Source: a virus (Duplodnaviria; Caudoviricetes). From it: a stretch of DNA of 64,000 nucleotides. The DNA lies in IMG/VR virus record IMGVR_UViG_3300021978_000001, positions 64,001-128,000 of that record; one strand, written 5' to 3'. Of the stretch, positions 1-64,000 are shown one piece after another (position 1 is the stretch's first letter; every line of letters starts with the position of its first letter). Under the pieces are notes generated by a model, which was not told the origin of the DNA, ran no database searches, and saw nothing but the letters and a program-made list of their open reading frames with translations. The translations under genes and the position numbers were made by a program.

Positions 1-1
1 A

Positions 2-778
2 CTTCCAACGCAACCATCCAGCCAAAAGCTCATTTTCTTCTCGCGTAAAACCATGCGTACTCAACTCGATCTGGTAAACGCGACGACCCTTTTTACGCTC
101 TCTCACGGACAGCGAACCATCGTCGGCATACCAAACAGCCAACCCCAATGGCTCGATCTTATCCAACCACGCGGTAGTGATCTGCTTTCGATTTTTATAA
201 AACCCGGCTGTCTTGATCGTAGCGGTGATATGCGCATTCGCATGAGTATTGAAACACAAGGTCGAGGAACCTCCTTCGTAGCCAGAAGGCTCTTCACGTA
301 GAGAAGAGGTACCCAGGGTACCCAAAACCTTCTGTTTCCACTCCATATAGTCGGACTGAGCTATGCCTTGCCTGAAAGCAACGGAAGGACACGCACGTTG
401 AGGGTTGGAGAGAGAGGCATCTCCCAGTAATCCCCCATAAATGATCTGCTGTTGCTCTGTTGTTGGAGGCTTGCTGTTGAAATGGAGAACTTGGTCACCA
501 GGCTTGAGCTTGCTGGCTCGAACCTTTGTGCCATCAGGACGATAAATCTTGTGCGTAGACGTACAGCGCACGCTGTTACCATGCGCAAAGGTGATTTTAA
601 GCATTTTGTGCTTTTTGGTCACTTTGTTGCGCCACCAATTCACCACACGTCTAGGCTCTGTTTTACCTGTCTCAAAATTATAACTCATCACTTCTACATC
701 TAACTTTTGGCACACAATCTTGCCGATCAGTTCCGTTGTACCATCCGCGAGCAGCACAGGAGTGTGATAATCAAAGCA
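2..778 (-). mobile_element. Intein 2 (partial) with LAGLIDADG endonuclease, inserted in Walker B (DE/C)
   Basis: Starts CFDYHTPVLLADG. Has block B (CTSTHKIY) and motifs IIYGGLLGDAS and LAVWYADDGS. Confidence 0.88.
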
Positions 779-2662
779 TTCATCCATCCACAAGGCGTAC
801 TGGCGCCCGTCAAGGTGCTTCTTGAGCGTGCGGTAGTCGATGCGCATGCGCGGGTAGTTCAAGATCAGGACGCTGGGGTTCTCGGGGGACCACTCCTCGA
901 AGAACTCATCATAGATCTTCTTGCGCTTGTCCGGGCCGCCATCGACCACCACGGTATCCACCCCGTTCGTGAACTTGTGAAACTCACCTGCCCATTGACG
1001 CATGGCGCTGGTGGTTGTGATCACGATCGGGATCAGGTTGGGTTCCCTGGTCCACATGTAGCACTGTGAGGAGATACACTCGGCGGTGTTATGACTGACC
1101 ACACCGTTGGCGACGAACCAGTGGCGGGGATCATCAACCTCGATGTCGAAAACCTCTGCTTCTCCCTCGGTGAGAGATACCACGGGATCGTAGAAGTAGC
1201 ACGACTCTTGGAGCGCGTTCAGATTTTGCCACGCAGACGTCCCCGTAAGCCCATGCTGCGCGCACACATCGAGGTAGTGCTCTAAAAATGCGTAGGAAGG
1301 GTTACGACCCCGGTTTCGGATGTTATTGAGCGTGTTGACGAAAGAGCAACCGAATTGCTTGAGGCCACTGCCCTTTCTATTCCCATTCCCCCCCGAACGC
1401 GACGTGACCGCTTTGAGGCGCGCTCGCAAGGGTTCGATCAAGGACTTGCAGCAGGGTATAACATCGTGATTCGGGTTCATCGAACGGTCGAGAGCGCTCT
1501 CCAAGGCGTCTCTCTTCCTGGAGGACACGAAGCCAATCTTGTCACGAAAGGCACGAGCATCTTGGCCGAAGATCGTCAGGCGCCAGTACGTGTTGTGTTC
1601 ATAATTCTTGACCACTTTCTCGCTACGGTTACTGACAATACCAAAGCGCGTGAGCATGATTTGGACCACGCGCCCAAGCTCTTCGGATGCAGTTGAAAAT
1701 TCAATACCACCACAGGGAAGCACGTGACCTTCACCTTCAAACAGCCCTCTCAGGAACTCGACGTTGCTTTCTCGGGTAGAACAGAGGATGAAATTTGGGA
1801 CTTGTTTATCCGCTGCTAGACCTTTATTCAAGCCGTTTTGCTTGAGGAAGTCGATAATTTGCACACTAGATACTAACTTATCTTTTACATCTGAAAGATC
1901 ATATCCAAATAAAGTAGAGGTAAGATGTCGAATATCTTCGTGGATCTCATGATTACGCTCTGGACATTGGGATATACTCAGGGTGTAATCGTTATTGAAC
2001 CAACCTTCCCCTACCACGTAACCGATCCAACGCGCAAAATCACCTGTTACCTTCGTAGGTAATTTATGAGATTTTGCCCAAGGCGATAAAGCTATATCGG
2101 TATCCAGAGTCGGTTCTTCAAGGGGAAAATCCATCTCACGTCTCTCGACGCAGATGTAATCCCCTTCTCGGAGATCTCGCATTTCTACCCATTGATGTTT
2201 GCAATCCCTCCACACGAGAAGCGGGTGGACTCTCGAACCCTCCACCTCGAAGTTGTAACGTGTACGCATCTTGATGGTCGGCTTTACCCCACCGTAATAA
2301 AAATTCTTGACAGGCAGTTTCTCTTCGTTCACGAGAACATGCCAATCCTGATCAACGGGCGCGAACGTGTCGGGTTCCATTCCCGACCAGTCATGCATAT
2401 CACCGATCTTGGTAAGGCCGTAAGTAGTTGTTACTAAAGAGTTTTTGGTCAGGCACTTGCCGAGCCCCGTATCGTCACCAACCACGAAGCGCTTGCGCAT
2501 CAGGAGGTGCATGACCATCTGTTTCTGGTAGTGACGCAAGGCAAACTCGACCTGCTCGCCGTTGGATTTGGTGATGTGCGTGACCAGGCGATCACAGGGG
2601 GGTAGGTCGATGGTCTCTGCTGCGCGGATGCGCTTGAGCTTCTCGTAGGTCTTATCTGACAT
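2..2662 (-). CDS. SNF2/SF2 helicase with two inteins (3' partial; absent from the ORF track because it runs off the window edge)
   Basis: ATG at 2662 after AAGAGG RBS. Continuous frame MSDKTYEKLKR...LRHYQ...GDDTGLGK|intein|TAECIS...LWMDE|intein shows Q-motif, Walker A and Walker B. Confidence 0.9.
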   Translation of the reverse strand, partial: MSDKTYEKLKRIRAAETIDLPPCDRLVTHITKSNGEQVEFALRHYQKQMVMHLLMRKRFVVGDDTGLGKCLTKNSLVTTTYGLTKIGDMHDWSGMEPDTFAPVDQDWHVLVNEEKLPVKNFYYGGVKPTIKMRTRYNFEVEGSRVHPLLVWRDCKHQWVEMRDLREGDYICVERREMDFPLEEPTLDTDIALSPWAKSHKLPTKVTGDFARWIGYVVGEGWFNNDYTLSISQCPERNHEIHEDIRHLTSTLFGYDLSDVKDKLVSSVQIIDFLKQNGLNKGLAADKQVPNFILCSTRESNVEFLRGLFEGEGHVLPCGGIEFSTASEELGRVVQIMLTRFGIVSNRSEKVVKNYEHNTYWRLTIFGQDARAFRDKIGFVSSRKRDALESALDRSMNPNHDVIPCCKSLIEPLRARLKAVTSRSGGNGNRKGSGLKQFGCSFVNTLNNIRNRGRNPSYAFLEHYLDVCAQHGLTGTSAWQNLNALQESCYFYDPVVSLTEGEAEVFDIEVDDPRHWFVANGVVSHNTAECISSQCYMWTREPNLIPIVITTTSAMRQWAGEFHKFTNGVDTVVVDGGPDKRKKIYDEFFEEWSPENPSVLILNYPRMRIDYRTLKKHLDGRQYALWMDECFDYHTPVLLADGTTELIGKIVCQKLDVEVMSYNFETGKTEPRRVVNWWRNKVTKKHKMLKITFAHGNSVRCTSTHKIYRPDGTKVRASKLKPGDQVLHFNSKPPTTEQQQIIYGGLLGDASLSNPQRACPSVAFRQGIAQSDYMEWKQKVLGTLGTSSLREEPSGYEGGSSTLCFNTHANAHITATIKTAGFYKNRKQITTAWLDKIEPLGLAVWYADDGSLSVRERKKGRRVYQIELSTHGFTREENELLAGWLRWK
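1088..2455 (-). mobile_element. Intein 1 (456 aa) with LAGLIDADG homing endonuclease, inserted in Walker A (GK/T)
   Basis: Starts CLTKNSLV and ends VVSHN followed by Thr. Contains LAGLIDADG-like motifs IGYVVGEG and FLRGLFEGEG. Confidence 0.92.
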
Positions 2663-2709
2663 GACTTCCTCTTCTGGGGGGCGAATAAACGGAGCGCGGG
2701 CAGGGACAT

Positions 2710-3009
2710 TCAGCCCATCAACAGCTCGTACACATACATCATCAACTGGCGGCGATGTTCGCTCGCGGGAGGGTTGTTGATCAGCGCGAGCATCTCGCCT
2801 TCGGTGACGCCATGTGCGCGTGCTACCTCGCGGAGCTTCCGGTCACACAGGCGCGTGATCGCAGGCTCCATCTCCTTGATGAGCCATTCCCGGTACTCCT
2901 CGAAGGCGTCGCGCTTGGGGCCAGTATGGGGTCGTCTGTTACGCATGATTGCCTCGACCGCTTTCTGCGCTGCTTCGAGGGGCATCTCTTTATGATTTGG
3001 ATTGCTCAT
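2710..3009 (-). CDS. Hypothetical protein
   Basis: 99-aa ORF in the co-oriented operon. Confidence 0.7.
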   Translation of the reverse strand: MSNPNHKEMPLEAAQKAVEAIMRNRRPHTGPKRDAFEEYREWLIKEMEPAITRLCDRKLREVARAHGVTEGEMLALINNPPASEHRRQLMMYVYELLMG

Positions 3010-3017
3010 GTGTGATC

Positions 3018-3665
3018 TCAGTTGAAAGAAAGGCTCAAGCCAAAGATGGGCATCAACTCCCAGGTACCGTACTCGATAGCAGCACCACCGAAGAAATCGA
3101 GGTTCTTGGTGATGTCTGCCCCGAGGCTGATTCCACCATGTTGGAACCCGGTCTGCGCCTGGACATGTAGCATACGCCAGAAGAACGGCTCGAACACGAG
3201 CGCAGGGTCAAACATCGAGGGGAGGTCTTCGCCAAGGTTTGCGGGCAACCAGGTAACCCCCACCTTGACCCGCAAGCGCAAGCCCCATTCCGGTTCCACG
3301 GGAGGTTTGGGTTTTGTGATCGCGACGTTGTTTTCAGTCTCGAAACCGAGCTTGAACTCACACCACTCGATCTTGCCCGTGAGCTTATCATCCGTGAAGA
3401 CCTGACCGTCCTGGGTGATGACGATCTTTTGCTCGTCAAAGGTCAGCCGCATGCGCCCCTGTTGAGCTTCGCGCACCAGGCAGTTGTGGTGCTGGAGGAT
3501 GCGCGCGATCTCTGCGGCATCGGCTTCCTTGAGGCACTTGTATCCGGGAGGACACTCTGCCTCGCGCTCCAGACGCGCGAGGCGGCGCTCTTCGGGCTGG
3601 CTGTGCGTGATCTGAGGCATCAGGAGCACAAACGCGAGGCTCAAGAAGGCGATGATTCTGGACAT
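3018..3665 (-). CDS. Secreted protein with putative outer-membrane beta-strand C-terminus
   Basis: Signal peptide MSRIIAFLSLAFVLLMPQITHS, amphipathic beta strands, ends ...FGLSLSFN. Confidence 0.7.
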   Translation of the reverse strand: MSRIIAFLSLAFVLLMPQITHSQPEERRLARLEREAECPPGYKCLKEADAAEIARILQHHNCLVREAQQGRMRLTFDEQKIVITQDGQVFTDDKLTGKIEWCEFKLGFETENNVAITKPKPPVEPEWGLRLRVKVGVTWLPANLGEDLPSMFDPALVFEPFFWRMLHVQAQTGFQHGGISLGADITKNLDFFGGAAIEYGTWELMPIFGLSLSFN

Positions 3666-3687
3666 GTTCGGCTCCTTTTTATGCGAA

Positions 3688-4227
3688 TCAAGAGAGCTTA
3701 TCAATGAGATCCTGTGAGACCTCTTTGGGGGCTTCGATGACGTGAATCTCGACCTTGCCAGGTTGCGTCAGGATCACGCGCTCGACGTCAGTATCCTTTA
3801 CACCCGTAGGAAGTCGGAGCTTCTTTGTCTCACCTTCTACCGTCGAGACTTCGAGGACGTTGCGATCACGGAAGGGATTTTTCTTACGATCCACGACCGT
3901 GATCTCACGCTGGGTAAACCCATGCTCATCAGGCTCACCCACTTCGATAAGCTCTCCCTGGGTATCCTTTCGCTTCGGTGGGATCTTGTTGACCTTTACC
4001 TCAAGCTCTGGATCTTTGTCAGCTTCATCATGACCAAAGAGCCACCCGAGGATACCTCCCACATTGAAAGCATCCCCGAACCCGAGCAAGAGCAGCACGA
4101 CCGCAACCACGATCACGAGGGTCGCGATCACGAGAGCCAAAGGATAGCGCAAGGTCCAGTTCCATGCAACCATGGCGCCGGACTTGATGCGCTCCCAAAG
4201 AGAGGGAGGTGTGTGTTCCTGAGTCAT
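3688..4227 (-). CDS. Inner-membrane-anchored protein (spanin/lysis-accessory-like)
   Basis: N-terminal hydrophobic segment followed by a charged soluble domain; overlaps the upstream gene. Confidence 0.65.
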   Translation of the reverse strand: MTQEHTPPSLWERIKSGAMVAWNWTLRYPLALVIATLVIVVAVVLLLLGFGDAFNVGGILGWLFGHDEADKDPELEVKVNKIPPKRKDTQGELIEVGEPDEHGFTQREITVVDRKKNPFRDRNVLEVSTVEGETKKLRLPTGVKDTDVERVILTQPGKVEIHVIEAPKEVSQDLIDKLS

Positions 4228-4673
4228 GTCAAACGCTCCTCGCCTTCGCGGGTGAAGGGGTCGTCGATTTCCGTGATACGTGATTCTCGTGTCGCGTCAA
4301 GGCGTCGCTTGAGCGCCTCTTTCAATGCATCTGCATCAGGGCTGCTGTCGGGCGCTGTTTGAGGCGCTGGAGCCGCTGGAGGCGTCGGAGTTGTTTGAGG
4401 CGGCGCGGGAAGAGCAACAGGGAGACCCGCTTTCCCGGTGAGCCGCTGACGCAAAATGTCCGACAACGGTCCGGTGAACTTCTTGCCGAAGTTATACGCG
4501 AACAGGACAAGCAAGATTTCGTACATGGTGTTGGGGACTTGCTTGGCCACGCACCAAAACCAGATATGTGTTCCAAACACAATCCAGCACATGACACGGC
4601 CCATGCTCAGTTCCCCCTGTTCGATGATCACCGAACCCCAGCGAACATTGGCAATTTTTTCTCGGATGGTCAT
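4224..4673 (-). CDS. Small membrane protein (holin-like)
   Basis: Two short TM segments and a Pro-rich charged tail; ATGA overlaps. Confidence 0.6.
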   Translation of the reverse strand: MTIREKIANVRWGSVIIEQGELSMGRVMCWIVFGTHIWFWCVAKQVPNTMYEILLVLFAYNFGKKFTGPLSDILRQRLTGKAGLPVALPAPPQTTPTPPAAPAPQTAPDSSPDADALKEALKRRLDATRESRITEIDDPFTREGEERLT

Positions 4674-5839
4674 GGCTCTTCCTTCGAGTCAGGGTTTGTG
4701 CGATAAGGGAGATGCAAATGCATGGTTGTTCCGATATTCAAAGCGCTCTCGACTTCGATCGAACCACCCGCCTCTCTAATGAACTGGTACACAAAGTAAC
4801 TACCAAGGCCGGAGCCTGCTTCGGGTCCTCGCGTCGTGAAATACGGAGCAAAGACCTGTCGCAAGGTCGCATCATCCATACCACAGCCGTTGTCCGCGAA
4901 AGAGAGCACGATGCAGTTGGCGTGGTGGATCTTATCACATTCGTGCGTGTGGATCGTGATGCACGCACCCTCTTCCTTGTGCTTGGTCGCACGGATCGAG
5001 TTGTCGAAGAGGTTGGTCAAGATCTGATACAGGCGTGGTTGAGATACATTCACGTATTTCCCTTGAGCAGCCTCGTTCAAGACCTCGTAGCGCCCTACAT
5101 AACGCTTGGTAGGCTCCACAAAACGCATGCTCTTGGTGTAGCTGTCGATCGCATGCCCGAGGTCGATGCGCGCCCCCGCTTCTTGGGACAGCTCTTTCAT
5201 CGGCGCCGTCATGTCGTTCAAGATCAGTGAAATCTTGGTGAGGGCCTCTTGTGCACCTTCGAGATGCTCTTCGAGTTCACCCGTCATCGTAATCAGGTCG
5301 ATGTATCCGCGCGCGGTCGCCAGGGGCGTCTTGAGTTCGTGGTTCAATCCAAAGAGCATGACCTGGAGCCTCTCTGCCCACTTGCGCTCTTCCTGTGCCT
5401 GAATCATGGTGTTGTCAAGGGCTTCCTGGATGAACATGAACATCGTCGTACCAAGTGCCTCGTGCCGGTAGTACCGAATCAGGTAGGGCTCATCATGCCC
5501 CTTGAGATAAATATCCCCGAACACCTTGGGCTGGGTAAACTCGCGCAAAGAAAAAAGTGCGTCGAGGATGCCATGGCTATCCTCGCGCACCAGGTCGTAC
5601 AGGTTCATCGAGAGAAGATCAGACTGGACGCAATTCAAGGTATCGAGCGCCTTGGTGTTCCCATGCAGAAGGTTACCCTCGAAATCCGTCTGGTACACAA
5701 TCGCTGCGTTATCTCTGTAACTCGCGAGGCGCCCGAGCGTATTTGCATGGTCAAGAAGCCGACGCCGCTCATGCTGCGTTTTGAATATGCTCACCCACTT
5801 GCGCCAGAAAGCCTGGAGCCGTGAAATCATCCTTCTCAT
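4670..5839 (-). CDS. Cytoplasmic sensor histidine kinase (PAS-HisKA-HATPase)
   Basis: H-box LNHELKTPL, N-box QILTNLFDNS, G1 DNGCGM, F/G2 FAPYFTT..GSGLG; no TM segment. Confidence 0.95.
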   Translation of the reverse strand: MRRMISRLQAFWRKWVSIFKTQHERRRLLDHANTLGRLASYRDNAAIVYQTDFEGNLLHGNTKALDTLNCVQSDLLSMNLYDLVREDSHGILDALFSLREFTQPKVFGDIYLKGHDEPYLIRYYRHEALGTTMFMFIQEALDNTMIQAQEERKWAERLQVMLFGLNHELKTPLATARGYIDLITMTGELEEHLEGAQEALTKISLILNDMTAPMKELSQEAGARIDLGHAIDSYTKSMRFVEPTKRYVGRYEVLNEAAQGKYVNVSQPRLYQILTNLFDNSIRATKHKEEGACITIHTHECDKIHHANCIVLSFADNGCGMDDATLRQVFAPYFTTRGPEAGSGLGSYFVYQFIREAGGSIEVESALNIGTTMHLHLPYRTNPDSKEEP

Positions 5840-6155
5840 ACACTACCTCCCCCGTCCCGATCGCGGCGCGGTATTCGGGGCTTTGCGTGTGGCAGCCTGT
5901 AAGAAAGATGACCGGACACTCGAAGCCTTCCTCGCGCATCCACTCATAAAACTCGACTCCCCCTGTTCCGTTGATAATCAGGTCAATCACCACAAGGTCA
6001 GGGAGCGCCTCATCACTGAGGAGATGTTCCTTGGCCAGACGCACCGCGTGTGCTTTTTTTGTGCATACCACGACCTGATAAGTCGAACGCAGCGAAAGCA
6101 TGAGCATCCGTGCCATGGCCTCATCATCTTCGACAATCAAGACCCTTCTCATCAC
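5769..6155 (-). CDS. Stand-alone response regulator receiver (CheY-like)
   Basis: RVLIVEDD, PDLVVIDL (phospho-Asp), PVIFLTG, conserved Lys (YEK). Confidence 0.93.
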   Translation of the reverse strand: MMRRVLIVEDDEAMARMLMLSLRSTYQVVVCTKKAHAVRLAKEHLLSDEALPDLVVIDLIINGTGGVEFYEWMREEGFECPVIFLTGCHTQSPEYRAAIGTGEVVYEKDDFTAPGFLAQVGEHIQNAA

Positions 6156-6625
6156 TTGTGCTCCTCGCCTTTGACCTTGACCTCGCCCTGGGAGGAGGGA
6201 AGATCTTTCTTGTACTGCTTCTCTACTGCTTCTCCCGCCTTCTTGTCAGCGGTCAAGTATACATTATTCACGAAGACCGTCACCAACGTCGAGAGGATCA
6301 TCAAGAGCACCGGCCACAGCCACTTCAACGTGCGGATGGAACCATCCATGCGTTGAAGAATTGCCGTGTTCTCCTTGACCGCTTCCTGGACTTGCTTCAA
6401 GTCATCATCATTGCTGTCCAACGCCTCTTCCACCTTGTGGAGCTTCCCCGTCATCGCGATCTGGGCATCAGACACTTCATCGAGCCCGCGCGAAAACGAA
6501 TCCAGTCGCTTGAAGATTTGATCATCACGCGTCTTACGGATAGAGCGCTCCACGGTGTTTTGCTCACGGTCAGCCCGCTGGCGCTCTTCCAGGCGCACGA
6601 TACGTTCACGCAGATCGTCTGCCAT
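6152..6625 (-). CDS. Coiled-coil protein with C-terminal TM (XhlA/holin-like)
   Basis: Heptad-rich N-terminus and a single TM segment LKWLWPVLLMILSTLVTVFV. Confidence 0.65.
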   Translation of the reverse strand: MADDLRERIVRLEERQRADREQNTVERSIRKTRDDQIFKRLDSFSRGLDEVSDAQIAMTGKLHKVEEALDSNDDDLKQVQEAVKENTAILQRMDGSIRTLKWLWPVLLMILSTLVTVFVNNVYLTADKKAGEAVEKQYKKDLPSSQGEVKVKGEEHK

Positions 6626-6789
6626 CAGCCCCCTCCCTCACGCCGCAACAGCGCGCGAACTTGCTGGATCTCAGCCTGGAGCATGTCGGTCATTCCTTCA
6701 TGCGATGCTTTCACCTGGAGGTGCTTGAGACGCCCTTTGGCCCAACGCACGGCCTTCGCGCCTTTAAGCTGTTCTGCCTTGATTATCAT
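6625..6789 (-). CDS. Small hypothetical protein (54 aa, MIIKAEQLKG...; not in track)
   Basis: GGAGGAG RBS; TGATG overlap with the next gene. Confidence 0.75.
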   Translation of the reverse strand: MIIKAEQLKGAKAVRWAKGRLKHLQVKASHEGMTDMLQAEIQQVRALLRREGGG

Positions 6790-6814
6790 CTCTTACTCCT
6801 CCAGGTGCGTCCGT

Positions 6815-9800
6815 TCAGGGGCATACACAAGGGTCAACACCAGGCAACGAGGGGTCCCTCGCGGGGAATACGTCCACCTGATCAGGTGTGATCAAACGAC
6901 GCGCGCCTTTCACCAGGGGCCTTCCTTCAACACGGTAACGGTCTACCGCATTGCGTCCTTCACCCAGACCAGTGGGGTGCGTCTGTAGTACGAGGTCTAC
7001 AAACTCTTTACTGAGCGCGCCCGTGGAAACATCAAGATCCTTGCCAAGTTGCAGCCCTGTCGCGACCACGATCTGAAGCTCTTCACCATACGTGGCCTCA
7101 CGGTCACTGGTCGTGACAAGCTCCTTTTGTGTGCGCACGAGAAGCGCGACTCCGAGCATCACACCCCCATGCATCGAGAGGTCTTGCGTGCGAGGGCTCG
7201 TGACATAAGACAGATCCTTACTCACGCGTGGTCCTGTCAAGGCGAAGGCGCCTCCTGGGTTGCGTCCCGACGCCACGGCTGCCGTGCCTCCACGGTAGGT
7301 GCGGTACAGGTTAAAGCTCGGGTCGTAGCCCGTGAGCGCTGCCGACCCTGCGGCGGTACCATCCGAGACCAGAAGCGCGCCCTCCATGAAGGATTTGGAC
7401 AGGGGATAATCCTGACGGTAGTCTCCAGGGACATCCATCGAGAGCGAAGGCACCCAGAAGCGCTCATACGCCTCCCCAAGACCTTCCGCGAGGAATTGCG
7501 CGTCTGAGGTCAAAAGACCCATGGGGAGCCTCTCTGTGGCTCCCAGCAGCGTCTCTCCGACCACCCTCGCAATAGGTGTGGTCCCTGCGGGTGCAGGGTG
7601 AGCACGCACGCGCGCCGGGCGCGGAGCATCCGTCAAGTCCGTAAACGGGTAGTCCGCCAACGTGAGGTAGCCGACATCTGTATACGAGCCGGGGACCACG
7701 GGTCCAGCGATGGCGCCTGTACCGAGCGTGGTCGCGAAAGGCATCGCCGCCAGGATCTCGACGACGGCGCCATTTTCGACGCGTGCATCTGCGGGGTCCG
7801 TAAACGGCGTGGCCAGTTGCAGGACCTCGGTAGGCGTCTCTGCGGTACGCTTTGGCACGTAGTCTACAAACTCCACCGAAGCGGTGTCTGTCGTCGAGAT
7901 GGGCATCGTCCCATAAATCGCGCCCTGATAAGGCACGCGTGTCGAGACCACCGAGAGCTGATCACCTGCTTCGCTCGGACCAGGCACGAACACCTGATAA
8001 CTTTGACCTGCGACACCTGCGGCGGCGAGGCGGTGAATACGCGTGTACTCTGCCTGCCAATCATCAAAGAAGAACGCCGCGAACTCGAACACCAGCGGGG
8101 TGTTCTCCAGGTTTACCGTCAAGTAGCTCTGGTCGAGGACATCTTCTGGGATCACAAACGTGTTGTCTGCGGTGATGATCAAGCTGCGACGCTCACCATC
8201 CTCCCGCAAGAGATTATCCCGTCCAATACCTGCATCAGTACGATAAGGTGCAGTGACGGTCGGGGCAAAGTTCGAGACACCAGGCGAGATGTTGTAGAAG
8301 TCGTCCTGGTGGTAGATCGCAAAGAGACGCGCGATACCATAGTTAGCGGGGATCTCGATGCCGCGCACACCCCCTTGGTTGTAGTAGCGACACACGAGCG
8401 CGTTCGTGCCTCCAGGTCCTCCGCCGACCGCCGAAAGGTCAGGGTAGGTTCCGAAGTCCGAGCTGGTCAAGTTGACCGGATCGTATACCGCGACCAGACG
8501 TTGCTGGACAAACGGCGCGTTGACGTTCTGTGATCCCGAGAGCAAGAGATGGTTGATCCCGTAAGCAGGCGCGGTAGAGTTCGCGCTCCCTGCGGCCATG
8601 CTGGTCACGAAGGGCACATCATGGCGACCGAGACCACCACGAATCTCACGAGGGATCAACAAGGAGTCCGAAGCAACTCCGAGGTTGAACAGGCTCGTCA
8701 CATCCGTGTAGCTCCGCGCAGAGGGAACCGGCTGGGGATCGAGACGCATCGAGATGTTGCGCATCGGCTGGTAAATCAGCGTCTTGCTGCCAGGGTCCAC
8801 ATAAGCCTCGCCCCAGACTGTCTCGGTGTTGAACAGCGTCTCACCATCGCGCGGCACGAACTCATCATGACGCTTGTGAGGGAACGCCGATGCAGGCAGC
8901 GCAGGTGAGCGCTTGACTGTAGCAGCAGGCGAAGAGACCACGTTCTCGAAGTCATCCTCACGCAAGTAGTTGGAAGGGGTCGCAGCATCCAGATCCACAT
9001 ACAATCCACGCTCGGGAGCGCGCGCCAAACCGGAGAGCGGATGGTACAACAAATCGTAAGACAGGTAAAGCGCCGTGTCTGTTCCCACTGCTGCGGTCGA
9101 TGCAAGAGCGATGAAGACCTGATCATCCTGCTCCGAGCAGGCTTCGAGGTACAAGCCCCATGTACGGTTGGTCGTCGTGGCGGTGTCGAACACCGGCTCG
9201 GTTCCATCTGGGTTCGTGACCACGAGGTAACCATTGGCATCCACACCCACCACCTTGAACGCCCCATGGTTCTCGGGTTGCGTCGCGGTAGGATCATCTC
9301 CAGGCGTGAGCAAGAGGTAAGCGCCCGCGTCCACGATGGTCGCGGCATCGGCGGTGAAGTCCAGACCCACGTTTACCGAGGAACCACTCGCGGCTCCAGG
9401 CACCACAGCGAGCGTGGTGTTCGTGAATGCGACATCTGCCTGACCCGAACTCGCGACCGCGAGGTCTGTCAAGGGTGTCCCCAATACCACAAAGTGTGGG
9501 TCCGCATCCCCTTGTGCGATGGTCAACGCTTCTTGCTTGGCGGGGTCTGCGCTCTCGGGGTCCGTGTCGCCAAACCACAGCTTGAAAGTCGCGTGATCGG
9601 TGTCATCATACTCGAAGGGGTGTACGAAACGCACCTTCTCATCGTTTGCCGAAGAAAAGGTGTTGCGGTACTGGTCGAGCGCGATCGAGATCACATCCCC
9701 GGTGTTCCAATCTTCCGCATTGGCGGCGTCCTGGCGAAAAATATCCACGGCAGGGTTAAAGGGGAGATCTGTCGCATCTTGTGTCGCGCCGTTGGTCCCG

Positions 9801-11251
9801 AGCACCACGAGGTTTTCAGGCTGCAAGGCACACGCGTCCGAGAAGATCTTGCGAAACCCATCAGGCGCGTCCCCCTTGATCTGGAAGTCTGGCGCGACCG
9901 CCGCAGCGCCGATGTAGTCTACCTGGAAATGACGCGTGCCCTTGACACCCGCCGAAGATTTCTTCCAGGCGGTAGACAGTTCCCCCTTGACCAACTTGTT
10001 GAAGTTGTGCGCGAGCAAGCTGTTGAAGTCCACCGGACCGAGGCTCACCATGTGGCGAAGGTCATAGATGTCATCAGGCGTGATCTGGTCCGCGAACAAC
10101 CCGAGCGGGTGCCCCGTCACGAACTCCACGGTTGCACCTGTATCATGGTTGCTCTCTGCGGTGTTCTTGGAGCCACGCTCGCTCAAGGTGATGGTGTTTC
10201 CGACATACGAGCTGTATGTCATGATCTCACCATCGACCCGCAAGAGTCCGCCTGCGGGGTCGAACGTGGTCGCGCTCTGCGCTGTATCCACCGCGAGCGT
10301 CGTGGCGTCTGTGTCCACATCAGCCGTGAGCGTGATGGTAGGCAACACGGTCGCCTGGCTGCGGTCCGTCATATCAGGGAAGCGGTTGAATGCTCCTGCT
10401 TGCTGGAGCGCTGACCACGACTGCGTGGAGCGGCGAAAGACAAAGCACACGGGGATCGCGTACACGTACCCATCCACGGTCCCGAGGAGCCCGTTGGCAC
10501 CATCACCATCACCCGCACGCCACAAGCCGGGGTCACCGAGATTCTCACCCTGGTTGGTGAAGGTGTAGAGCGGGTTTACCGATGTCGTGGGTGTTGCGAG
10601 GGTACCCTGTGCCTTGACCTGAGCGTTGAAGCCAAAAGGATTGAGCGCGGGGTTCACCGCAGATACCACGCGCAAGCGATACTGGATCTGTACCCGTTCT
10701 GTCGTCTCGATACCGATAGCAGGGTCGATGAAATCCATGGTGGGGTTGGTCCCACCATACTCCACGTTCCCGTAAGCCCATACGGTGTCTTGCGAAGGCT
10801 TGTTGGCCGTGCCATCAGGAGAGAGCTGCGCTTTCCATACTTCCAGGAAAACAAAGTTGACATCGGCGTCTGTCGTGGTTGCCTGGGGAGGTGGCAACGT
10901 GATTGCGTTACGCGAGTCCGTCGAGTTGGTCCCGAGCAACGGAATCAACCATCCGTTGACGTTTGCCCAAACCACATCACCCTCGGTATCCGAGAGGTTC
11001 TTGCCGAGCCAAAAGAGGTTGGAGGCTTGACGCGCGGTCTGGTAGTCATCGCGCGCACGAACCGCATCCCCCACAAACCCCGAAGGGATGTTGGCAGAGA
11101 GCAACGCCTGACGCGCGCTCTCGGACACCTGAGAGATCAGGTTAAGCTCCGAGTCGAGCGGGGGCCTGTTCTGTTGGAACACCGTCGTCACAAAGTTTCG
11201 TGCGGCGGGGGTCAGCGTCCGGGAAACGCCATCTCCGAGGTGGTCACTCAT
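6815..11251 (-). CDS. Large virion structural protein (tail/baseplate), 1478 aa
   Basis: N-terminal F..V.QQ.RP.LD.ELN motif; shares DPGLWRAGDGD..LGT.DGYVY.IPVC with 18341..20926. Confidence 0.85.
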   Translation of the reverse strand: MSDHLGDGVSRTLTPAARNFVTTVFQQNRPPLDSELNLISQVSESARQALLSANIPSGFVGDAVRARDDYQTARQASNLFWLGKNLSDTEGDVVWANVNGWLIPLLGTNSTDSRNAITLPPPQATTTDADVNFVFLEVWKAQLSPDGTANKPSQDTVWAYGNVEYGGTNPTMDFIDPAIGIETTERVQIQYRLRVVSAVNPALNPFGFNAQVKAQGTLATPTTSVNPLYTFTNQGENLGDPGLWRAGDGDGANGLLGTVDGYVYAIPVCFVFRRSTQSWSALQQAGAFNRFPDMTDRSQATVLPTITLTADVDTDATTLAVDTAQSATTFDPAGGLLRVDGEIMTYSSYVGNTITLSERGSKNTAESNHDTGATVEFVTGHPLGLFADQITPDDIYDLRHMVSLGPVDFNSLLAHNFNKLVKGELSTAWKKSSAGVKGTRHFQVDYIGAAAVAPDFQIKGDAPDGFRKIFSDACALQPENLVVLGTNGATQDATDLPFNPAVDIFRQDAANAEDWNTGDVISIALDQYRNTFSSANDEKVRFVHPFEYDDTDHATFKLWFGDTDPESADPAKQEALTIAQGDADPHFVVLGTPLTDLAVASSGQADVAFTNTTLAVVPGAASGSSVNVGLDFTADAATIVDAGAYLLLTPGDDPTATQPENHGAFKVVGVDANGYLVVTNPDGTEPVFDTATTTNRTWGLYLEACSEQDDQVFIALASTAAVGTDTALYLSYDLLYHPLSGLARAPERGLYVDLDAATPSNYLREDDFENVVSSPAATVKRSPALPASAFPHKRHDEFVPRDGETLFNTETVWGEAYVDPGSKTLIYQPMRNISMRLDPQPVPSARSYTDVTSLFNLGVASDSLLIPREIRGGLGRHDVPFVTSMAAGSANSTAPAYGINHLLLSGSQNVNAPFVQQRLVAVYDPVNLTSSDFGTYPDLSAVGGGPGGTNALVCRYYNQGGVRGIEIPANYGIARLFAIYHQDDFYNISPGVSNFAPTVTAPYRTDAGIGRDNLLREDGERRSLIITADNTFVIPEDVLDQSYLTVNLENTPLVFEFAAFFFDDWQAEYTRIHRLAAAGVAGQSYQVFVPGPSEAGDQLSVVSTRVPYQGAIYGTMPISTTDTASVEFVDYVPKRTAETPTEVLQLATPFTDPADARVENGAVVEILAAMPFATTLGTGAIAGPVVPGSYTDVGYLTLADYPFTDLTDAPRPARVRAHPAPAGTTPIARVVGETLLGATERLPMGLLTSDAQFLAEGLGEAYERFWVPSLSMDVPGDYRQDYPLSKSFMEGALLVSDGTAAGSAALTGYDPSFNLYRTYRGGTAAVASGRNPGGAFALTGPRVSKDLSYVTSPRTQDLSMHGGVMLGVALLVRTQKELVTTSDREATYGEELQIVVATGLQLGKDLDVSTGALSKEFVDLVLQTHPTGLGEGRNAVDRYRVEGRPLVKGARRLITPDQVDVFPARDPSLPGVDPCVCP

Positions 11252-11295
11252 GTCTATCTCTCAAGTGGTAAGGATTCTATATCTCAAGCGGTCAT

Positions 11296-11922
11296 TCAGT
11301 ACAACACTGCGACCGATCCGAGGTAGTAGCGCTGGCTCAAGCTGGTGTTCTCGAAGCGTACACGCAACTGGTTCCCGAGACCGGCAAGGGTCGAGGGAAT
11401 CAGGTGGGACACTTGAGTGTAGGTGGCACCATCATCATTGGAAATAAAAGCATCAACAAGATCCGGGTCCACGCGCTCGTAGACCACTTGTGTGGTGCGC
11501 GTTCCTGTCCTCGTGATACGATAGAGATCCCAATACACCGCGAAGTCATCGAAGACGCCGCCTGCCGAGACATCAATCGTGTCTGTCTGGAGACGCCCCG
11601 GGACCGCGAGGTCTCCGTTGTAGTTTTCAACATAGGCGGTATACGCGCCCACGCCCGCACGAATATCAGGGTCCGTCAGGTCCCAGACACTCTCCGATGC
11701 AAGATCATCGAACCATACGTTCGAGTACCTCGGTGCGGACGCCAGCAGGGCAGCGAACTTCTGGTCCCGCAGATTCACGGCGCCAAAGCCATCCACTCCT
11801 TCATCAATCGCCAGGTTCTCCGGTACATCGATGACACGGAATCCCTGCGTCGCGACGCTACTCAAGCGAGCATAGCTGGCCTTGATTTGATTGGATACCC
11901 TGTCGATCAGGTAAAAAGGCAT
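11296..11922 (-). CDS. Virion structural/tail-associated protein
   Basis: 208-aa beta-rich ORF within the structural operon. Confidence 0.75.
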   Translation of the reverse strand: MPFYLIDRVSNQIKASYARLSSVATQGFRVIDVPENLAIDEGVDGFGAVNLRDQKFAALLASAPRYSNVWFDDLASESVWDLTDPDIRAGVGAYTAYVENYNGDLAVPGRLQTDTIDVSAGGVFDDFAVYWDLYRITRTGTRTTQVVYERVDPDLVDAFISNDDGATYTQVSHLIPSTLAGLGNQLRVRFENTSLSQRYYLGSVAVLY

Positions 11923-11931
11923 GTCACTTCC

Positions 11932-14900
11932 TTATGCGAAGTTGTTGTAGGTGTCCTGATCTACCGCCAAGGGCAAGAGATCGGTGACGCCTGCGCCGAT
12001 GGTAAAGTTGGTCGAACCACCCGAGTTGATCGCCGTGTTGCTAAAGAGCGTCGCGACTGCGTTGTTATCCCCCACGACAATCGCGCCCGAGTCTGTCCCG
12101 CTGACATAGTAGTTGCGGAACAAGCTGCCCGTGACGACAAGACGCCGTGGCGTAGCTCCCACCTCATCTTCAGTATAAATGCCATAGTCGCCTTCATACA
12201 ACGTCCCGGCAGCGATCCCAGTGGAGTGAGCGAAGCGACACCCTGTGACGATCACGCTCTCGGTCTCTCCCGTGATGCGGATCGCAGCGTTGGTGTTGTG
12301 GGTGAAATCACAATTCGAGAGTGTCACCTTGGGCTCGGTGTTCAAGCCAACGCCCCCCTCCTCGAACAGCATGATCTCACGCGTCAAGACATTGAGCGCG
12401 GTGCCATCGTTTCCAGGACGCAAGGCCGTGAAGTTGATCGTTGATTCCCCCATCACCAGGCTACCGCCCGTGATCTGAATCAATCGATCCGCGAACGCTA
12501 CCGTAGGTGAGTAGAGCATGGTCACGCCATGCATGGTCGTGGTGCATGTCGTCAGCAACAAACGCCCGGCAAACTCCGAGCCTGTCATCGTGATGGTCCC
12601 CGAGGTCATCTGCAACTCGGGATGGATCGAGGTTCCTCCTCCCGTGAGACCTTCACTCACAAAGCGCGAGTTGGAGATGTTCACTTGAGAGCCGTTTCCT
12701 CCCGAGAGCACCAGGACGTTCTCTGCGTAGGTGTTCTCGAACGAGAGCACCGCTTCCAATCCAGGGAGGAAGTTGAACGAAGAGGTATCCTGGCGCACAT
12801 CAAAGATCTGGCAATCCGAGAAGCTCACCTCTGCGTACTGGAGCGCCGTGCCCGCGAAGTCGTCGATGATGAGCTGGTCATTGCGGTAGCTAAAGCGCGT
12901 CCCCTCTGCCGAGAAGAACAGCTTCGCGCTCGCGCCGGTGCGTGCCACAAACCCGGAATCCTCGGAAAGTACGATGTCACACTGCGTGAAGCGCAACGCA
13001 GGGCCTACCGTGGAGGCATCCACACAGGATACGAGCGGCTGCTCGCCCTCCACCGCAATGAACGAATTGCGCGCTTGCACACTTGACCCTGCACCGTAAA
13101 GTACGATAGCAGGTTCGCGCCCCACGGTCTGATTCCTGGCGAAGAGCACGGAATCCTCGACAATGAGTTTGCTACCTGCGGCGGAGAACTCCACGAGGCG
13201 CTTGATGTCCGGGCTCGTCATCCTCACGCGCCGAAACTCCACGAGCGTCAACGCACTGACAAACGTTTCGATGTCATCGGTAGACTGAATCGTGAGGTCC
13301 TCGAACAAGATCTTGTCAGACGCCGTGGCACCGAGGTTGCGGAACATGTCCGGCGCGGTACCACCTGCCTGTGTACCGAAGTTATCGGTCGAGAGCGTTC
13401 CATTACGAATCGTGACATTGAACGCGCTCGTCGCGCTCCCTGCTGCCAGGCCATCTGACTGACCGAAAGCGAAAGGTCCTGTGCCCGCGCCTCCCGTGTA
13501 CTGTTCTACAGCGAGCGTATGCCCCCCGAGATCGAGGACGGTGTTGGAGGGGATGTACACGACATCGCCCGCAGGCTCGGTCAAGGTGAAGTTTTCGAGG
13601 AGCTTGACGACGAACGCCCCGTCCGGGTTGGTGATCGTCGTGTTCCTGAGCGCGACATAAGCCATCGCGCCCTTGAGCGTTCGGAACATCCCGTTGGCGC
13701 CCACCGTGATGACGTTGGCTTCGAGCTGCTTGTTGGCGTAGCGTCGAATGTCATACAAGTCCTCTGTTGTGATCGAAACGCCATCCCAATCCACTTGCAC
13801 CAGGGGAACGCCCGCGCCCGCGCCCGTCTCGAAGAGAGGATCGAAGGCACCGTCTGTAGAGTCGATCACCGCGAGCGCATACGTCTCGTAACTGAAGTAG
13901 ATGTAGTACGTGCCCACCGGATCACCCGAGAACTCGAACTGAGCCGCTGGCGCCGTACTGATCACCGTACCGCGAAGGTCCGTGAAGTTCGGGTGCTTGA
14001 CCACTGCCTGGGTCACATCGACCCGTGTCGCGGTCCCGAGGCTCGCCACCCCGCCCGAGATAACAAACTTCGGGTAGGTCTCGTTGGTCACCTGCGAGGC
14101 CCCACGCAAGCTCGCATCATAGGGTACACTGCGGCCAGAGGTGCCGCCCGAGAGCCGTACATCCTCGACATCCGATTCGATCTCTTGCGAGGCTGTATCA
14201 TAGCCCCACTCGCGCTCGATGCTCCCATCAAACGCGACTTCCTGGATGATGTTGTACGGCGTGGTTTCGGTGTCCACAGGGATACCGAACCCTGCATGCG
14301 CGTTGCCCGAGCCAAAGAACAGGTCTCCTGTAGCTTCAAAACGCAAGCGCGTTCCTGTCGCGTCGGTCACCGCGTCCACATTGAACGTCTGAGCGCTCAA
14401 GCCGAGCGCTCCCTCTGCGGCGGTGTATGCAGCTTCGAGGGAGGCCGCAAGCGTCGCGGCAGCAGGAGCAGGACCGGCTGCTTGCGTGTAGCCGAAAGGT
14501 ACACCGTTAGCAGTAATCTCGAAGACATCGTTGGCGCCGCCCACGACCACGGGCCAGGTGGACTCGTATGCCGAGAACGCGCGCTTGCGTCCCTCGGTCA
14601 CGCGCCATTCATACTGGCTGTCCGTATCCTGGGAAGGGTCGAGCTTTGGACGCAGGGTGATTCCCAGCGTCCGTGCGCTCTGGCTGTTGTAGAGACCCAT
14701 GGTCAACGCGGTGCGTCCGAGACGACGTGAATCGACCCCGAGGCTGCGCGCTTCGAGCGTGGCGCCCTGGCTGTTGGCGACTGTCGATCCCGACTCGATC
14801 TGGAGCTGCTCGTTGCTCGACTGACCGTGATAAATCGAATCGCCTTCGGTGCTCGGGAGCTGGACCGTCAATCCCTGCTCCCCTACATCGAGGCTGACCT

Positions 14901-16338
14901 TACGTTGTCCCTTGAACGCGGGATTCGGTCCAAGATCCGAGGCATATACCTCGACCCCTTGCGACACCTCTGGCAAGCTGCGTCCATTATGCGCAGCAAA
15001 CACGGCAAACAGGCGAGGGCGTCCGTTGGCGTCCGTGTAATTGTTCGGGTTCAAGTCCCCACCCGCCGCTGGGATTGGCGTCGAGAGGCGAATGAGCCCC
15101 TCGGTATAGTCCACGAACACTTGCTGGGGTCCGGTGACCGAGGGGTCGATCGTGATGTTTTCCAGATCCGTGATCGGGTTATCAAGGTCAGGCACACCAC
15201 CAGCGGTCGCAGGGTACAACGTCATGCCATACCCAGGGACAGGCTCGGTGTTCCCCGCGAGGCTCACATCGAGCGCGAGAGACGCCGCGACACGCGCGCG
15301 CTCCTTGACTTGCGAAGGCGCGATCAGGTTCCTGACACGGATCGTGTCGAGGAGCACGCCATCGTCTGCCTCGAAGATCGAGTTTCCGAGGAACTCATCC
15401 CGCACCGCGAACGGATCATTGGCAAGCTCTCCTACCGTATACACGACCTCGACCGTGGTCGGGAGGTCATCGAGATCGGTCGGAAGCTCGGTTCCATAAA
15501 AGGGATCGAGCACGAGCGTTTCGATGTTTGGCGCGCCTGGGGTGAATGTGACATCCTGCACGTAGTAGAATGACCCCCCGAGCGAAGCCCAGTCCCCCGT
15601 ATTGAAGGTCTGAGGATCATTGTGCGAGGCGACGAGTTGCAGGCGACCTTCCGAGGTCAAGCTCGCGACCACCGAAGAGCTATCCATGGAGACAGCGCTC
15701 GCGCGCGCAGGCCATTCATCCGGCAAGCGCGTCATGTACACCAGAGATTGCGTATCATCATCTCCAGGCCACGCGAGCAAACGCACCGGCTGTGGCAAGA
15801 CCACCTGGTAGTACACGTTCGAGATGCTCCCGAGCGCGCTCGTGTACGCGCGGTCGAGTGTCAGGTTCGCACCCGCAACCGCGTCGATGCCATACGTGTC
15901 CGTATACAGGTTGGCCAGCGACTCGTTGACCCCTGCGGCGTTGGTGATCACCAGGCGGAGATCACTCAGGGTGAAATCCGAGGCGAGGTAGCTCATGTCC
16001 GCGACGCCCGAGGTGAACGTGGTCGAGCTGTTGTTCAGAACACCCGTGGTGCCTTCTGCAACAACGCGCGCACCATAAACATGTGTCTGTTGCACGAGGC
16101 GACGATACCGATAAGGCGTGGTCGCGGGGACCGACTGCGCGAACAAGGCGTAATCATCCACATCACCGAAGAACCGGACATCACCTTGCGAACCGAGCAA
16201 GGGTCCGAACAGGTGCTTTGACGGCGAAGGCACCACACCCGAAGGCAGAGTCTCCTCTTGCGCCGTGAGGTTGTCGTCCGTGCTGGTCTTACCGTCTAGC
16301 GCCTTGCGGACAATATCTTGGTCGAGGCTATCAGCCAT
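11932..16338 (-). CDS. Tail fibre/tailspike-like protein with C-terminal right-handed beta-helix
   Basis: About 1468 aa; C-terminal half has pectin-lyase-like repeats (NVTIRNGTL, ILFEDLTIQ, VTLSNCDF). Confidence 0.8.
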   Translation of the reverse strand: MADSLDQDIVRKALDGKTSTDDNLTAQEETLPSGVVPSPSKHLFGPLLGSQGDVRFFGDVDDYALFAQSVPATTPYRYRRLVQQTHVYGARVVAEGTTGVLNNSSTTFTSGVADMSYLASDFTLSDLRLVITNAAGVNESLANLYTDTYGIDAVAGANLTLDRAYTSALGSISNVYYQVVLPQPVRLLAWPGDDDTQSLVYMTRLPDEWPARASAVSMDSSSVVASLTSEGRLQLVASHNDPQTFNTGDWASLGGSFYYVQDVTFTPGAPNIETLVLDPFYGTELPTDLDDLPTTVEVVYTVGELANDPFAVRDEFLGNSIFEADDGVLLDTIRVRNLIAPSQVKERARVAASLALDVSLAGNTEPVPGYGMTLYPATAGGVPDLDNPITDLENITIDPSVTGPQQVFVDYTEGLIRLSTPIPAAGGDLNPNNYTDANGRPRLFAVFAAHNGRSLPEVSQGVEVYASDLGPNPAFKGQRKVSLDVGEQGLTVQLPSTEGDSIYHGQSSNEQLQIESGSTVANSQGATLEARSLGVDSRRLGRTALTMGLYNSQSARTLGITLRPKLDPSQDTDSQYEWRVTEGRKRAFSAYESTWPVVVGGANDVFEITANGVPFGYTQAAGPAPAAATLAASLEAAYTAAEGALGLSAQTFNVDAVTDATGTRLRFEATGDLFFGSGNAHAGFGIPVDTETTPYNIIQEVAFDGSIEREWGYDTASQEIESDVEDVRLSGGTSGRSVPYDASLRGASQVTNETYPKFVISGGVASLGTATRVDVTQAVVKHPNFTDLRGTVISTAPAAQFEFSGDPVGTYYIYFSYETYALAVIDSTDGAFDPLFETGAGAGVPLVQVDWDGVSITTEDLYDIRRYANKQLEANVITVGANGMFRTLKGAMAYVALRNTTITNPDGAFVVKLLENFTLTEPAGDVVYIPSNTVLDLGGHTLAVEQYTGGAGTGPFAFGQSDGLAAGSATSAFNVTIRNGTLSTDNFGTQAGGTAPDMFRNLGATASDKILFEDLTIQSTDDIETFVSALTLVEFRRVRMTSPDIKRLVEFSAAGSKLIVEDSVLFARNQTVGREPAIVLYGAGSSVQARNSFIAVEGEQPLVSCVDASTVGPALRFTQCDIVLSEDSGFVARTGASAKLFFSAEGTRFSYRNDQLIIDDFAGTALQYAEVSFSDCQIFDVRQDTSSFNFLPGLEAVLSFENTYAENVLVLSGGNGSQVNISNSRFVSEGLTGGGTSIHPELQMTSGTITMTGSEFAGRLLLTTCTTTMHGVTMLYSPTVAFADRLIQITGGSLVMGESTINFTALRPGNDGTALNVLTREIMLFEEGGVGLNTEPKVTLSNCDFTHNTNAAIRITGETESVIVTGCRFAHSTGIAAGTLYEGDYGIYTEDEVGATPRRLVVTGSLFRNYYVSGTDSGAIVVGDNNAVATLFSNTAINSGGSTNFTIGAGVTDLLPLAVDQDTYNNFA

Positions 16339-16342
16339 GAGT

Positions 16343-18331
16343 TCATCCCTCAATCAGTTCGATCTTGTAGATGGCGAAGTCACCACCTGTTGCTGCCGTG
16401 GAGCCGTCCTGGATGCTCACCGCGAAGTAATAGGCGTAGTATCCACTTGCAGAGTTATACAAGGGGAATGTGGCCATGCGAAGCGTGAACAGCACGCTTT
16501 GTGTGCTCTCGACCTCATACGCGAGCATCGCACCCCCAAGCTCCGTGGAAAGTCCCACGGTGAGGGTGGAGAGTCCGTTGAAGAACGCGAGCGCGACACC
16601 CGAAGAAGACACCCCTGTACGACCCACGGCCAGGAGATCTTCACTCAAATCTGCGGCACCTGCGGTGGGATTGCCAATCACGCGGAGTTGGAAATCACGC
16701 GTAGGCTTGGTCAGCCCGAACGCACGGAGATAACTGCGTGTTCCGGTCAAGCCCGAATAGTTCGGCTGTGCGACGCCTCCAGGGAGATTTGGGACGTGGT
16801 TGACCGAGTAGTTTGTATCAGGATATGCAAGCTCCCCCCCGAGGCCCGAGACCCCCGCAGGGATCGTATGTCCCGAAACAATCCCGCGCACCTGAAGATC
16901 GGAAGCTCCGAAGACCTCGGGGTCAAACGTCGAGTTCACGCCGCGAGGATCAGGTTGAACCGTCGCGAGGTCCGCCCCTGCATAACGCGTGACCTCATCA
17001 ATGAAGTTCTCCGTCTGGATGCGGCTCACGGGAGGAATATCACCCGGGAACTGGAAGGTCACCGCCGCGTTCCCCAGGATATTGCGTGCATCCGAGTTGA
17101 CCTCGATGTCCTGGCGATTGAACGGGTCCGTTCCGAGAAGCTCGGGCGACCCGATCAGGGCAAGCTCTCCGTCATCGGGCTCGAACTGCAAGGTCAAGGC
17201 CGCCGCTGTGGCGGTCGATCCCGTCAGGATTGGGTTGGGCGAATAGTCCGTATACAGGGGGGACTGAGCGCCCTCGTTGCTGCCATTGTTGTAGCGCAAG
17301 CGCAACGCATCTTCCAGGAAGGTGTCCGCGTACAACCCATCCACATCAGTGGTCAACTCGAAATCATCAGCGGGACCATAGTAGGTCACACCGCTCATCA
17401 CGCGTGGCGTCGCTTCGGCGGTATCCGCATCATCGACGGGCGTGAAGGTATAACTGTTGATCGTGACCCCCGTCGCGACATCCGCGTCACGATAAAGGGG
17501 CTCCGCGAAGAGCTGGAAGTCCGCGAACGCTTCGTAAGGCTGCGCTGCCTTGTCCGCGAAGTAGTCTTCTGCGGTCTTGTAGTGCACGAGTTCGATGATC
17601 CCGCGCAACCCCGAAGTCAACCCGAGGTCAACCGTGATCACGAAGCGCGCGAGCTGGTATCCCGCGTAGTCCACCGCAAACGCGTCATAGACAGGATCAG
17701 GTCCAGCTCCCAGGAACGGGAAGTTGGCGCGCGTGTAGTCTGTGAGTTGAGGCAAGCGATCCGAGAGCGTGATGTCTACTGGCAAACCATCAATCGCGGC
17801 GCTCGCAGGCGCGACAGGCACATCCGCCTGACCGATGATGCGTGCAGGCGAGGCACTCGCTTCCGGGTCACCCTCGGTGAAGAGGTTGCGTAGGATAATC
17901 GCTTGCACCACGGTCCCATCTAGCTTGACCGCGAGCACGCCACGGTCAGCCGGATACAGAATACCCGAGATCTCCAGGTCTTGTACATTCACCAAACGCG
18001 CCACGGCGCCCGTCGCGGTCCCATCAGGGTAACGACCGAGCGCAGGTGTCGGGTTGTATGCCAGCCCGGGAAGATTGAGCGGGTTTTGTGTCTCGTCGAG
18101 GCGGTTAGGGCGAGGCAAGGGCGCGAGGTCATTGATGACGTTCAGGTTCACCTGGACGTTCTCACCTCCGAGCAACGGTGGCTCGACGCTTTCGACATCT
18201 TCTGCGAGGACGTCCGGCTGGAGCGCGGCGCCTCCCCCTGGTGTGAACGTCAAGGACGAGGAATCCACCGAGCCTTGACCGGCGCGGCCCGCCCCCACGG
18301 TGATTTGACTTGGGTCTGTATTGCGTGGCAT
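16343..18331 (-). CDS. Virion structural protein
   Basis: 662-aa ORF in the structural operon. Confidence 0.8.
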   Translation of the reverse strand: MPRNTDPSQITVGAGRAGQGSVDSSSLTFTPGGGAALQPDVLAEDVESVEPPLLGGENVQVNLNVINDLAPLPRPNRLDETQNPLNLPGLAYNPTPALGRYPDGTATGAVARLVNVQDLEISGILYPADRGVLAVKLDGTVVQAIILRNLFTEGDPEASASPARIIGQADVPVAPASAAIDGLPVDITLSDRLPQLTDYTRANFPFLGAGPDPVYDAFAVDYAGYQLARFVITVDLGLTSGLRGIIELVHYKTAEDYFADKAAQPYEAFADFQLFAEPLYRDADVATGVTINSYTFTPVDDADTAEATPRVMSGVTYYGPADDFELTTDVDGLYADTFLEDALRLRYNNGSNEGAQSPLYTDYSPNPILTGSTATAAALTLQFEPDDGELALIGSPELLGTDPFNRQDIEVNSDARNILGNAAVTFQFPGDIPPVSRIQTENFIDEVTRYAGADLATVQPDPRGVNSTFDPEVFGASDLQVRGIVSGHTIPAGVSGLGGELAYPDTNYSVNHVPNLPGGVAQPNYSGLTGTRSYLRAFGLTKPTRDFQLRVIGNPTAGAADLSEDLLAVGRTGVSSSGVALAFFNGLSTLTVGLSTELGGAMLAYEVESTQSVLFTLRMATFPLYNSASGYYAYYFAVSIQDGSTAATGGDFAIYKIELIEG

Positions 18332-18340
18332 GGAAGCTCC

Positions 18341-20926
18341 TTACTTGACGAGAAGATTGCCCTTGAGTTTATAAACAGCAGCACAAGTCAGGTTGCCCGT
18401 ATCCGCGAACCCGATACGGTTCTCAGAGCTGGCTTCCAAGTAGTTGGCCACGACCACGAGGACAAGCTCACCCTGCCGCCCGAAGTCCGTGTCCTGCTCC
18501 AACCTCCCGATGAAAGAGACGAACACCTTGTGTTCTGCGAGCGCGCTCAAGGACTGCGCGATGGCAGAAGGACGGTACGCCGTCAAATCGACCGAGGTAA
18601 AGTGATCCAGAAACTCCGCGTTCTGTGTCGTGACATTGAGCGGGTCCTGGAACGTGAACGACTCTACAGGCACCATGGGGAGCAACAGCGGAAGCTCGGC
18701 AAAGCCCGTGGTCGCGTCATAATCATCAATCGAGATAGGACCAGGCGCCGAAAGCTCGGCTTCCGAGTCATAAGGCGCGTCACGGTGTACCGGAATCTGT
18801 CCCATCGGCGCCTCGTAAGGGAAGCTCGTCAAGGGAGAGCCCGAACCTGTGGTACCGACACGCATCTTGGGAGAGATGGCGAGCGGCTTGATCACCAGGT
18901 CGTTGTTCGGCGTCGCGTTTTGCAGGTACTCGAACTGAATCGCCTGAATCCCAGGCGTCATGTAGTAAAACGTGATCGGCGTCCCATTGGTCGGCAACGC
19001 GCGCGCCGGGAAGAAGGTCACATCCACAGAAGTGTCATCAGCGGGGAGAGGCCCTCCTGCGTCGATGCCTACCTGACGCCCTGACGTGCGGGAAGGATCG
19101 ACCGTGTAGAGCGGCCCTCCACCTGTGCCCTGGACCGAGACCACACCGTTGATCGTGCCTCCTGCACCTTCGTAAAGGTACTCGGGAAGCAGCACCGTGG
19201 TCGTGTCCTGCGCGAAGACGGTAAGCGTGACCGCGCTATCGGTCGTGTATGTCGCGGAGACCTCACGGTGCGGGCCATCTTCATAAGAGACCTGGAGGTA
19301 GTCACGAATCGCCTCACGCCCTGCGGCGTCATTGGTAAACACCACACCGATGTCTGCGTTGAACGCGGTGGGGTCATGCACATTGGTCGTGAACCCCGCC
19401 GCCGCGCCATCGACATGGGCGTTCAAGCCCGCGCCCACGGGGTAGAGCACCTCATAAGTCACCCAAAGGTCAGCAGACGATCCGGGCGTGGGAGGGTCAT
19501 CGAGTGTGATCACGACCGTCTGACCACCGAGACCACTGATCGCGCTGTAGTTGTACGTTTGCACGCCGGAACCCGCGCCACCTGCGCTCTCGTTCAAGGA
19601 GACTTCGAGCACATCGTTGATCACGGTTCCTGTAGGTTGCTCGTCCGAGAGTGGCCCTCCGAGTCCCGTGATCGCCGTAAGGTCGAGAGTTACAGTATCA
19701 CCCGCGTTCCAGGTGCCCCCGGGAGGAGCAAAGACCACGATGTGTTGTTGCGCGGTGGGACGATCCGAGAAGACGGTACGAATCCCATCAGCGCCGCCAA
19801 ACGTGTTCCCCGATGCAGGGTCCGAGGGTACCGCATTCGAGGGAACGAGATCATCTGCTTTCAAGATACGCGAGCCTGCAAGCTCCGAGCCTCCCACATA
19901 GAAGCCCGTGTAGGCCGTGTTGGTTGCCCAGGTACGCAGGTTCAAATCCATCAGGAGCGAGGTCGAGCGTTCGACCTCGTGTGTCAAATCGAACCCAGTG
20001 AAAGAAACGTGACGGCGCATGTCCTGGAGGTCGTCAAAGACCACCGAATCCGAGTAGTAGCCGTCAGGACGATCCGAAGAGCCCGATGCGAGCAAGGCTC
20101 CTCCGTTTCCATTCCCGAGGAAATCGAACGCCTGAGAGTTGCGGCGATACACCAGGCACACAGGGATCGAGTAAACGTAACCATCCGTCGTCCCCAGGGA
20201 GTTATTGGGGTCTCCGTCTCCCGCGCGCCACAAACCGGGATCACCCTCTACCTCATCGAACGTGAAGACGCTCAGAGCAGCCTGTGGTCCTTGGGCGAAG
20301 ACATTGGCGTCGGTGTAGCCCTTCTTGTTGGCCGTGTTGGTCAAGCGTTGGGACTTGAGCCTCCATTGGATCTGCACGCGACGTGTGGACTCAGCAGCGA
20401 GCACCGGGTCGATCATGTCTTCCGTGATCCATGTGGCCGCAGGAGAGAGCACGTTTCCGTTGTACCAGATCTGAGTAGCGCTCGGTTTGTTATCCGTCGA
20501 AGGGTCCGGCGCCACGAGCGCCTTCCATACTTCGAGATACACGAAATCCAACGCGATTGACCCCGCAGAAGCAGGAGGAGACGCGAGCGTGATCCGGTTT
20601 TCTTCGGCGGTCGTCGTGTTGGTGAACTCCAGAGGAATCACCCAACCGTTGACGTGCACCACAGGACGGTCGATCAGGTAGAACGCGTTGGCTTCCGCGC
20701 GGAAGTCAAACGAACTGTTGCTGTCCTCATCGAAATCCCCGGTCAAGAACCCCGAGGGCGCTTGCTGGCGCAGCACTTCCTGTGCCTTGAAGAACTGGAT
20801 GTCCTGGTTCAGGTTCAGCTCGGCATCGAGGACAAACTTGCCATCCTGATACACCACATTCTCGAACCCGGTGTTTTCGGGATCGAGGTAGCGACTTACC
20901 CCTGCGCCGTAATCGTTTTCAGCCAT
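18341..20926 (-). CDS. Virion structural protein, paralog of 6815..11251
   Basis: N-terminus VSRYLDP...VVYQDGKFVLDAELN and shared GDGD/IPVC block. Confidence 0.85.
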   Translation of the reverse strand: MAENDYGAGVSRYLDPENTGFENVVYQDGKFVLDAELNLNQDIQFFKAQEVLRQQAPSGFLTGDFDEDSNSSFDFRAEANAFYLIDRPVVHVNGWVIPLEFTNTTTAEENRITLASPPASAGSIALDFVYLEVWKALVAPDPSTDNKPSATQIWYNGNVLSPAATWITEDMIDPVLAAESTRRVQIQWRLKSQRLTNTANKKGYTDANVFAQGPQAALSVFTFDEVEGDPGLWRAGDGDPNNSLGTTDGYVYSIPVCLVYRRNSQAFDFLGNGNGGALLASGSSDRPDGYYSDSVVFDDLQDMRRHVSFTGFDLTHEVERSTSLLMDLNLRTWATNTAYTGFYVGGSELAGSRILKADDLVPSNAVPSDPASGNTFGGADGIRTVFSDRPTAQQHIVVFAPPGGTWNAGDTVTLDLTAITGLGGPLSDEQPTGTVINDVLEVSLNESAGGAGSGVQTYNYSAISGLGGQTVVITLDDPPTPGSSADLWVTYEVLYPVGAGLNAHVDGAAAGFTTNVHDPTAFNADIGVVFTNDAAGREAIRDYLQVSYEDGPHREVSATYTTDSAVTLTVFAQDTTTVLLPEYLYEGAGGTINGVVSVQGTGGGPLYTVDPSRTSGRQVGIDAGGPLPADDTSVDVTFFPARALPTNGTPITFYYMTPGIQAIQFEYLQNATPNNDLVIKPLAISPKMRVGTTGSGSPLTSFPYEAPMGQIPVHRDAPYDSEAELSAPGPISIDDYDATTGFAELPLLLPMVPVESFTFQDPLNVTTQNAEFLDHFTSVDLTAYRPSAIAQSLSALAEHKVFVSFIGRLEQDTDFGRQGELVLVVVANYLEASSENRIGFADTGNLTCAAVYKLKGNLLVK

Positions 20927-20971
20927 GTCTCACGCTCATCGCAACAGATTGGAGGGAACACAAAGGATACA

Positions 20972-21631
20972 TCAAAACGTTAGCCGCCACGTAATTTGCA
21001 ACCGAGCCGTCGCGGGCTTGTTGATCACGGGGAACGTCAGATAGTTGCACAAGGTATCCTTGTTGCGCAAGTCTTCTGTGTCATCATACGGCCCGTTGGC
21101 GGGAGACACGGGGTTGGTCACCCCGAGGTCTTCCGAAATGTCTCCTCCCAACAATCCCATCTCGACCAGGGGACCCACCGCTTCCGACTGCGCGAAGGTG
21201 GTGGTAAGGTCGATGATGTTCGTGGGGTAAGACACCGGCGAGCCTCCCGAGTCCACGAAGGTCGTGGTCGAGAAGGTCTTTCTCGACAGCTCGGAGTAGA
21301 GCGCGCGTTGGGTGTTGGTCTCTGCGGGAGGGTTTTGCAAATCCCAACCCACATCTCCTGTCCCGATGGCCAGGGCATAGATGCCGTGGCGAGGCCCCAG
21401 AGGGTCGAGGCACAGGCGCGCGAGCAAGATGCTCATGTCCAGAGTCACGATGTTATGCGTCGCGACCTCTTCGACCCTGCCATCATCATGCAAGAGCGTG
21501 AAGAACACGTCCCCTTGAATGTGCTGACGACGACGGCCCTGGTAGCGATCACGATAAAGGGCGCCCATGGCCTGGCTTACTTCCGAGGCCATGCGGTGGA
21601 GTTTCCGGTAGAAATCGTTAAACAATGGCAT
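20972..21631 (-). CDS. Tail-collar/baseplate-associated small protein
   Basis: NIVT...LAIGTG...LYSELSRK pattern typical of tail-fibre base proteins. Confidence 0.65.
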   Translation of the reverse strand: MPLFNDFYRKLHRMASEVSQAMGALYRDRYQGRRRQHIQGDVFFTLLHDDGRVEEVATHNIVTLDMSILLARLCLDPLGPRHGIYALAIGTGDVGWDLQNPPAETNTQRALYSELSRKTFSTTTFVDSGGSPVSYPTNIIDLTTTFAQSEAVGPLVEMGLLGGDISEDLGVTNPVSPANGPYDDTEDLRNKDTLCNYLTFPVINKPATARLQITWRLTF

Positions 21632-21714
21632 GATGTCCTTACCTCACTTGATACAGCAGACTCACACTGTGTGTGCCTTACAAGTGAATTAATGTCATAC
21701 CCGGCCCGAAGCGC

Positions 21715-22032
21715 TCATGAAGCGAAAAAGGCTTCCACACGTGCCTCGTCCTTCTCCCCCTTCGCGAGATCGCGCATGACCCCCTCGAAAGCGACTTCGA
21801 GGTCACGGTCTGTACATTCCTTCGGCAACTCCAGCCCCGCACAAGCAAACGCCTCGCGAACCGCGTCGCCCACGTTCTCTTGCTCGACGTAAGCCTCCTT
21901 GATCTTCTCCTCTTCGAGCATGTAGAAGAGCGCCTCTCGATCGCGGTTCGCTCCGCACGCAGTATAGTGGTTGAAGAAAATAAACCGGGCAGCTTCTCGG
22001 GGATTCTGATACAGGGTAGCGCCATAACGCAT
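21715..22032 (-). CDS. Hypothetical non-structural protein with its own promoter (moron-like)
   Basis: ATG at 22032 after GAGAGG; sigma70-like promoter at 22083-22111. Confidence 0.7.
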   Translation of the reverse strand: MRYGATLYQNPREAARFIFFNHYTACGANRDREALFYMLEEEKIKEAYVEQENVGDAVREAFACAGLELPKECTDRDLEVAFEGVMRDLAKGEKDEARVEAFFAS

Positions 22033-22118
22033 GATGAACCTCTCTGGTGTTTGATGGGTGTGTCGTTCGTGTTGTACACCCCCTGATACCACAAGAGATA
22101 TTTACCGTAAAGCCCACA

Positions 22119-25100
22119 TCAAGGGAAGTTCACTGTCGTCACAAAGTCGAGCACCTGGTCGCTGGTGGTCTGCGTGTTCAGGGTGAATACCACTGAATCC
22201 TCGTGCACCACGTCACCAGGGGTATTCACGACCGAGTTCAGCGTCGCCTTGGGGTTGTTGAGGAGCCCGGACCCGTAGAAGTCAGTCAAGACGCTCTCAC
22301 CTCCTGTCAAGGCTTCGTCGGTGACGGCGCCTACCTCATCGGTGTACGTGATCTCACACACGAGCGTGACCGCGCTCGCGAGGTTCGCGAGGTTTCCTTC
22401 CGGGCTGTTGAGGACCGTATTGGGGTTGTTCAACTGGAGGAGACGTCCCCGTGTACGTGGATTCTCATCTCCTTGGTCAGGAAACGTGTAGGTATCCTCA
22501 TACGGATCTTCGAGCGTGATGGCCACGAACTTGTCGCACGCGGCAGAGACCAAGCCCTGCTCCCCATATTGTACAACCGAACACAAATCCAGGCTCGCGA
22601 GGAACGAATCCTCCTTGCGTCGAAACACCACCGAGGTGCCCGCGTCATTGAGGATAAAATCATCGTCGCTGTTCAACAAATCGTTCTGATCGTTGAGCTG
22701 CGAGTTGAACTCGACGCTCGCCGTGACCTGTGCCTGGTGCGTCAAAGCAAACGGTGGCGTCCCTTCCCCAAGGCGAATCACGGGGCGATTGTTCTTGAGG
22801 TACCCTTTCCCGAAGGGGCGGCGGTGGTACAACGTCACTCGCAAGGGGCTGGTCAAGTCCGTAAGCGGTGTATCGAGCGTGATCTCGTTCGATACCCGGT
22901 CGTAGGTGTATGTGTACGCAGTGAGTCCATCCTGACTCGTCACAGACAACACACGATCTGCGAACATACCCACTTGCCCGGGACGCAAGATAGTGGCCGT
23001 GTACGGGGTGATCAACACTTGCTCGGGGTCACGATCCTCGACGGGCTCTGGTGAGGTCAGCGTGTTCGAGTAGTTGAGCACCGCGTTAGGCAATGTGCGC
23101 TGATCCTCGCGACGGTTCAGCAAGATGTAGTTGACACGATCCCACTGTGCGTCGGTGTAGGCCGCAGGGTCGAGTGTTCCGAAGAGGACATAGCCCAGGT
23201 TCGTGTCCACGTTCGTGAGGTCTTCACGCAAGGGGAGCTGGTTGTAGGGCAGCGTCAGAGAAGGCGTGCTCGACCCTCCCAGGAAAATCTCCACAATGGA
23301 GGTCTTGTTGATGCGCACACGGACATCGAGGAAAGCCCCAAAGAACTCCGCTGGCGCGCTCGTGTATTGGTTGGCGTCCAGAATATCACCTGAGCCCGTG
23401 TAAAGCCCGATGCGGCGATTCCCATGGGCTGCCTGGTGCGCGTAGAAGTAATCGACCTCGAAGGTGCCCTGACCGTCCAGGACACCAAAACGTGCCTGCA
23501 CATCGGTAGCCGTCGAGACCGGCGCGAGCAAAACATCAATCAAGCCGACATACACGCCATCCGCGAACACCGAGAGGTTATCCCCATAGCGCACCAGCTT
23601 GAAGTGCGTCAGCTCGGTGCTCGCGGTCCAATCATAGTTGACTCCAACAGGGTTGCCCCCATCGAGCACCAGCGTGCCCGTGTCGTCCACGAGCACGAGC
23701 ATGGGCGTCCCGTCATCGTAGGGCGCCAGGTAGACGACATACTCCCCATCATCGACCCCAAAGAAGAACGGCGCGAGGTCATCAGAGGTCAAGGTGTAAT
23801 CCTTGATCGCGAGCCTCGTGGCGCATACCCACTCGGTGATCGAACCTCGCCCTACTTCGACCGCAGAAGCCGTCGCTGCCGCGCCGTCGTGCGTGATCAC
23901 GAGGCGATGGTCATAGTAGGACAACTCATCGGCGTCGAGCGTGGACGTGAAGCCCGCGTCGGTAGGAGACGTTACCCCACCATACGCGTAGAGGAAGGCG
24001 CCAGGCAAGGGCGCGTTGTAGCCATCGAGGTGTCCTTGTGTAGACAGTGAGATGCCGTTGATGAACTGCCAGAAGCCCGTCGCGGATTTGGCGAGCGCGC
24101 CTTGTCCCTGGTACTGCGCTGGCGCGTTCTCGTCAAAGAGCGAGAGCGTCATCTGGCGCTTCTCATCCGCGAGAATCACCGTCGAAGCCATACCCTGTGC
24201 CCAACTGGTCACGCGCACCTTGAACGTGATCTCTCGCAAGGAAGCCTGGTCGATAAAGGGCTCGACGCGCGACCACGCGTACCCTTCACCCACCACAGGT
24301 TGTCCTGCTGACTGTTGCAGCACCAGGTCACCCGGCAACGTGCGAGCATAACCCTGGTTTTGCGCGAGGTACCATGGAGGTGTGTTATCCTCGGGGAGCG
24401 TCACCATGTCCGTGACCACGCTCACGACCTGCGCGGATTCCGTCCCCTGATCCGGCGTGACCGCGAAGCGCACGAAGTCCCACCCCACCTCGCTCACCGC
24501 ACGACGCGAGGCAGACCCGAAGAAGAGCGAGTTGTTTCGCAAGAGCGCGAAGATCTCGGGAGCAATCGCGGCATCGTCCTGGCTCACCGATGCGATAGGT
24601 GTCTCGAACCCTGCGAGAAACAGCGCAAACTCTCCAGAAGAGGTCTTCGCCGCGCGATACGAGCGCAACACCGTGAAGTCTACTTCGAGGAAAAGCTCGA
24701 CTGGACCCGTGGCAGGGAACGCGACATCGACCGTCACCGTGAAGCCATCGACCCCTTGGTCGTCGATGTCCAGGACAGTGTAGACTACACCATCGCTCCA
24801 GAGACGCTCTCCCAGGGTAAAGGGTGGCTCGGTCGTAAAGCGAAGCTGTGTATTCGGCCCATTCGGGTTTTCGACCACCGAGGTAAGCCCGCTCCAGGAG
24901 TCAATGAGGGTCTCGTCTCCTGTGTCCGAGAGAATCCCTGCGGTCAGAAAGCCCCCGGAGAGTTCGAGGAAGCCGACAAGGTACGCGCGCTCATCATCCG
25001 ACCAACCCGCTGTGATGCCCGTAAACACCCCATCAGGCGTGTAGGAGAGCGCGCGAAGGCGCCAGTTCAGCGAGCTGCTGGCTTCATAGCTCAGGTCCAA

Positions 25101-25985
25101 TGTCTGGCGAAAGAGGCTCGCGAGCCCCTGTGCGTTGTCGGTCCCTGTGGAGGCATCCTCGACGATGTAGAGGTTATCGGTGGTAAACGTCGCGGCACCG
25201 AGGGTGGGTCCCGTATAGGTAAAGCCCACAGGGTTATCATCCCCCTCGAAGAATACCGAGGTCACCTTCAAATCACGCTTGAACGGTGGCAGGGAAGCAT
25301 ACTGCGAGGGTTCATTCAAGACAAGAGAGGTCGGGTCGTTCAAGACCGCACTGTATTCGTAATCGAACGCGGTCCACTGGTGCCCCACAACCTCGGGCGG
25401 CGTCAAAACAGCGCGCTCACCGACATCAGGGCCGCTGCCGGGTCCCAACACGGTATTGAACGCGAAGGGATGAGCATAAGCGTTCGTGCCAAATTGGTTG
25501 AGGAGGTAGTTCGAGTTGTTGAGCGCCGCGAACGGGAGCGTGGGGCGATCGACATAAGAGTAGTCGATCAGGACCGTATCCCCGGGTTCGAGGATCTCCC
25601 CCATGATCAGGATGCCCGCCACAGGGTCGATCGCTACAGGCGGCGTAGGCGTGCCGTTGACGAGGACGGTAACATCATCCACGGTCGCGAGCTTCCCATC
25701 CCCCTGTCCGTTGGTCAGGGGACCGTACTCGGTGAAGATGAGCGTGTTCTCGGGGCGGTCGATAAGCCCGAGCGTGGCGAGTTGTCCCGAGGTCGCGACC
25801 GAGGTGAGATCCACATTAGCCCAGACCCCCATGGTCGCCACAGAGGAACCCAACGAACCTGCGTTGAAGGTCTCGGTGATCGCCAACCCCCCAAGGCCCG
25901 AGGCGGTGGCGGAGATTTTGATACCGGCGCCGTTCGGGTCAGGGATGCGATGAACTGTGGGGAAACTGAGCCGGATATTACTCAT
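22119..25985 (-). CDS. Large virion protein with lectin/ConA-like beta-sandwich segments
   Basis: 1288 aa, beta-rich (FKLVRYGDNLSVFADG). Confidence 0.8.
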   Translation of the reverse strand: MSNIRLSFPTVHRIPDPNGAGIKISATASGLGGLAITETFNAGSLGSSVATMGVWANVDLTSVATSGQLATLGLIDRPENTLIFTEYGPLTNGQGDGKLATVDDVTVLVNGTPTPPVAIDPVAGILIMGEILEPGDTVLIDYSYVDRPTLPFAALNNSNYLLNQFGTNAYAHPFAFNTVLGPGSGPDVGERAVLTPPEVVGHQWTAFDYEYSAVLNDPTSLVLNEPSQYASLPPFKRDLKVTSVFFEGDDNPVGFTYTGPTLGAATFTTDNLYIVEDASTGTDNAQGLASLFRQTLDLSYEASSSLNWRLRALSYTPDGVFTGITAGWSDDERAYLVGFLELSGGFLTAGILSDTGDETLIDSWSGLTSVVENPNGPNTQLRFTTEPPFTLGERLWSDGVVYTVLDIDDQGVDGFTVTVDVAFPATGPVELFLEVDFTVLRSYRAAKTSSGEFALFLAGFETPIASVSQDDAAIAPEIFALLRNNSLFFGSASRRAVSEVGWDFVRFAVTPDQGTESAQVVSVVTDMVTLPEDNTPPWYLAQNQGYARTLPGDLVLQQSAGQPVVGEGYAWSRVEPFIDQASLREITFKVRVTSWAQGMASTVILADEKRQMTLSLFDENAPAQYQGQGALAKSATGFWQFINGISLSTQGHLDGYNAPLPGAFLYAYGGVTSPTDAGFTSTLDADELSYYDHRLVITHDGAAATASAVEVGRGSITEWVCATRLAIKDYTLTSDDLAPFFFGVDDGEYVVYLAPYDDGTPMLVLVDDTGTLVLDGGNPVGVNYDWTASTELTHFKLVRYGDNLSVFADGVYVGLIDVLLAPVSTATDVQARFGVLDGQGTFEVDYFYAHQAAHGNRRIGLYTGSGDILDANQYTSAPAEFFGAFLDVRVRINKTSIVEIFLGGSSTPSLTLPYNQLPLREDLTNVDTNLGYVLFGTLDPAAYTDAQWDRVNYILLNRREDQRTLPNAVLNYSNTLTSPEPVEDRDPEQVLITPYTATILRPGQVGMFADRVLSVTSQDGLTAYTYTYDRVSNEITLDTPLTDLTSPLRVTLYHRRPFGKGYLKNNRPVIRLGEGTPPFALTHQAQVTASVEFNSQLNDQNDLLNSDDDFILNDAGTSVVFRRKEDSFLASLDLCSVVQYGEQGLVSAACDKFVAITLEDPYEDTYTFPDQGDENPRTRGRLLQLNNPNTVLNSPEGNLANLASAVTLVCEITYTDEVGAVTDEALTGGESVLTDFYGSGLLNNPKATLNSVVNTPGDVVHEDSVVFTLNTQTTSDQVLDFVTTVNFP

Positions 25986-26779
25986 GGATCAAGCACCTGG
26001 GTGTATGAAATCAACTGGCTTTGGGCGTTGTACGTCGCGGTGATCGTGTACGATGCGATTTCGTTCGTGTCTGCGATCACGTCACCATTGCTCGGGTAGA
26101 TCTTTGCCGTGGCGCTGGTCAGGTTGTTGTTGCCATCGTACACCTGGTCAATCAACGCGAAGTTTTCATGGTTCAATCCGAGAATACGCGTGATCTGTTC
26201 CGCGAGCGCTGGGAGCGTCGTCGTACCATCTCCCAGGACATCCCACAACCCCACTCCCGCTGGGGCCACTTGTGTCCCTCCGGCGCCCGCGAGCTGGTCA
26301 GCGGTGGCGACCGGACCCGTGATGTTCGTGTCGATCGTATCGCTCAGGATCTTCAAGGAGTCCGTGCCCGAGTTAAAGCCCGCACCTTGAATGTCTGCGA
26401 TCCCTGTGTTGATGCCCGAGATGTTCGCGTTGACCGCTTGCACTTGTGAACTGATCGAGTCGAACAGGTTCTCGTACACCTGCGCGCGAACATTGTACTG
26501 ATCGAACGTTCCGGCTGCCAGGGGATCTTTAAAGACAATGATCAACTCCCCCAGAGTATCGGTCTCGCTCGCGCTCAGGTCAATGGTGTAAAGCCCTGGC
26601 ATGTTCGCGGCATCCAACTCGGTGAAGTTCGTGGGGGACAGTGTGAACGCCGCCACAGCGCCACCATTCTTCGAGAGGAAGGCTTCTACATCCGTATCCG
26701 CGAGGCCCGTCACTCCTGTGCCTCCTGCTGCGAGGATGATCGTGACCTTGGCCACGCTGGATTGTTCGAGTAGCAACAT
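25982..26779 (-). CDS. Virion protein, short paralog of 26792..30298
   Basis: N- and C-termini align by eye with the upstream 1168-aa protein. Confidence 0.8.
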   Translation of the reverse strand: MLLLEQSSVAKVTIILAAGGTGVTGLADTDVEAFLSKNGGAVAAFTLSPTNFTELDAANMPGLYTIDLSASETDTLGELIIVFKDPLAAGTFDQYNVRAQVYENLFDSISSQVQAVNANISGINTGIADIQGAGFNSGTDSLKILSDTIDTNITGPVATADQLAGAGGTQVAPAGVGLWDVLGDGTTTLPALAEQITRILGLNHENFALIDQVYDGNNNLTSATAKIYPSNGDVIADTNEIASYTITATYNAQSQLISYTQVLDP

Positions 26780-26791
26780 GGTAGCTCCCTA

Positions 26792-29700
26792 TCAGGCGCG
26801 TCGGAATTGATAATCAATCAAGCGACCACTCACGTCATACGAAGCCACCAGGGCATAGGCCGCGATCACGTTGGTCTCATCCACGACATCCTGCGCCGTG
26901 GGGTAGATGCGAATGGTCGCTGCCGTCAGGTTCCCCGAGGCATCATAGGTGTGGCCTGAGATGCGCAAGTTCTCCTGGCTCAACCCGAGGATGCGCGCGA
27001 GCGTCGTGGTGATGTCATCCAGGTCTGTCTGGAGTTGTGTGATCTGCGCCGTTTGCGCGGTCACTTCCCCTTCGATCGCCGTGATGTCTGCGGACTGCCC
27101 ATCAATCGCATCACGCAAGGCTTCGAGCGAGTCCGTCCCGCTGCTAAACGTCGCGCCCTGGATGTCCGCGAGCGTCGCGCTCTGGACCGAGAGGCTGTCG
27201 GTTCCCGTATCGAATCCAGCACCCTGAATCGCGGTCAAGGTCGTGGTCTGTGTCGTGTTGTTCGTGTCGATGGTATCACGCAAAACTTCGAGCGAGTCGG
27301 TTGCCGTATTGAAACCTGCACCTTGAATGTCCGCGAGGCTCGACGTGATTGGCGCCAGGTCCACGGGTGTATCGACATTGAAGCGCAACGACACCGGGTC
27401 GAGGTTCGCAGACGCCGCCTGGATTTGGAAGATCAGAACATCACTATCGGCCTGCCCCGTAAACCAGAGCGTCCCTTCTGCTTCATCACCGCTGTTGAAC
27501 ACGGGTGTTCCGGTCACTCCTGCGAGCGCGGTTTGCACCGTCGAATCGGTCTGCCATGTGTCCCCGCCATCATCCGTGTAGAGGATAGTGTTATCCCCTG
27601 CAACCCACGCGACATCTGTGGAGACCGCGACCACCGAGAAGAGATCCGCGACCACGCCCGAGGTTTGCGCTGTGAATGACTGCCCGCCATCCGAAGTGTA
27701 GAAAATGATGCCACCGTTTCCTACAGTCCAACCTACCTGCGTCCCATCCACGAAGTCGATGTCTCGCAAGGTGCCCGGTGTCCCCGGGAGCGTGATCAAG
27801 GCCCAACTCGCGCCCCCGTCATCCGTGCGGATGATGAAGTCCTGAGACGCGCCATCCTCACCCACCGCGACCGCGACATCTGTCGTTACCGCAGATACTC
27901 CGTAGAACAGCTCACCGCCGCCCCCGACATCACCAGGGCTGTAAGGGATCGCGAGGTTTGTGGGGTTATCATCACGGTCGAGCTTGAGCACATAGCCCGC
28001 TGCGACCACGTACACGATGCGATCCGACGCCGCGTCCAGGTCCTCGACGCGGTTGAACACCGTGAAGGAGCCTTCTGTGGCTTGCGTGTAGGAAGCGCCA
28101 TCGTTATCGGAGTATGCAACCACAGGCGCGCCAGAATCCGCGCCGCCCACGATCACGAAGTCTGTCCCCTCGATCCCCGAAACAGCGGTATCCTCGAAGG
28201 TGACGCCACCTGTATCGACCCAGGTATCCCCGCCATCACTCGTAGTGATCACCGAAGCACCTGTGGCGCCATTGAGCCGCGCGATAAACGCACGCAAGCT
28301 CGACTGCGCATAGACCGAAGCCCCAGCATCCGCAGAGCCACCCGGGTCCGCCTGCTCACCCGCAAAGGTCACAGCCAGGCCCCCGCCGCGAAGATCGACC
28401 ACAAGATCACCGAGCGTGTCTGTGTCACTCGCGCTCAAGGTGAGGCTATACCAACCAGGCAACACCACATCATTGAGTTCGGTCAGGGTCGTGTTGATCG
28501 TATTCGCCGTGCTCGTGCCTGCCTTGAACAGCAAGCTCGTGACCGCGCCACCTGCAATCCCTGTGTTTGCTTGCCCCTGGTTCGAGAGGTACACCGCGAT
28601 GGTGTGTGCGGTGGATTGCGGAATCCCATAAGCGGGCCGTTGCCTCGACAACTCGGCATCCAGGGTTGCTTGCAAGGTCGCGAGGAGCGCGGGAGCGGTA
28701 TCGGTCGCAGAGATCTGAAAACGAAAGCGCGTCTCATCAATCTGAGCGAAGGTCTTGCCCTCCTCATACACGACGCCTTCACCGTCAGCTTGAGAGAACA
28801 AGGCTTGGTCCGCGTAGTACGTCGAGTGCAGGTTCAACGCCGTGAACCCGACAAGAGGTGTGGGCGCGCTCCAGCTTGTACCCGCATCATCTGTATAGAT
28901 CACGGTACCGTTGTCGCCTACCACATAAGCGGTGTTCGCATCGAGCGTGTAGACCGCGTAGAGATCCTCGACCGTCCCGGTGACGCCTGTTTGATCGACC
29001 CAGTTATCGCCACCATCGGTGGTGTAGAGTACCGTCCCCGAGAGGCCACACGCGAACCCTGCGAGGCCCCCGCGCTCCATATCGACTCCGCGCAGCTCTG
29101 CGACTGCCGGGAGCGTCGTGGGGCTATTGAACGTGTTTCCATCTGTGGTGAAGCGAATCTCTCCGGCGCCTGCGGTCTGTCCTACCACGACGACGCGGTT
29201 GAACTGGAAGCTGCTGACATCGTAAAGCGTCGTGTTCGCGAGCGTCGCGACCGTCGAAAACGTGCCCCCAAAGAACGAACCCTTGAAGACATACGCCGTG
29301 GTGGTCGCTTGCGCCAACAGGAAGTATGAGGAGTCCCCGTTGGCCACCGAGATCTTGCGTACCGTATCGACCGTTTGTGGGCCACCGTGGAACGTCTCGG
29401 TGAACGTATCCCCGCCATCTGTGGTGTAATACACAGCAGCTTGCGTGCCTGCGGGCTCATATCCACAGATCACAAATTTATCTGCGTCCGTCTCATCGCC
29501 ATCCACGCCCGTCGAAGTCACGGTCGCGCCGCCGTTCTGGTTGAACGTCAGTTGCTCGTAAGTCCCCGAGCGGTCACGGGAGATGTACACGTTATCGACA
29601 GCGGTGAAGATGTTGTTATCCGTCACGATGACGATGACATCACCCCCGGCAGGCTTGACCGCGTAAATATCGGTCGCGTCCGTTCCGGGGTATCCCGAGA

Positions 29701-30298
29701 GTGACGCACCCTCTGCAATATCATCAGGCTTCCTGACGACCGTCACCAGCTCCCCGGGGGTCGCGGTAAGGGTCGAAGGTAGGGTGAGCGTGTAGAGGCC
29801 CCTGGAGAGTTCTGTGAGGCTCGTGGTGAGTGTGTTCGCTACCGTAGCACCATTGAGGTAGGTATCGACAGCGATGTCTTCGAGCGTGGCGCCCGTAACT
29901 GGAATCCCATCACGCTCAAGCTCGACGAGGAAGGCGCGTTCGCTGTTCTGCGCGATGTCCAACCCGTATACTTCGCTCTCGGGTGGAACAGGCTCACCCA
30001 CCTGGAAGGTGTCCGTGTACTGCGCGACACCCGAGCCCCCGACCTCGGTGATGACGAAGACAAACTCACCTCGCTCATCCAACTCATCGGCGGTAAAGTC
30101 CACCTCGTAGATGCCCGGCATGTTGGTAGCATCGACTTCTCGAAAGTTTGTACCGTCGAGGGTCTTTTGTGTCGCAGGGCCACCGTCCTTGCGGTAGTAC
30201 AGCGCGACATCAGCAGCAACAAGCGCCGTCAATGGCGCTCCGGCTGCATCGACGAGCAGCACAGTCACGGTATCAGGTTGAGCGAGCACGCGCAGCAT
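26792..30298 (-). CDS. Virion appendage with BNR/Asp-box (YCF48-like) beta-propellers
   Basis: Repeated Asp-boxes (YTTDGGDTF, YTDDAGTSW, RTDDGGASW, YTSDGGQSF) and ADIQGAGF..TDSL repeats. Confidence 0.88.
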   Translation of the reverse strand: MLRVLAQPDTVTVLLVDAAGAPLTALVAADVALYYRKDGGPATQKTLDGTNFREVDATNMPGIYEVDFTADELDERGEFVFVITEVGGSGVAQYTDTFQVGEPVPPESEVYGLDIAQNSERAFLVELERDGIPVTGATLEDIAVDTYLNGATVANTLTTSLTELSRGLYTLTLPSTLTATPGELVTVVRKPDDIAEGASLSGYPGTDATDIYAVKPAGGDVIVIVTDNNIFTAVDNVYISRDRSGTYEQLTFNQNGGATVTSTGVDGDETDADKFVICGYEPAGTQAAVYYTTDGGDTFTETFHGGPQTVDTVRKISVANGDSSYFLLAQATTTAYVFKGSFFGGTFSTVATLANTTLYDVSSFQFNRVVVVGQTAGAGEIRFTTDGNTFNSPTTLPAVAELRGVDMERGGLAGFACGLSGTVLYTTDGGDNWVDQTGVTGTVEDLYAVYTLDANTAYVVGDNGTVIYTDDAGTSWSAPTPLVGFTALNLHSTYYADQALFSQADGEGVVYEEGKTFAQIDETRFRFQISATDTAPALLATLQATLDAELSRQRPAYGIPQSTAHTIAVYLSNQGQANTGIAGGAVTSLLFKAGTSTANTINTTLTELNDVVLPGWYSLTLSASDTDTLGDLVVDLRGGGLAVTFAGEQADPGGSADAGASVYAQSSLRAFIARLNGATGASVITTSDGGDTWVDTGGVTFEDTAVSGIEGTDFVIVGGADSGAPVVAYSDNDGASYTQATEGSFTVFNRVEDLDAASDRIVYVVAAGYVLKLDRDDNPTNLAIPYSPGDVGGGGELFYGVSAVTTDVAVAVGEDGASQDFIIRTDDGGASWALITLPGTPGTLRDIDFVDGTQVGWTVGNGGIIFYTSDGGQSFTAQTSGVVADLFSVVAVSTDVAWVAGDNTILYTDDGGDTWQTDSTVQTALAGVTGTPVFNSGDEAEGTLWFTGQADSDVLIFQIQAASANLDPVSLRFNVDTPVDLAPITSSLADIQGAGFNTATDSLEVLRDTIDTNNTTQTTTLTAIQGAGFDTGTDSLSVQSATLADIQGATFSSGTDSLEALRDAIDGQSADITAIEGEVTAQTAQITQLQTDLDDITTTLARILGLSQENLRISGHTYDASGNLTAATIRIYPTAQDVVDETNVIAAYALVASYDVSGRLIDYQFRRA

Positions 30299-30394
30299 TG
30301 ATGTCTCCACAAGTAAACCAAAGAAAGCCTTTACCGGCTCCCCTGGTTTATAAGTGGATTCTTATCGCGTCTGACGCCCCGCCAGCCGAGCCAA

Positions 30395-30940
30395 TCAGCC
30401 CAGGCGCACGTCGAGCGCGTAGTGGAAACGGAAGGTGTATTCAGTGGGCAGGACGTCCACCGTCGAAGGGCGGCTGTATTGGTTCAGAATAGTGACCACC
30501 ATGCTTTGAAACTCGCGCGCTTCCTTGGTGAGCTTGCCTGGAGACGTTGCGAGGGCCACTGGAGCCGCCTTGATGGTGACACCGTAGTTGGGCGTCCCAC
30601 GCTGGCCTGTGCGATCCACCACGGCGATCTTGGTACCTTTGGGGAGGCGGCCATCCTTGACGGCGCGCTTGAACTCCGCGTTCATCTCCGCCGCCAGCTC
30701 GAAAGAAGAGAGCATCGCGGTTTCAGCATACTTGGTCCCGTACAGATCACGGAACGCTTGCCCTTCCTGGCCAAAGCTCTGGCGCTCTTGCCCCGAAGCG
30801 ATCTTGCGGTCAATCTCTGCTGCTGCGGCACCTGCCGAGCGTCCTCGAAAGGTGAGGTCGCCTGTGATGCACCAGGGGCGCTCGGAGTCATCGGTGCAGT
30901 AAAAGGTGTGTTGGCGGTAGAGGTGCTTTTGCGTCGTCAT
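30395..30940 (-). CDS. Hypothetical protein, LPD29-like C-terminal half
   Basis: Aligns by eye with 31433..31834 (FKRAVKDGRLPKGTKI vs IRAAIKKGDLPKIKV). Confidence 0.6.
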   Translation of the reverse strand: MTTQKHLYRQHTFYCTDDSERPWCITGDLTFRGRSAGAAAAEIDRKIASGQERQSFGQEGQAFRDLYGTKYAETAMLSSFELAAEMNAEFKRAVKDGRLPKGTKIAVVDRTGQRGTPNYGVTIKAAPVALATSPGKLTKEAREFQSMVVTILNQYSRPSTVDVLPTEYTFRFHYALDVRLG

Positions 30941-30983
30941 GATGTCCTTCCTTTTCTTCCAGGGTTCGTGTTCCGTGTGTCGC

Positions 30984-31262
30984 TCAGGCATCGAGTTGAG
31001 CGTCGATGTATGCCTTCATTCGCTTGAGGCTCGAATGGTTCGAGTAAGGTTCTCCAGCGATGTTCCAGGGGCTTGGGCTGTGCTCCTGCTTGTAGATCCT
31101 CTTTCCACGGTAGTGCCAGAAGCTCTCGCCCGTCCAATCCGTCACCTTGACCGTTCCTGCGCTCATGCGAACCGTTCCGCCTTGTTCGATGTCCTCGATC
31201 ACGCTGTCGAGAATTGCTGGGGTGATGTGCTGGAGGTACTTGTCTGCGATTTGGTTCGTCAT
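30984..31262 (-). CDS. Hypothetical early protein, paralog of 42758..43045
   Basis: Shared RMSAGTVKVT motif. Confidence 0.75.
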   Translation of the reverse strand: MTNQIADKYLQHITPAILDSVIEDIEQGGTVRMSAGTVKVTDWTGESFWHYRGKRIYKQEHSPSPWNIAGEPYSNHSSLKRMKAYIDAQLDA

Positions 31263-31320
31263 GGGATGCCTCTCTATCGTATCGTGCCGTGTTGTTGTCG
31301 TCTTCTGTTCCGTACACTTA

Positions 31321-31349
31321 CTGATACCATAAGGGTTAGGGGGCGTAAA
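31321..31349 (-). promoter_or_regulatory. Sigma70-like early promoter (TTTACG-17-TATCAG, extended TG); representative of at least 11 copies
   Basis: Same 29-bp architecture at 22083, 31888, 32280, 34965, 43101, 43972, 44660, 45722, 49422, 58570. Confidence 0.85.
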
Positions 31350-31364
31350 AACTTTCTCACAGAA

Positions 31365-31408
31365 AAAACGAAGAAAGCCCGCAATGCCTTGTAGCATGCG
31401 GGCTTCGG
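31365..31408 (-). terminator. Rho-independent terminator
   Basis: GCCCGCA/TGCGGGC stem followed by TTTCTTCGTTTTTT on the minus strand. Confidence 0.7.
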
Positions 31409-31432
31409 GAGGTTTCTTTTTTCGAGCTGGTG

Positions 31433-31834
31433 TCAGCAGCGGTGCGAAACATGGGAGTAGAAGCGGACGTGAAAGTAGTCTGTTTGGATGTCGCTACCAT
31501 CGAAGTTGTACGCCTTGACGATGGCTTCGAGGATGTCCTCGACCCTGGAGGCTTCTTTCGTGTAGCGCTTCCAGTCTTCACCAAAGGAAAGCTCTTCCTC
31601 GGTGGGGTCACGCATGACCTCGTAAGGTGCTTCCTTGACCGTGACATCGAGGCTCTGGCCACCGGAGTAGCGCGAGATCTTCGCGCTGACCTTGATCTTG
31701 GGGAGGTCACCCTTCTTGATCGCGGCGCGGATGTCCTTGCGGACGAGCTTGGCGATCTCTGCGATGTCGAGGTCCTTGGTTTCTGCGTACTTGTTGCCGT
31801 AAGCGACGGTGTAATCTGGAGCTGCGATCGTCAT
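31433..31834 (-). CDS. LPD29 (large polyvalent protein-associated domain 29)-like protein
   Basis: EIAKLVRKDI...SRYSGGQSLDV...YNFDGSDIQTDYFHVRFY pattern. Confidence 0.75.
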   Translation of the reverse strand: MTIAAPDYTVAYGNKYAETKDLDIAEIAKLVRKDIRAAIKKGDLPKIKVSAKISRYSGGQSLDVTVKEAPYEVMRDPTEEELSFGEDWKRYTKEASRVEDILEAIVKAYNFDGSDIQTDYFHVRFYSHVSHRC

Positions 31835-31918
31835 GATGTCCTTCCTTATCTCTTGTCCGTGGTGTTGTCGTCTTGTCCGTACACCTCTTGTTACCACAAG
31901 GTATAGAGGGCGTAAAAG

Positions 31919-32242
31919 TTATTTGCCCAGATTCAGAAAAAAAGCATCGGTGCGCCGCCGAACCGCATTCGCGGCGATGACCTGACGCTCCCACTCACGC
32001 TCCAGGACACCGACCGCCTCACACCACTGCTCGGGCGTCTCGGGGACTTGTCCATACTCGTTAGCATAGAACGCGCTCGCTTGAGATACGAGGTAAGGCG
32101 CGGGTGTCCCGGGACAGAGCTTGAGCATGCGGCGCGCGCAGATCTGGAAATACTCGCGGCAATCCCCCATACCGACGATGGCTGGGTTGTTACGAGGCTC
32201 GTGGCGGACGGATTCGAGGAGGGTCTGATAACGGGTAGGCAT
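31919..32242 (-). CDS. Hypothetical protein
   Basis: ORF behind promoter at 32280. Confidence 0.7.
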   Translation of the reverse strand: MPTRYQTLLESVRHEPRNNPAIVGMGDCREYFQICARRMLKLCPGTPAPYLVSQASAFYANEYGQVPETPEQWCEAVGVLEREWERQVIAANAVRRRTDAFFLNLGK

Positions 32243-32392
32243 GATGTGGTCTCCCTTGTGTGTTAAACGCTACACGTAAGGTATACCACAAAAGGAGAGG
32301 GGCGTAAATAAAAAGGCCCCACCTGCACCCACGCAGGTAAGGCCCCTCCAAGTCAGGACGTGCCCGACTCAGGCCATAATCTAAGCACGTGA

Positions 32393-32710
32393 TCAGTTCA
32401 AGGAAGGCATCTGGCGCATCATCGAGTCATCTTCGTCGAGCATCTGCGCGAACATTTCATAAGCGTCGTCGATGTGCCCGAGGTTCTCCTCAGAGAGAAA
32501 CTTGTGCGTCTTGTGTTTCCCATCAGGTCCGATAGTGAGCAGCTCGTTCTTGTTCGGGAGGCACTGGAGCGCTACACCAGGGGGGACCATCACGAGACGT
32601 TCATACTCGGGTCCGAGGTCTTCGAGAGGAATCACGACCAAATCCCTGGAAGTGTTCTCCCACACAGGATGCTCGATGTCCTTGATAAAGCGCCATTGCA
32701 CAGGTGTCAT
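32393..32710 (-). CDS. Hypothetical protein
   Basis: ORF in operon. Confidence 0.7.
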   Translation of the reverse strand: MTPVQWRFIKDIEHPVWENTSRDLVVIPLEDLGPEYERLVMVPPGVALQCLPNKNELLTIGPDGKHKTHKFLSEENLGHIDDAYEMFAQMLDEDDSMMRQMPSLN

Positions 32711-32712
32711 GG

Positions 32713-33465
32713 TTACTCCAGGTAAGTGCGCGCCTCCGTGTCTGTCAAGACCTGGAGGCTATACGTGTGTAGCTTGTGGCGTGGTTCGATAACCTCGATC
32801 CCCTCATCGGTATGCTCGACCACTGCCAGGTGTGTATCTTCCATCAGGAGATAGCTGCTCAAAGGCACAGCCTCGGGAGGGATACTTCGATCCCCTCGTG
32901 TGTACCTCCAATCAGAAAGGATATAAGCCTGTTTTGAGTCTTCCTCGAACGCGCGCACGAGCTTGTATCTCGATTGCCCGATCACCACCGCCTCCGGGTC
33001 CTTCTCAGGGAAGCCCACGCTCGTGGCGCTCAAGGTTACCATACCTTCGTCAAAGAGCGAGTAAAAGGGGCGAGAGTAGAACTTGGGCGGGGGGTGCGGC
33101 AAGGGTTGCTTCCCATCCAGGAGCCTCGCCAGGAGTGATGAATGGTCTGCATCCACGAAGAAGGAGTACCAGGACTTGGGCCACGTGTCCTCTGGGGCAC
33201 GGTCCCGCAAGGCAAACTCATAGGTGCGGCATTCGAGCCAGGAACACACCGCGTTGACAAGCTGACCTGCCTCATCCGGTGTGAAGGGTTCGAGGTCTGC
33301 GAGCCTTTCGATCTCGCCTGCTGCCATCACCTCGCGTGCATGATCCAGCGCATCCATCAATGCCTCGCGTAACTCCTCTTGCGGGGGGAAAGGAGTGAGA
33401 GCATCCATCGCGCTCGCATACATCACTTGTTGCAAGGCTTTCAGGGCGTTACTTGCCTGTCTCAT
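32713..33465 (-). CDS. Hypothetical protein
   Basis: GAGG RBS before ATG at 33465; start uncertain. Confidence 0.65.
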   Translation of the reverse strand: MRQASNALKALQQVMYASAMDALTPFPPQEELREALMDALDHAREVMAAGEIERLADLEPFTPDEAGQLVNAVCSWLECRTYEFALRDRAPEDTWPKSWYSFFVDADHSSLLARLLDGKQPLPHPPPKFYSRPFYSLFDEGMVTLSATSVGFPEKDPEAVVIGQSRYKLVRAFEEDSKQAYILSDWRYTRGDRSIPPEAVPLSSYLLMEDTHLAVVEHTDEGIEVIEPRHKLHTYSLQVLTDTEARTYLE

Positions 33466-33496
33466 CGAAGTCCTCATGTCGGTTATGAGTTGGAGG

Positions 33497-34594
33497 TTAT
33501 AGGGTCGCATCCATCGGAATGTATTCGCCTTCGCTTTCCGGGTTGGCGCGCATCTTCGCCAGATACTTTCGGTACGCCTCGACACGTTGCTCGCATCGAG
33601 AAGCAGCCTGCTTTTCGATGTAGTAATCTTGTGTGCTCATGTAGTCGTGGTCTTTCCCATCATCCACAGGGAGGTTGATATGCCAGGGCACCTCTCCCAT
33701 CAACACGAGACGCTCACCAAAACGACCCCACAGGTACGACGCACACTCTCGACACTTGAGCCGGATTGAAGCCTCAGAGCCACGCGTTGCTGCCAGATGC
33801 AATGCCTCCCAGCCCGCAGACAACCAATCATCCTCCACGTCGTCAGGCATCATCCAGATGTTGCACGGCTTGGAGAAGGGGTAGACACGGAGCCAGCCGT
33901 CTGGCAAGGGGAGCGGGCGGGGCTGCGTGTCATACCAGGAACTCAGACCGATCCCATAGTAACGTTCCGAGGTGTCCTTGACGTGTTGGATGAGGGTATC
34001 ATCATCCGGGATGCCCGCGATAGTCGAGGGTCGCCACCACAAACGTTCGAGGTTGCACCAGGTTTCCAAGGTCTTCTCGATCATCGAGGAAACCTTATTT
34101 CCTTCCCTCTCGTCATGCTCTCTCATGGCTGCCTCGTGCCGCACGTACTCCTCTCGAAGCTGGCGCGAACCCTCCACCACATCTTCCATCGCGATCAGGG
34201 AGACGTCTCTGGGGACAAGCTGGCCATCGAGCCACTCGATACCATTGCCCAGGGTAAAGAAGAGGTGGTCGAGGACGCTCCATCGCGTGGGGCTGATTCC
34301 GGGGTATGCGCGAAAGCTGTACTGCATCTTCCACTCGACCGTGAACGGCTTTTTCTGTTGCAATACGATCCAACGTCGCCCAAGCTCGAAGGCTTCTGCT
34401 CTCGTAGAAGCGTACCCCGCCGTATAGTGCTCGACCGAGCCTTGCCCGTAACAATCAGGGGGATCTTCTTTCGACCCCCAATGGTAGGTGTACCCTTTGG
34501 GATAGGACACTTCGATGTAGCAACGATAGTGGTCCTCGCTGTAGTCTTCGGTGTGTATCGTGTAACGCCCGTGCTTTTCTGATTCAGTGGCCAT
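33497..34594 (-). CDS. Hypothetical protein
   Basis: GGGGAG RBS; 365 aa. Confidence 0.7.
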   Translation of the reverse strand: MATESEKHGRYTIHTEDYSEDHYRCYIEVSYPKGYTYHWGSKEDPPDCYGQGSVEHYTAGYASTRAEAFELGRRWIVLQQKKPFTVEWKMQYSFRAYPGISPTRWSVLDHLFFTLGNGIEWLDGQLVPRDVSLIAMEDVVEGSRQLREEYVRHEAAMREHDEREGNKVSSMIEKTLETWCNLERLWWRPSTIAGIPDDDTLIQHVKDTSERYYGIGLSSWYDTQPRPLPLPDGWLRVYPFSKPCNIWMMPDDVEDDWLSAGWEALHLAATRGSEASIRLKCRECASYLWGRFGERLVLMGEVPWHINLPVDDGKDHDYMSTQDYYIEKQAASRCEQRVEAYRKYLAKMRANPESEGEYIPMDATL

Positions 34595-34640
34595 GGCTCC
34601 CCCTTGCATAGTCTAGTGAGGCGAGGAAATGGAAAACAGG

Positions 34641-34931
34641 TCAAGACTTGGGCGACAGCGCGAACTGTATGCCGGTCCTGTCTGGGTTCATATCGGTCTG
34701 AACCTCGACATGCCACTCCAAACCTTCGAGGTAAGCCTTGAGCGCGTCTACGTCAGATTGATAGATGCCGGTGAGGTACAGGGGAAACTCTGTACTTGCT
34801 TCGATCACCAGCTCCAACTCGCGCATGTAACGGTCGATGGTCTCTTGCTCTTGTCGTTTGGCTTCCGCACGCTTTTGTGCGTGGACCGCTGCAACGTCAT
34901 CGGGTGTCCAGGGCATAAAAAACCTCCTCAT
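34641..34931 (-). CDS. Hypothetical protein
   Basis: GAGGAGG RBS behind promoter at 34965. Confidence 0.7.
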   Translation of the reverse strand: MRRFFMPWTPDDVAAVHAQKRAEAKRQEQETIDRYMRELELVIEASTEFPLYLTGIYQSDVDALKAYLEGLEWHVEVQTDMNPDRTGIQFALSPKS

Positions 34932-35012
34932 GTTGTCGTGTCGTCTTCGAGTGACTGTCCACTCTTGTTACCACAACATAAGGAGGCTGTAAACCTAAAA
35001 ATCAGCGGCCCA

Positions 35013-35708
35013 TCAAGGCGTGCTTTGCGATGCGTCTTGCGCATCTGCATTCGAGGTGTTGTTCGCGTTCGCGAGGCGGTCGGTCTCCTGCTTCACCTCC
35101 TCATCGGAGATGTTGTAGCCGCCACCCTTACGCCACGCACGCACGGCGCTGGAGTTGGCGCTGTAGAGCGCGCGAGCACCATCACTGCTCGCCTCATAGT
35201 TCGCGGAGAAATTGATGTTGAGGTCTTGCGCAGCGGCGTGTGCATCCATGTTCGCAGCAAGGAAGACAAACTTCCAGTTGTACTTGTCCTGCTGGTGCTC
35301 GATCATCTCGCTCACCTGCTGCTGCGTGTATTCCCTGGACGAGTTCTCCGCACCGTCCGTGATGATCACGACCATCACACGACCAGGACGCTCTGCTTCC
35401 TCCATGGCGCGGTAACGCTCTCCCATGGAGTCGATCGCGCCTCCCACCGCATCGTAAAGCGCCGTACCCCCCGAGCAGCGATAAAGCGCTTCGGTCAACG
35501 GCTCAAGCGCCTGCACATCGCTCAAAGGGTACAGCTCGGTTACCTCCGTGTTGAACGTGATCACACCCAGACTACAGTCATCCGCGTCTTCCTCTTGCTG
35601 CTCCGAGAGGAAGCTGTTGAACCCTTCGATGGCATCAATCTTGATGCGGTTCATCGAACCTGAAGCATCGAGCACACACATGATCTCGGTCTTGTTCTCG
35701 TTTGGCAT
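35013..35708 (-). CDS. vWA domain protein
   Basis: MIDAS motif VLDASGSM, GGTALYDA, IITDG. Confidence 0.92.
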   Translation of the reverse strand: MPNENKTEIMCVLDASGSMNRIKIDAIEGFNSFLSEQQEEDADDCSLGVITFNTEVTELYPLSDVQALEPLTEALYRCSGGTALYDAVGGAIDSMGERYRAMEEAERPGRVMVVIITDGAENSSREYTQQQVSEMIEHQQDKYNWKFVFLAANMDAHAAAQDLNINFSANYEASSDGARALYSANSSAVRAWRKGGGYNISDEEVKQETDRLANANNTSNADAQDASQSTP

Positions 35709-35840
35709 GTAGACTCCTTTGTGGTTGTACAAGTACGATCTGCCATAAAAAAGGGCACCTCCCCTATGGGGGTGCCCATCGGTCAGCTCAGTGTACCCGA
35801 GCCGCGCGCTCACGTCTATATGTGTTTTGTGTTTTGAGAG

Positions 35841-35929
35841 AAGAGGGTAGGGGACTCGAACCCCTGTACCGCACTCAAGCGATGCCTCACCGTTCCAAGG
35901 TGGCCGTTTACCAACTCACGCAACCCTCC
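35841..35929 (-). tRNA. tRNA-Ser(GGA)
   Basis: Cloverleaf with loop TTGGAAC and long variable arm; no encoded CCA. Confidence 0.85.
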
Positions 35930-35979
35930 GCGTGAGATTGAAAACCCACAACATAGCGGTGATATTCCTGGTGCGAGGC

Positions 35980-36216
35980 TTACTGGCTACGTGACTTGAG
36001 ATCACGATACGCCGCGAGCGCATCACGAAGGCCCATGGTGTGGTTTCCCGACCCAGGTTTCGAGGTATACAACTCGAAGCCATTGCGACACACCGCGTAG
36101 AAGGGCAAGCGTTCCTTGATGTACTCGCACCGCCAGACCTCTTCCCCGTCTTCAAGCGTTTGAATCCGGGTGGCGTAAAGGTCATCGCGCTCATTGATCT
36201 TCCTGGCAACTTGCAT
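35980..36216 (-). CDS. Hypothetical protein
   Basis: AGAGGG RBS; 78 aa. Confidence 0.65.
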   Translation of the reverse strand: MQVARKINERDDLYATRIQTLEDGEEVWRCEYIKERLPFYAVCRNGFELYTSKPGSGNHTMGLRDALAAYRDLKSRSQ

Positions 36217-36293
36217 GGGTTATCCCTCTTGTGATGCTGAGTTGGCGTGCTACATTGAGATACAGCTATAGATACCCCAACACACTGTTACCG

Positions 36294-36668
36294 TCAAGAT
36301 TTATCTTCGAGCGAAGACGCCTCCTGCGCGGCGTTTGCGAGGCGCTGCGCCTGGGAAAGCTCGACGCGCACCTGTTGGTACTGATTGTCTCGACGGCGCC
36401 AGAGCCACGCAGGGATGCCTGTATATTGGAACAGGCGCAGGCACACTTCGTCACTCAACACAGCTTCCCCCGCGAGGATGCGCTTGATGTACGCGAGTTC
36501 GATATGCGTCTTGGTGGCGAACTGCTCCTGGGTGATGTATGTCTTCTGCAAATATTCATGCAGCATGTCACCCGGGCACTGGACATGCTCGTTTTTATAG
36601 GTGCGCTCCCGATCACGATCATCATGATTGGCGAACCCACTTGCATCCACATTCTTTTCGCGTGCCAT
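36294..36668 (-). CDS. HigA-like HTH antitoxin (orphan)
   Basis: CPGDMLHEYL..ITQEQFA..RILAG...LRL..TG.PA.LW, the HigA/VapI pattern. Confidence 0.82.
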   Translation of the reverse strand: MAREKNVDASGFANHDDRDRERTYKNEHVQCPGDMLHEYLQKTYITQEQFATKTHIELAYIKRILAGEAVLSDEVCLRLFQYTGIPAWLWRRRDNQYQQVRVELSQAQRLANAAQEASSLEDKS

Positions 36669-36669
36669 A

Positions 36670-37440
36670 TTACTTCCTCTTGGTCAGGGTAGATAACTCT
36701 TCTGGAGTAAACAACGGAGTGAGCCCGAGGTCTTCGCGAGTCCACATGCAGACAGTGTGGTAGTCTTCACAGATCTCCTCTTCAGGAGCGAGCCACCCCC
36801 ACACGTGACAGGAAGCGTGACTCCACATGACATCGAGACCTGGTGCGTTATGGTAAAACCACTGAAACATCTCGGTCCGGGACTCCGCGCCACAGAACTC
36901 CTGTTCGACCTGCTCGATGACTTCCATAATCGAAACGGTCTCACCCTCGAACTCGATAGAGACGCCATCTGCTGGTTTCTCAGCGAGCAAGAGCACCAGA
37001 CGCAGCTCACCCTCGCCATCCTCTGCGATCGTAAATTCACGTCGGATCGCGAGCACACGCTCACCCAATACCTCGAAGAACCTCGCCGCCAGTTGACGGT
37101 CCGCGCCTTCGTATCCCGAATGAGCCCATTCGATTTGAGCATAACGGAGTTGAGATGAAAGCACCACCAAAGTGTTCATCGACACGCGATGAAAGATGCC
37201 CTGGTCATCCACGATATGAAACCGATTGGTGGTCTCGTCATGCATCCAGACCATACCTTCACTAAGCTCGACATCACGCACAGACAACCTCCTCTTCGGG
37301 CCGGGAATCAACTCGGGCTTGAGCGCCCCCAGGCGACGCATACGATGCTCCTGTAGTGTCGCGTGAGCATAGATCATCGCCAGAAGCAAAAAGATCCCCA
37401 CGCCACCTGTCATCACGCCCATAAGGAAGGCAATATTCAC
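36670..37440 (-). CDS. Hypothetical membrane-anchored protein
   Basis: N-terminal TM; GTG start after GGGAG. Confidence 0.7.
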   Translation of the reverse strand: MNIAFLMGVMTGGVGIFLLLAMIYAHATLQEHRMRRLGALKPELIPGPKRRLSVRDVELSEGMVWMHDETTNRFHIVDDQGIFHRVSMNTLVVLSSQLRYAQIEWAHSGYEGADRQLAARFFEVLGERVLAIRREFTIAEDGEGELRLVLLLAEKPADGVSIEFEGETVSIMEVIEQVEQEFCGAESRTEMFQWFYHNAPGLDVMWSHASCHVWGWLAPEEEICEDYHTVCMWTREDLGLTPLFTPEELSTLTKRK

Positions 37441-37472
37441 GGCCAAACTCCCACTTCATTCCGGGTTGCTTC

Positions 37473-37745
37473 CTAACTGCGGTTCAGCGGATCATCCACG
37501 ACCGGGATGAACTTCTTGTGCAGGTCACGCTCGATAAGCAAGCGCAACACATCCGTCGCGCAGGACATCGCCGCCCATACATCCTCGGATGTAAGCTGCG
37601 GCATCTCTTCCAGGATTTGTTCGAGTGTCCAACCACTGGAAAGCAGCGACAGGATGAACTCCACGCTAACGCGCGTCCCCTGAATCGTCGGACGGCCATT
37701 CAACACAGCCTTATTCGATACAATACGCTTTCGCCAGTCTTGCAC
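37473..37745 (-). CDS. DUF433 antitoxin-like protein (the only TAG-terminated gene found)
   Basis: RIVS...LNGRPTIQGTRVSVEFIL..LSSG.T.EQILEE.P.L. Confidence 0.9.
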   Translation of the reverse strand: MQDWRKRIVSNKAVLNGRPTIQGTRVSVEFILSLLSSGWTLEQILEEMPQLTSEDVWAAMSCATDVLRLLIERDLHKKFIPVVDDPLNRS

Positions 37746-37823
37746 GTTCCACCTCGCAAATGCAACAGGAGCACACTGTCTCTGGCTAAAGCTAGAATAC
37801 CGTAGACGGGGTAAGTGGTAAAG

Positions 37824-38366
37824 TCAAGAGGTTTCTTTGGGGGGAGAAGGCGCCGTCAAGCCCATCAGATCACGACAAGTGTCACAAGCGACAAACATCC
37901 ACGATCCCCGATGCGCGCGGGAGCCATGCTGTCCGCACCATTCGCACATACAACGCGACGCTTGTTCCGCCATCAGGACGGCCCCATCGAGGCGGTCCGT
38001 GCTGTTCATCGTATAGATGCGCAGTGACCCGAGCTTGCTCTTGATGGTCGTGATCTCGAAGTCCTGCATCGGATTCTCGGGGTACTTCTCGAAGTAGGCG
38101 TTGACCCAGGTGTAGGGGTGCTGTGTCAAGTCATAACCATCTTCGAGCATACCCTCGCGGAGCTTGACGTTCTCTTGCCACCGACCATAAGCGTGATCCG
38201 CGATGGCGAGATAGCTCTCGACAAGCGGGAGCCACCCAAGCGGGGCGTACACACCCGTATCTTCCCCGAGCAGATGCGCATACTTCTCTTCGAGACGCTC
38301 GCGCCACTCCAACGCCTTTGCCTCACATTCCTGTCTAAACGCTTTCCTCTCTTCGGGCTCTTGCAT
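37824..38366 (-). CDS. Phage hypothetical protein (IKSKLGSLRIY...CEWCG...C..C)
   Basis: Motif family common in phages; putative Zn site. Confidence 0.7.
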   Translation of the reverse strand: MQEPEERKAFRQECEAKALEWRERLEEKYAHLLGEDTGVYAPLGWLPLVESYLAIADHAYGRWQENVKLREGMLEDGYDLTQHPYTWVNAYFEKYPENPMQDFEITTIKSKLGSLRIYTMNSTDRLDGAVLMAEQASRCMCEWCGQHGSRAHRGSWMFVACDTCRDLMGLTAPSPPKETS

Positions 38367-38385
38367 AGCTTATCCTCTGAGTCTG

Positions 38386-38781
38386 TTATAGGTACCAATC
38401 GACGGGAGGTAGGCCGGTCTTCTGATTGAGCGTGCCATCCCTGGGCACCCAGGCCCACTCGGGGTCCACTGTAGCAGCCGACACGCTCAAGATAAAGCCT
38501 GTGGGTGAATCTGTATCCGTTGTGACATCAGAAACAAACGCGAGGCTCTCCAGCATGCGAATGTAGTATTGGAAGTAAGGCTTGTACAGCTCCGATGCCT
38601 GGCTCTCATAGCTTTTCAGGAGATAGAGCGCATCACCATAACGAAGTCGGGGAGGATAGTTGGATGCTTCCTGCACCTGACCGATCACCTTGAGGAGATA
38701 GTCCACCTTGGCGCGCGCTTCCCGTAGCTTCTCCTCTTTGTCATGTTCTTTCTTCCAGGCACGAAAGGTGTTCTCGATCAC
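38386..38781 (-). CDS. Hypothetical protein
   Basis: Coupled ORF. Confidence 0.7.
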   Translation of the reverse strand: MIENTFRAWKKEHDKEEKLREARAKVDYLLKVIGQVQEASNYPPRLRYGDALYLLKSYESQASELYKPYFQYYIRMLESLAFVSDVTTDTDSPTGFILSVSAATVDPEWAWVPRDGTLNQKTGLPPVDWYL

Positions 38782-39032
38782 GTCTCTATGCTCCTATCTA
38801 TCATCTCATCCCAGGCATCGTCGAGACTTTTGCGATGCTCTTTCGCGCGTCGCAGGCTTCGCCTTGCTTGCTTCTCGCCAAGAAGATCCAGGCGTATGGC
38901 TGCCAGGAAATCAAAATCCGCTGCCGCCCGAAGACGCTCCTCGCGCGCCAACTGCTCTCGCGCCTGCACGGCACGTTTCTCCTGTTCTTCAGGGAGATTG
39001 AAGCGCCACTTCTTGAAGAGGTTGATGATCAT
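38778..39032 (-). CDS. Hypothetical protein
   Basis: ATGA overlap with upstream gene. Confidence 0.65.
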   Translation of the reverse strand: MIINLFKKWRFNLPEEQEKRAVQAREQLAREERLRAAADFDFLAAIRLDLLGEKQARRSLRRAKEHRKSLDDAWDEMIDRSIET

Positions 39033-39355
39033 GGCGAGTCCCCAAGGCTCTCTTCGCTCTGTGTCTGCTCGGCATGCGTCAGGATGCGCAACATCTCCTC
39101 TCGTGAGAGCAGGTTCCTGGCGGCGCCCACGAAGTTGTTGGCGTCTTGCCAGGAGGTCTTGAGCTTGCCGTACAAGACCTGGAGATCCTTGTTCACAATG
39201 AGGAGCGAGAAGCGACCCAACCCTATGTCGAGCTGTTTGCCACGCACGTCCACGTAATACCCCACATTGTGCGCACCGAAGCACACCTGCAAGGTCGCGC
39301 CCGCCGTACTCGCATCTGCTGGAGCGGGTTTTGGCTTACCGAAACAACGCCACAT
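39029..39355 (-). CDS. Hypothetical protein
   Basis: GGAGG RBS before ATG at 39355. Confidence 0.7.
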   Translation of the reverse strand: MWRCFGKPKPAPADASTAGATLQVCFGAHNVGYYVDVRGKQLDIGLGRFSLLIVNKDLQVLYGKLKTSWQDANNFVGAARNLLSREEMLRILTHAEQTQSEESLGDSP

Positions 39356-39441
39356 GATTCCTCCTATGAAAAAACCTCCATGCCCATCATCGAACATGGA
39401 GGTTCCTTTCTACCTCAAAAGAAGTAACCCTGTCAAGTGTA

Positions 39442-40416
39442 TCAGGGTTTGAAGCTCTTGAACTTCTCGTGCACATAGTAAAAGTGCTCTCGCAAGGCTT
39501 CGCTCGGTACCCCTTGTAAGATGCCCATGAGATTCTGGAAGCCTTCATGCGGGAGCATCTCCGCCTGGAAACGCGAGACAGGCGGCGCATAGGTCATCGC
39601 CTGTATACGCGCACGTTCCTGGGCACGCTCGCGCGACGCAGGAGTACGGTGATGGAACGTGCGCACCTCTTCGGCCTCTTTGAGGTAGAACAACCCTCCA
39701 CGCACATTAACCCACCAGGGGAACCGTCTGGTCGTGAAAGAATACCCCCGGCTCGGGGTTTGCCAGGGTCTCACATACACCACACCTCCCAGAGGTGAGA
39801 CGTATGAGATGGTGCTGTCGATCTGTTGAAAGCACACCACTTCGCCCGCTTTCCCCCCTTCTGGACCCTTCGGGGTGTCATCGGGATGGTGGGTCCAGTC
39901 GATGTTCATCTGCATCATATACAGGAGACGGGTGGCGTCTTCCCGCTCAAGCGTCACCCCCTTCGAGGAGGTCACGGCCTTGTAACAGTGGTACGGGTCA
40001 TCCGTTCCATACGCAGGAACCAGGCACACCGCCCACACAAGCTCGGGCTCTTCTGCGGTCGCGAACATCGCCCACTCGCGCTCCATAGCCTTGGCCCACA
40101 GTGACGTGACTGTCCAATCCAGCAACGCATACAGCGGATCACAAGGCGAGGTGTACGCCACAAACAAGGCATCTGTGAGGGACTGGAGCGTCTCTGCGGC
40201 AAGCTCAGGCGATTCACGGCGCAGGGTAGGGTAGTACCAGTCCCAGTGCTCTGTGCGGTCAGGGTGGAGCCAGGGGAGCGCTGTGAGCGCAGAATACGCA
40301 CGAGCATAGCAACTGGGATATTGCTGCTGGGTAGAAGATCGCAGCTCACCGAGCAACGTGGCGTACACCCTGGCCAGGTGCGGATACCCTTCGAGCGTTC
40401 GGTGGTCGAGTTCCAT
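39442..40416 (-). CDS. Hypothetical protein
   Basis: TGATG overlap with the radical SAM gene. Confidence 0.7.
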   Translation of the reverse strand: MELDHRTLEGYPHLARVYATLLGELRSSTQQQYPSCYARAYSALTALPWLHPDRTEHWDWYYPTLRRESPELAAETLQSLTDALFVAYTSPCDPLYALLDWTVTSLWAKAMEREWAMFATAEEPELVWAVCLVPAYGTDDPYHCYKAVTSSKGVTLEREDATRLLYMMQMNIDWTHHPDDTPKGPEGGKAGEVVCFQQIDSTISYVSPLGGVVYVRPWQTPSRGYSFTTRRFPWWVNVRGGLFYLKEAEEVRTFHHRTPASRERAQERARIQAMTYAPPVSRFQAEMLPHEGFQNLMGILQGVPSEALREHFYYVHEKFKSFKP

Positions 40417-41891
40417 CACACACACTCCAAATACACAGTCGGTTCATACACGCGCATCTTATCCCATGCCTCTTGCATGCGTTCCTGCACATCGAACCAA
40501 CGTCCGTTCGTGTCTGCGAGGGGCACGCTGTATTCAGCGGGCGCGTAAGATGAGGGGCGAAGCTCCATCTCCATCAAATCGAGGTAACCCGAACGTGACC
40601 CTTCGAGCGTGTAGAAGTAAGTGTCGAGGTTGTTGGCGCGCAGCCCCTCTTCCCACGCCTTGGCGAGCTGGGTGTCGATCCCGAGGTACCTCCAGGGGCC
40701 ACTATCGCGCCACCCTGCGGTCTCGACAGACGTGATGATGCGCTCGTACAAGCCCGTCATATCATGCGTCTCGAAGTCTTTACCAAAGCCCACAGGCTTG
40801 TACCCGAGCAAGAGCACTTCGAGCTTGTGCTCTTGTGCGCGAGCCACGATCTCCACGATGTCATCGAGAGGCATCGTCCCCACCACCACATGCAAACGGA
40901 TCGAAGGTGCTCCAGGGAAGGTAGGCCGCGCTGCTGCGACCTTGAAGACTTCCTCCGGGCTGTGGCAAGAGAACCCCACGGCGCGGATGTGGCAGCCGAT
41001 GTCTGGCCCGAGGGAACGCAACCATGCCAGATTCCGCGTCGTCAAGCTCACGTTGAGGTTGGCCTTGCGCGCTTCATCGATAAACGTGTTGAGCCCTGGA
41101 TGCAACGTCGGCTCTCCCCCTCCCAGGGCCACCTCGAAGACACCCCATCTCGCGAGAGAGCGCGCCCACGAATGACGGAAGAGATCCGCATGTGAGCCAT
41201 CCATCGTCGAGCTTTGAGAACAGAACGCACACCCGAACGGGCAGTATTGGTTGATCTTGATGTCGAGAAGCTCGGGCACGGGCGCGCGCTCTCGCGGCTT
41301 CGGGTTCTTCTCGAAGCTGATCGTGACCTTGTTCCCGAACACAGGATCGAAGGTGACCCACCAGTCCCCCTCCTGACGCGCGTACACCACCCTGCTGAAG
41401 TGTTTCTCCATATCAAAGCGCTGCACGCTCCAATCACTGGTGCTCGTTTCTGCCTGTTCTCGGAGCGGATGGGTACCGCCGTTATCGTTCCCTCCGAGGA
41501 TCACAACATCTTCGCGCCCAAAGTAAGCTGCGACCGCACGCGCGAAGCCTTCATGCACATGCCCCGTGCTCATGTCACGAGGGAGATTCCACATGCTCTG
41601 GTGGTCGATAAAACCATCAGGGTCATAGGGGATACCCGTGATGCCTTCGACGGCTTGCGGCTTGATCCAGGCGGGCACATCCAACGCGTTGGCGAGGATC
41701 TGGTTGAAGTAGCGGAGCTTGTCTTCGGTTTCGGTCAAGGTGAATTGATCCCACCCAAACTGCTGGAGCCCCATATCCGGGGCGACAGGAGAGATACCTT
41801 GCTCTTGCGCGGACCCAGGCAACACGAGGATCGAGTGTGTGGAGGATGAGTTACTGGCGTGTCCCAGCCGGATGTTGTCTACGTGAATCAT
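40416..41891 (-). CDS. Radical SAM protein with N-terminal SNSSSTHS domain
   Basis: CPFGCAFC (CxxxCxxC), ALGGGEPTLHP; ATGA overlap at 41891. Confidence 0.92.
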   Translation of the reverse strand: MIHVDNIRLGHASNSSSTHSILVLPGSAQEQGISPVAPDMGLQQFGWDQFTLTETEDKLRYFNQILANALDVPAWIKPQAVEGITGIPYDPDGFIDHQSMWNLPRDMSTGHVHEGFARAVAAYFGREDVVILGGNDNGGTHPLREQAETSTSDWSVQRFDMEKHFSRVVYARQEGDWWVTFDPVFGNKVTISFEKNPKPRERAPVPELLDIKINQYCPFGCAFCSQSSTMDGSHADLFRHSWARSLARWGVFEVALGGGEPTLHPGLNTFIDEARKANLNVSLTTRNLAWLRSLGPDIGCHIRAVGFSCHSPEEVFKVAAARPTFPGAPSIRLHVVVGTMPLDDIVEIVARAQEHKLEVLLLGYKPVGFGKDFETHDMTGLYERIITSVETAGWRDSGPWRYLGIDTQLAKAWEEGLRANNLDTYFYTLEGSRSGYLDLMEMELRPSSYAPAEYSVPLADTNGRWFDVQERMQEAWDKMRVYEPTVYLECV

Positions 41892-42340
41892 GTGTCTTCT
41901 ACCTCTTCTGTTTCTTCGGCTGGCTCTTTGGCTACAGAGCGTCCTATCTTTTCTTTCCACGCCTTCAAGCGCACGAGCATTATCTCGTTTTGCAAGGTAC
42001 GCAGCTCTTTCAAGTGCGTGACCAACTCTTCGAGGCTCATGGGCATCTCGGATGAAGGCGGCCCGCACAACCCACATGTGCTAACCCCATAGCGCAAGCG
42101 GCACATCTGCTGGTAACGCTTGGTCCACCGTTTGGTGTCTTCACCTTCCCACTCAAGACCATGCGCGACCCAGTAGTAGCGCAACGTCAAGAGATACGCA
42201 GCCTCGACCTCTTGAGGCGTGATGCCGTGCATATGGGGGCGTTCTTCCATCGAGTCGAGGTGCGCTTTCATCTCGCGGATGACCGCGAGTAACGCCTCTG
42301 CTGAATCGACGGCGCTAAAGTCCCATGTGAGTATGTCCAT
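41888..42340 (-). CDS. Hypothetical protein
   Basis: Downstream of promoter TTGACT-17-TATGCT at about 42379-42407. Confidence 0.7.
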   Translation of the reverse strand: MDILTWDFSAVDSAEALLAVIREMKAHLDSMEERPHMHGITPQEVEAAYLLTLRYYWVAHGLEWEGEDTKRWTKRYQQMCRLRYGVSTCGLCGPPSSEMPMSLEELVTHLKELRTLQNEIMLVRLKAWKEKIGRSVAKEPAEETEEVEDT

Positions 42341-42409
42341 ACAACGGTCTCCAGGTTCAGGTTATCGAACCCGGAGAGCATACCTTGACGTCATGAGAAG
42401 AGTCAAGCC

Positions 42410-42754
42410 TTACATCCACTGCGGCCCTGTATCGCCACGTAGACGCGAGAGACACGCGCAGGCGAAGTCCCTGGCCTCGGTATCGGCAGAACCGAAGATG
42501 ACGTTCTCTGGAGCGTGGAGCGCGTCGAACAGAATGTTCCGTGCCTCTCCAGGCGTCTCCGCGTTGGCCGCCTCATCCATCGCTTTGGTCAAGCGACAGG
42601 CGACAGCCTCCCAGCCTTCCTTGATGGTGAACAGGGACCAGTATTCGTGCGCGACAAACTCGCGCTTTCCGGTGTGGTCACACAAAACCTCGAACCCTTC
42701 CATCACGCGGTCGCGAAAGAAGGGGTGGGCGATCTCTTGTCGGGTCATGGCCAT
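42410..42754 (-). CDS. Hypothetical protein
   Basis: ORF in operon. Confidence 0.7.
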   Translation of the reverse strand: MAMTRQEIAHPFFRDRVMEGFEVLCDHTGKREFVAHEYWSLFTIKEGWEAVACRLTKAMDEAANAETPGEARNILFDALHAPENVIFGSADTEARDFACACLSRLRGDTGPQWM

Positions 42755-42757
42755 GGT

Positions 42758-43045
42758 TCACTTCTCCTCAAGGCATTGGTCCACGAACTGCTTGCAGCGC
42801 TTGAGGCTTCCGGGGTAGTGCTCGCGGCGCTGTTGAATCATGCGCACTTTCCAGTCCCCGTCTGCGAGGCGGTTGATGCGCTGCTCGCGGTAGTACCAGT
42901 AGGTGGTGCCGTTGGTGTAGGTCACCTTGACCGTGCCTGCGCTCATGCGGAGCGTGACCTGGCCCTGTTCGAGCTGGCGCTCGATGGTGTTCGCGATATG
43001 TTGAGGAAGGTGCTCGGTGTACTTTGGTGCGATTTGGTCCGTCAT
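42758..43045 (-). CDS. Hypothetical early protein, paralog of 30984..31262
   Basis: RMSAGTVKVT motif and the same promoter/leader. Confidence 0.75.
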   Translation of the reverse strand: MTDQIAPKYTEHLPQHIANTIERQLEQGQVTLRMSAGTVKVTYTNGTTYWYYREQRINRLADGDWKVRMIQQRREHYPGSLKRCKQFVDQCLEEK

Positions 43046-43204
43046 GGTGTCCCTCTCTATCGTGTCGTGCTGTTTCGTTGTCGTCTTGTCCGTACACTTA
43101 CTGATACCACAAGGGTAAGGTACCGTAAAAACTTTCTTCAAGATTTCTCGAAGAAAGTCCTTACAGCCCCGTGAGAGAGAGGCTACATGCGGGTGAGAGG
43201 TGCC

Positions 43205-43480
43205 TCACTTTTTGGGGTCGAGGTCATCGGGGCAGGGAAACACCACCTGATGCCAGGGGTAAATCACCGCCTCCACGTCGGGGTCTCCGACTCCGAGCGC
43301 CTTGCCAAGCTCCGAGAGCTTCCCGCGAAGGTGCATGATATTTGGGCTCAGGATGAGGACCGAGATGCCTCGGGTCCAGCCCCCCTCGCGCAAGGGGGAG
43401 TTGGCGGGCAGGTCGATGAACTTCACTGCCTCGCGGGGAGCGTCGATGTAGGTGTCGAGGAGGTCGTCAATGTAGGCCAT
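43205..43480 (-). CDS. Hypothetical protein
   Basis: AAGGAAG RBS. Confidence 0.7.
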   Translation of the reverse strand: MAYIDDLLDTYIDAPREAVKFIDLPANSPLREGGWTRGISVLILSPNIMHLRGKLSELGKALGVGDPDVEAVIYPWHQVVFPCPDDLDPKK

Positions 43481-43484
43481 GGTA

Positions 43485-43655
43485 TCACTTCCTTGCTTTG
43501 CGAGTCATGCAACGTGCGGCAAATTCAGCTTCCTCTCGCGACCTGTAGGTCACGACGCCCCCTTGTGGCATCCTCAAGGGTTGCCCGTTCTTCTCGACCC
43601 AGTGGGTCTCGCGAGTCTTGACGTCAGGGTGCGTTCCGCTCTTGGCTTTATACAT
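43485..43655 (-). CDS. Small hypothetical protein (56 aa, MYKAKSGTHP...; not in track)
   Basis: Same AAGGAAGTGATACCATG start context as 43480. Confidence 0.7.
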   Translation of the reverse strand: MYKAKSGTHPDVKTRETHWVEKNGQPLRMPQGGVVTYRSREEAEFAARCMTRKARK

Positions 43656-43702
43656 GGTATCACTTCCTTATCTAAGGTTGGGTTGGTGTGTCCGCGAGGC
43701 TC

Positions 43703-43912
43703 TCAGAGGATCTCCATGTACCACTCGTAAGAGGTCTCGCCGTGGAAGTAGACGTGGGTAACTCCGTTGGGGTCAATCTCGGCAGCTTCGCAGGCTGCCT
43801 TGACGATGGCTCGCGCTTCTGCCCTTGTCGCTTTCGCGTCACACTCGACCGCGATCTTCCAACCTTCGTCATACACTTCGCACTCGATGCCGTTCACTTT
43901 AACTTCCGTCAT
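43703..43912 (-). CDS. Small hypothetical protein
   Basis: GAGGGACATCATG start behind promoter at 43972. Confidence 0.7.
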   Translation of the reverse strand: MTEVKVNGIECEVYDEGWKIAVECDAKATRAEARAIVKAACEAAEIDPNGVTHVYFHGETSYEWYMEIL

Positions 43913-44082
43913 GATGTCCCTCATATCGTTTCGTGCCGTGGTGTGTTGTCGTCTTCCGTTCCGTACATTTACTGATACCACAAGGCATGAGGGGCGTAAA
44001 AACTTTCTCGAAGAAAAAACGAAGAAAGCTCTTACGCCGCCAGGACAGGTAGGCGACATACGGTCGAGAGGGTCTGACGTTT

Positions 44083-44610
44083 TTACACGAGCGAACGGAA
44101 CGTCAGGTTGATACGAGGCTCGGTCACTCTCTTGCGCGCGGGCAAGGAATGCTCCCAGGTGCGCTGCATGCCTCTCGGCATCACGAGCAAGCTCCCGTGA
44201 GTCAAGGTGAGATCGGTCTGCTCGCTGCGGTCCTTACGGCGCAGCTTGAAGTCACGCGCGGCGCCAAAGGACAGGGACGCGATGACGGCATCCTCCCCGA
44301 ACAGCTCCTCATCATCCGCATGCCACCCGATCTTGTCGGAGCCATCACGGTAAAGGTTCGCGAGCACCGTGGGGAGTCGCTCTCCTACGTGCGCCTGGAC
44401 CGCCTCCTGTAGCTCCAGGAGCAAGGGGGGAAGTTCGCGCGCCTCCCAGGTCAGGTTGGAGTACGTGTAGTCTACAGGGCCGTACCACGCGGTCAGGCGA
44501 GGTTGTGGGTAGCGCTTGCCATAGACCGTGACCGAGCGTTGCTCGAAGTCGATGGCGTCTCGGAGCTGGTCGAGGCTCACGTCGGTGAAGTTTTCGATGA
44601 ACTCGTGCAT
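44083..44610 (-). CDS. alkB: AlkB-family 2OG-Fe(II) dioxygenase (ALKBH2/3-like)
   Basis: QPRLTAWYG, LANLYRDGSDKIGWHADDE (HxD), ASLSFG, WEHSLP, RINLTFR. Confidence 0.95.
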   Translation of the reverse strand: MHEFIENFTDVSLDQLRDAIDFEQRSVTVYGKRYPQPRLTAWYGPVDYTYSNLTWEARELPPLLLELQEAVQAHVGERLPTVLANLYRDGSDKIGWHADDEELFGEDAVIASLSFGAARDFKLRRKDRSEQTDLTLTHGSLLVMPRGMQRTWEHSLPARKRVTEPRINLTFRSLV

Positions 44611-44692
44611 GGGAATACCTCTTGTCGTGTCAGTCTGTGTTTTCATCATCGTGCACTTGCTGATACCACAAGGATTAGGAGGTGTAAAACTC

Positions 44693-44941
44693 TCATCGGG
44701 GTGAAGGGAACACGTACTCATCCCCTGGCGCATGGTGAACGTGCTCATCCTCGGGGAAGTGTTTGTGAGCACCGAGCCAGGGCACGTACTGGAGGGCGCC
44801 TTCGTCGTCTTCGAGTTCGTAATAGAGCTTGCCTGTCACATCAATCATCGGCGCCATGACCTCGCGGGTCTCGGTTTCGACGATCATGTGGGTCCGGTTC
44901 CACGCGTAGCCCCGGACCATGTGGTATTTGGAAAACGTCAT
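44693..44941 (-). CDS. Hypothetical protein
   Basis: GGAGAGG RBS; 82 aa. Confidence 0.65.
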   Translation of the reverse strand: MTFSKYHMVRGYAWNRTHMIVETETREVMAPMIDVTGKLYYELEDDEGALQYVPWLGAHKHFPEDEHVHHAPGDEYVFPSPR

Positions 44942-44995
44942 CTCATGCCTCTCCAGGTGTGTAGGCTGTTTGGGGGGTGCCTTTCTGACAACCTT

Positions 44996-45685
44996 TTAGT
45001 TAGTAGGGGCGTAGAACTCCGGCATCCCCTCGACGGTGTACCCGAGCGGGACGTACACGTCTGACAGGAGCGTGTCGAGGGCTTCCTTGAAATAAGACGC
45101 GAGAGGCGGCCCTCCAATCACATTCAAGCCCAACTCTTCTCCCTCCTCATTCAAGGCAGTGAGAGACTCGTGGTGCTCTCGAATCAGGCGCGCGAAGCCT
45201 TCCTGCACCTCATCATACGTCAGAGCCTCTTCGAGCATGCACTCGAAGTCTCGAATAAGCTCTTGCACGACCGTGGCGATACGCGCGCCATGGGCGGCGG
45301 CGTGCGGCTTGAAAGTCTTGGGTTTGCCCTGAAGCTCCGCAGTGAGGATGAGTACCCACAACGGGTTGAGAGACAGCGCCAGCGTGAGCGCGACCATGGC
45401 ATTGGGTGGCGCCAGCGTGTCATGGAACGCATTCAGAATGTCAAAGCCCAGTTCCGTATCCGACAGCTCTACCACGCTCTCGGGGATCTGCATATGCGTC
45501 GCGGTAGGCAAGTTTGGCGCGAGGCTCTGGAGAAGCGCGACCGCGCGCACCCATCCGCAGACAGGTTGAAAATCCAGCTCCATGGTGAGCTTCAGCGCTT
45601 GCCGGTCTGAAATGACCCAGGACTTTTCGGTTTCGAGCTTGCGCCCTGCGAGCAGGCGCGCGGCCTTGATAAGATCTTGTGGCAT
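44996..45685 (-). CDS. Hypothetical protein
   Basis: Behind promoter at 45722. Confidence 0.7.
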   Translation of the reverse strand: MPQDLIKAARLLAGRKLETEKSWVISDRQALKLTMELDFQPVCGWVRAVALLQSLAPNLPTATHMQIPESVVELSDTELGFDILNAFHDTLAPPNAMVALTLALSLNPLWVLILTAELQGKPKTFKPHAAAHGARIATVVQELIRDFECMLEEALTYDEVQEGFARLIREHHESLTALNEEGEELGLNVIGGPPLASYFKEALDTLLSDVYVPLGYTVEGMPEFYAPTN

Positions 45686-45760
45686 GATTGACTCCGTTGT
45701 CGTGTGTGCCATTGGAGTCTCTTGTTACCACAAGCGCTAGAAGGTGTAAAGACAGAAAGC

Positions 45761-46051
45761 TCAAGACGGATAACGAAACTCACGCACATTATCCCAATAC
45801 GTCTCTTGCGAGTACCGGATCACGCGATGAGAAACCCCGTATTCACTCTGAAGAACCTCGATCACTGCCAACAGCTTCCAGGCACCTATCCCTTCACAGC
45901 TCGCCATGGCATACATATCCCCGCGCCACACCCCACCACTTGCCCTGATGATCTGGAGAAAGTGCAGCGCTTGTGCGTGGATCATGTTCTGAGGCCACTT
46001 GCGTGCCTTGTTTACGGTACGCAGCTCATCATGGAACGCATTAATCAACAT
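45761..46051 (-). CDS. Hypothetical protein
   Basis: GAGG RBS; preceded by an AT-rich inverted-repeat pair. Confidence 0.6.
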   Translation of the reverse strand: MLINAFHDELRTVNKARKWPQNMIHAQALHFLQIIRASGGVWRGDMYAMASCEGIGAWKLLAVIEVLQSEYGVSHRVIRYSQETYWDNVREFRYPS

Positions 46052-46062
46052 AGAGCACCTCG

Positions 46063-46143
46063 ATATTCATTATAATGCATATCAAGACCTTTCGAGCTAC
46101 TTTCGAGACCCGAATTGCACAGAATATGCATTATAATGAATAT
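46063..46143. repeat. Perfect 20-bp inverted repeat pair, each arm containing the palindrome CATTATAATG
   Basis: 46063-46082 is the exact reverse complement of 46124-46143. Confidence 0.9.
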
Positions 46144-46145
46144 GG

Positions 46146-46400
46146 TCACAGGATAGTGTAGCCCTGCTCGGTGAGCCACGCGCGCAACGCGGTAACGTCC
46201 CGGTCGGGGAAGGGGCTGAGACGCACGGTCCGGCCATCTTCGAGCGTGGCCGTCGCCAGGACGTGACTATACCCTGGAAACAGATCACCGACCGCGTATG
46301 CTCCGAGATCCGGGAGCACGAAGCAACTCTGCTGTCGTGGCGGCGTCGCGTACACGGCATGAACGCGGTTTCCCGCTGTGACTCGCATAAAATGATACAT
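46146..46400 (-). CDS. Hypothetical protein (84 aa) directly after the CRISPR trailer repeat
   Basis: AGGAG RBS abuts the degenerate repeat; MYHFMRVTAG... Confidence 0.65.
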   Translation of the reverse strand: MYHFMRVTAGNRVHAVYATPPRQQSCFVLPDLGAYAVGDLFPGYSHVLATATLEDGRTVRLSPFPDRDVTALRAWLTEQGYTIL

Positions 46401-46408
46401 CTCTTTTC

Positions 46409-46730
46409 TCCTAAGCCCCGCATGCGCGGGGAACCTGGTTTGTGCTATCTGGCACGGCGGGCCATCCCCGCATACGCGGGGAACACTCTCTCTTGTCGTC
46501 TCAGTCAACGCCAGGTGTGGGGCCATCCCCGCATACGCGGGGAACACTGCGTGTAGAGTGAGCCCCTCTCTTCCCAAACGGGACCATCCCCGCATGCGCG
46601 GGGAATACGCGAATCAAAATCGAGGTCAAGCCCTTCTTGGCGGACCATCCCCGCATGCGCGGGGAACACTGCGCTTCCTTGTCTTTCTCGTCCTTCGAGC
46701 GCGGACCATCCCCGCATGCGCGGGGAACAC
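46409..46730 (-). CRISPR. Type I-E mini-array: 5 repeats plus 1 degenerate trailer, four 33-nt spacers; no cas genes in the window
   Basis: Repeat GTGTTCCCCGCG(C/T)ATGCGGGGATGG(T/C)CC at 46459, 46520, 46581, 46642, 46703 with an exact 61-bp period; trailer at 46409 after a 22-nt spacer. Confidence 0.95.
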
Positions 46731-46803
46731 TCTGAGACATCTTGTCACAGTTCAGCACGCCGATGACCTCGAACAACACCCATTCCCGAGTGTCAGAGAC
46801 AGA

Positions 46804-46840
46804 AATACCCTACTTGATGGGTGATGTCAAGTAGGGTATT
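46804..46840 (-). promoter_or_regulatory. 14-bp inverted repeat (TACTTGA-N9-TCAAGTA core) containing TTGACA; array leader promoter/operator
   Basis: AATACCCTACTTGA / TCAAGTAGGGTATT. Confidence 0.7.
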
Positions 46841-46876
46841 GAGGATCAGCGCAGGTATTCTTTACTGAGGTACTCC

Positions 46877-48577
46877 TTACTGAGGACCGCGCAGGACATC
46901 GGTGCCGCCGAAGTTATTGACCGAGAACGTCACAGGGTCACCGACCTTCCATTGCTCATAGGTCTCCAGGGATACCTCGAACTCTCTGGAGTACCCATGT
47001 TCAGGCTTGAACGCCTTCGGGTCCTTATCATACCCGAGGGTGACGTAGTAGCTCCCCTTTGTACGCGTGCGCTCGTGGACACCAGGGGACGCCTCGGGCC
47101 AACGGGGCTCGTTGGTACCGCTCAGGTTGTACGTCCCCGCAGAAGCCCAACGCTGCGTCTTGTACTGGCACCAGGGGCGTGTCACGGAGCGCTCGCACAT
47201 GCGGTCCACCACGTCGTGGTCATGGATAGGCTCCTGGTGCGACTTCGTGCATGTCGAGTCTTCCATGGTGTAGGTGATGTCCGTGCACGTCGTGTTCTCC
47301 CAGGTGCGCACGCGCTTACGGCACGTCGAATCCACCATCTTGGTGCAATAGGTAGTCACGCAAGAGCGCTTGGCCGATCCGTTGGATTTGCGCTTCGTCG
47401 AGCACTTCTCTCCACAGGCCACGCGCTCCGCCTTGCGACAGGACACCATCTTGGTCTCCCAGATCGGCTTCTTGCATGGCTTGACCTTCTCGTGTCGGAC
47501 ACGCTTTTTACACGGCTCCTCGGTGACCACGGTCTTCATGTGGCGGCATGCCACCTCACGCTGGCCACACACATACTGCTCGTTGTGGTGATGCTTGGGC
47601 GCGCATGACACGATATGCACACCCGCGCGCTCACCTGTGCCTTTCGTGGGCGGCACCTCGGGGATCTCTCGGATGTTCTCTTGCCAGTCTTCCTTGTACA
47701 CGTTCTCCCAACGCTCGACGTACAACGTGCGCTCCCAACGCATGGCTTCGACGTTGCCGTCCACCTCGTGTGAGGTACATCCCCACCGCAAGAACAGGAT
47801 GAGCCCCGAGATCATGCCTCCCCAGAAGAGGACGAACATCACCCGGTGAGGGATGTACCGAACCTGTGACGTGGACTTCGGCGCCACGGGTTCGATCCGT
47901 GGGATCTTCATCTCGGGCGGATCTTCGGGTGTCTCGTGCGCTTCTGCCTCCTGCGCTTCTGCCTCCTGCGCGTCAGCATTCTGAGCATCATACTCGACCG
48001 AACTCGGGAGGTCGGTATCTTCCCACTCGGGGCGCGCTTCATGCGTCTCTTCTTTCATCTGCGCCTTGAACGCAGAGCGCCCTTCTTGTGCGCGTTCGAG
48101 CTGACTCGCATGCGCATCGTCCATGTCAAAGGACAGCCCTTGCGCCGCGCGCATTCCGGCATACTCACCAAACTGTTCCACAAGGAACGCAGACACGCCC
48201 TGGTCCCCGTCCATGTAAGCCTGGAAGGTCTCGTAATCGAGCGCGTCTCTCAGGTCATCATCGGAAGCTCCACGGCTCGCATGACAATGATGACACTCGC
48301 GCTCATCGGCGTAGTTATCCGCCTGACAGTTGGTGCAGAACCAGCTCGCCCCGAGGTCCCCGAAGCGCGCTTCCTCTTCAGGCGTGAACGCGCGCTCCTC
48401 GTGGTTCCACTCATCCCAGGACTCATCATCACCCGGGAGATAGGCGTTATCGAACTCGACGAAGGTTCTTGTATGGCCACACTCCGGGCACGAACGGTGG
48501 CGCGGGCTACAGGGTATCCCTTGCAGTCCGCAGTCCGTACAATCCCAGAGCATCCAATAGGAGGTATCTCTACTCAT
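46877..48577 (-). CDS. Membrane protein with RanBP2-type Zn fingers and Cys-rich extracytoplasmic domain
   Basis: WDCTDC..CPECG, WFCTNC..CHHC, central TM, many C-terminal Cys. Confidence 0.8.
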   Translation of the reverse strand: MSRDTSYWMLWDCTDCGLQGIPCSPRHRSCPECGHTRTFVEFDNAYLPGDDESWDEWNHEERAFTPEEEARFGDLGASWFCTNCQADNYADERECHHCHASRGASDDDLRDALDYETFQAYMDGDQGVSAFLVEQFGEYAGMRAAQGLSFDMDDAHASQLERAQEGRSAFKAQMKEETHEARPEWEDTDLPSSVEYDAQNADAQEAEAQEAEAHETPEDPPEMKIPRIEPVAPKSTSQVRYIPHRVMFVLFWGGMISGLILFLRWGCTSHEVDGNVEAMRWERTLYVERWENVYKEDWQENIREIPEVPPTKGTGERAGVHIVSCAPKHHHNEQYVCGQREVACRHMKTVVTEEPCKKRVRHEKVKPCKKPIWETKMVSCRKAERVACGEKCSTKRKSNGSAKRSCVTTYCTKMVDSTCRKRVRTWENTTCTDITYTMEDSTCTKSHQEPIHDHDVVDRMCERSVTRPWCQYKTQRWASAGTYNLSGTNEPRWPEASPGVHERTRTKGSYYVTLGYDKDPKAFKPEHGYSREFEVSLETYEQWKVGDPVTFSVNNFGGTDVLRGPQ

Positions 48578-48945
48578 GTGTCTTCCTTGTGATAAAGGCA
48601 CTTGCTCAGTGCGTGCGGATGCCTCAACCAATCCTCAGAACCCACCATGCACTGCACATGGTAGTGGTACGCGGTCGAGTCATCTTCCGGGTGCGTGTAC
48701 GTGCCGCTCAGGTGCCACAGGAGCGTGCTGTCCTTCTCGTGGGATACACGCTCAAGGATCTTGTGGTTGGCGATCCCGAGGCTCCCGAGATACCCGAGCG
48801 CGTCGAACACACCATCGAAGGTACCGAGCCACGCGGTAGGCGCTTCAGGCGTCCCGAGATAGAGCTGCCACACCATGGGGGTTTGCTTCAAGTAGCGTTC
48901 CCAGGCGAGCGCCTCTTCACGGGTTCGTTCCGTCTTTTCGCTCAT
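48574..48945 (-). CDS. Hypothetical protein
   Basis: TGATG overlap. Confidence 0.7.
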   Translation of the reverse strand: MSEKTERTREEALAWERYLKQTPMVWQLYLGTPEAPTAWLGTFDGVFDALGYLGSLGIANHKILERVSHEKDSTLLWHLSGTYTHPEDDSTAYHYHVQCMVGSEDWLRHPHALSKCLYHKEDT

Positions 48946-49385
48946 CACATCTCCGGCAAGCGTCCGATACGGCACGCGTTGAGGGTCAAGACCCCCTGCG
49001 TATCGTTTCGTTGGATATGGAAGTAAAACGCGGTCGCGAGCAAGCCTTCCTCGACCTGCTCGTACTCCATGTCATACATCGACATGGCGCCGTAGGTCAA
49101 GTAACACGCCTCGACCACATCGAAGAACCCTTCGCTTGCCTTGACGATCTCTCCTGTGGGGTCTCCTGAACCGCCGCGCGCTACCGCCACCCAGAGCCAA
49201 TGCGGGCGTTGCAACCCTGGCTTGGGTTCACGCGGCTCTCCTACATGGTCCTCGAAGAAAGCCTGCACGCTGACGCCCTCGAACTCGTCGAGTTCATCGG
49301 GTTCGAGACCTTGTGTAATGGTCGGGTCCAGCTCCACGATCGGGAGCTGTTCGATTCGGAACTGCTTTTTGGGGTCACGGATCAT
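48945..49385 (-). CDS. Hypothetical protein
   Basis: AGGAG RBS behind promoter at 49422. Confidence 0.7.
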   Translation of the reverse strand: MIRDPKKQFRIEQLPIVELDPTITQGLEPDELDEFEGVSVQAFFEDHVGEPREPKPGLQRPHWLWVAVARGGSGDPTGEIVKASEGFFDVVEACYLTYGAMSMYDMEYEQVEEGLLATAFYFHIQRNDTQGVLTLNACRIGRLPEM

Positions 49386-49453
49386 GGTCGATCTCCTGTC
49401 GTGTTGTTTCGTCACCACAAGTATCTACCATATTTGACGGGAGGCGTAAAGAC

Positions 49454-50155
49454 TTATCTCCAGACGCAGTGCTTGTAGGTATCGAACACCAGGTTCCCGG
49501 CGAGGGTGGTATCCTTACGCGGACTCTTGGCGCGCACCACACCCTTGAGCGTGATCTGGTCTACCGCGTAAGGCGCCAGGTCGATCGAACCGTTTACATT
49601 GAGCGCAGTCGTGACTCCAGCCTGGTCGATGTCAGAACCCCAGGCAACACGGTAGTCAGGCAAGCCCTTCTGCGCGATGTCGAGTGTTGCCCAGGAAAGA
49701 AAGGACAGATCACCACCCTCTGCATACAGGATAGCGTGCTTGAGGTGGATGTGATCTGCGTTGCGGAACGCGCGTGGGAGGTAGAACTTGTCCGTAAACT
49801 CGATGGTCGAATACACCCCCTGGAGCTTCACCGATTCGATCTCTTCCGGGTTCACCTTGTGGATGACCTCCTCGTACACACACTGCTCGGTTTTAGGTGC
49901 CGTGCCCATATCAGCATCAAGGCTCATATCAGGAGACGTCAGAACCCATCCAGCGTCACGCTCAGGGTCTTCATGCTCTCGTGGAGGGGGTAGAGTAGGC
50001 GCGTAGGACACGCGACCCGTAGAATCAGGCTCCGTAACCTCTGGAGGTGCGATCGTTTCGGCGTCAGGAGCGCCTTTGTCTGCGCGGGACCATCCACACC
50101 CCACCACAAAGGCCATCAAGATGGCGATCATCGTCAACGGGGCGAGGTGGTTCAT
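49454..50155 (-). CDS. Lipoprotein
   Basis: Signal peptide with lipobox VVG-C. Confidence 0.75.
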   Translation of the reverse strand: MNHLAPLTMIAILMAFVVGCGWSRADKGAPDAETIAPPEVTEPDSTGRVSYAPTLPPPREHEDPERDAGWVLTSPDMSLDADMGTAPKTEQCVYEEVIHKVNPEEIESVKLQGVYSTIEFTDKFYLPRAFRNADHIHLKHAILYAEGGDLSFLSWATLDIAQKGLPDYRVAWGSDIDQAGVTTALNVNGSIDLAPYAVDQITLKGVVRAKSPRKDTTLAGNLVFDTYKHCVWR

Positions 50156-50202
50156 GGCATCCTCCTTTCGTTATGTGCCACAAAACACGGATCATAAACA
50201 GG

Positions 50203-50907
50203 TTATGTGGCCCAATCATCTTCTGGCAAGGCCATCTCCCACACGAGCGAAGCATCCTCACACAGGGGGTTCACCCGGTAGTGCTCACCACGTACTTCAA
50301 TCACACCCTCATCCACGAGTTCATCGAGACAGGTCCAGGCACCATAGCGTTCAGTGAGGTCGAAGTTGAACGCGAGGCGAAGCTCTTGCAACGGGTAAGG
50401 CTTCCACAGATCACAATCCACGAGCCCCGACGTCAGGAGATCCTGCGCGCCCTTGCCCACCGTGATCGTCCCCCCATCGGTGTGCCATGGGCCGTGATCA
50501 TAGTAGTAGTCATGGATGTTCTGGCGAATGCGCGCGTCCACGTCCTCTTGTGGCACAGGGGTGGGTGGGAGGCGCTCGAAATGCTCTGCCAGGACGAAAG
50601 GTGGCAAGAGCTGCGCCACAGGGTCCAGGGTCTCTTCGAGCTGTGGGGGATGCACCCCTTTACGCGTGATCTCCTCGATCAACACACACGGGGTGAGCTT
50701 GTACCATTCCTTACCGCCGTCACCACGCCAGGGAGTGAGCAGCCTGTGCATACGCTGCTCTTGCTCCCAGGTTCCGGGCCACCACGTCACCACACGCAGC
50801 TTGTCATAGTTGGAACCTTGCATGTCCCGACGCCGGTGTTCTCCCGAGCGCCCCGTGTGCCCCAACTTGTATCGCCAGGTCTCCCCGGCGCGGATAAGAT
50901 ATATCAC
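50203..50907 (-). CDS. T5orf172/MUG113 GIY-YIG-like protein
   Basis: IYLIRA...YKLGHT...R..MQGSN...EQRMHRLL...EWY. Confidence 0.8.
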   Translation of the reverse strand: MIYLIRAGETWRYKLGHTGRSGEHRRRDMQGSNYDKLRVVTWWPGTWEQEQRMHRLLTPWRGDGGKEWYKLTPCVLIEEITRKGVHPPQLEETLDPVAQLLPPFVLAEHFERLPPTPVPQEDVDARIRQNIHDYYYDHGPWHTDGGTITVGKGAQDLLTSGLVDCDLWKPYPLQELRLAFNFDLTERYGAWTCLDELVDEGVIEVRGEHYRVNPLCEDASLVWEMALPEDDWAT

Positions 50908-50956
50908 TTCCAACCTCCTCACCCCTGTTCTACGCAAAGAAGGCGGGACGCGTTCG

Positions 50957-51805
50957 TCACCCCTTGTAAAGGCGAAGCCTGCGCGTCAAGGGGTCGAGGT
51001 CTTCTGGATAATGAGGACCGATCGCGAGCGCGGTCACGGTAGGCTCATCGAACACCGTGCGCCCTTCATCCTCGATCAAGGCTACACGCAGCCCTTTCGC
51101 GACCGCTTTCGCATGCAAGTTGCGGAGCGCCTCTTCACTCTTGACGCCCACCACGATCTTGGCATACGAGCCTTCGCGCCATGCGACATCCTCCGCGCGC
51201 ATGTTCATCTGGAGCTGGCCATGCCCCGCGTGCGGTCCTGCGGTGTTCCCGCTCCCCTGGACGGCACCCTGGAGGAACGCTTCGAGAGACGCATGCGCGG
51301 CTTGCGCGGCTGCTTTCCCGGGGGGCATCTCCAGGTCCTTTCGCAAGACGATCACTTGTTTGGGCTCACCTTTGACCTCGCGCGCGGGCTTTGCTTCGGG
51401 CGCGGGGTTACGTCGAGCTTGCGCCATGGCATCAGCAGACACATTTTTCATGCACAGGTGCGAGGTGAGCCCTCCCAGGAGTCTCCCTGCTTCGTTGGTA
51501 TGCGTACACACCGTCCCTACCACCCTGGCGGGCTTGGTCAGGGAAGCGAACTTCTGCCCCTCTACGGGTTCTGTGCAGTCGTTCCACGACCCTTCGAGCG
51601 CGACAAGGTACACCCCCGCGCCCGCCCATGTACCATCGACCATCTTGAGCGCGCCCTTGATGTAAATGAGGTACTGCAAGGCGCTCTCCAACGTGGGCCA
51701 CACCGAACCTCCCACATCTTTATAGAAGGGCGTATGCTTCCATTGCTCGTATTGCGGGAGGTTTCCAATCGTGTAGGCTTGCTTGCCCGGCCATGTGTCT
51801 TCCAT
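50957..51805 (-). CDS. pth2: Peptidyl-tRNA hydrolase Pth2 (C-terminal) fused to an unknown N-terminal domain
   Basis: KQVIVLRKDLEMPPGKAAAQAAHAS...KIVVGV...IEDEGRT...TALAIGP. Confidence 0.9.
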   Translation of the reverse strand: MEDTWPGKQAYTIGNLPQYEQWKHTPFYKDVGGSVWPTLESALQYLIYIKGALKMVDGTWAGAGVYLVALEGSWNDCTEPVEGQKFASLTKPARVVGTVCTHTNEAGRLLGGLTSHLCMKNVSADAMAQARRNPAPEAKPAREVKGEPKQVIVLRKDLEMPPGKAAAQAAHASLEAFLQGAVQGSGNTAGPHAGHGQLQMNMRAEDVAWREGSYAKIVVGVKSEEALRNLHAKAVAKGLRVALIEDEGRTVFDEPTVTALAIGPHYPEDLDPLTRRLRLYKG

Positions 51806-51846
51806 TTACTTGTTCTCCTCTATAAAACTCAGACGTTGTGTGCAGT

Positions 51847-52539
51847 TCACGTGCAGGAAGTCCAGGTCCCTCTCTTGACGCGGCGCGCGCGAGATGATGC
51901 CGCGAGATCTCGCAAGACTGTCGAGATCGCGGACCTGGGGTTACTATAGCACGACGCGTAATGAGGCACACGCTCGAACAGCTCCCTGGTCGTGACCTCC
52001 TCGTGGCCCTTCAGTTGGGCCTCGACCCAGGCAAGCAAGAGCTTGTAATGCGTGTGATACTCCTGAGCCCCACTCGGGTACCCCGCGAGAACGTCCCTGT
52101 TCTCATCACACAGCAGGAGCTTCCTGGTGTTTCGATGCAGGTATCTGTCATCGAGGCGCTCCGCTTCGATGTGTGTCGTGAAACCTTCACCATTGAAACT
52201 CATCAGACCTTGCTTGGTCCAGCGACCCCCCTTGTAAGCCTCGTCCCACTTTTTGATGGTCGCTTCGCGCGGTGTCGCGATCGTGGCACCCCAGATCTCA
52301 TCTGCGACGTGGTAGATGTCGAGCTTCCACGCCTGACGTCTCAAGGTTTTATCCGAGCGTCGCTTCATCTCGACCGCCACCACATACTCGGGGCAGTTGC
52401 AGGGACCTGTATGCCCCACGTGGTCGATGAAGATACTCTTCCCAAACATGGCTACCTCGCCATGCACGCACAACCCGCGCGCTCGCAGGTGTGCAATAAC
52501 ATGGGGCGATAGCTCCAACTCTGTTGTCAACTTGGTCAT
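51847..52539 (-). CDS. Putative PD-(D/E)xK nuclease-like protein with C-terminal wHTH
   Basis: E...IDHV...VAVEMK motif. Confidence 0.5.
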   Translation of the reverse strand: MTKLTTELELSPHVIAHLRARGLCVHGEVAMFGKSIFIDHVGHTGPCNCPEYVVAVEMKRRSDKTLRRQAWKLDIYHVADEIWGATIATPREATIKKWDEAYKGGRWTKQGLMSFNGEGFTTHIEAERLDDRYLHRNTRKLLLCDENRDVLAGYPSGAQEYHTHYKLLLAWVEAQLKGHEEVTTRELFERVPHYASCYSNPRSAISTVLRDLAASSRARRVKRGTWTSCT

Positions 52540-52622
52540 GCGCTCTCCTTTCGCGTAAGCCGTTTATACCACATGTTATAAGAGGTGTATAGTGCAGTAC
52601 ACGTTATGTCGCGAGAAAGGAG

Positions 52623-52913
52623 GTGTGCATGTGGCGTACAACGTTGGTTTTGGGAGTCCTGACGTTCTTCTGTGTTGGCGTGATCTGGTGGTGGCTTCCG
52701 ATCAAGGAAGGCTCTGCACCGCAAGAGGAAGAGGTGATCACGTTTAGCCCCGCGCAGCTCGTGCCCAAATACTCCGATGAGTACCTGGAGTATTGCGCGG
52801 ACCCCGCACCGGATGGCGCGCTCATGTCCATGGTCAATGGCACCTGGGTCGAGGGTGATCCCGACTTCTGCATGGGCGAGAAGAGCGAAGCCGAGATCTT
52901 CGGGTACCGCTAA
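52623..52913 (+). CDS. Small membrane/secreted protein (the only plus-strand gene supported)
   Basis: AGGAGG RBS and N-terminal TM; divergent from promoter 52563-52591. Confidence 0.75.
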   Translation: MCMWRTTLVLGVLTFFCVGVIWWWLPIKEGSAPQEEEVITFSPAQLVPKYSDEYLEYCADPAPDGALMSMVNGTWVEGDPDFCMGEKSEAEIFGYR

Positions 52914-53375
52914 TCACTCGTCCATAAAGGGGTTACCCAGAACACGGTTAAGGTCTGCTTCCTGTCGCCGTATCATAGTCTTGAGTTCATCCTGGGTGAG
53001 TTGTTCGACCACCTTCGAGTGTAACAACATCAGCACGGCATACAGCCCACACGCCGTTTCCTTCCAATGCGGACATTCAGTCAAGCATCCCTCTGTATAA
53101 GGACCCCGACCGGATGGCACATGATCGAAGCGTACCACAAAAAGGTCGTCTGGACGCTTGATCACGCGGCAGCTATACACCATCGTGTCCGCGAGATCCA
53201 AACTGTCGAGCATGGTCGGAAAGTACCTGCGGCTGCATGGGATACCCCGATGCGCGGGCCAATGCTCATGCCCCCATGCCGCGAGAAAAGCGTGCAGGTT
53301 ATTGACGTAGCGCACCAGGTCTGGGTGCTTCTCCATGGTGAGAAACGCCTGGAAGCTCTCAGACCGGGTTATCAT
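52914..53375 (-). CDS. Hypothetical protein
   Basis: GGAGG RBS before MITRSESF. Confidence 0.65.
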   Translation of the reverse strand: MITRSESFQAFLTMEKHPDLVRYVNNLHAFLAAWGHEHWPAHRGIPCSRRYFPTMLDSLDLADTMVYSCRVIKRPDDLFVVRFDHVPSGRGPYTEGCLTECPHWKETACGLYAVLMLLHSKVVEQLTQDELKTMIRRQEADLNRVLGNPFMDE

Positions 53376-54369
53376 CACTGTCCTCCCCGCTCGCGTCTTG
53401 TGCTGTAAGGTTATGCAAGCCCCAGACAGACGATGCCACGACCGCTTCGATGAAGTCTCCCGAGGTGTCCCCAGGTTCTTCCTCTTCTTCCGAGGTGTCC
53501 AACGTGATGCCCATCTCTCGCAGCAGGTGTGCATTCTGACGCAGCAAGTTTATCGCTTGCTCTCGGGTCGCTTCCCTGGCCTCACGCATGCGATCTGGGA
53601 TCACGTAACCCTCGGGGCGCTCTCCATCACTCGCGGGAACTGCTACACCATCACGAATCACAACCCCCGTTGTACTGTAGACCGCAGGGTCGATGTCATC
53701 ACTTGAGTACGTCGTTGGTACAGTCGTTGGCACAGTCCCGAGAGACCCCGCGAAGATCTCACCACAAGGGTTCTGGTCGATGCGTCCGGGGCGGGTGACC
53801 TCCCACCGAGGCCCCTGATCACGTGGACCCCACGCACGCTCATCCTCTGGAAGCTCTGTAGCATTCCTGTCCAGAAAACCATCGCGCATGATGGAAGCAA
53901 GCCAGCGCTGGAATTGGGTATGATTTATGGTAGACGCGTTCGCGTTGGTCTTGAACTCCGCTACCATGGTGGGGGCCGCGTGAACCTCGGAGCGATCATC
54001 GAGCTTCAAACGAGGAGCCTCCCCTTCATTCATGCATAGGTGCAAGAGACGCAGCTCTTCAAGAAGATACGCCCCCACACGTTGCCATGTCGCATGGTTT
54101 CCGAAATAAGTGATGTGGCCGCAATCTCTCCGCGCCACCAGCACAGAGTCGTACATCACCGTCAATACGCGCGCACCTTCGATGCACGCGGGTCTCTCCT
54201 GTGCTTCTCCCATGATGCAAGCACCCAGGGGGTAGATAAGAGGCTGGCCTTCCTCCTGTTCCACAAAGGCCGCCGCTGCCTCGAAGAGATGCATGGTATG
54301 TTGCACTTGAATGGGATGTGCCTGGACATGCGCGAGAGCTTGCCAGGATGCGGAACGTATCAGTGTCAT
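53359..54369 (-). CDS. Hypothetical protein
   Basis: ATGA overlap. Confidence 0.7.
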   Translation of the reverse strand: MTLIRSASWQALAHVQAHPIQVQHTMHLFEAAAAFVEQEEGQPLIYPLGACIMGEAQERPACIEGARVLTVMYDSVLVARRDCGHITYFGNHATWQRVGAYLLEELRLLHLCMNEGEAPRLKLDDRSEVHAAPTMVAEFKTNANASTINHTQFQRWLASIMRDGFLDRNATELPEDERAWGPRDQGPRWEVTRPGRIDQNPCGEIFAGSLGTVPTTVPTTYSSDDIDPAVYSTTGVVIRDGVAVPASDGERPEGYVIPDRMREAREATREQAINLLRQNAHLLREMGITLDTSEEEEEPGDTSGDFIEAVVASSVWGLHNLTAQDASGEDSDDNPV

Positions 54370-54887
54370 GCTATCTCCTCACCGTTATCTCGTGTACGCA
54401 AGACCATGGCGGCACGAAACACGGGCTTGTAGTCTCCCTTATTAAACACAGGAGGCTCCTGAGCGCGTGTGGGCGCTTCTGAGCGCTTCGTTTTCGTGAG
54501 CGTGACTCGGAGCTGCGTAGGGCTTAAACGTTCAACAGGGGGGCCACACGGAAACCTGCGGTGGTGTCTCGACAGCTCCGTGAGAAAGTATTGCGCCAAC
54601 TCTTTCCAGTGATACTCGATCCTGCAATAGAACGCGCGGCTTTTCCCGGGAGAAGCATCGAGACCTACAGGCACACCAGCCCTCCACACGATCTTGTGAG
54701 CGTGCTTGAGAAACGAAGGAAGCACCGTCTCGCCCTCTCGTCTCGCCGGATATGTAGGCTCCACACCCTCGGGTAGCTCCACGAACATCATCAAAGCATC
54801 GAACAAGTGCTTGATATGCTTTACATGCTCGGGGTGATTCTCAGCATAGGCCAGGGCAAGCATTTCATCGGAGCGCGTGAGCGTCAT
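54366..54887 (-). CDS. Hypothetical protein
   Basis: ATGA overlap. Confidence 0.7.
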   Translation of the reverse strand: MTLTRSDEMLALAYAENHPEHVKHIKHLFDALMMFVELPEGVEPTYPARREGETVLPSFLKHAHKIVWRAGVPVGLDASPGKSRAFYCRIEYHWKELAQYFLTELSRHHRRFPCGPPVERLSPTQLRVTLTKTKRSEAPTRAQEPPVFNKGDYKPVFRAAMVLRTRDNGEEIA

Positions 54888-55993
54888 TTGGACCCCTTCT
54901 CTTTCATACGCGCGGTCCAGTCCTGATACTTGCGCAGGTTCTTCTGCATGTCTTCGCAGCCTTCGAGCGCCCTGGCGACGATTTGAAGCGTCTCCTCACA
55001 CTTCGCATCGAAATCCTCCGAGGCTTGGATGCGGTATCGAGTTGCCCAGGTGAACGCGTCAGGCCAGTGCAGCATGCAACGCGTCCAACCATCCCAAACC
55101 TGATCACACACTGCAATCGCTTCTGCCTCGGTCTCACGCCGCGCCGCGTTGTTCGCGGTGGTATAGCCCGAAGCGCGCGCGGCGGTGTCGAGATGCAGGA
55201 TCAGATCATATCCCTCCCGCCAGTCCTCACTGCTACGGTACAGGGGGCAGTAATCAGATTCCTCGTAACGAAAAATGTGCTTCCAGAACTGCGGGGCCAC
55301 GTAAGAAAGGATGTCAGGGATCGAGCGGTCCAGGAGAATCACCGTCGGTCCCGGAAACGGCATCCTCGTGGTTTGCTCTTCGAGCGTCGTTTGCATCTTG
55401 AGCAGGGAACGCTCGAACTTGATCAATCCTTCATGCGTCGAAAGCATCTCTCCGATAGGGAACCCGGACTCCACGAGCGCGGTGACCGTCTCCGGGACCA
55501 CGACAGCATGAAAGCCCATATCCTGGATCATCTCGGTAAGGTAAGGGATCAACGTGCTCTTGCCGCTCCCTGGACCCCCCGTCAATGCGATCGTGTACGT
55601 CTGGAACACGTCCTGGCGCCAGCACACGAAATTCGAGAGCTTCTGGTCGAGGTCGAGGCGCACAAGGGGCGTGTCCACATGTGAGACCTCTTCGTAGACT
55701 TCGACGTAAGGCCCACCCTCCTCTTCCCCGACCGCCATGACCCTGAACTCACCGTAACGATTACTCCCGGGATCGTAAGACCCCAGGAGTTTGGGTAAGG
55801 GCGCCTCTCCCCAGGCATAGTCGCTGCCATCTTCCTGGAGGGGCATGTAACGCAAGGTCATCCCGGGTCGCAGCGCCTTCAGTGCTTGCGTGAGGTCATC
55901 TGACAGACGAAAAGGGGCAGGCCACGTGGACTCACGCTCCTGCAAATCAGCAAAGGACACTTCTTTTTGCTCGGGCGTGTCGGACATGTGCAC
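54884..55993 (-). CDS. P-loop NTPase (AAA_28/NadR-TTD14-like)
   Basis: IALTGGPGSGKST, VVPETVT, LLDRS. Confidence 0.85.
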   Translation of the reverse strand: MHMSDTPEQKEVSFADLQERESTWPAPFRLSDDLTQALKALRPGMTLRYMPLQEDGSDYAWGEAPLPKLLGSYDPGSNRYGEFRVMAVGEEEGGPYVEVYEEVSHVDTPLVRLDLDQKLSNFVCWRQDVFQTYTIALTGGPGSGKSTLIPYLTEMIQDMGFHAVVVPETVTALVESGFPIGEMLSTHEGLIKFERSLLKMQTTLEEQTTRMPFPGPTVILLDRSIPDILSYVAPQFWKHIFRYEESDYCPLYRSSEDWREGYDLILHLDTAARASGYTTANNAARRETEAEAIAVCDQVWDGWTRCMLHWPDAFTWATRYRIQASEDFDAKCEETLQIVARALEGCEDMQKNLRKYQDWTARMKEKGSK

Positions 55994-56038
55994 CTCTTGA
56001 GACTGACACTAAGAATGAATGCGAACCCTGAAGGAAAG

Positions 56039-56110
56039 TGACCGTGGGGGGAATCGAACCCCCAACCATGGCTTTTAGAGAGCCTTGCTCTGCCGTTGAG
56101 CTACACGGTC
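56039..56110 (-). tRNA. Amber suppressor tRNA (anticodon CUA)
   Basis: GACCGTG-TA-GCTC AACGGCA GAGC-A-AGGCT CTCTAAA AGCCA-TGGTT-GGGGG TTCGATT CCCCC-CACGGTC-A. Confidence 0.92.
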
Positions 56111-56213
56111 ATGTGTGATGGAAGGTGTCTTCTAGTGTTTGCCGGACCAGAAGCAAGCGTATAAGCCAAAGCAAAGTACGATTCACCTTCCACCACAAAG
56201 GTGGAGACAGATA

Positions 56214-56241
56214 GGTACATCCCCGCAGGTGCGGGGAGCCT
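56214..56241 (-). CRISPR. Solitary type I-E-like repeat
   Basis: AGGCTCCCCGCACCTGCGGGGATGTACC; 21/28 to the array repeat with hairpin intact. Confidence 0.7.
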
Positions 56242-56338
56242 CCAACCTGATTCCTGTCCCGGCATCTCCGGCTTCCCTGGACAGGATGAACGTACCTTAC
56301 CCCAATGTTGGGAGCGTTGTCAAGCTGACCTACGCATT

Positions 56339-56455
56339 TTACTGTACCAACCCGAGTTTTTTCAGTTGGTGGCCTTGTGTCGCGGCCAACGCGTCTCGTT
56401 CCTCGGGGGTCATGCGCGCCCAAAAGCCTCGACCCTGATCCTTGAACTCGTGCAT
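56339..56455 (-). CDS. Small ORF (38 aa, MHEFKDQG...)
   Basis: AGGAAG RBS immediately after the NTase gene. Confidence 0.45.
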   Translation of the reverse strand: MHEFKDQGRGFWARMTPEERDALAATQGHQLKKLGLVQ

Positions 56456-56459
56456 GGGG

Positions 56460-56936
56460 TCATGCACTTCCTCTCAATGCAATGGCGAGCTTCTCAAGCT
56501 CTTCCTTGTCTATACTGTATCCTCGACCCGTGTACTTGATGAGCGTCTTGAGTGCGCCTACCGGACTCCACACCTCACCTGCTATCACGAGTCGCTTCTC
56601 TCTTCGGTCTCGCACCGCATCGACACACGACGCGACCAGGTTCCCTTCACGGTCCCGGGCCACCTGCATACACCGAAACAACGTCTTCGCGAACCAGGCA
56701 TCGAGTGCCATGGGTGCGATGACATCGACCGCGAGCGCGTTCTCTTTCTGGTAAGTCGCGCGCCAACGTTTGCTGTTGGCGAGCACATACCCTTCATGCT
56801 CCAGGAGTCTCGCGAGGTGATTCAAGGCGGTCTCCGAGGTCGGTAACACGTCAATGTCCCGGGCATCCTCGAAATCCAGATAGCTCCCCACGACCACGCA
56901 CCCCACAGGGAGCACGAACGGTACTGTATTCTCCAT
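56460..56936 (-). CDS. Minimal nucleotidyltransferase-fold protein (possibly CCA-adding/tRNA repair)
   Basis: VVGS...DARDIDV catalytic motif, DVI third acid, KY..RGY. Confidence 0.6.
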   Translation of the reverse strand: MENTVPFVLPVGCVVVGSYLDFEDARDIDVLPTSETALNHLARLLEHEGYVLANSKRWRATYQKENALAVDVIAPMALDAWFAKTLFRCMQVARDREGNLVASCVDAVRDRREKRLVIAGEVWSPVGALKTLIKYTGRGYSIDKEELEKLAIALRGSA

Positions 56937-56959
56937 CGAGAACCTCTCACTACAAAAAA

Positions 56960-56998
56960 GGGTACCTTACTTGATGTCTCCTGTCAAGTAAGGTACCC
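56960..56998 (-). promoter_or_regulatory. 15-bp inverted repeat (TACTTGA-N9-TCAAGTA) overlapping TTGACA-17-TACCCT promoter; also terminator-like
   Basis: GGGTACCTTACTTGA / TCAAGTAAGGTACCC followed by a T-run on the minus strand. Confidence 0.75.
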
Positions 56999-57048
56999 GC
57001 ATCCCCATGATTGCTTTCACAGGGAGTTACATATAGACAGGGTAGCGA

Positions 57049-57693
57049 TCACACACCCACCTCGATCTTCTCGGGCACTTCCGCAGCCTCAGTCTCCGCC
57101 TGGAGCTTCTCCGCCTGAGCCTTTGCGGCTTCGCGCTCACGGCGCGCCTTGTAGCGTGCGTCGCGAGCATCGACGCGCTCGCGATGGATCTTGGGGAACG
57201 TCGCGACGGTCGCCTTGGCGTCCTCGACCCACGCTTCCCAGTCCGCCTCGATGCGCGCCTTCTCCGCCTCCAGGATCTCAAGGCGCTGCTTCCAGAACAC
57301 ATGGTGCGTCCCCGGACCCCAAGGTGAGGGCTTGTAGGCGTCGATGTAGTGCTTGACGCGCGCCATCACGATCCCGAACCCCACCTCATGGGTGATGTCC
57401 TGCCCGGGGTGAGCGTAAGCGATCATATCCGAGAACTTACGACCGCGCAAGAACCCGTAAGCCAGGTACATGTGGCGCAAGCGCTCGCGGATGTTCCCCA
57501 CCTCCTTGAAGGACGCACCACATCCGTAGCGACGCTTGTGCTCGCGCTGGAAGGCTGCCCAGCATGCGATCTCGCTCTGGAAGGCGCGCATGTTCACGAA
57601 GTAGTAGCGACCCTTCAGGGTACACGCTTCTGCGCGCAAGGTCTTGTTGTCGAGGTAGTTCGAGGTTTCGGTCTGTTCGGTTTCTTTCGTCAT
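57049..57693 (-). CDS. Hypothetical protein
   Basis: AAGGA RBS before MTKETEQ. Confidence 0.7.
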   Translation of the reverse strand: MTKETEQTETSNYLDNKTLRAEACTLKGRYYFVNMRAFQSEIACWAAFQREHKRRYGCGASFKEVGNIRERLRHMYLAYGFLRGRKFSDMIAYAHPGQDITHEVGFGIVMARVKHYIDAYKPSPWGPGTHHVFWKQRLEILEAEKARIEADWEAWVEDAKATVATFPKIHRERVDARDARYKARREREAAKAQAEKLQAETEAAEVPEKIEVGV

Positions 57694-57760
57694 GGTATCT
57701 GTATCCTTTGGTGTGTTCTTCACGTTCTCTCTTCACTTCTCCTGTACGCTCGGGTCAGGA

Positions 57761-58123
57761 TCACGAAGGGGGAGGGCGCGAAGACAGCGCCAAGGGCAGC
57801 TCACGTACCAGATCACGCACGACCTCATCACACGGTTCTCCGCAAAGAGGGCGCAAGGCTACAGCCGTCAGCGCTCCCTCATAGAAGGGCTCGTGGAATG
57901 CTTTGTGCGGGATGTCTTCGGTACGGAGCGTTTGGACCGCATCTGCGAGGGTCGCAGGGTCCGCAGCAAGCAACACAATACGATTCGAGATCTCGTGCCA
58001 ACACTGAACATGCTCTGGATAGTCGAGCGTGAACTCGATCGCAGCATGCAGCGCTTGAGAGGCTTGCTGTCCCGGAGACAGGTCGTCCCGGGTGATGACG
58101 TAGAATTTAGCGTTCTACAACAT
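57761..58123 (-). CDS. Pth2-like protein with in-frame TAG at codon 3 (58115-58117)
   Basis: AGGAG-N7-ATG TTG TAG AAC GCT AAA TTC TAC GTC... gives ML*NAKFYVITRDDLSPGQQASQALHAA...FHEP...TAVALRP. Confidence 0.88.
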
Positions 58124-58191
58124 GTCAAAGCTCCTGTGTGGGTAAGAGCAACACACCATGCGTTGCTTCATGTGAAAGACTATGCACACAA

Positions 58192-58218
58192 AAAAAGGAG
58201 CCGTCAAGCTCCTTTTTA
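58192..58218 (-). terminator. Terminator hairpin whose loop carries the TTGACG -35 of the next promoter
   Basis: AAAGGAGC/GCTCCTTT stem plus T-run; TTGACG-18-CATAGT. Confidence 0.65.
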
Positions 58219-58236
58219 CGTTCGAGGTGTTTTTTA

Positions 58237-58515
58237 TCACCTCATGTTCGAGATGTCCACAACCTTGCCGCGAGGTTCAGGGTCATCACCAGGGGTCAAG
58301 CGCTCGACCATGAAGCCCGCCATCGCACCACCACCGAGGCGAATCTCATCTCCTCGATTCTTGAGGTTCTTGAAGTCCTCTCGGGTCATGTCCTCATTGG
58401 CGTCGATCAATTCATCGAGTCCGCCGCGCCAGACCATCTCCATCTGGACGTTGCCCCAGTTGTCCTCGAAGATGTCGAAAACTTGCACTTCAAAGTTCGT
58501 CGTTGCGTCCGTCAT
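58237..58515 (-). CDS. Hypothetical early protein
   Basis: Behind promoter at 58570. Confidence 0.75.
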   Translation of the reverse strand: MTDATTNFEVQVFDIFEDNWGNVQMEMVWRGGLDELIDANEDMTREDFKNLKNRGDEIRLGGGAMAGFMVERLTPGDDPEPRGKVVDISNMR

Positions 58516-58600
58516 GGTATCCCTCTCTTATCGTGATCATTCAGTGTTGGTGTCTTGTCCGTACACTTCCTGATACCACAAGGGTTAGGGCGCGTAAAAG

Positions 58601-59308
58601 TCAGTTCGATAAAAACTGATCTTTTTGTCGAACGATCTCGCGCGCGATATGCACCGCGAACGCCACCGGCTTGATCACCTTGCACCCATAACGGGGCGAT
58701 TCGGAGAGCATCTCAGGGTCGTACTCATTGAGGCACTCATAGAACTTGTCCTCGCTGTCGATCGCGTGCCACAGCTCGAACCAATCAGGCTCGGAAAGCT
58801 CCTCCTCTTCGTCCAACTCCTCGCCCTCTTCGAGATCATCGAGCAGTTCCTTGTGTGCGGCAACCTCGTGATCCCACCAATCCAGGATGTCATGCGCGGC
58901 GAGCTGTCCGTCATATGCATAGGGAGAGCGCACGGGGTTGTTCCCACAGTGATACTTCTCTTCGAGGTAGCGACCCCATGCATGCTGGTCGATGAAGCGC
59001 GCGGCATCCCAGACATCCGTGCCGCGATACCGGAAACGCATGCAGCCAAACGACCAGGTATCGACGTAGATGTAGCCGTTCTTGATGTAGAACTCGCTTC
59101 CGGTCGAGAGAGATCCCTGTGAGAGCGTGATCACGGTCCCGTATGGGCCTTCCTTGACCTTGGTGATGGGGTACTCGCCTTGAAAGGTCGGGAGCACTTC
59201 AGCGTCCGCGTGCGAGCGCAGGCGGGTGAGGTATTCATTCTCGGACATACATAACTCCTGAACGCAGATGAAACGTAAAAACGGCGTGTCGAACAAGGGG
59301 TGGGTCAT
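58601..59308 (-). CDS. Hypothetical protein
   Basis: 235-aa acidic ORF. Confidence 0.7.
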   Translation of the reverse strand: MTHPLFDTPFLRFICVQELCMSENEYLTRLRSHADAEVLPTFQGEYPITKVKEGPYGTVITLSQGSLSTGSEFYIKNGYIYVDTWSFGCMRFRYRGTDVWDAARFIDQHAWGRYLEEKYHCGNNPVRSPYAYDGQLAAHDILDWWDHEVAAHKELLDDLEEGEELDEEEELSEPDWFELWHAIDSEDKFYECLNEYDPEMLSESPRYGCKVIKPVAFAVHIAREIVRQKDQFLSN

Positions 59309-59514
59309 GGATAAAGCCTCCAGGAATTTCTGCCTGGCTTCGCCTTACACGCAGAGTGGCTACGTGTAAGGTATAGGAGGTTGCACGGGATTGAACCGTG
59401 CTATCGCTCATGTCAGCCCGAAGGCACCACGCGCGAATTATCCGAGAACCATAAACCCGGCATTTCGACACGCCGTTTGGTCTCCTGAATGTCGATGTGG
59501 TTGCATGCGAGGCG

Positions 59515-59542
59515 GGACCATCCCCTCATACGAGGGGAACAT
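59515..59542 (-). CRISPR. Solitary type I-E repeat with compensatory stem change
   Basis: Plus strand GGACCATCCCCTCATACGAGGGGAACAT; a G-C pair is replaced by T-A. Confidence 0.88.
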
Positions 59543-59578
59543 ATTTCTCGCACCATTCGCAATGGAGACCGTTCTCAG

Positions 59579-59650
59579 TGGAGCTTGAGAGACTCGAACT
59601 CTCAATTCAACCTTGCAAAAGTCGTGTGATCCCAGTTTCACCAAAGCCCC
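59579..59650 (-). tRNA. tRNA-Ala(TGC)
   Basis: G3:U70; loop TTTGCAA. Confidence 0.85.
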
Positions 59651-59653
59651 AAA

Positions 59654-59738
59654 AGAAGTGAGGGTGGTCAAGGTGGTGCATATGGGGGTCCTTGTTTGCT
59701 ATAAGATAACCCATGTGCGGCATACCACCCCCACTTCT
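59654..59738 (-). ncRNA. Y/YrlA-like family RNA, short form lacking the tRNA module (unit A)
   Basis: 14-bp terminal stem, GG-TATG/CTTG-ACC internal loop, GGGTTATC motif. Confidence 0.6.
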
Positions 59739-59762
59739 GACATCTTCCTGGGAAGAAGATAG

Positions 59763-59835
59763 TGGAGCCAGGGGGTCTCGAACCCCCGACCTCGACGCTG
59801 CCAGCGTCGCGCTCTCCCAACTGAGCTATGGCCCC
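59763..59835 (-). tRNA. tRNA-Ala(GGC)
   Basis: Canonical cloverleaf; loop CTGGCAG. Confidence 0.95.
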
Positions 59836-59855
59836 GTTCGTACTATGAACGCCCC

Positions 59856-60218
59856 TCAACCGAGGGTCATTTCCCCATCACAGAGTTCGTCGATCAGCGC
59901 ATCGAGTTCCAGGGGGACTTTGCCCTCATAGAACTCGATGCGCCTTTCCTGACCGACAGCATCTCTCCACACCACCTGGTATCTCATACCATCACAGATA
60001 GAGAAACCAGGTGGAATCGGAATCTTGGGGTCGATAGGTGGAGGAAGGGTGAGAGTTTCGAGGCCCTCACCCTGGTCCAATATACCTTCCAACCGTTCAA
60101 GCATCTGGAGAGATGCAGGAGAGAGGTTCGTCTTGAGCGAAGAAAAGGTCTGCTTCAAGAGAGGAAACAACCCGCCTTCGCGGATGTACTGCACTTGAAG
60201 ATGCTTGTCTTTGCTCAT
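59856..60218 (-). CDS. Emfourin-like (M4 protease inhibitor-like) protein
   Basis: YIREGG...L..IL...D.MRY.V......I.F.E...P.EL..LIDEL pattern recalled for emfourins. Confidence 0.5.
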   Translation of the reverse strand: MSKDKHLQVQYIREGGLFPLLKQTFSSLKTNLSPASLQMLERLEGILDQGEGLETLTLPPPIDPKIPIPPGFSICDGMRYQVVWRDAVGQERRIEFYEGKVPLELDALIDELCDGEMTLG

Positions 60219-60240
60219 CAGTTGAACCTCGCTATGTAAA

Positions 60241-60379
60241 TCTGAGCCGAACAAGGTGTGGATCTGGGGGTTTAGCGTGCTACCATTACACTACCCTGGG
60301 GGTTAACCCAGGGCCGGGACTCGAACCCGGACCGCCTGATTTGCATTCAGATAACCCATCTCCGGCATCTCGGCTCAGA
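60241..60379 (-). ncRNA. YrlA-like RNA with permuted tRNA module (unit B)
   Basis: T arm CCGGG-TTCGAGT-CCCGG, then CCCTGGG-ttaacc-CCCAGGG, then D arm; 10-bp terminal stem. Confidence 0.75.
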
Positions 60380-60409
60380 ACTGTGCTCTCTCTTGTTACG
60401 AGAGAAGAT

Positions 60410-60750
60410 CAAAGGTGTGTCCACCAAGGCTGCACCCGAGTAAGGGTATATAGGTGGCATCGTTGTGTGGCCGCCGTCTACGCGCCAACTCGTGGCCTAT
60501 CGCCGTGGAGAAGGTTCGCGCACCGGGCTGGCGGGCGCCCTCATGATCGAGATTGCTCTCGACCTTAGCCTTGAGCCTTCGTGGGGAAGGGACTCTCAAG
60601 GGAGGGTGAGCTTGGCCTGACAGGTGTAACCTCGATAGGAGACTACCCCGTTTCGCTAGACCCCTCACGGGGATTCACTACCTTCGGACCGTTATTGGGA
60701 TAACCCACCTACGGCAGCTCAGGCACAGCTCTTGATGAACACACCTTTGG
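60410..60750 (-). ncRNA. Large structured RNA of unknown family containing unit C (60608-60731)
   Basis: About 19-bp long-range closing stem, GNRA-capped hairpins, no credible ORF. Confidence 0.55.
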
Positions 60751-60892
60751 AGACCTCGGAGCTTCCGAGCGCGCACCACCCCGCTAAAGATAAAGCGGCT
60801 CGGTGCTCCGAGATCCCAAAGAAAAGTCACGGTCAAAGTGATGTATATGGAATATTCTATCTCCGATAATCCATACACGGCATACCGTAACA

Positions 60893-60973
60893 AGCGAGCG
60901 ACGGGACTCGAACCCGCATGCGTTAAAGCGACAGCTTGGAAGGCTGTTGTCCGACCAGTTGGACCTCACTCGC
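60893..60973 (-). tRNA. tRNA-Gly(TCC) with an enlarged variable arm
   Basis: Loop CTTCCAA, G1C2G3/U73, 13-nt variable region. Confidence 0.8.
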
Positions 60974-61172
60974 GCATACTCGTCTCTCCGAGCTGTCACC
61001 CGGTCTGTCCCAGGTTCGTCATGCGTCACACTCTCGGGCCGCATCGCCGCACGAGGGGATCTTCAGATCGCGTGACCCCTCGTGAATCACATGCGACCTC
61101 CGGCGTCTGGTCTCGCCGGGCCACGGGATTGTGCACGCGCATCTGCGCGGATGGAATCCTCGGGCGTCAGGT

Positions 61173-61315
61173 ATTGCGTGGTCAAACGGAGCGTAACAGG
61201 AGTGTTGACTCGTGCTCTGCCGGTTGAGCTAGAAGTGCCACTCGTCATGACACAACCCGGGACTCGAACCCGGAACCACAAGTTTGGATAACCCTATCAC
61301 TGCATACCACGCAAT
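61173..61315 (-). ncRNA. YrlA-like RNA with permuted tRNA module (unit D)
   Basis: 9-bp terminal stem with GG-TATG/TTG-ACC; T arm precedes an imperfect acceptor stem and D arm. Confidence 0.7.
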
Positions 61316-61437
61316 CATGGTCCTTCTCCCTAAGATCTCCCTGAGAAGAAGGTTTGGGTTGGATGAACCTCTCACTGACACCTTGATCGACCGAAATTGA
61401 CGACAACGACAGACAAGAGGATGAGAGGTTCATCCAG

Positions 61438-61512
61438 CGACTCCTACGGGATTTGAACCCGTGGTCTCCTGCGTGACAGGCAGGCGTCCACTCCAGACTG
61501 GACCGAGGAGCC
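61438..61512 (-). tRNA. tRNA-Asp(GTC)
   Basis: Loop CTGTCAC; G73. Confidence 0.95.
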
Positions 61513-61589
61513 GAAAGTGCTCTATCCGAGCGCTTTTGTATGATACCATGGAAACCTTATCCTGGAAACCAAGGTAGCGTCAAGTACCA

Positions 61590-61661
61590 ATCCGGGAGCA
61601 GGGCTCGAACCTGCATTGCGAGGATCAAAACCTCGTGTCCTGCCAATTAGACGATCCCGGA
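61590..61661 (-). tRNA. tRNA-Gln(TTG)
   Basis: U1:A72; loop TTTTGAT. Confidence 0.9.
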
Positions 61662-61720
61662 GTAATCGTGGCCCAAGCACTGCTTCGTGCAGTGAACATC
61701 CCGAGTGCTTGAGCCACGAT

Positions 61721-61924
61721 TCACGCATGTTCGGTGCCCGTGGCTTCCTCGATAAACGAGGAAATCACATGACGTTGAACCACCGCGTGGGGTGTCGCTT
61801 GTGACTGTGACCACACCTCGATAGTGCTCATCGAAACCTCGAAACGATCGGCAAGCTCTCTGCTGCTATGCAATTCTCGCAAGTAATGCAAGGCGAACAG
61901 GAAGAGTTTATGCGTCTCATTCAT
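61721..61924 (-). CDS. Small HTH protein
   Basis: SSRELADRFEVSMSTIEVW. Confidence 0.7.
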   Translation of the reverse strand: MNETHKLFLFALHYLRELHSSRELADRFEVSMSTIEVWSQSQATPHAVVQRHVISSFIEEATGTEHA

Positions 61925-62007
61925 CGAAACCTCGATCAGTGTCGTGTCGAGTGCAGGGTCCGAAGTCAGCGAACACCGCTTCTCCCTGCACGAGCAGGGA
62001 AGATAGA

Positions 62008-62152
62008 GTACACCGGATAAGGGATGAGAGTGGATGTTTTTGGCGCTTTACCACTAAGCTACACAGCCGTAAACGATGGCTGTGGGTTGGAATCGAACCA
62101 ACCGATCTCCCCGTTAAGAGCGGATAACCCACGGCTCTTCAGCCCGATGTAC
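62008..62152 (-). ncRNA. YrlA-like RNA with permuted tRNA module (unit E)
   Basis: T arm GTTGG-TTCGATT-CCAAC, CACAGCC-9 nt-GGCTGTG, D arm; 9-bp terminal stem. Confidence 0.75.
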
Positions 62153-62154
62153 AG

Positions 62155-62227
62155 TACCACAGGTGGGGGTCGAACCCACAACATCCTGGTTTTGAACCAA
62201 GCGCCTCTTCCATTGGGCCACTGTGGC
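62155..62227 (-). tRNA. tRNA-Leu(CAA) lacking the long variable arm
   Basis: Loop TTCAAAA; 5-nt variable loop; A73. Confidence 0.8.
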
Positions 62228-62234
62228 AGGCGGA

Positions 62235-62315
62235 GTTGCATACGTCAAGGGTTTTCTGCTGGGCAGGATCGCCACCGTCGTGGATGGATCTGCCTGACCT
62301 TTACACCTATGCAAC
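62235..62315 (-). ncRNA. Hairpin RNA, possible short member of the Y-like family (unit G)
   Basis: GTTGCATA/TATGCAAC terminal stem; AAAACCCTTGAC tail motif. Confidence 0.4.
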
Positions 62316-62421
62316 AACCCTGGAGTTCCCATCTCTCCGGTCTCTACGCGTCGTCACGCACCCTGTAGGAGCTACCCCACAAGATACAGCCTCGTGACGT
62401 GTGAGGCTACGCGCTGGGAAA

Positions 62422-62494
62422 TCGACATGCCAGGACTCGAACCTGGACCACCTCTTTCGTAGAGAGGCACTCTATCCAATTAAGTTACACGTCG
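62422..62494 (-). tRNA. tRNA-Arg(ACG)
   Basis: Loop CTACGAA. Confidence 0.93.
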
Positions 62495-62609
62495 AGAATG
62501 CCTCCCAGTGTACGGTGTCGAGCACACCGAGAGGACTTTTCACTGTGGTCGTCGAGCGATCTCAGTGAGAGCGTTATGCCACACCTTACGAGAAGGTGTC
62601 AAGACAATT

Positions 62610-62870
62610 TCATTTTTTCTTGAGGTCAGCGTCGGTGAGGCTCTTTTTCTGCCAAGCCGCCTCTTCCTCTTTAGCGCATCGCTTGCTGTACCGCCACGCG
62701 ATGGCATGGTCAATACGATCAAGCTCCTCACGCTCCTCGACGGTCAAGGTGCCTTGTGCTTCGAGCGCACGTTGTTGAGCTTTGAGCCTTTCGATGTGTT
62801 TCCGATCTGCATCTTCATCAGTCATGCTTACCTCGTCTGAAAAGTACCCTGCCGTAAGTTCGCTTCTCAT
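62610..62870 (-). CDS. Hypothetical protein
   Basis: GAGGG RBS; 86 aa. Confidence 0.6.
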   Translation of the reverse strand: MRSELTAGYFSDEVSMTDEDADRKHIERLKAQQRALEAQGTLTVEEREELDRIDHAIAWRYSKRCAKEEEAAWQKKSLTDADLKKK

Positions 62871-62944
62871 GCGCCCTCGTCTTAAAGGCGCACAGAATAC
62901 CCCTCCCCAGAGGTAAAGTTTAGAATGATGAACCCGACAGGGTA

Positions 62945-63017
62945 TAGCGGGTGAGGGAATCGAACCCCCAACTGTAGGTCATGAGCCTACCGAGATATAC
63001 CGTTTCTCCAACCCGCA
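62945..63017 (-). tRNA. tRNA-Met(CAT), initiator-like
   Basis: 1:72 mismatch; loop CTCATGA. Confidence 0.85.
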
Positions 63018-63051
63018 ACAAATGAGTGTGCTGTTCCTGTGCCCCGGCGCC

Positions 63052-63195
63052 GGACCATCCCCGCATACGCGGGGAACACGCTCCACAACACACTCGGGCG
63101 CCTGGGTATACCCACGACGCAGATCCGCTTGACGGTGGAGCGACAGGCGGAAGTGGTACGGCAAGGCGAACCATCCCCGCGCACGCGGGGAACAT
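63052..63195 (-). CRISPR. Two type I-E repeats (63168-63195, 63052-63079) flanking an 88-nt insert
   Basis: 63052 copy is near-identical to the array repeats; followed by 34 nt and then tRNA-Met. Confidence 0.88.
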
Positions 63196-63235
63196 GGACC
63201 TCACGGATGCATCGACGCGAGATCTCACCATACCA

Positions 63236-63309
63236 TAGCTGGACGCGGACTCGAACCGCGAACCTCAGCCTTATCAAGACTGCGCTCTAACCTGTTGAGC
63301 TATCCAGCT
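63236..63309 (-). tRNA. tRNA-Ile(GAT)
   Basis: Loop TTGATAA. Confidence 0.93.
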
Positions 63310-63314
63310 TCAAG

Positions 63315-63403
63315 TGCTTGCCCCTGGACTCGCACCAGGATCTCTCGCGTGATGGCGAGCAGGTTACATACGGCTACCATGGATACCTTGACCCCAGACA
63401 AGC
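63315..63403 (-). tRNA. Atypical/pseudo tRNA-Tyr(GTA)
   Basis: 7-bp acceptor, D stem, long variable arm; C33 and T loop TGCGAGT are non-canonical. Confidence 0.5.
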
Positions 63404-63407
63404 AAGT

Positions 63408-63554
63408 GTACATGAATCGAACAAGGTAGTGAGCAAGGGGTTTTTACGAGTGCTACCGTTACACCACATGTCCGGGTGGACATGCTGGGACTCGAACCCA
63501 GACCACGCGCTCCGCTGGCGATAACCCTTATCTCGGTCATCTCGATTCATGTAC
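63408..63554 (-). ncRNA. YrlA-like RNA with permuted tRNA module (unit F)
   Basis: 13-bp terminal stem; T arm CTGGG-TTCGAGT-CCCAG, CATGTCC-accc-GGACATG, D arm. Confidence 0.8.
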
Positions 63555-63556
63555 AG

Positions 63557-63630
63557 TAGGGCTGACAGGAGTCGAACCTGCGACCATCTCCGTGTAAGGA
63601 AGCTGCTCTGACCAACTGAGCTACAGCCCT
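63557..63630 (-). tRNA. tRNA-Val(TAC)
   Basis: Loop CTTACAC. Confidence 0.88.
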
Positions 63631-63666
63631 GTGATGTGCTTGCTCGGATAAGGGAAGTGGCGAGCG

Positions 63667-63757
63667 GCGCCATCCCCGCATGCGCGGGGAACACTAAATC
63701 TGAACAAACACAAGCAGAGCGCCCGAGATGAACCATCCCAGCATATGCAGGGAAATC
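63667..63757 (-). CRISPR. Two type I-E repeats (63730-63757 degenerate, 63667-63694) with a 35-nt spacer
   Basis: Followed by 36 nt and then tRNA-Val. Confidence 0.8.
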
Positions 63758-63926
63758 AACGTATGCCTTTCGCGCTCTGTGGTGAAAGGTAGCTGGGTAC
63801 CGTTGACTCTCCCGTAGGAGCGGCCCCTGCTTGCCTCTCACGCTTTGTTATGCGTGCGTTCCTATTCACTTGTCAAAGATCTTGAGTCGTTGGCGTTGTG
63901 CGTTGCACCGTCGCCGTGACATCAAC

Positions 63927-63955
63927 CGTTATGCCTTGTTCAAATCATGCTGTCA
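63927..63955 (-). promoter_or_regulatory. Sigma70-like promoter upstream of the RNA cluster (TTGACA-17-CATAAC)
   Basis: Read on the minus strand. Confidence 0.6.
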
Positions 63956-64000
63956 AGCATTTTCTTCCTGAACCGGGCAAAAAGTTCGATCGGAGTGCAT

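Follow-up and report, generated by a model that had tools for sequence, protein, structure and literature searches.

A probable satellite crRNA array of an acquisition-less type I-E CRISPR-Cas system in a 437-kb phage genome, ending in a hairpin at the downstream gene's ribosome-binding site

Introduction

CRISPR-Cas systems with compact arrays and without an adaptation module are a known class in huge phages (PMC7162821; PMC11656645). According to the first of these reports, most huge-phage systems are devoid of Cas1, Cas2 and Cas4, and their arrays are compact, with a median of six repeats (Al-Shayeb et al. 2020; PMC7162821). It is poorly understood how these systems remain current and how they express their arrays. 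Viral arrays also occur without any cas genes: the Saccharolobus portogloboviruses SPV1 and SPV2 carry mini-arrays that use host Cas proteins, with one or two spacers matching related viruses (PMC11656645). Concerning acquisition, plasmid type IV-A3 systems acquire spacers in trans through the type I-E Cas1-Cas2 of their host, as established by experiment (Benz et al. 2024, cited in PMC11656645).

The window analysed here, a stretch of 64,000 nucleotides, spans positions 64001-128000 of a virus record that is complete at 437,490 bp and has direct terminal repeats. It contains a run of 13 tRNA genes, as is typical of very large phages, and a small CRISPR array on its minus strand. From the evidence below, we consider it probable that this array is a satellite, supplying crRNAs to an acquisition-less type I-E system that the phage itself encodes.

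As far as the available text of the huge-phage survey describes those systems (PMC7162821), the present one resembles them in its genome of more than 200 kb, its own effector genes, its compact array with six repeats, the missing adaptation genes (Cas1 and Cas2 being those checked here) and the presumed role, an attack on competing elements. In contrast, the systems reported in that text belong to a type I-C variant and to class 2, whereas this one is of type I-E, and its repeats are dispersed over about 14 arrays or solo repeats, some of them interleaved with cas genes. Most of these arrays end in a hairpin on the ribosome-binding site (RBS) of the next gene, a design of which no description was found in the available parts of the two reports (PMC7162821; PMC11656645). 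The array is comparable to the SPV1/SPV2 mini-arrays (PMC11656645) as a short viral array far from cas genes, with its own promoter and probably engaged in conflict between elements; it differs from them in that this phage has cognate cas genes, and that its four spacers plus a remnant do not match the sampled sister strains. With the plasmid type IV-A3 systems, as the available text presents them (PMC11656645), it shares the condition of a CRISPR system on a mobile element that has no adaptation module and whose arrays gain spacers; however, this is a phage type I-E system, and the in-trans step, experimental in the plasmids, is proposed here from strain comparison alone. The features that set the locus apart are the dispersed arrays, the recurrent ending on an RBS hairpin and a polarised spacer turnover without phage integrase genes, raising the question of who inserts spacers in a phage that has no integrase.

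A small type I-E array on the minus strand

A repeat finder returned six copies at window positions 46407-46731, with start-to-start spacings of 50, 61, 61, 61 and 61, while a tandem-repeat finder did not detect the array, as expected for interspaced repeats. The first-pass annotation had described five repeats at an exact 61-bp period and a degenerate trailer, and the alignment in register agrees on both points, giving the following elements:

46458-46730, minus strand: five canonical 29-nt repeats and four 32-nt spacers (repeat finder and register alignment)
46702-46730, minus strand: R1, 29-nt repeat
46670-46701, minus strand: S1, 32-nt spacer
46641-46669, minus strand: R2, 29-nt repeat
46609-46640, minus strand: S2, 32-nt spacer
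46580-46608, minus strand: R3, 29-nt repeat
46548-46579, minus strand: S3, 32-nt spacer
46519-46547, minus strand: R4, 29-nt repeat
46487-46518, minus strand: S4, 32-nt spacer
46458-46486, minus strand: R5, 29-nt repeat
46437-46457, minus strand: trailer segment of 21 nt, a short pseudo-spacer by the register of the repeats
46408-46436, minus strand: terminal pseudo-repeat, the sixth and degenerate copy, with the Cas6e-type hairpin kept (stem-loop 46431-46416)

Read on the minus strand, the 29-nt repeat is GTGTTCCCCGCGCATGCGGGGATGGTCCG and displays the type I-E architecture: a GC stem of 6-7 bp (CCCCGC/GCGGGG), a 4-nt loop and the 8-nt handle ATGGTCCG ending in CCG. The minus strand is taken as the transcribed one because it is the reverse complement of the repeat that is I-E-like. 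Repeat length, stem, loop and handle, as well as the 32-nt spacers, the 61-bp period and the variable last base of the repeat, are those of the type I-E system of E. coli K-12. The repeat architecture, the spacer length and the period show that this is a genuine, small CRISPR array and confirm its earlier assignment to type I-E.

R1 and R2 are identical to each other and to the exact genome-wide consensus; the remaining repeats carry two or three differences and the degenerate copy eight, in accordance with the earlier remark that the leader-side repeats are the closest to consensus. Position 29 varies with the spacer, being G, G, C, C and G from R1 to R5. In E. coli type I-E, the last base of the repeat arrives with each new spacer; therefore, both the variable position 29 and the identity of R1 and R2 fit an insertion of the I-E type. 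In the folding prediction, the transcript forms the repeat hairpins (z = -3.4 relative to shuffled sequences).

Across the phage genome, about 70 copies of this repeat are present, all on the minus strand except for one weak match. The 63 canonical copies make up about 14 arrays or solo repeats, all in one orientation, located at 13-31 kb, 110 kb (the array studied here), 123-128 kb, 149 kb and 405-409 kb of the genome. In contrast to E. coli K-12, these 63 copies comprise 54 distinct sequences, the loop and position 29 being the most variable. The pair formed by positions 10 and 17 is G-C in 48 copies, A-U in 14 and U-A in one, with no mismatch, and a census of the hairpin (TT, a C-rich 6-bp stem and a 4-nt loop) counted 72 on the minus strand and none on the plus strand. 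This covariation without mismatch, together with the strand bias, indicates that the repeat hairpin is under selection. The 54 natural variants would map the tolerance of the Cas6e that recognises them.

The phage encodes its own interference module

The array had been annotated as Cas-less and as borrowing the Cascade of the host. The searches are consistent with a window free of cas genes, and the array stands far from any: in family searches over the whole phage genome, all matches to cas families, which score above the curated cut-offs, lie at 13.6-22.3 kb, about 90 kb away. However, a search of the rest of the genome, where the first-pass annotation had itself named a complete cas operon as the refuting result, recovered a full interference module, with cas3, cas7e, cas6e, cas5e and a cse1::cse2 fusion, and only cas1 and cas2 missing. 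The Cas-less reading therefore falls, since the phage genome itself encodes the cognate interference module.

Profile searches of the whole genome identified Cas3 (E 5e-59), Cas7e (E 8e-51), Cas6e (E 3e-27) and Cse1 (E 6e-16), all on the minus strand within the 13.6-22.3 kb region. A Pfam scan of the ORFs added Cas5 (E 1e-37) and the HD, helicase and C-terminal domains of the Cas3 ORF; in the Cse1 ORF (725 aa) it revealed a fused Cse2 domain at the C-terminus. No match to Cas1 or Cas2 was obtained at E <= 1 in the complete genome (PF01867, TIGR03638, PF09707 and PF09827). Along the transcript, the order is cas3, cas7e, array, cas6e, array, cas5e, cse1::cse2, array, and the consensus of these interleaved arrays is the sequence of R1 and R2. 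Aligned with E. coli CasE, the phage Cas6e keeps both the catalytic His20 (YALHQ versus YQLHQ) and the glycine-rich loop.

In its components, the module is thus like that of E. coli K-12, with the catalytic histidine of Cas6e, Cas7, Cas5, Cse1, Cse2 and an HD-helicase Cas3. It differs in the missing cas1 and cas2, in the fusion of Cse1 and Cse2, in the gene order with its intercalated arrays (cas3-cas7-array-cas6e-array-cas5-cse1::cse2-array) and in a Cas7e that is only about 28% identical to its nearest bacterial homologue. Apart from a sister-strain Cas7e at 90% identity, no sequence comes closer to it than about 28%, the best of the others being from a Myxococcales MAG. Given the fusion and the strong divergence of Cas7e, it is doubtful whether this Cascade would behave canonically.

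From this gene content, the phage Cas6e would cleave each hairpin at its 3' base, giving four standard crRNAs and perhaps a short one; the 21-nt trailer unit would yield a non-standard crRNA. These crRNAs would be loaded into the phage Cascade (Cas7e, Cas5e and the Cse1-Cse2 fusion) and would recruit the phage Cas3 against foreign DNA. By analogy with other huge phages, the targets are most likely to be rival phages or other mobile elements.

The earlier proposal, in which the array works with a host type I-E Cascade against competing elements or host genes, must be weighed against this module. Viral mini-arrays of such a kind are documented (PMC11656645), the array lies 90 kb from the phage cas genes under a promoter of its own, and, since the I-E repeat class is widespread, a compatible Cas6e and Cascade could conceivably exist in a host. 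Nevertheless, the full cognate module of the phage has within it arrays that share both the repeat and the leader junction; the documented mini-arrays have one or two spacers in cas-less genomes, as opposed to four and a remnant in a genome with about 14 arrays or solo repeats; and no host was identified. We therefore regard a dependence on host Cascade as quite improbable.

The hairpins could also act as RNA decoys that soak up the Cas6e or Cascade of a host type I-E system, as Racr-like anti-CRISPRs would, with spacers of no relevance. RNA anti-CRISPRs derived from single repeat units are known (PMC11656645), and solitary repeats of this class are present at other places in the genome as well as in Streptomyces phages. 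However, a decoy does not need a regular array of five repeats with exact 32-nt spacers, a polarised turnover (see below) or a PAM-like variable position 29, and it would titrate the phage's own Cas6e as well, which makes this explanation very improbable. The array is better interpreted as a satellite of the phage-encoded system.

The promoter, the leader and the leader-repeat junction

The region between R1 and the upstream gene contains the following elements:

46877-48577, minus strand: upstream flanking gene, 566 aa as called, no family (ORF call and family searches)
46805-46839, without strand: perfect 13-bp palindrome over the promoter, with arms at 46805-46817 and 46827-46839 (sequence reading)
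46825-46830, minus strand: -35-like hexamer TTGACA (sequence reading and recurrence of the arrangement in the genome)
46802-46807, minus strand: -10-like hexamer TATTTC, 17 nt past the -35, of putative function (sequence reading and comparison within the promoter class)
46731-46795, minus strand: leader, of about 65 nt if transcription begins just past the -10 (position relative to R1)
46731-46749, minus strand: leader-repeat junction TGTGACAAGATGTCTCAGA, the last 19 nt of the leader, conserved among arrays

The TTGACA noticed previously in the leader is present at 46830-46825 on the minus strand. The claim that the leader has a promoter of its own holds in part: there is a plausible promoter-like element, but a strict scan for the sigma-70 consensus does not call it, because its -10 lacks the final T. 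The arrangement TTGAC(A/G), 17-18 nt, TAyyyT also precedes other arrays (at genome positions 405933, 405120 and 23375), often together with the palindrome, and is found on both strands before sites that are not arrays (e.g., 120988, 182266 and 361699). Since this arrangement recurs across the genome, we infer that the array uses a general promoter class of this phage.

Palindromes similar to that at 46805-46839, of the form ACTTGACA...TGTCAAGT, are located at genome positions 405933, 405120, 120988 and 23375, and a sister strain (L057) keeps the promoter palindrome with two changes in the loop. The stop codon of the 566-aa upstream gene lies 37 nt before it. The palindrome is a candidate operator and/or a candidate terminator of that gene.

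The 19-nt junction TGTGACAAGATGTCTCAGA is repeated almost exactly at the arrays at genome positions 23279, 17018, 13616 and 18125 and at the solo repeat at 405031. Some of the arrays that share it begin only 25-35 nt after the stop codon of a cas gene; therefore, TGTGACAAGATGTCTCAGA represents a minimal leader-repeat junction. In bacterial arrays of the same repeat class, this phage junction was absent.

Taken together, these elements suggest that transcription would proceed on the minus strand from the TTGACA-17 nt-TATTTC promoter embedded in the 13-bp palindrome, through the leader of about 65 nt. The transcript would comprise five repeats, four 32-nt spacers, the 21-nt remnant and the hairpin-only pseudo-repeat, and would continue into a gene of 84 aa.

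The terminal hairpin and the downstream gene

That gene, P0001, is arranged as follows:

46146-46400, minus strand, ATG at 46400: P0001, 84 aa, a lineage-specific ORFan

In the terminal pseudo-repeat, CTTAGGAG stands in place of the 3' handle and includes the RBS AGGAG (46412-46408); next come AAAAGAG and the ATG of P0001, so that AGGAG stands 7 nt before the start codon. P0001 is open in four strains, with 83-94% identity, and is therefore a real lineage-specific gene, presumably translated from the array transcript. It belongs to no Pfam or PHROG family; the Atlas gave no hit of use for it and a poor model. An alternative ORF starting inside the pseudo-repeat (46097-46423) was rejected, as its composition looks out of frame.

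The ending is not particular to this array. Of the oriented hairpins in the genome, 63 have the canonical handle and nine do not. Eight of these nine close an array, and in seven of the eight a purine-rich RBS and a start codon follow 10-26 nt downstream; one such hairpin-RBS-start unit precedes cas6e. The unit before P0001 is kept in three sister strains, and the change observed in its loop preserves the stem. The recurrence of this design suggests that the CRISPR endoribonuclease also matures or gates mRNAs.

By comparison with the canonical repeats, Cas6e is predicted to cut the pseudo-repeat between 46416 and 46415. Position 22, which adjoins the scissile bond, is a C instead of an A, and cleavage at this site is therefore uncertain. 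The last hairpin ends 3 nt before the Shine-Dalgarno sequence of P0001, where a cut by Cas6e would create the 5' end of an mRNA; a Cas6e that binds and does not cut would occupy the ribosome-binding site and could gate the mRNA. Since Cas6e would either free the RBS by cutting or cover it by binding, translation of P0001 would be coupled to crRNA production either way. In synthetic biology, engineered Cas6/Csy4 hairpins placed before RBSs serve as RNA-processing insulators, the cleavage giving an mRNA with a defined 5' end. The phage units are similar to these in having a Cas6-family hairpin just upstream of an RBS; they differ in being natural, recurrent and located at the 3' end of crRNA arrays, with a cleavage that is predicted.

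Polarised spacer turnover among strains

Sister strains occur in seawater, aquatic and marine metagenomes of other studies. No sister phage was found with the flanking protein, the leader motif, Cas7e or megablast in the viral collection, from which near records may have been withheld. The informative sister loci are:

L063: downstream region about 95% identical to the phage in nucleotides; at least four spacers, all different from those of the window; ends in the hairpin-RBS-ATG unit
L065: about 93% identical in nucleotides; its trailer-most spacer is common to L063 and L065
L064: P0001 82-83% identical; at least three spacers, none shared with the window, followed by the 21-nt segment and the pseudo-repeat
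L057: the other side of the L064 locus, from the same sample; same palindromic promoter, with an extra tRNA gene before it

The 21-nt segment of L064 has a single mismatch to that of the window, and the pseudo-repeat is changed in its loop with the stem intact. Contigs from two further studies bridge the array locus with different content; one (X7) starts inside a repeat, and the array there has at least one spacer. Two loci (L055 and L056) were rejected as independent strains, since they represent a single genome (100% identity over 12 kb). More distant relatives, on contigs of 79-456 kb, have a homologue of the flanking protein (43-47% identical) with another gene directly after it; these showed no array at the homologous junction and no repeat within 13 kb.

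At the level of these sequences, the comparison shows a polarised turnover: leader-side spacers are specific to each strain, and trailer units are shared. As the trailer units persist and the leader-side spacers are replaced between strains, the array appears to grow at its leader end.

This polarity bears on a further explanation, in which the array is a Cas6e-processed 5' UTR cassette controlling the 84-aa gene, or a neutral relic, with spacers that have no targets. Across strains, no part of the locus is better conserved than the hairpin-RBS-ATG unit, the hairpin-RBS design recurs before seven other genes, and none of the spacers of the array yielded a target (see below). In contrast, the exact 32-nt spacers and the identical leader-side repeats indicate continuing insertion rather than drift, the leader-side spacers are wholly replaced between strains that are 93-95% identical in nucleotides, and mRNA processing would need one hairpin only. 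A cassette or relic is therefore unlikely, and a functional satellite array of the phage system remains the preferred interpretation.

Leader-end growth in a phage without Cas1-Cas2 leads us to propose integration in trans. New spacers would be installed by a type I-E Cas1-Cas2 of the host, recognising the conserved leader-repeat junction; that the host of this phage has such enzymes is an assumption, and it counts against the proposal that the phage junction is missing from the bacterial arrays of this repeat class. Alternatively, repeat-spacer units could be imported by recombination between repeats. Integration in trans by host Cas1-Cas2, which has an experimental precedent in the plasmid type IV-A3 systems, seems the most likely source of the new units.

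These proposals can be joined into a broader and more tentative one, which we consider possible, if rather doubtful: that Cas6e hairpins serve as RNA punctuation throughout the genome, closing each mini-array on the RBS of the following gene, cas6e included, and so linking translation of these genes to crRNA processing, and that the arrays gain spacers through a hijacked host I-E integrase acting at the 19-nt junction. If true, the hairpin would be a natural Cas6-based insulator of gene expression, and this phage the first virus to update its own CRISPR memory with host enzymes. If the coupling to translation and the in-trans acquisition both hold, they would matter for the ecology of conflict between phages and would provide natural parts for RNA-processing tools; if they fail, the locus would be one more huge-phage array of the usual, known kind.

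Targets, expression and host

The earlier impression that no spacer has a full-length match within the window is correct and extends to the whole 437-kb genome, where the spacers of the array match nothing beyond noise. Likewise, all 51 spacers of the phage gave noise against its own genome, apart from two variant spacers that form a pair across two arrays; this variant family had no match in the viral collection.

The spacer search for targets and an AAG-type PAM, recommended in the first-pass annotation, was run and yielded no credible protospacer or PAM. In the viral collection, S1, S3 and S4 had no match over their first 23 nt with every sixth position left free. Over the same 23 nt, S2 matched a tape-measure/minor-tail gene in three homologous contigs (21/23 nt). 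It was rejected as a protospacer, as zero to two of the last 9 nt agree and the PAM side reads CTT and not AAG; we judge the match to be due to chance or, at best, to a distant homologue of the true target. S1 and S2 (29 nt) had no match in the metagenome collection, and the array of the window and two sister arrays retrieved repeat-only matches among annotated phages and plasmids. Between strains, seven sister-strain spacers gave noise against this phage, and the spacers of the window had no match in the fetched sister and relative loci, which cover parts of the sister genomes.

One small metatranscriptome of the source sample contained nothing at the array locus and bears neither way on its expression.

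The repeat was also compared with bacterial arrays, as had been suggested for predicting the host. The repeat class was recovered in 39 loci, mostly from Actinomycetota, with Burkholderiales and Desulfovibrionales MAGs in addition; since it is spread over so many bacteria, the repeat is not diagnostic and is too widespread to name a host. Separately, the names attached to distant homologues provide weak hints of a Myxococcota host.

Sequence elements flanking the array

The array of five 29-nt type I-E repeats (window 46458-46730, minus strand) lies between an 84-aa gene, P0001, on its downstream side and a gene for a 566-aa protein on its upstream side, and sequence features of note were found beyond P0001 and from the stop codon of the upstream gene to the palindromic promoter of the array:

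Window 46063-46082 and 46124-46143: pair of 20-bp near-palindromes, AT-rich, both containing CATTATAATG
Window 46853-46885: 15-nt tandem duplication, 2.2 copies, overlapping the stop codon of the 566-aa upstream gene
L057:9740-9830 (sister-strain contig covering the upstream side of the locus): tRNA gene between the upstream gene and the palindromic promoter

The junction between the upstream gene and the array promoter is an insertion hotspot. One copy of the tandem duplication is missing in the sister strain, and the tRNA inserted there has an anticodon loop that is Gln-like by eye. On the other side, the near-palindromes are mutual reverse complements at a spacing of exactly 61 bp and occupy the gap that separates the stop codon of P0001 from the next gene, which starts at 46051 on the minus strand. 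Located 3' of P0001, this pair looks like a regulated promoter or an operator pair.

Promoter and repeat copies outside the arrays

Both the promoter and the repeat of the array recur in the window:

Window 56988 (genome 120988), minus strand: near-perfect copy of the array-type palindromic promoter, ACTTGACA, 7 nt, CATCAAGT, then AAGGTACCC
Window 59514-59542, 63051-63079, 63167-63195, 63666-63694 and 63729-63757, all minus strand: solitary or paired copies of the array's repeat

Since no array was found within 10 kb downstream of the promoter copy, this class of palindromic promoter is not array-specific. The five repeat copies lie within the window's tRNA cluster, in the gaps between its tRNA genes. 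A tRNA with the anticodon CTA (amber suppressor) is found at window 56038-56110, and a PTH2-domain protein (PF01981) is encoded at 50957-51805.

A repeat of the I-E class with about 96% identity to that of the phage studied here also occurs in small cultured Streptomyces phages (Piccadilly, Ignacio, Vondra and others); each has one or two unannotated copies (e.g., OL455886.1:34716-34745), which are candidate solitary repeat units.

The phage cas locus and arrays outside the window

The cas genes of this phage lie outside the window and are interleaved with arrays. One of them encodes a fusion protein:

Genome 13651-15828 (L014:1651-3828, a piece of the phage genome), minus strand: Cse1-Cse2 fusion, a single 725-aa protein

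Its residues 5-475 correspond to PF09481 and residues 621-711 to PF09485. Two arrays contain variants of one spacer (genome 28873-28904 and 25917-25948). The variants agree over their first 17 nt and differ at 5 of 32 positions, and the repeat preceding each is of one and the same variant, which starts with ATG. The pair suggests that a conserved target has been followed in two versions; no target of the pair was found in the viral collection. Finally, in the array at 31 kb the last "spacer" (genome 30948-30999) has a length of 52 nt, and about 19 nt of sequence are directly duplicated within it.

Follow-up and report, generated by a model that had tools for sequence, protein, structure and literature searches.

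Single type I-E CRISPR repeats spliced into the tRNA operon of a 437-kb phage as candidate sources of self-derived guides

Homing endonuclease genes occur in phage tRNA clusters, segB in T4 being an example. Solitary CRISPR repeats are known from viruses as RNA anti-CRISPRs (Racrs; Camara-Wilpert et al. 2023, PMC10651486), and virus-borne mini-CRISPR arrays are used by related viruses against each other (see the summary in PMC11656645). Furthermore, CRISPR-Cas systems with compact arrays but lacking Cas1, Cas2 and Cas4 have been described in huge phages (Al-Shayeb et al. 2020, PMC7162821). In engineered systems, crRNAs released by tRNA enzymes proved to work, as with the Haloferax t-elements (PMC6546412), and the Cascade of E. 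coli tolerates a crRNA without a 3′ hairpin (PMC4499155).

The units described here resemble Racrs in that they are single viral repeats with the hairpin and handle of a working repeat and with promoter-like elements where Racrs have nearby promoters. In contrast to Racrs (PMC10651486), however, they belong to a phage with a complete type I-E effector of its own that has the same repeat, they are spliced into tRNA and tRNA-like genes with no acr neighbours seen, and their flanks are native sequence that lies next to PAM-like bases in the intact allele. As with viral mini-arrays (PMC11656645), the units are proposed to act against phages closely related to the carrier, but they lack the repeat-spacer-repeat order, the leader and the foreign spacer; their 'spacer' is a resident locus of the carrier itself, and the Cas proteins that would act are those of the phage and not those of the host. 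The huge-phage systems (PMC7162821) likewise combine interference without adaptation genes with numerous short arrays and an extensive set of tRNAs, whereas repeats inside tRNA genes and tRNA-repeat chimeras are undescribed there, as judged by a word search of the text. The order of handle, guide and tRNA or tRNA-like element is that of the engineered icrRNA with t-elements (PMC6546412) and the crRNA lacking a 3′ hairpin (PMC4499155), but those are laboratory constructs with both ends made by tRNA enzymes, while here the arrangement is natural and Cas6e would set the 5′ end. Like a homing endonuclease gene, such a unit would be a selfish element among tRNA genes, would lead to cutting of the allele without it in a co-infecting relative, and may spread through the ensuing repair; unlike in that case, the 'endonuclease' would be Cascade-Cas3, encoded 100 kb away, and no more than a 28-nt repeat would move.

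The window, i.e. the whole stretch of 64,000 nucleotides that was analysed, is part of a complete phage genome of 437 kb. This genome encodes the type I-E interference proteins Cas3, Cas5e, Cas6e, Cas7e and a Cas8e-Cas11 fusion, while Cas1 and Cas2 were searched for in the 437 kb and both are missing. A cognate Cas6e is thus encoded in the same genome as the repeats, and it retains the catalytic histidine, which aligns with H20 of E. coli CasE. The phage genome holds about 65 repeats, of a family that is common in bacterial type I-E systems. Pairing in the stems of the array repeats is complete (100%), both sides having changed in 10 cells (compensatory G-C to A-U), and no protospacer was found for any of the genome's canonical spacers. 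One stretch of the window carries the same repeat in canonical form:

46458..46730, minus strand: mini-array of five repeats with 33-nt spacers and a period of 61 (28 + 33 nt)

Six further copies had been noted on the strand of the tRNAs in a first-pass annotation. All six are present on the minus strand, as are all 13 tRNAs, and shuffles of the window gave a chance expectation of 0.00 matches at three or fewer mismatches. To score the copies, a covariance model was trained on 52 repeats from the arrays of the phage genome:

63051-63079, minus strand: repeat copy, 51.2 bits, identical to the array consensus
63167-63195, minus strand: repeat copy, 43.7 bits
63666-63694, minus strand: repeat copy, 43.0 bits
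59514-59542, minus strand: repeat copy, 38.7 bits
63729-63757, minus strand: degenerate repeat copy, 23.4 bits, T.T mismatch in the stem
56218-56236, minus strand: repeat copy, hairpin only, 21.4 bits

At the 28-29 nt of a type I-E repeat, four copies match the array consensus with 38.7-51.2 bits and two with 21-23 bits; the orthologue of the 56218-56236 hairpin in a relative reached 30.2 bits. The hairpins have GC-rich stems of 6-7 bp, a 4-nt loop and compensatory changes, the mismatch at 63730 being the one exception. On their 3′ side lies the 8-nt 5′ handle (ATGGTCCN), which is exact in the copies at 63052 and 59515. The variants ATGGTTC (63168 and 63730) and ATGGCGC (63667) are both found in arrays as well, and the ATGTACC at 56214 reads ATGGTTC at the same place in two relatives. 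The solitary copies have mostly retained the ATGGTCC handle, and their hairpins are held by additional compensated pairs. We conclude that the operon copies represent the type I-E repeat of the phage itself. They are true type I-E units in the orientation of the tRNAs, as originally described, and promoter-like elements lie upstream.

The copies were compared with related phages from four other samples (L022, L019 and L023 among them). In this lineage, each operon copy consists of one 28-29-nt repeat that has taken the place of a segment of a gene for a tRNA, a tRNA-like RNA or a Y-RNA-like RNA, and the sequence 3′ of each repeat is native and conserved in relatives without the repeat. The Trp, Val, Ile and Met units are arranged as follows:

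63847..63956, minus strand: pair of promoter-like elements (TTGACA-N17-19-ATAAC) preceding the Trp remnant and the Val unit
63715..63778, minus strand: tRNA-Trp(CCA) remnant, acceptor stem kept, interior now the degenerate repeat 63730-63757
63666..63694, minus strand: single type I-E repeat standing in for a 45-nt segment of relatives; absent in L022 and L019
63631..63665, minus strand: native tRNA-Val leader, conserved in repeat-less L022 and L019 with 2 differences
63556..63630, minus strand: tRNA-Val(TAC) (ARAGORN, Rfam)
63154..63235, minus strand: tRNA-like three-way junction directly 3′ of tRNA-Ile (alignment and fold)
63080..63167, minus strand: 88-nt native stretch between two independent repeat insertions; relatives are 28 nt longer here
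63051..63079, minus strand: single repeat substituting about 27 nt of relatives; absent in L022 and L019
63019..63050, minus strand: native tRNA-Met leader, conserved in repeat-less L022 (2 differences) and L019 (3 differences)
62944..63018, minus strand: tRNA-Met(CAT) (ARAGORN, Rfam)
62573-62602, minus strand: third TTGACA-N17-19-ATAAC element (pattern match)

The promoter-like pattern has 3 matches in the window against 0.04 expected. The Trp remnant, recognised when aligned to the tRNA-Trp that is intact in L022 and L019, has lost its T-arm, and no second tRNA-Trp was found in the genome. The allele at 63666-63694 recurs in a different sample, on an independent contig of 283 nt. In the three-way junction, the alignment places the repeat 63168-63195 where relatives have a 52-nt hairpin plus the T-arm, and in the fold a closing stem of 12 bp encloses a side hairpin together with the hairpin of the repeat. 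The 88-nt stretch had been read as an insert closed by a GCTCCAC/GTGGAGC stem. This stem is present, but one of its arms is lineage-specific filler and the fold is no better than that of shuffles (z = -0.5), so that the stretch is not convincingly a structured cargo. The 34- and 36-nt segments between the last repeat and the tRNA do have the right lengths (36 nt to tRNA-Val; to tRNA-Met 33 nt from the ARAGORN start and 34 nt from the Rfam start), but they are native leaders, conserved in repeat-less relatives, and not acquired spacers. Since the distance from repeat to 3′ processing site spans 13 to 46 nt, these lengths do not constitute a rule.

Because the related phages show single-repeat replacements confined to one lineage, the units cannot be read as mini-arrays. 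The pairs 63730/63667 and 63168/63052 were likewise rejected as small arrays and represent separate single-repeat insertions: in place of regular foreign spacers, the spacings are 35 and 88 nt and the intervening sequence is orthologous in relatives, and neither of the two leader types of the genome is present at the units.

A further replacement follows tRNA-Ala:

59514..59577, minus strand: lineage-specific block 3′ of tRNA-Ala(TGC), with 27 nt of filler plus one repeat (59514-59542)
59290..59513, minus strand: conserved structured non-coding RNA 3′ of the repeat, with a weak RAGATH-36 match

According to the alignment with L022, L019 and L023, this block stands where relatives have about 170 nt. 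The stem of its repeat contains a compensated U-A pair that is lacking in the arrays, and the would-be guide, the first 32 nt of the non-coding RNA, is identical in three relatives.

The sixth unit differs in its conservation, the order of promoter, repeat, structured RNA and tRNA being shared with the relatives:

56294..56323, minus strand: promoter-like TTGACA-N18-TAAGGT, read from the sequence and conserved in relatives
56214..56241, minus strand: repeat-derived hairpin, the sole copy kept in place in all four relatives
56111..56213, minus strand: 103-nt structured insert between repeat and tRNA(CTA), conserved in four relatives
56038..56110, minus strand: tRNA with anticodon CTA, amber suppressor type (ARAGORN, Rfam)

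In the four relatives the hairpin stem is intact and the loop is hypervariable, differing at 3-4 positions. The 103-nt insert is nearly invariant, its stem having undergone a single change, from G.U to A-U; the closing stem reported for it was recovered with 14 bp (z = -3.8). Random decay without conservation next to tRNAs had been named as the outcome that would speak against a role for the repeats. Only the repeat upstream of tRNA(CTA) is indeed kept in place; the remaining copies are lineage-specific, yet they are not randomly decayed.

In three cases, a tRNA itself was turned into a repeat chimera. The tRNAs concerned, tRNA-Trp, tRNA-Gly(GCC) and tRNA-Lys(UUU), are exactly those absent from the genome's set of 32 tRNAs. 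The chimeras retain the acceptor stem and T-arm and fold into a three-way junction that displays the repeat hairpin. In the Gly chimera, the stem CACCAC/GTGGTG contains compensated pairs that are absent from the arrays and common to two lineages, and about 34 nt separate the handle side from the tRNA-like 3′ end. The 5′ strand of the Lys chimera has been rebuilt as a perfect complement of the 3′ strand.

With regard to layout, the units correspond to a handle and guide bounded by a tRNA or tRNA-like element. The would-be guides share 26-32 of 32 positions with the repeat-less alleles, three of the matches being complete (32/32); for the copy at 56214 there is no repeat-less allele among the relatives compared. 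Just upstream of the guide match, the repeat-less alleles carry AAN, NAG or, in one case, AGC. Specifically, the three bases before the would-be guide at the eleven junctions are AAG, GAG, AAG, AAT, AAT, AAC, AAC, TAG, GAG, AGC and one ambiguous triplet. AAN is thus found at 6/11 junctions (background 0.048) and A at position -2 at 9/11 (background 0.223), a pattern that was spotted post hoc except for the Lys case, and is PAM-like by resemblance; three of the AAN cases sit at the ends of tRNA loops, which often end in AA. The AAC of the Lys junction was predicted before the relative's allele was fetched. The array spacers of this genome include none identical to the in-place guides. Moreover, the base after the 28-mer is unlike that of the relative in 5 of 10 alignable junctions, and not every case can therefore be explained as a simple copy of a site-derived spacer. 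Seed differences between several guides and the relatives make present-day targeting of these relatives doubtful.

From these comparisons we tentatively favour the possibility that CRISPR attack left the units behind as scars, and that they now serve as sources of self-derived guides, each bearing a handle and directed against repeat-less alleles. The junctions would have been made or selected by a PAM-reading process, the likely event being a CRISPR hit on a conserved non-coding locus of the phage itself. Cas3 would then have removed the DNA on the PAM side, and an array may have served as the template for repair via homology between spacer and protospacer, which would have brought in the repeat and a few bases of the spacer before it. 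Such an origin would account for the PAM-like bases in intact alleles, for replacement always on the upstream side and for the 0-27 nt of filler. The hairpins, co-transcribed with the tRNAs, would be cleaved by the phage Cas6e, leaving the native downstream RNA with the 8-nt 5′ handle at its start; RNase P, RNase Z or trimming may set the 3′ end, and Cascade would load this RNA as a guide. The target would be the repeat-less allele of a co-infecting relative, whereas the phage's own allele is proposed to be safe since the repeat occupies its PAM position. The earlier idea that Cas6 and RNase P release crRNA-like RNAs gains from the fact that this two-sided cutting layout yields working crRNAs in engineered systems and from the PAM-like bases at the matching place in the relatives' repeat-less alleles. 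It loses the adjacent pairs as arrays, and it has no need of a host Cas6, as the phage itself encodes Cas6e and the remaining effector.

Rather unlikely, in our estimation, is that the repeats are scars without present function. Recombination or break repair, perhaps after CRISPR attack, would have copied them into non-coding DNA that tolerates insertions, where they would now be drifting, neither guiding Cascade nor regulating. Most copies are not shared between lineages but occur in one relative and are missing from the others, the copy at 63730 is decaying (T.T mismatch, lost T-arm), and the destroyed tRNAs were evidently dispensable; the rebuilt strand of the Lys chimera is as expected from fold-back repair, and a scar origin would explain the PAM-like signature with no present function needed. 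Drift does not, however, account for hairpins held by compensated pairs foreign to the arrays (the Gly chimera; the U-A pair at 59515), for an 8-nt handle mostly retained though superfluous for a bare hairpin, or for the copy 5′ of tRNA(CTA), whose stem is intact in all four relatives while its loop varies. This last unit also bears on the unlikely alternative that the repeats are RNA-processing or regulatory signals, at which the phage Cas6e cuts or stays bound, setting tRNAs and structured ncRNAs apart from one another, stabilising them or timing their release (e.g. the 103-nt RNA and the amber-suppressor tRNA), or tRNA-scaffolded hairpins that buffer the phage's own Cas6e and Cascade. Cas6-type enzymes can control RNA fate via a hairpin in other transcripts (PMC4604432), the repeats lie within a promoter-driven polycistron of tRNAs and structured RNAs, and the three-way-junction chimeras keep the acceptor stem and T-arm that tRNA-processing enzymes recognise. 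Yet the same tRNAs mature in relatives lacking the hairpins, the repeat positions vary across lineages, and the PAM-like bases in repeat-less alleles are left unexplained. Type I-E Cas6e, moreover, is a single-turnover enzyme that remains on its product and is therefore a poor general RNase.

Racr-type decoys, in which solitary repeats, some of them stabilised by a tRNA scaffold, would titrate Cas6e, Cas7 or Cas5 of the type I-E system of the host or a rival phage, appear improbable. Like Racrs, which have a promoter no more than about 250 bp away, the units are lone repeats on a mobile element, some copies lying at most 150 nt from a promoter-like element (such elements precede 63730/63667 and 56214, the other copies being inside the polycistron). 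Two type I-E Racrs have been demonstrated to work (PMC10651486), the repeat family is widespread among bacterial type I-E systems, and a tRNA scaffold would make a small RNA stable and abundant. However, Racr candidates by definition lack cas association (PMC10651486), no acr genes were seen nearby among the ORFs scanned, and, since the phage effector shares the repeat, decoys mimicking a host repeat would poison it; a decoy against the host, as first suggested, is accordingly a poor fit. Very improbable indeed are autoregulators of the CreA/CrR type, whose guides would partly pair with cas or toxin promoters. Standalone repeats giving regulatory cr-like RNAs are widespread (bioRxiv 10.1101/2023.03.03.530964), but the units are not in or beside the cas operon, lying about 100 kb from the cas genes, and the cas region contains no seed match of at least 12 nt apart from a single 13-nt match inside an ORF.

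If the units are indeed attack scars that yield self-derived guides, then guides would be made and kept in place without Cas1-Cas2, and the insertion may spread by repair in the manner of homing.

All six solitary repeat copies that the first-pass annotation had placed on the strand of the tRNAs were recovered with a covariance model of the repeat, which was trained on 52 repeats taken from arrays of this genome. They scored 21.4-51.2 bits, with 0.00 chance matches expected from shuffles. The window contains 13 tRNAs, every one on the - strand. In the following list, the name of each copy (its start as first read) is given in brackets after the model coordinate.

Repeat copies in the window and their covariance-model scores
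46458-46730: mini-array of five repeats, 61-nt period
63051, - strand: solitary copy (63052), 51.2 bits
63167, - strand: solitary copy (63168), 43.7 bits
63666, - strand: solitary copy (63667), 43.0 bits
59514, - strand: solitary copy (59515), 38.7 bits
63729, - strand: solitary copy (63730), 23.4 bits
56218, - strand: solitary copy (56214), 21.4 bits, hairpin only

The distances had likewise been read correctly, with gaps from repeat to tRNA of 36 nt (Val) and 33-34 nt (Met) and inserts of 88 and 103 nt. However, the 36- and 34-nt segments, which had been taken for spacer-like RNAs, turned out to be native leaders, of the Val and Met tRNA respectively, and are conserved in repeat-less relatives. 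The closing stems proposed for both inserts fared differently: the 103-nt insert has a predicted stem of 14 bp (z = -3.8), consistent with a single G.U to A-U change among relatives, whereas the 88-nt stretch folds no better than shuffles and its proposed stem has one arm made of lineage-specific filler. The tRNA at 56038-56110 has the anticodon CTA (amber suppressor type); as 31 of 217 long frames still stop at TAG, nothing points to recoding of that codon across the genome.

For comparison, contigs of related phages from four other metagenomes were fetched via neighbouring proteins and matched onto the region at ~90-97% identity. They represent three types (L019/L150/L152, a 72-kb contig; L022; and L023), and the comparison rests on four relatives. 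Searching for homologues of the AAA_28 protein returned nothing beyond these same relatives, and matches in cultured phages were limited to tRNA. IMG/VR yielded no relative by neighbouring protein and two contigs, both unrelated, by repeat pattern; a repeat-then-T-loop pattern gave two chance matches there, neither with a repeat, and the unit-D insert had no match in IMG/VR or JGI metagenomes. Alignments demonstrated that copies 63667, 63168, 63052 and 59515 are missing at the orthologous sites in relatives, that each has replaced other sequence, and that 0-27 nt of unrelated filler lies on their upstream side. At three further places a repeat sits within a tRNA locus as a chimera in which part of the tRNA is replaced by the repeat.

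Sequence replaced by repeat copies, judged from relatives
63667, - strand: 45 nt
63168, - strand: 52-nt hairpin and T-arm of a tRNA-like module
63052, - strand: ~27 nt
59515, - strand: ~170 nt
63730, - strand: degenerate copy inside a tRNA-Trp locus that L022 and L019 keep intact
Genome 128009-128086, just past the window: D loop and anticodon arm of tRNA-Gly(GCC), intact in L022; two compensated stem pairs in the repeat
Genome 148855-148882: D arm of tRNA-Lys(UUU), intact in the L019 type

The tRNAs missing from the genome's set are exactly Trp, Gly(GCC) and Lys(UUU). Separate insertions were found in the L019 type, namely in tRNA-Gly(UCC), before tRNA-Gln and in two Y-RNA-like RNAs, while only one copy, which precedes tRNA(CTA) by 103 nt, is common to all relatives, its stem intact and its loop hypervariable. 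The allele with the repeat at 63667 was also present on a 283-nt contig from seawater sampled independently, which shows that the insertions are not assembly artefacts. The chimeras are predicted to fold as three-way junctions that keep the acceptor stem, plus the T-arm where retained, with the repeat hairpin as third arm. The rebuilt 5′ strand of the Lys chimera, GCCGGGTGGG (genome 148883-148896, - strand), is perfectly complementary to the 3′ strand, forming a 10-bp helix that consumes the T-stem, and from its sequence it looks like the product of fold-back repair.

Several other features of the operon were recorded. Two very different forms of tRNA-Ala(TGC) exist (59578-59650; L022:8340-8414; L019:9463-9538), the unusual allele in the window and L023 and the canonical one in L022 and L019, which suggests mosaic exchange within the operon. 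L023 has a ~650-nt insertion after tRNA-Ala(TGC) (L023:263-900). The extra DNA that one relative carries between tRNA-Trp and tRNA-Val (L019:4976-5410) was considered as a lengthened array ahead of tRNA-Val and rejected as such, being a 144-aa ORF. Four sub-threshold matches to the Y-RNA-like YrlA lie among the tRNAs on the - strand (60242-60375, 63420-63528, 61210-61281 and 62045-62102), each of which combines a T-arm and a long closing stem with the motif GGGTTATC, and the phage encodes a TROVE/Ro60-family protein (genome 295346-296269, + strand, 132.6 bits). A structured RNA of ~190 nt (59290-59480, - strand), closed by a 15-bp stem and containing a T-arm-like hairpin, is near-invariant across the four relatives and matches RAGATH-36 weakly (29 bits). 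A promoter-like motif (TTTACG, spacer, TGTGGTATCAG), corresponding to repeat families D1, D3 and D4, recurs about ten times on the - strand at 22073-58627, upstream of genes.

In type I-E systems, on the target strand with the same sense as the crRNA, the protospacer is immediately preceded by the PAM, whose last base yields the 29th base of the repeat, and Cas3 degrades DNA toward the PAM side. We read the three bases at the PAM place for every insertion with a repeat-less allele, meaning a relative's version of the locus without the insertion. The eleven junctions gave AAG, GAG, AAG, AAT, AAT, AAC, AAC, TAG, GAG, AGC and one ambiguous reading. AAN occurred at 5 of 10 junctions against an operon background of 0.048 (P ~5e-5), in a pattern mostly noticed after the fact; the Lys junction then added a sixth case, its AAC having been predicted before the relative's allele was fetched. 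A at -2 was still enriched once the three junctions that fall at tRNA loop ends were left out (5/7, background 0.223, P = 0.008). In three cases relatives match all 32 nt that follow the repeat; half of the differences between would-be guides (the native ~32 nt after a solitary repeat) and relatives fall in positions 1-8, a figure confounded by closeness to the junction. In every case the replaced DNA was on the PAM side, the direction of Cas3 degradation. Together, these sequence comparisons make the junctions look as if they were made or selected by a PAM-reading process. No protospacer of the canonical spacers was found in the phage's own genome, the relatives' fragments, IMG/VR or JGI metagenomes, and no donor spacer was found for the in-place guides. 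Two candidates were rejected. The filler of 27 nt at 59543-59569 had no match that would mark it as a former spacer, and the Val guide's 13-nt seed match was a chance one within an ORF.

The virus record, from a hydrothermal-vent metagenome, comprises 437,490 bp (window, 64001-128000), has terminal repeats and is rated complete. It carries ~65 repeat copies, all but one on the - strand, as a dozen short arrays and scattered singles; pairing in the array repeats is 100%, with G-C to A-U compensation. A type I-E interference module is encoded by the phage itself, consisting of Cas3 (HD domain and helicase), Cas7, Cas6e, Cas5 and a Cas8e-Cas11 fusion, with short arrays between the genes (genome 13000-31300). 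Cas1 and Cas2 were looked for in the phage genome and are absent, as is usual in huge-phage systems (PMC7162821). Cas6e retains a histidine that lines up with H20, the catalytic residue of E. coli CasE. The hairpins would thus be cut by the phage's own enzyme, and this cleavage, which had been ascribed to a host Cas6, would not need one from the host. The repeat family also occurs in Streptomyces, Deinococcus, Verrucomicrobiales, Burkholderiales and others, and being spread across many bacterial groups it is not diagnostic of the host. The phage arrays have conserved leaders of two distinct types, and two arrays hold the same spacer in diverged copies (genome 28905 and 25949). In array 17 (genome 23095-23190), a 96-nt 'spacer' holds an extra repeat with a 2-nt insertion in its stem, which escapes a plain mismatch search.

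The most economical account of the junctions would begin with a CRISPR hit on a conserved non-coding locus of the phage's own, directed by the host or by a self-matching spacer taken from a relative. Cas3 would then resect the PAM side, and repair templated by an array would copy the repeat through the spacer-protospacer match. The product would lose its PAM, become immune and keep a transcribed repeat before native sequence. After cleavage by the phage Cas6e, the downstream RNA would carry the handle (the last 8 nt of the repeat) at its 5′ end and may gain its 3′ end via tRNA enzymes or trimming; engineered handle-guide RNAs of this form can arm type I complexes (PMC6546412, PMC4499155). On these sequence data, we hold the whole reading of a CRISPR-hit scar with a Cas6e-released native guide only tentatively, at somewhat below an even chance. 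A further possibility, which we consider doubtful, is that a phage lacking Cas1-Cas2 generates heritable guides in situ and that the 28-nt insertion spreads as a CRISPR-based homing element or gene drive. A single repeat inserted beside a PAM, within a conserved tRNA or non-coding RNA locus of the phage itself, would turn the adjacent native sequence into a crRNA, which would destroy the insertion-free allele of co-infecting relatives and spare the carrier; the carrier copy could then serve as the template for mending the cut allele, and the insertion would spread among phages.

Solitary CRISPR repeats of viruses are currently read as decoys. The solitary repeats here belong to a phage with its own effector; they have repeatedly replaced arms of tRNA or tRNA-like genes, with a PAM-type signature at the junctions. 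We regard decoys of the Racr type (RNA anti-CRISPRs, solitary repeat units) as improbable; the Racr paper (PMC10651486) does not mention tRNA. Processing or regulation linked to Cas6e, an enzyme that the phage does encode, is rather unlikely, and a role as cr-like autoregulators is highly improbable. That the repeats are functionless scars also appears unlikely to us.

No description of CRISPR repeats inside tRNA genes was found in the literature searched. If native RNA is loaded into Cascade, the CRISPR-hit scar with a released guide would offer a route to guide RNAs without adaptation genes and, if true, a new weapon or homing device between related huge phages. If the repeats are mere scars, they would be a record of CRISPR hits on phage tRNA genes and of the mode of their repair.

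What the first reader, a model, noticed from the sequence alone, without database searches (positions are those of the whole stretch)
59654..63554. Expanded family of circularly permuted tRNA-mimic RNAs (YrlA/Y-RNA-like) interleaved with tRNAs
Seen: four 139-147 nt units (60241-60379, 61173-61315, 62008-62152, 63408-63554) read 5' stem, GGGTTAT(C), variable hairpin, T arm with TTCGA loop, acceptor 3' strand, 4-9 nt loop, acceptor 5' strand, D arm, AAC(C) tail, 3' stem. The acceptor stem is loop-closed and the anticodon arm is replaced by a long end-to-end helix. Terminal and acceptor stems differ in sequence but still pair (covariation). An internal loop is conserved: CGA-GATG/CCTTGT-TCG, GG-TATG/TTG-ACC, or G(G/A)-GCTG/CCT(G/T). 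Units at 59654, 60608 and perhaps 62235 keep the helix but lack the tRNA module. Known: bacterial YrlA Y RNAs have this topology and bind Ro60/Rsr; UUGACC resembles the Ro-binding strand. Inference: 6-7 diversified copies in one phage, with no TROVE/Rsr gene in the window, could act as decoys for host Rsr-PNPase or for tRNA-recognising defence nucleases and toxins.
Basis: partly seen in the sequence, partly recalled or inferred. Interest (0 to 1): 0.9.

Follow-up and report, generated by a model that had tools for sequence, protein, structure and literature searches.

The report
Phage Y-RNA gene array among tRNAs
A 437-kb phage carries at least eight small RNA genes of the Y-RNA (YrlA) type scattered through its tRNA operon, most likely partners of the phage's own Ro60 protein encoded 171 kb away; phage Ro60 with Y RNAs is already known, but an array this large and varied is not.

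Summary
On the minus strand of 59.3-63.6 kb lie eight units that share one "handle". The handle is a terminal stem, an AUGCC or GCUG / CCUUG internal loop, a 9-bp helix, and GGGUUAU.

- **Four units** (60241-60379, 61173-61315, 62008-62152, 63407-63555) carry the permuted, acceptor-closed tRNA-like domain of YrlA.
- **Two units** are bare handles (59654-59738, 60826-60891).
- **Two units** carry other cargo (59279-59478, 60410-60749).

All four tRNA-like units hit Rfam YrlA, but below its threshold (24-32 bits against 69).

The genome (437,490 bp, terminal repeats) encodes an intact Ro60 (TROVE plus vWA).

A covariance model built from these units finds full-length homologues 0.15-2.8 kb from Ro60, on the same strand, in six other phage contigs (two near-identical). 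It finds 2-6 further copies among tRNAs in three huge phages, and nothing in 661 kb of unrelated viral DNA. Across 18 sequences, 93% of pair cells are paired and 35 of 38 pairs show double changes.

Verdict: a divergent, expanded lineage of phage YrlA-type Y RNAs, a new variant of a known kind. This scan has noted similar arrays in other phages. Function is inferred, and expression is untested.

The parts
59279..59478 (-). U0: Y-type unit of 200 nt. It has a 15-bp terminal stem, an AUGCC / CCCCUUG loop and a GUCGAAAUG motif. The cargo has a T-arm-like hairpin and further hairpins, but no D arm.
   Evidence: Descriptor hit. Fold. Model R2: 37.2 bits, E 1e-7.
59654..59738 (-). U1: bare-handle ('mini') Y RNA of 85 nt. 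It has a 15-bp stem, an AUGCC / ACCACCUUG loop, a 9-position second helix, and GGGUUAUC followed by a short apical loop. tRNA-Ala(UGC) starts 3 nt downstream.
   Evidence: R2: 45.8 bits. R3: 77.2 bits. Spacing. The strain variant at 59715 turns a C.A mismatch into U-A.
60241..60379 (-). U2: full YrlA-type unit. It has an 11-bp stem, AUGCC / ACACCUUG loops, a GGA-GA-UGGG helix, UUAU, a 5-bp hairpin with the 7-nt loop AUGCAAA, a T arm, a 7-bp loop-closed acceptor stem, and a D arm.
   Evidence: Rfam YrlA: 32.3 bits over model positions 1-114. Hand-drawn structure checked, -56.1 kcal/mol. Seed of model R1. ARAGORN miscalls part of it as tRNA-Cys.
60410..60749 (-). U3: handle with about 250 nt of unidentified structured cargo. 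It has a 30-bp terminal helix with one bulge, a GCUGCC / UACCCUUAC loop, the helix GUAGGUGG/CCACCUAU, and GGGUUAUC.
   Evidence: The cargo has no Rfam match at E<=5. R2 and R3 do not detect it, so membership rests on the descriptor and motifs alone.
60826..60891 (-). U4: bare-handle Y RNA of 66 nt. It has an 8-bp stem, an AUGCC / UCACUUUG loop, a perfect 9-bp helix, and GGAUUAUC. It starts 1 nt after tRNA-Gly.
   Evidence: R2: 25 bits. R3: 63.3 bits, E 4e-13. Strain variants turn U.G into C-G and CUUUG into CCUUG.
61173..61315 (-). U5: full YrlA-type unit without the extra hairpin. It has a 10-bp stem, an AUGC / UCCGUUUG loop with UUGACC, a 9-bp helix, a further 6-bp stem, a T arm, a 10-position acceptor-like stem with a UU/UU mismatch, and a D arm.
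   Evidence: Rfam YrlA: 25.3 bits. R1: 33.4 bits. R2: 75.2 bits.
62008..62152 (-). U6: full YrlA-type unit with the GCUGAA / CCCUUAU loop variant and a 7-bp acceptor stem. It starts 1 nt after tRNA-Leu.
   Evidence: Rfam YrlA: 23.6 bits. R1: 45 bits. R2: 108.3 bits. Spacing.
63407..63555 (-). U8: full YrlA-type unit with a 15-bp stem, an AUGAC / CUACCUUG loop and a 7-bp acceptor stem. It starts 0 nt after tRNA-Val.
   Evidence: Rfam YrlA: 24.8 bits over model positions 1-114. R1: 79.4 bits. R2: 117.3 bits. Spacing.
62235..62320 (-). U7?: doubtful unit. It has an 8-bp terminal stem and CCCUUGAC on the 3' side, but no AUGC/GCUG loop and no GGGUUAU.
   Evidence: Fold z-score is only -1.9. Not found by R1, R2, R3 or the descriptor.
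56163..56274 (-). Um1?: weak candidate. It has a 9-bp stem with 2 G.U pairs and an AUGCC / GUACUUUG loop. The cargo includes a CRISPR-repeat-like hairpin. It has no GGGUUAU.
   Evidence: Descriptor hit. Fold. R1 gives only about 8 bits here.
63556..63630 (-). tRNA-Val(UAC), directly abutting the 5' end of U8.
62154..62227 (-). tRNA-Leu(CAA), 1 nt upstream of U6.
60893..60973 (-). tRNA-Gly(UCC), 1 nt upstream of U4.
59578..59650 (-). tRNA-Ala(UGC), 3 nt downstream of U1.

Best explanation
The units are genes for YrlA-type Y RNAs, the noncoding RNA partners of Ro60/Rsr, and belong to a divergent lineage found in Ro60-encoding huge phages.

**Shown:**
- Each RNA pairs its two ends into a stem that carries the family's Ro60-binding-type internal loop.
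- Four units add a circularly permuted tRNA-like domain with a closed acceptor stem.
- Two units are the handle alone, and two carry other structured cargo.

**Inferred:**
- The RNAs are transcribed with the tRNAs as one long precursor. They are cut free by the enzymes that trim the neighbouring tRNAs (RNase P, RNase Z or equivalents), because three units start 0-1 nt after a tRNA and one ends 3 nt before a tRNA.
- The handle binds the phage's own Ro60 (genome 295,265-296,911).
- The variable module tethers that ring to different host tRNA-binding or RNA-decay factors. PNPase is the precedent; the phage encodes none. Alternatively, the module gates access to the Ro60 cavity.
- The panel of RNAs thereby retargets RNA decay or counter-defence during infection.
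For: **Match to the YrlA model.** All four tRNA-like units match Rfam YrlA RF02553, and two match over the whole model. The alignment lines up stem, AUGC loop, 3+4-bp helix, T arm, acceptor stem, D arm and CUUG loop.

**Features named by Chen 2014 (PMC4201824).**
- The 5' motif is present as GNCGAA-type or a variant: GUCGAAAUG in U0, GCCGAGAUG in U2.
- YUAY is present as UUAU.
- V, T, AS and D elements occur in the permuted order.
- The Levitt 15:48 pair reads A:U in nine and G:C in three of 14 scored sequences (G:C in U6 only with a sixth T-stem pair; one D arm reread by eye).

**Partner gene.** The genome encodes an intact Ro60: TROVE plus vWA_Ro60, E 1e-118 to human/Xenopus Ro60 and 4e-110 to D. 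radiodurans Rsr.

**Association with Ro60 elsewhere.**
- Model R2 finds full-length homologues on the Ro60 strand, 0.15-2.8 kb from Ro60, in six other IMG/VR contigs (L120, L122, L123, L124, L125/L126).
- It finds 2-6 further copies among tRNAs in G002, G003 and G004.
- It finds nothing at E<=1 in 661 kb of unrelated viral loci.

**Covariation.** On 18 distinct sequences, 93.1% of cells are paired, against 60% when shuffled and about 40% when slid. 35 of 38 pairs have double changes, and all 7 helices are supported.

**Bare handles.** They recur in G002 (near Ro60) and G004.

**Strain variants.** Those visible in related strains fall in loops or repair pairs.

**Precedent.** Thermus phage phiLo Ro60 binds two phage Yrl RNAs and host PNPase (PMC12135203).
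Against: - No unit reaches Rfam's YrlA gathering score (best 32.3 against 69).
- The array lies 171 kb from Ro60, not within the 4 kb used as a criterion by Chen 2014.
- The 5' motif departs from GNCGAAN0-1G in most units (GGU-AUGC, GG-GCUG).
- There is no expression or binding evidence. The one RNA run from the source sample held none of the sampled words.
- Alignment A6 was fitted to the model's structure, so the pair counts lean towards it.
- U3 and the two candidate units are not detected by the covariance models.
Confidence: 0.78

Rival explanations
1. The units are tRNA decoys that act without Ro60. They soak up host anticodon nucleases or other tRNA-targeting defence proteins and so protect real tRNAs.
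For: - The domain keeps the tRNA core.
- In at least 7 of 16 full-length family members, the hairpin before the T arm has a 4-5-bp stem, a 7-nt loop reading (C/A)U-NNN-(A/G)A, and a 3-5-nt linker. That is anticodon-arm geometry.
- ARAGORN miscalls tRNA-Cys in U2 and tRNA-Ser in a G004 unit.
- The units sit in a tRNA operon of a phage with 33 ARAGORN calls, one of them inside U2.
Against: - The conserved handle, the bare-handle units and the non-tRNA cargo are unexplained by a pure tRNA decoy.
- The pseudo-anticodons include A34 triplets (AUU, AUG, AUA, AAC) that do not copy normal bacterial tRNAs.
- U5 and U8 lack such a loop.
- Homologues sit beside Ro60.
Confidence: 0.08
2. The units are circularly permuted tRNA genes, or a general circularisation cassette. 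The terminal helix would be excised and its ends ligated, and the acceptor loop then opened, yielding real tRNAs or circular RNAs. This is the scan's other reading of the same stretch.
For: - The topology matches permuted pre-tRNAs of Cyanidioschyzon (discussed in 10.1101/312249).
- Three units have 7-bp acceptor stems, and M. smegmatis YrlA with a 7-bp stem is cut by RNase P.
- U2 has a GCA loop and a U after the acceptor 3' strand.
Against: - The genome has no RtcB, no Rnl2-type ligase and no splicing endonuclease.
- Two units have no cargo at all.
- The handle has conserved loops matching YrlA rather than a bulge-helix-bulge motif.
- The hairpin, where present, is intact rather than split.
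- No unit resembles a resident tRNA beyond the T arm.
Confidence: 0.04
3. The stems are only processing or insulating signals of the tRNA operon, for example double-strand-specific RNase sites, with no function in trans.
For: - Long terminal helices of 8-30 bp lie directly against tRNA ends.
- No own promoters or terminators stand out.
Against: - Sequence-conserved loops and UUAU are kept across phages whose Ro60 is only 39-47% identical.
- The tRNA-like tertiary pair covaries.
- Homologues occur singly next to Ro60 and outside tRNA arrays, for example L123, which has no tRNA nearby.
Confidence: 0.06

Closest known systems
YrlA (Y RNA-like A; Rfam RF02553) of Salmonella, M. smegmatis and Ro60-encoding mycobacteriophages (Chen et al. 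2014, PMC4201824; structure in 10.1101/312249)
   Same: - An end-to-end stem with a 5' CGA(A/G)-xUG motif opposite CUUG.
- YUAY after the second helix.
- An optional V hairpin.
- T arm, loop-closed acceptor stem and D arm in permuted order.
- Levitt-pair covariation.
- A genome that encodes Ro60.
   Different: - Scores are only 24-32 bits against a threshold of 69.
- The array is 171 kb from Ro60 and inside a tRNA operon.
- There are eight or more units instead of one or two.
- It has its own conserved GGGUUAUC and an A-rich 3' joiner.
- The hairpin often looks like an anticodon arm.
- Bare-handle and non-tRNA-cargo versions share the same handle.
Thermus phage phiLo Ro60 with Yrl1 and Yrl2 (NAR 2025, PMC12135203)
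   Same: A phage-encoded Ro60 with more than one phage-encoded Y-like RNA. The handle is a stem, bulge, stem with a CGAA-type motif. The host PNPase is recruited because the phage has none.
   Different: phiLo has two RNAs directly upstream of Ro60. Here the array is large, diversified and distant. No sequence comparison with Yrl1/Yrl2 was made.
Bas63 gp130, a Ro60-like protein that counters the ppl defence, upstream of 'tRNA' genes suspected to be Y RNAs (PMC11482910)
   Same: A Ro60-type phage protein associated with a tRNA array that may hide Y RNAs. This is a counter-defence precedent.
   Different: gp130 is only structurally Ro60-like, whereas this phage has a bona fide TROVE plus vWA Ro60. 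No defence test exists for this phage.
YrlB of Salmonella and other Y RNAs without a tRNA-like domain
   Same: U1 and U4 keep the Ro60-type handle and lack the tRNA module.
   Different: No sequence relation was tested. The phage minis are clearly derived from the same handle as the full units.
Circularly permuted tRNA genes of Cyanidioschyzon merolae
   Same: The 3' half comes before the 5' half, the acceptor is closed by a loop, and the ends are paired.
   Different: There is no bulge-helix-bulge junction, no endonuclease or ligase in the genome, and no split anticodon loop.

Membership tests
YrlA-type Y RNA (Chen 2014; Rfam RF02553) | Score at or above Rfam's gathering threshold (69 bits) | tested here: not met
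   Best scores are 32.3, 25.3, 24.8 and 23.6 bits. Homologues next to Ro60 in other phages also miss it. This is an operational cut-off, not a biological feature.
YrlA-type Y RNA (Chen 2014; Rfam RF02553) | 5' and 3' ends pair into a stem bearing the Rsr-binding-type motif GNCGAAN0-1G | tested here: inconclusive
   The stem is present in all units with strong covariation. The motif is close in U0 (GUCGAAAUG), U2 (GCCGAGAUG) and U8 (AUCGAGAUG), and in the relatives (CG[A/G]G-CCG). It is replaced by GGU-AUGC or GG-GCUG in U1, U4, U5, U3 and U6.
YrlA-type Y RNA (Chen 2014; Rfam RF02553) | Conserved YUAY at the start of the variable region | tested here: met
   UUAU follows GG(G/A) in U1-U6 and U8, and in most homologues.
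YrlA-type Y RNA (Chen 2014; Rfam RF02553) | T arm, loop-closed acceptor-like stem and D arm in that order, with tRNA tertiary pairs (Levitt 15:48 covarying) | tested here: met
   Met in U2, U5, U6 and U8. The 15:48 pair reads A:U in nine and G:C in three of the 14 scored sequences (G:C in U6 only with a sixth T-stem pair; one D arm reread by eye), and G18 G19 and UUCRA are kept. Not applicable to U0, U1, U3 and U4.
YrlA-type Y RNA (Chen 2014; Rfam RF02553) | Encoded within about 4 kb of a Ro60/Rsr gene on the same strand | tested here: not met
   In this genome Ro60 lies on the + strand at about 295.3 kb, and the array lies on the - strand at about 123.3-127.6 kb. The criterion is met by homologues in L120, L122, L123, L124 and L125/126.
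YrlA-type Y RNA (Chen 2014; Rfam RF02553) | Bound by Ro60/Rsr in vivo or in vitro | not testable with these tools
   Needs EMSA or co-immunoprecipitation.
Metazoan Y RNA (Rfam RF00019) | Match to the Y_RNA covariance model | tested here: not met
   No Y_RNA hit at E<=10 in 59000-64000. Only the UUGACC 3' strand in U1, U4 and U5 recalls it.
Circularly permuted tRNA genes | Junction processed by a splicing endonuclease and ligase, giving a tRNA with a functional anticodon loop | tested here: not met
   The genome has no EndA, RtcB or Rnl2-type ligase. Two of the four full units lack an anticodon-like loop. The products themselves were not testable.

The most novel reading that the evidence does not exclude
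The handle is a modular docking adaptor. Ro60-encoding huge phages would use one Ro60 ring with a whole panel of handle-borne cargo RNAs. The panel includes near-complete tRNA mimics that have an anticodon-arm look-alike, bare handles that could act as gates or competitors, a roughly 250-nt structured RNA, and possibly a CRISPR-repeat-like hairpin.

In addition, the Ro60 mRNA leader carries a circularly permuted copy of the same internal loop: CCUUGU-UCGUG hairpin-CACGA-GCUG inside an 8-bp stem, at genome 295,191-295,240. Ro60 could therefore titrate its own synthesis against its Y-RNA load.
Probability: 0.22. Interest if true: 0.75.

Novelty: new variant of a known kind. Interest (0 to 1): 0.55.

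Why it matters
- Ro60 and Y RNAs are conserved from bacteria to humans, yet what the variable Y-RNA modules recruit is still largely open.
- One phage offers eight natural variants built on one handle: four tRNA-like, two bare, two with other cargo. Comparable sets occur in several other huge phages.
- This gives a ready-made comparative series for asking which part binds Ro60 and which part selects the effector.
- These RNAs escape Rfam's YrlA threshold and cause false tRNA calls (a 'tRNA-Cys' here and a 'tRNA-Ser' in a relative). The tRNA counts of huge phages are therefore slightly inflated, and their Y RNAs go unannotated.
- A Ro60-like protein of phage Bas63 counters a defence system. These RNAs are thus candidates for the RNA half of a phage counter-defence or RNA-decay device.

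Tried and rejected
- **Viral DNA pattern scan.** An exact scan for ATGCCGN5GGGTTATC in viral contigs gave 115 loci. None carried the stem and 3' motif, and the five large-contig matches I folded showed no unit. They are chance matches.
- **Rfam on relatives.** At its gathering thresholds, Rfam found only tRNAs and tmRNAs in 12 Ro60 loci of other phages.
- **MAFFT alignment.** Aligning the four full units misplaced U6. I therefore seeded a model from U2 alone with a hand-checked structure and iterated.
- **Handle-only model R3.** It finds the bare handles but not the cargo-bearing units, so it could not settle U3, U7 or Um1.
- **Permuted Ro60-leader motif.** A regex for it found no clear counterpart in the other Ro60 loci. 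A loose version hits about 14 places in this genome, so the leader observation stays post hoc.
- **Expression.** No listed holder of this DNA is an RNA run, and the one metatranscriptome from the source sample held none of the words.
- **Promoter and terminator consensus scans.** These were at the level of shuffled sequence.
- **Origin from resident tRNAs.** The best local scores are about 40% of the maximum, so there is no recent donor.
- **Gene searches in the genome.** RtcB, Rnl2-type ligase, splicing endonuclease and RNase PH/PNPase domains are all absent.
- **U3 cargo.** No Rfam match at E<=5.

Full report
**What is there.**

The stretch 59.3-63.6 kb is a minus-strand RNA operon with 10 Rfam-confirmed tRNAs. 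Between them lie units that all share one handle:
- a terminal stem of 8-30 bp formed by the two ends;
- an asymmetric internal loop, with 5' AUGCC (or AUGAC, AUGC, GCUG) opposite 3' (A)CACCUUG (or CUUUG, GUUUG, CCCUUA);
- a second helix of about 9 positions, often 3 bp, a small internal loop, then 4 bp ending in GGG;
- then UUAU(C).

The catalogue:

| Class | Units |
|---|---|
| Doubtful or weak | 62235-62320, 56163-56274 |

It really runs 60410-60749, with a 30-bp terminal helix and about 250 nt of cargo that matches no Rfam family.

**More than chance.**
- 7 of the 18 minus-strand GG[GA]TTATC sites of the 437-kb genome fall in these 4 kb.
- A stem-plus-loop descriptor gives 34 genome hits against 7-16 in Markov shuffles, and nine are clustered here.
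- A model built from U2 alone recovers U8, U6, U1, U5 and U4.
- The iterated model R2 recovers them genome-wide and also finds U0. It finds nothing full-length elsewhere in the genome.

**What it is.**

Rfam's YrlA model aligns U2 and U8 end to end and U5 and U6 through the tRNA-like core. Stem, AUGC loop, 3+4-bp helix, T arm, closed acceptor stem, D arm and CUUG loop all fall in register. The scores, 24-32 bits, are well under the 69-bit threshold.

The features by which Chen et al. 2014 described YrlA are present:
- a CGA(A/G)-type motif at the end of the 5' stem strand, exact in some units and altered in others;
- YUAY;
- an optional V hairpin;
- T, AS and D elements in permuted order;
- a covarying Levitt pair, which reads A15:U48 in nine and G15:C48 in three of 14 scored sequences (in U6, G:C only if the T stem is read with a sixth pair; one D arm was reread by eye).

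**The partner protein.**

The window is part of a 437,490-bp virus record with terminal repeats. That record encodes one TROVE protein with a Ro60 vWA domain at genome 295,265-296,911. It is full-length, with E about 1e-118 to human and Xenopus Ro60 and 4e-110 to Deinococcus Rsr.

The genome has no RtcB, Rnl2-type ligase, splicing endonuclease or RNase PH/PNPase domain.

**Evidence from other phages.**

Thirteen IMG/VR contigs encode Ro60 relatives at 39-47% identity.
- Rfam finds no YrlA there at threshold.
- R2 finds full-length matches on the Ro60 strand, 0.15-2.8 kb from the gene, in L120, L122, L123, L124 and L125/L126.
- Whole-record searches show further copies among tRNAs: 5-6 at E<1e-3 in a 405-kb phage (G002), four in a 215-kb phage (G003), and two plus two bare handles in a 199-kb phage (G004).
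- G002 has a layout like this genome, with the array near 129 kb and Ro60 near 297 kb.
- As a control, R2 finds nothing at E<=1 in 661 kb of unrelated viral loci.

On the 18 distinct sequences:

| Measure | Value |
|---|---|
| Pair cells that are standard pairs | 93.1% |
| Same, shuffled control | 60% |
| Same, slid controls | about 40% |
| Pairs with changes on both sides | 35 of 38 |
| Helices supported | all seven |

The alignment was fitted to the model, which inflates these figures somewhat. The margin over the slid controls is nonetheless large.

**Population data.**

Related strains in marine metagenomes cover the region at about 96% identity. The listed differences crowd into spacers. 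The six listed variants that fall inside units are loop changes or pair-improving changes:
- C.A to U-A in the second helix of U1;
- U.G to C-G in the stem of U4;
- CUUUG to CCUUG in U4.

Only 40 of 285 differences were listed.

**How it probably works.**

The following steps are inferred. U8, U6 and U4 begin 0-1 nt after a tRNA 3' end, and tRNA-Ala begins 3 nt after U1. No promoters or terminators stand out. So the RNAs are probably cut out of a tRNA-Y RNA precursor by tRNA-processing enzymes.

By analogy with Deinococcus, Salmonella and Thermus phage phiLo, the handle should bind the phage Ro60. The variable module should tether or gate it, with host PNPase as the precedent partner. A Ro60-like protein of phage Bas63 counters the ppl defence, so counter-defence is a plausible purpose.

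**What is new, and what is not.**

Phage Ro60 with Y RNAs has been known since 2014, in mycobacteriophages, CcrColossus and phage G, and phiLo has two. This scan has also reported Y-like arrays in tRNA operons of Felix O1-type phages.

New here:
- the size and diversity of the set on one handle;
- its separation from Ro60;
- its recurrence in uncultivated huge phages;
- its invisibility to Rfam's threshold;
- a hairpin with anticodon-arm geometry (4-5 bp, a 7-nt (C/A)U-NNN-(A/G)A loop, a 3-5-nt linker) in at least 7 of 16 full-length members. This geometry makes ARAGORN call false tRNAs.

**A lead outside the window.**

The Ro60 mRNA leader (genome 295,191-295,240) folds into an 8-bp stem. That stem encloses a 6-bp hairpin flanked by UACCUUG on the 5' side and CUGC on the 3' side. 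This is the handle's internal loop in circularly permuted form, including the closing G.U pair and an 11-mer identical to U8.

It could be an autoregulatory Ro60 site.

Noticed in passing
Outside the window: genome 295,191-295,240 (L001:1346-1395), 25 nt upstream of the Ro60 start codon: The Ro60 leader is an 8-bp stem enclosing a UUCGUG/CACGAG hairpin flanked by UACCUUG and CUGC. This is a circularly permuted copy of the Y-RNA internal loop, with an 11-mer identical to U8. It may be a Ro60 autoregulatory site.
   Followed up: partly
window 59517-59540, 63056-63080, 63172-63196, 63670-63695, 63733-63755 (read on the + strand): Solitary type I-E-like CRISPR repeat hairpins (CCCCGC-loop-GCGGGG with a GGTCC-type tail on the RNA strand) are woven between the tRNAs. 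In related metagenome contigs these sites join to different 27-36-nt inserts, as in real repeat-spacer arrays of co-occurring hosts.
   Followed up: partly
window 60306-60380 (-): ARAGORN calls a tRNA-Cys(GCA) here. It is the 5' half of unit U2 (handle, hairpin, T arm), not a tRNA. Rfam's tRNA model gives it only 20.7 bits. A G004 unit is likewise miscalled tRNA-Ser(GCU).
   Followed up: yes
window 60470-60700 (-), inside U3: About 250 nt of strongly structured cargo, with GNRA-capped hairpins and a nested CCUUGAG/CUCAAGG helix, has no Rfam match at E<=5. Its identity is unknown.
   Followed up: partly
window 62325-62420 (-): A structured 95-nt stretch lies just downstream of tRNA-Arg, with an acceptor-5'-strand-plus-D-arm look. 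R1 gives a partial hit of 23.5 bits spanning the tRNA's T arm and this stretch. It is unassigned.
   Followed up: no
window 56038-56110 (-): A tRNA with a CUA anticodon (amber suppressor type; ARAGORN labels it Pyl) scores 67.6 bits on the tRNA model. It lies 52 nt downstream of the weak candidate unit Um1.
   Followed up: no
window 59513-59645 and 63115: Related strains replace 65-131 nt next to a CRISPR-like repeat with 230-650 other letters, and carry a 28-nt insertion at 63115. The spacers of this operon are hot spots of strain variation, while the units are conserved.
   Followed up: no
L144:5347-5858 (G004, a 199-kb Ro60 phage): A bare-handle Y RNA lies 14 nt from a phage tmRNA gene, and Ro60 sits in the same tRNA/tmRNA cluster.
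   Followed up: no
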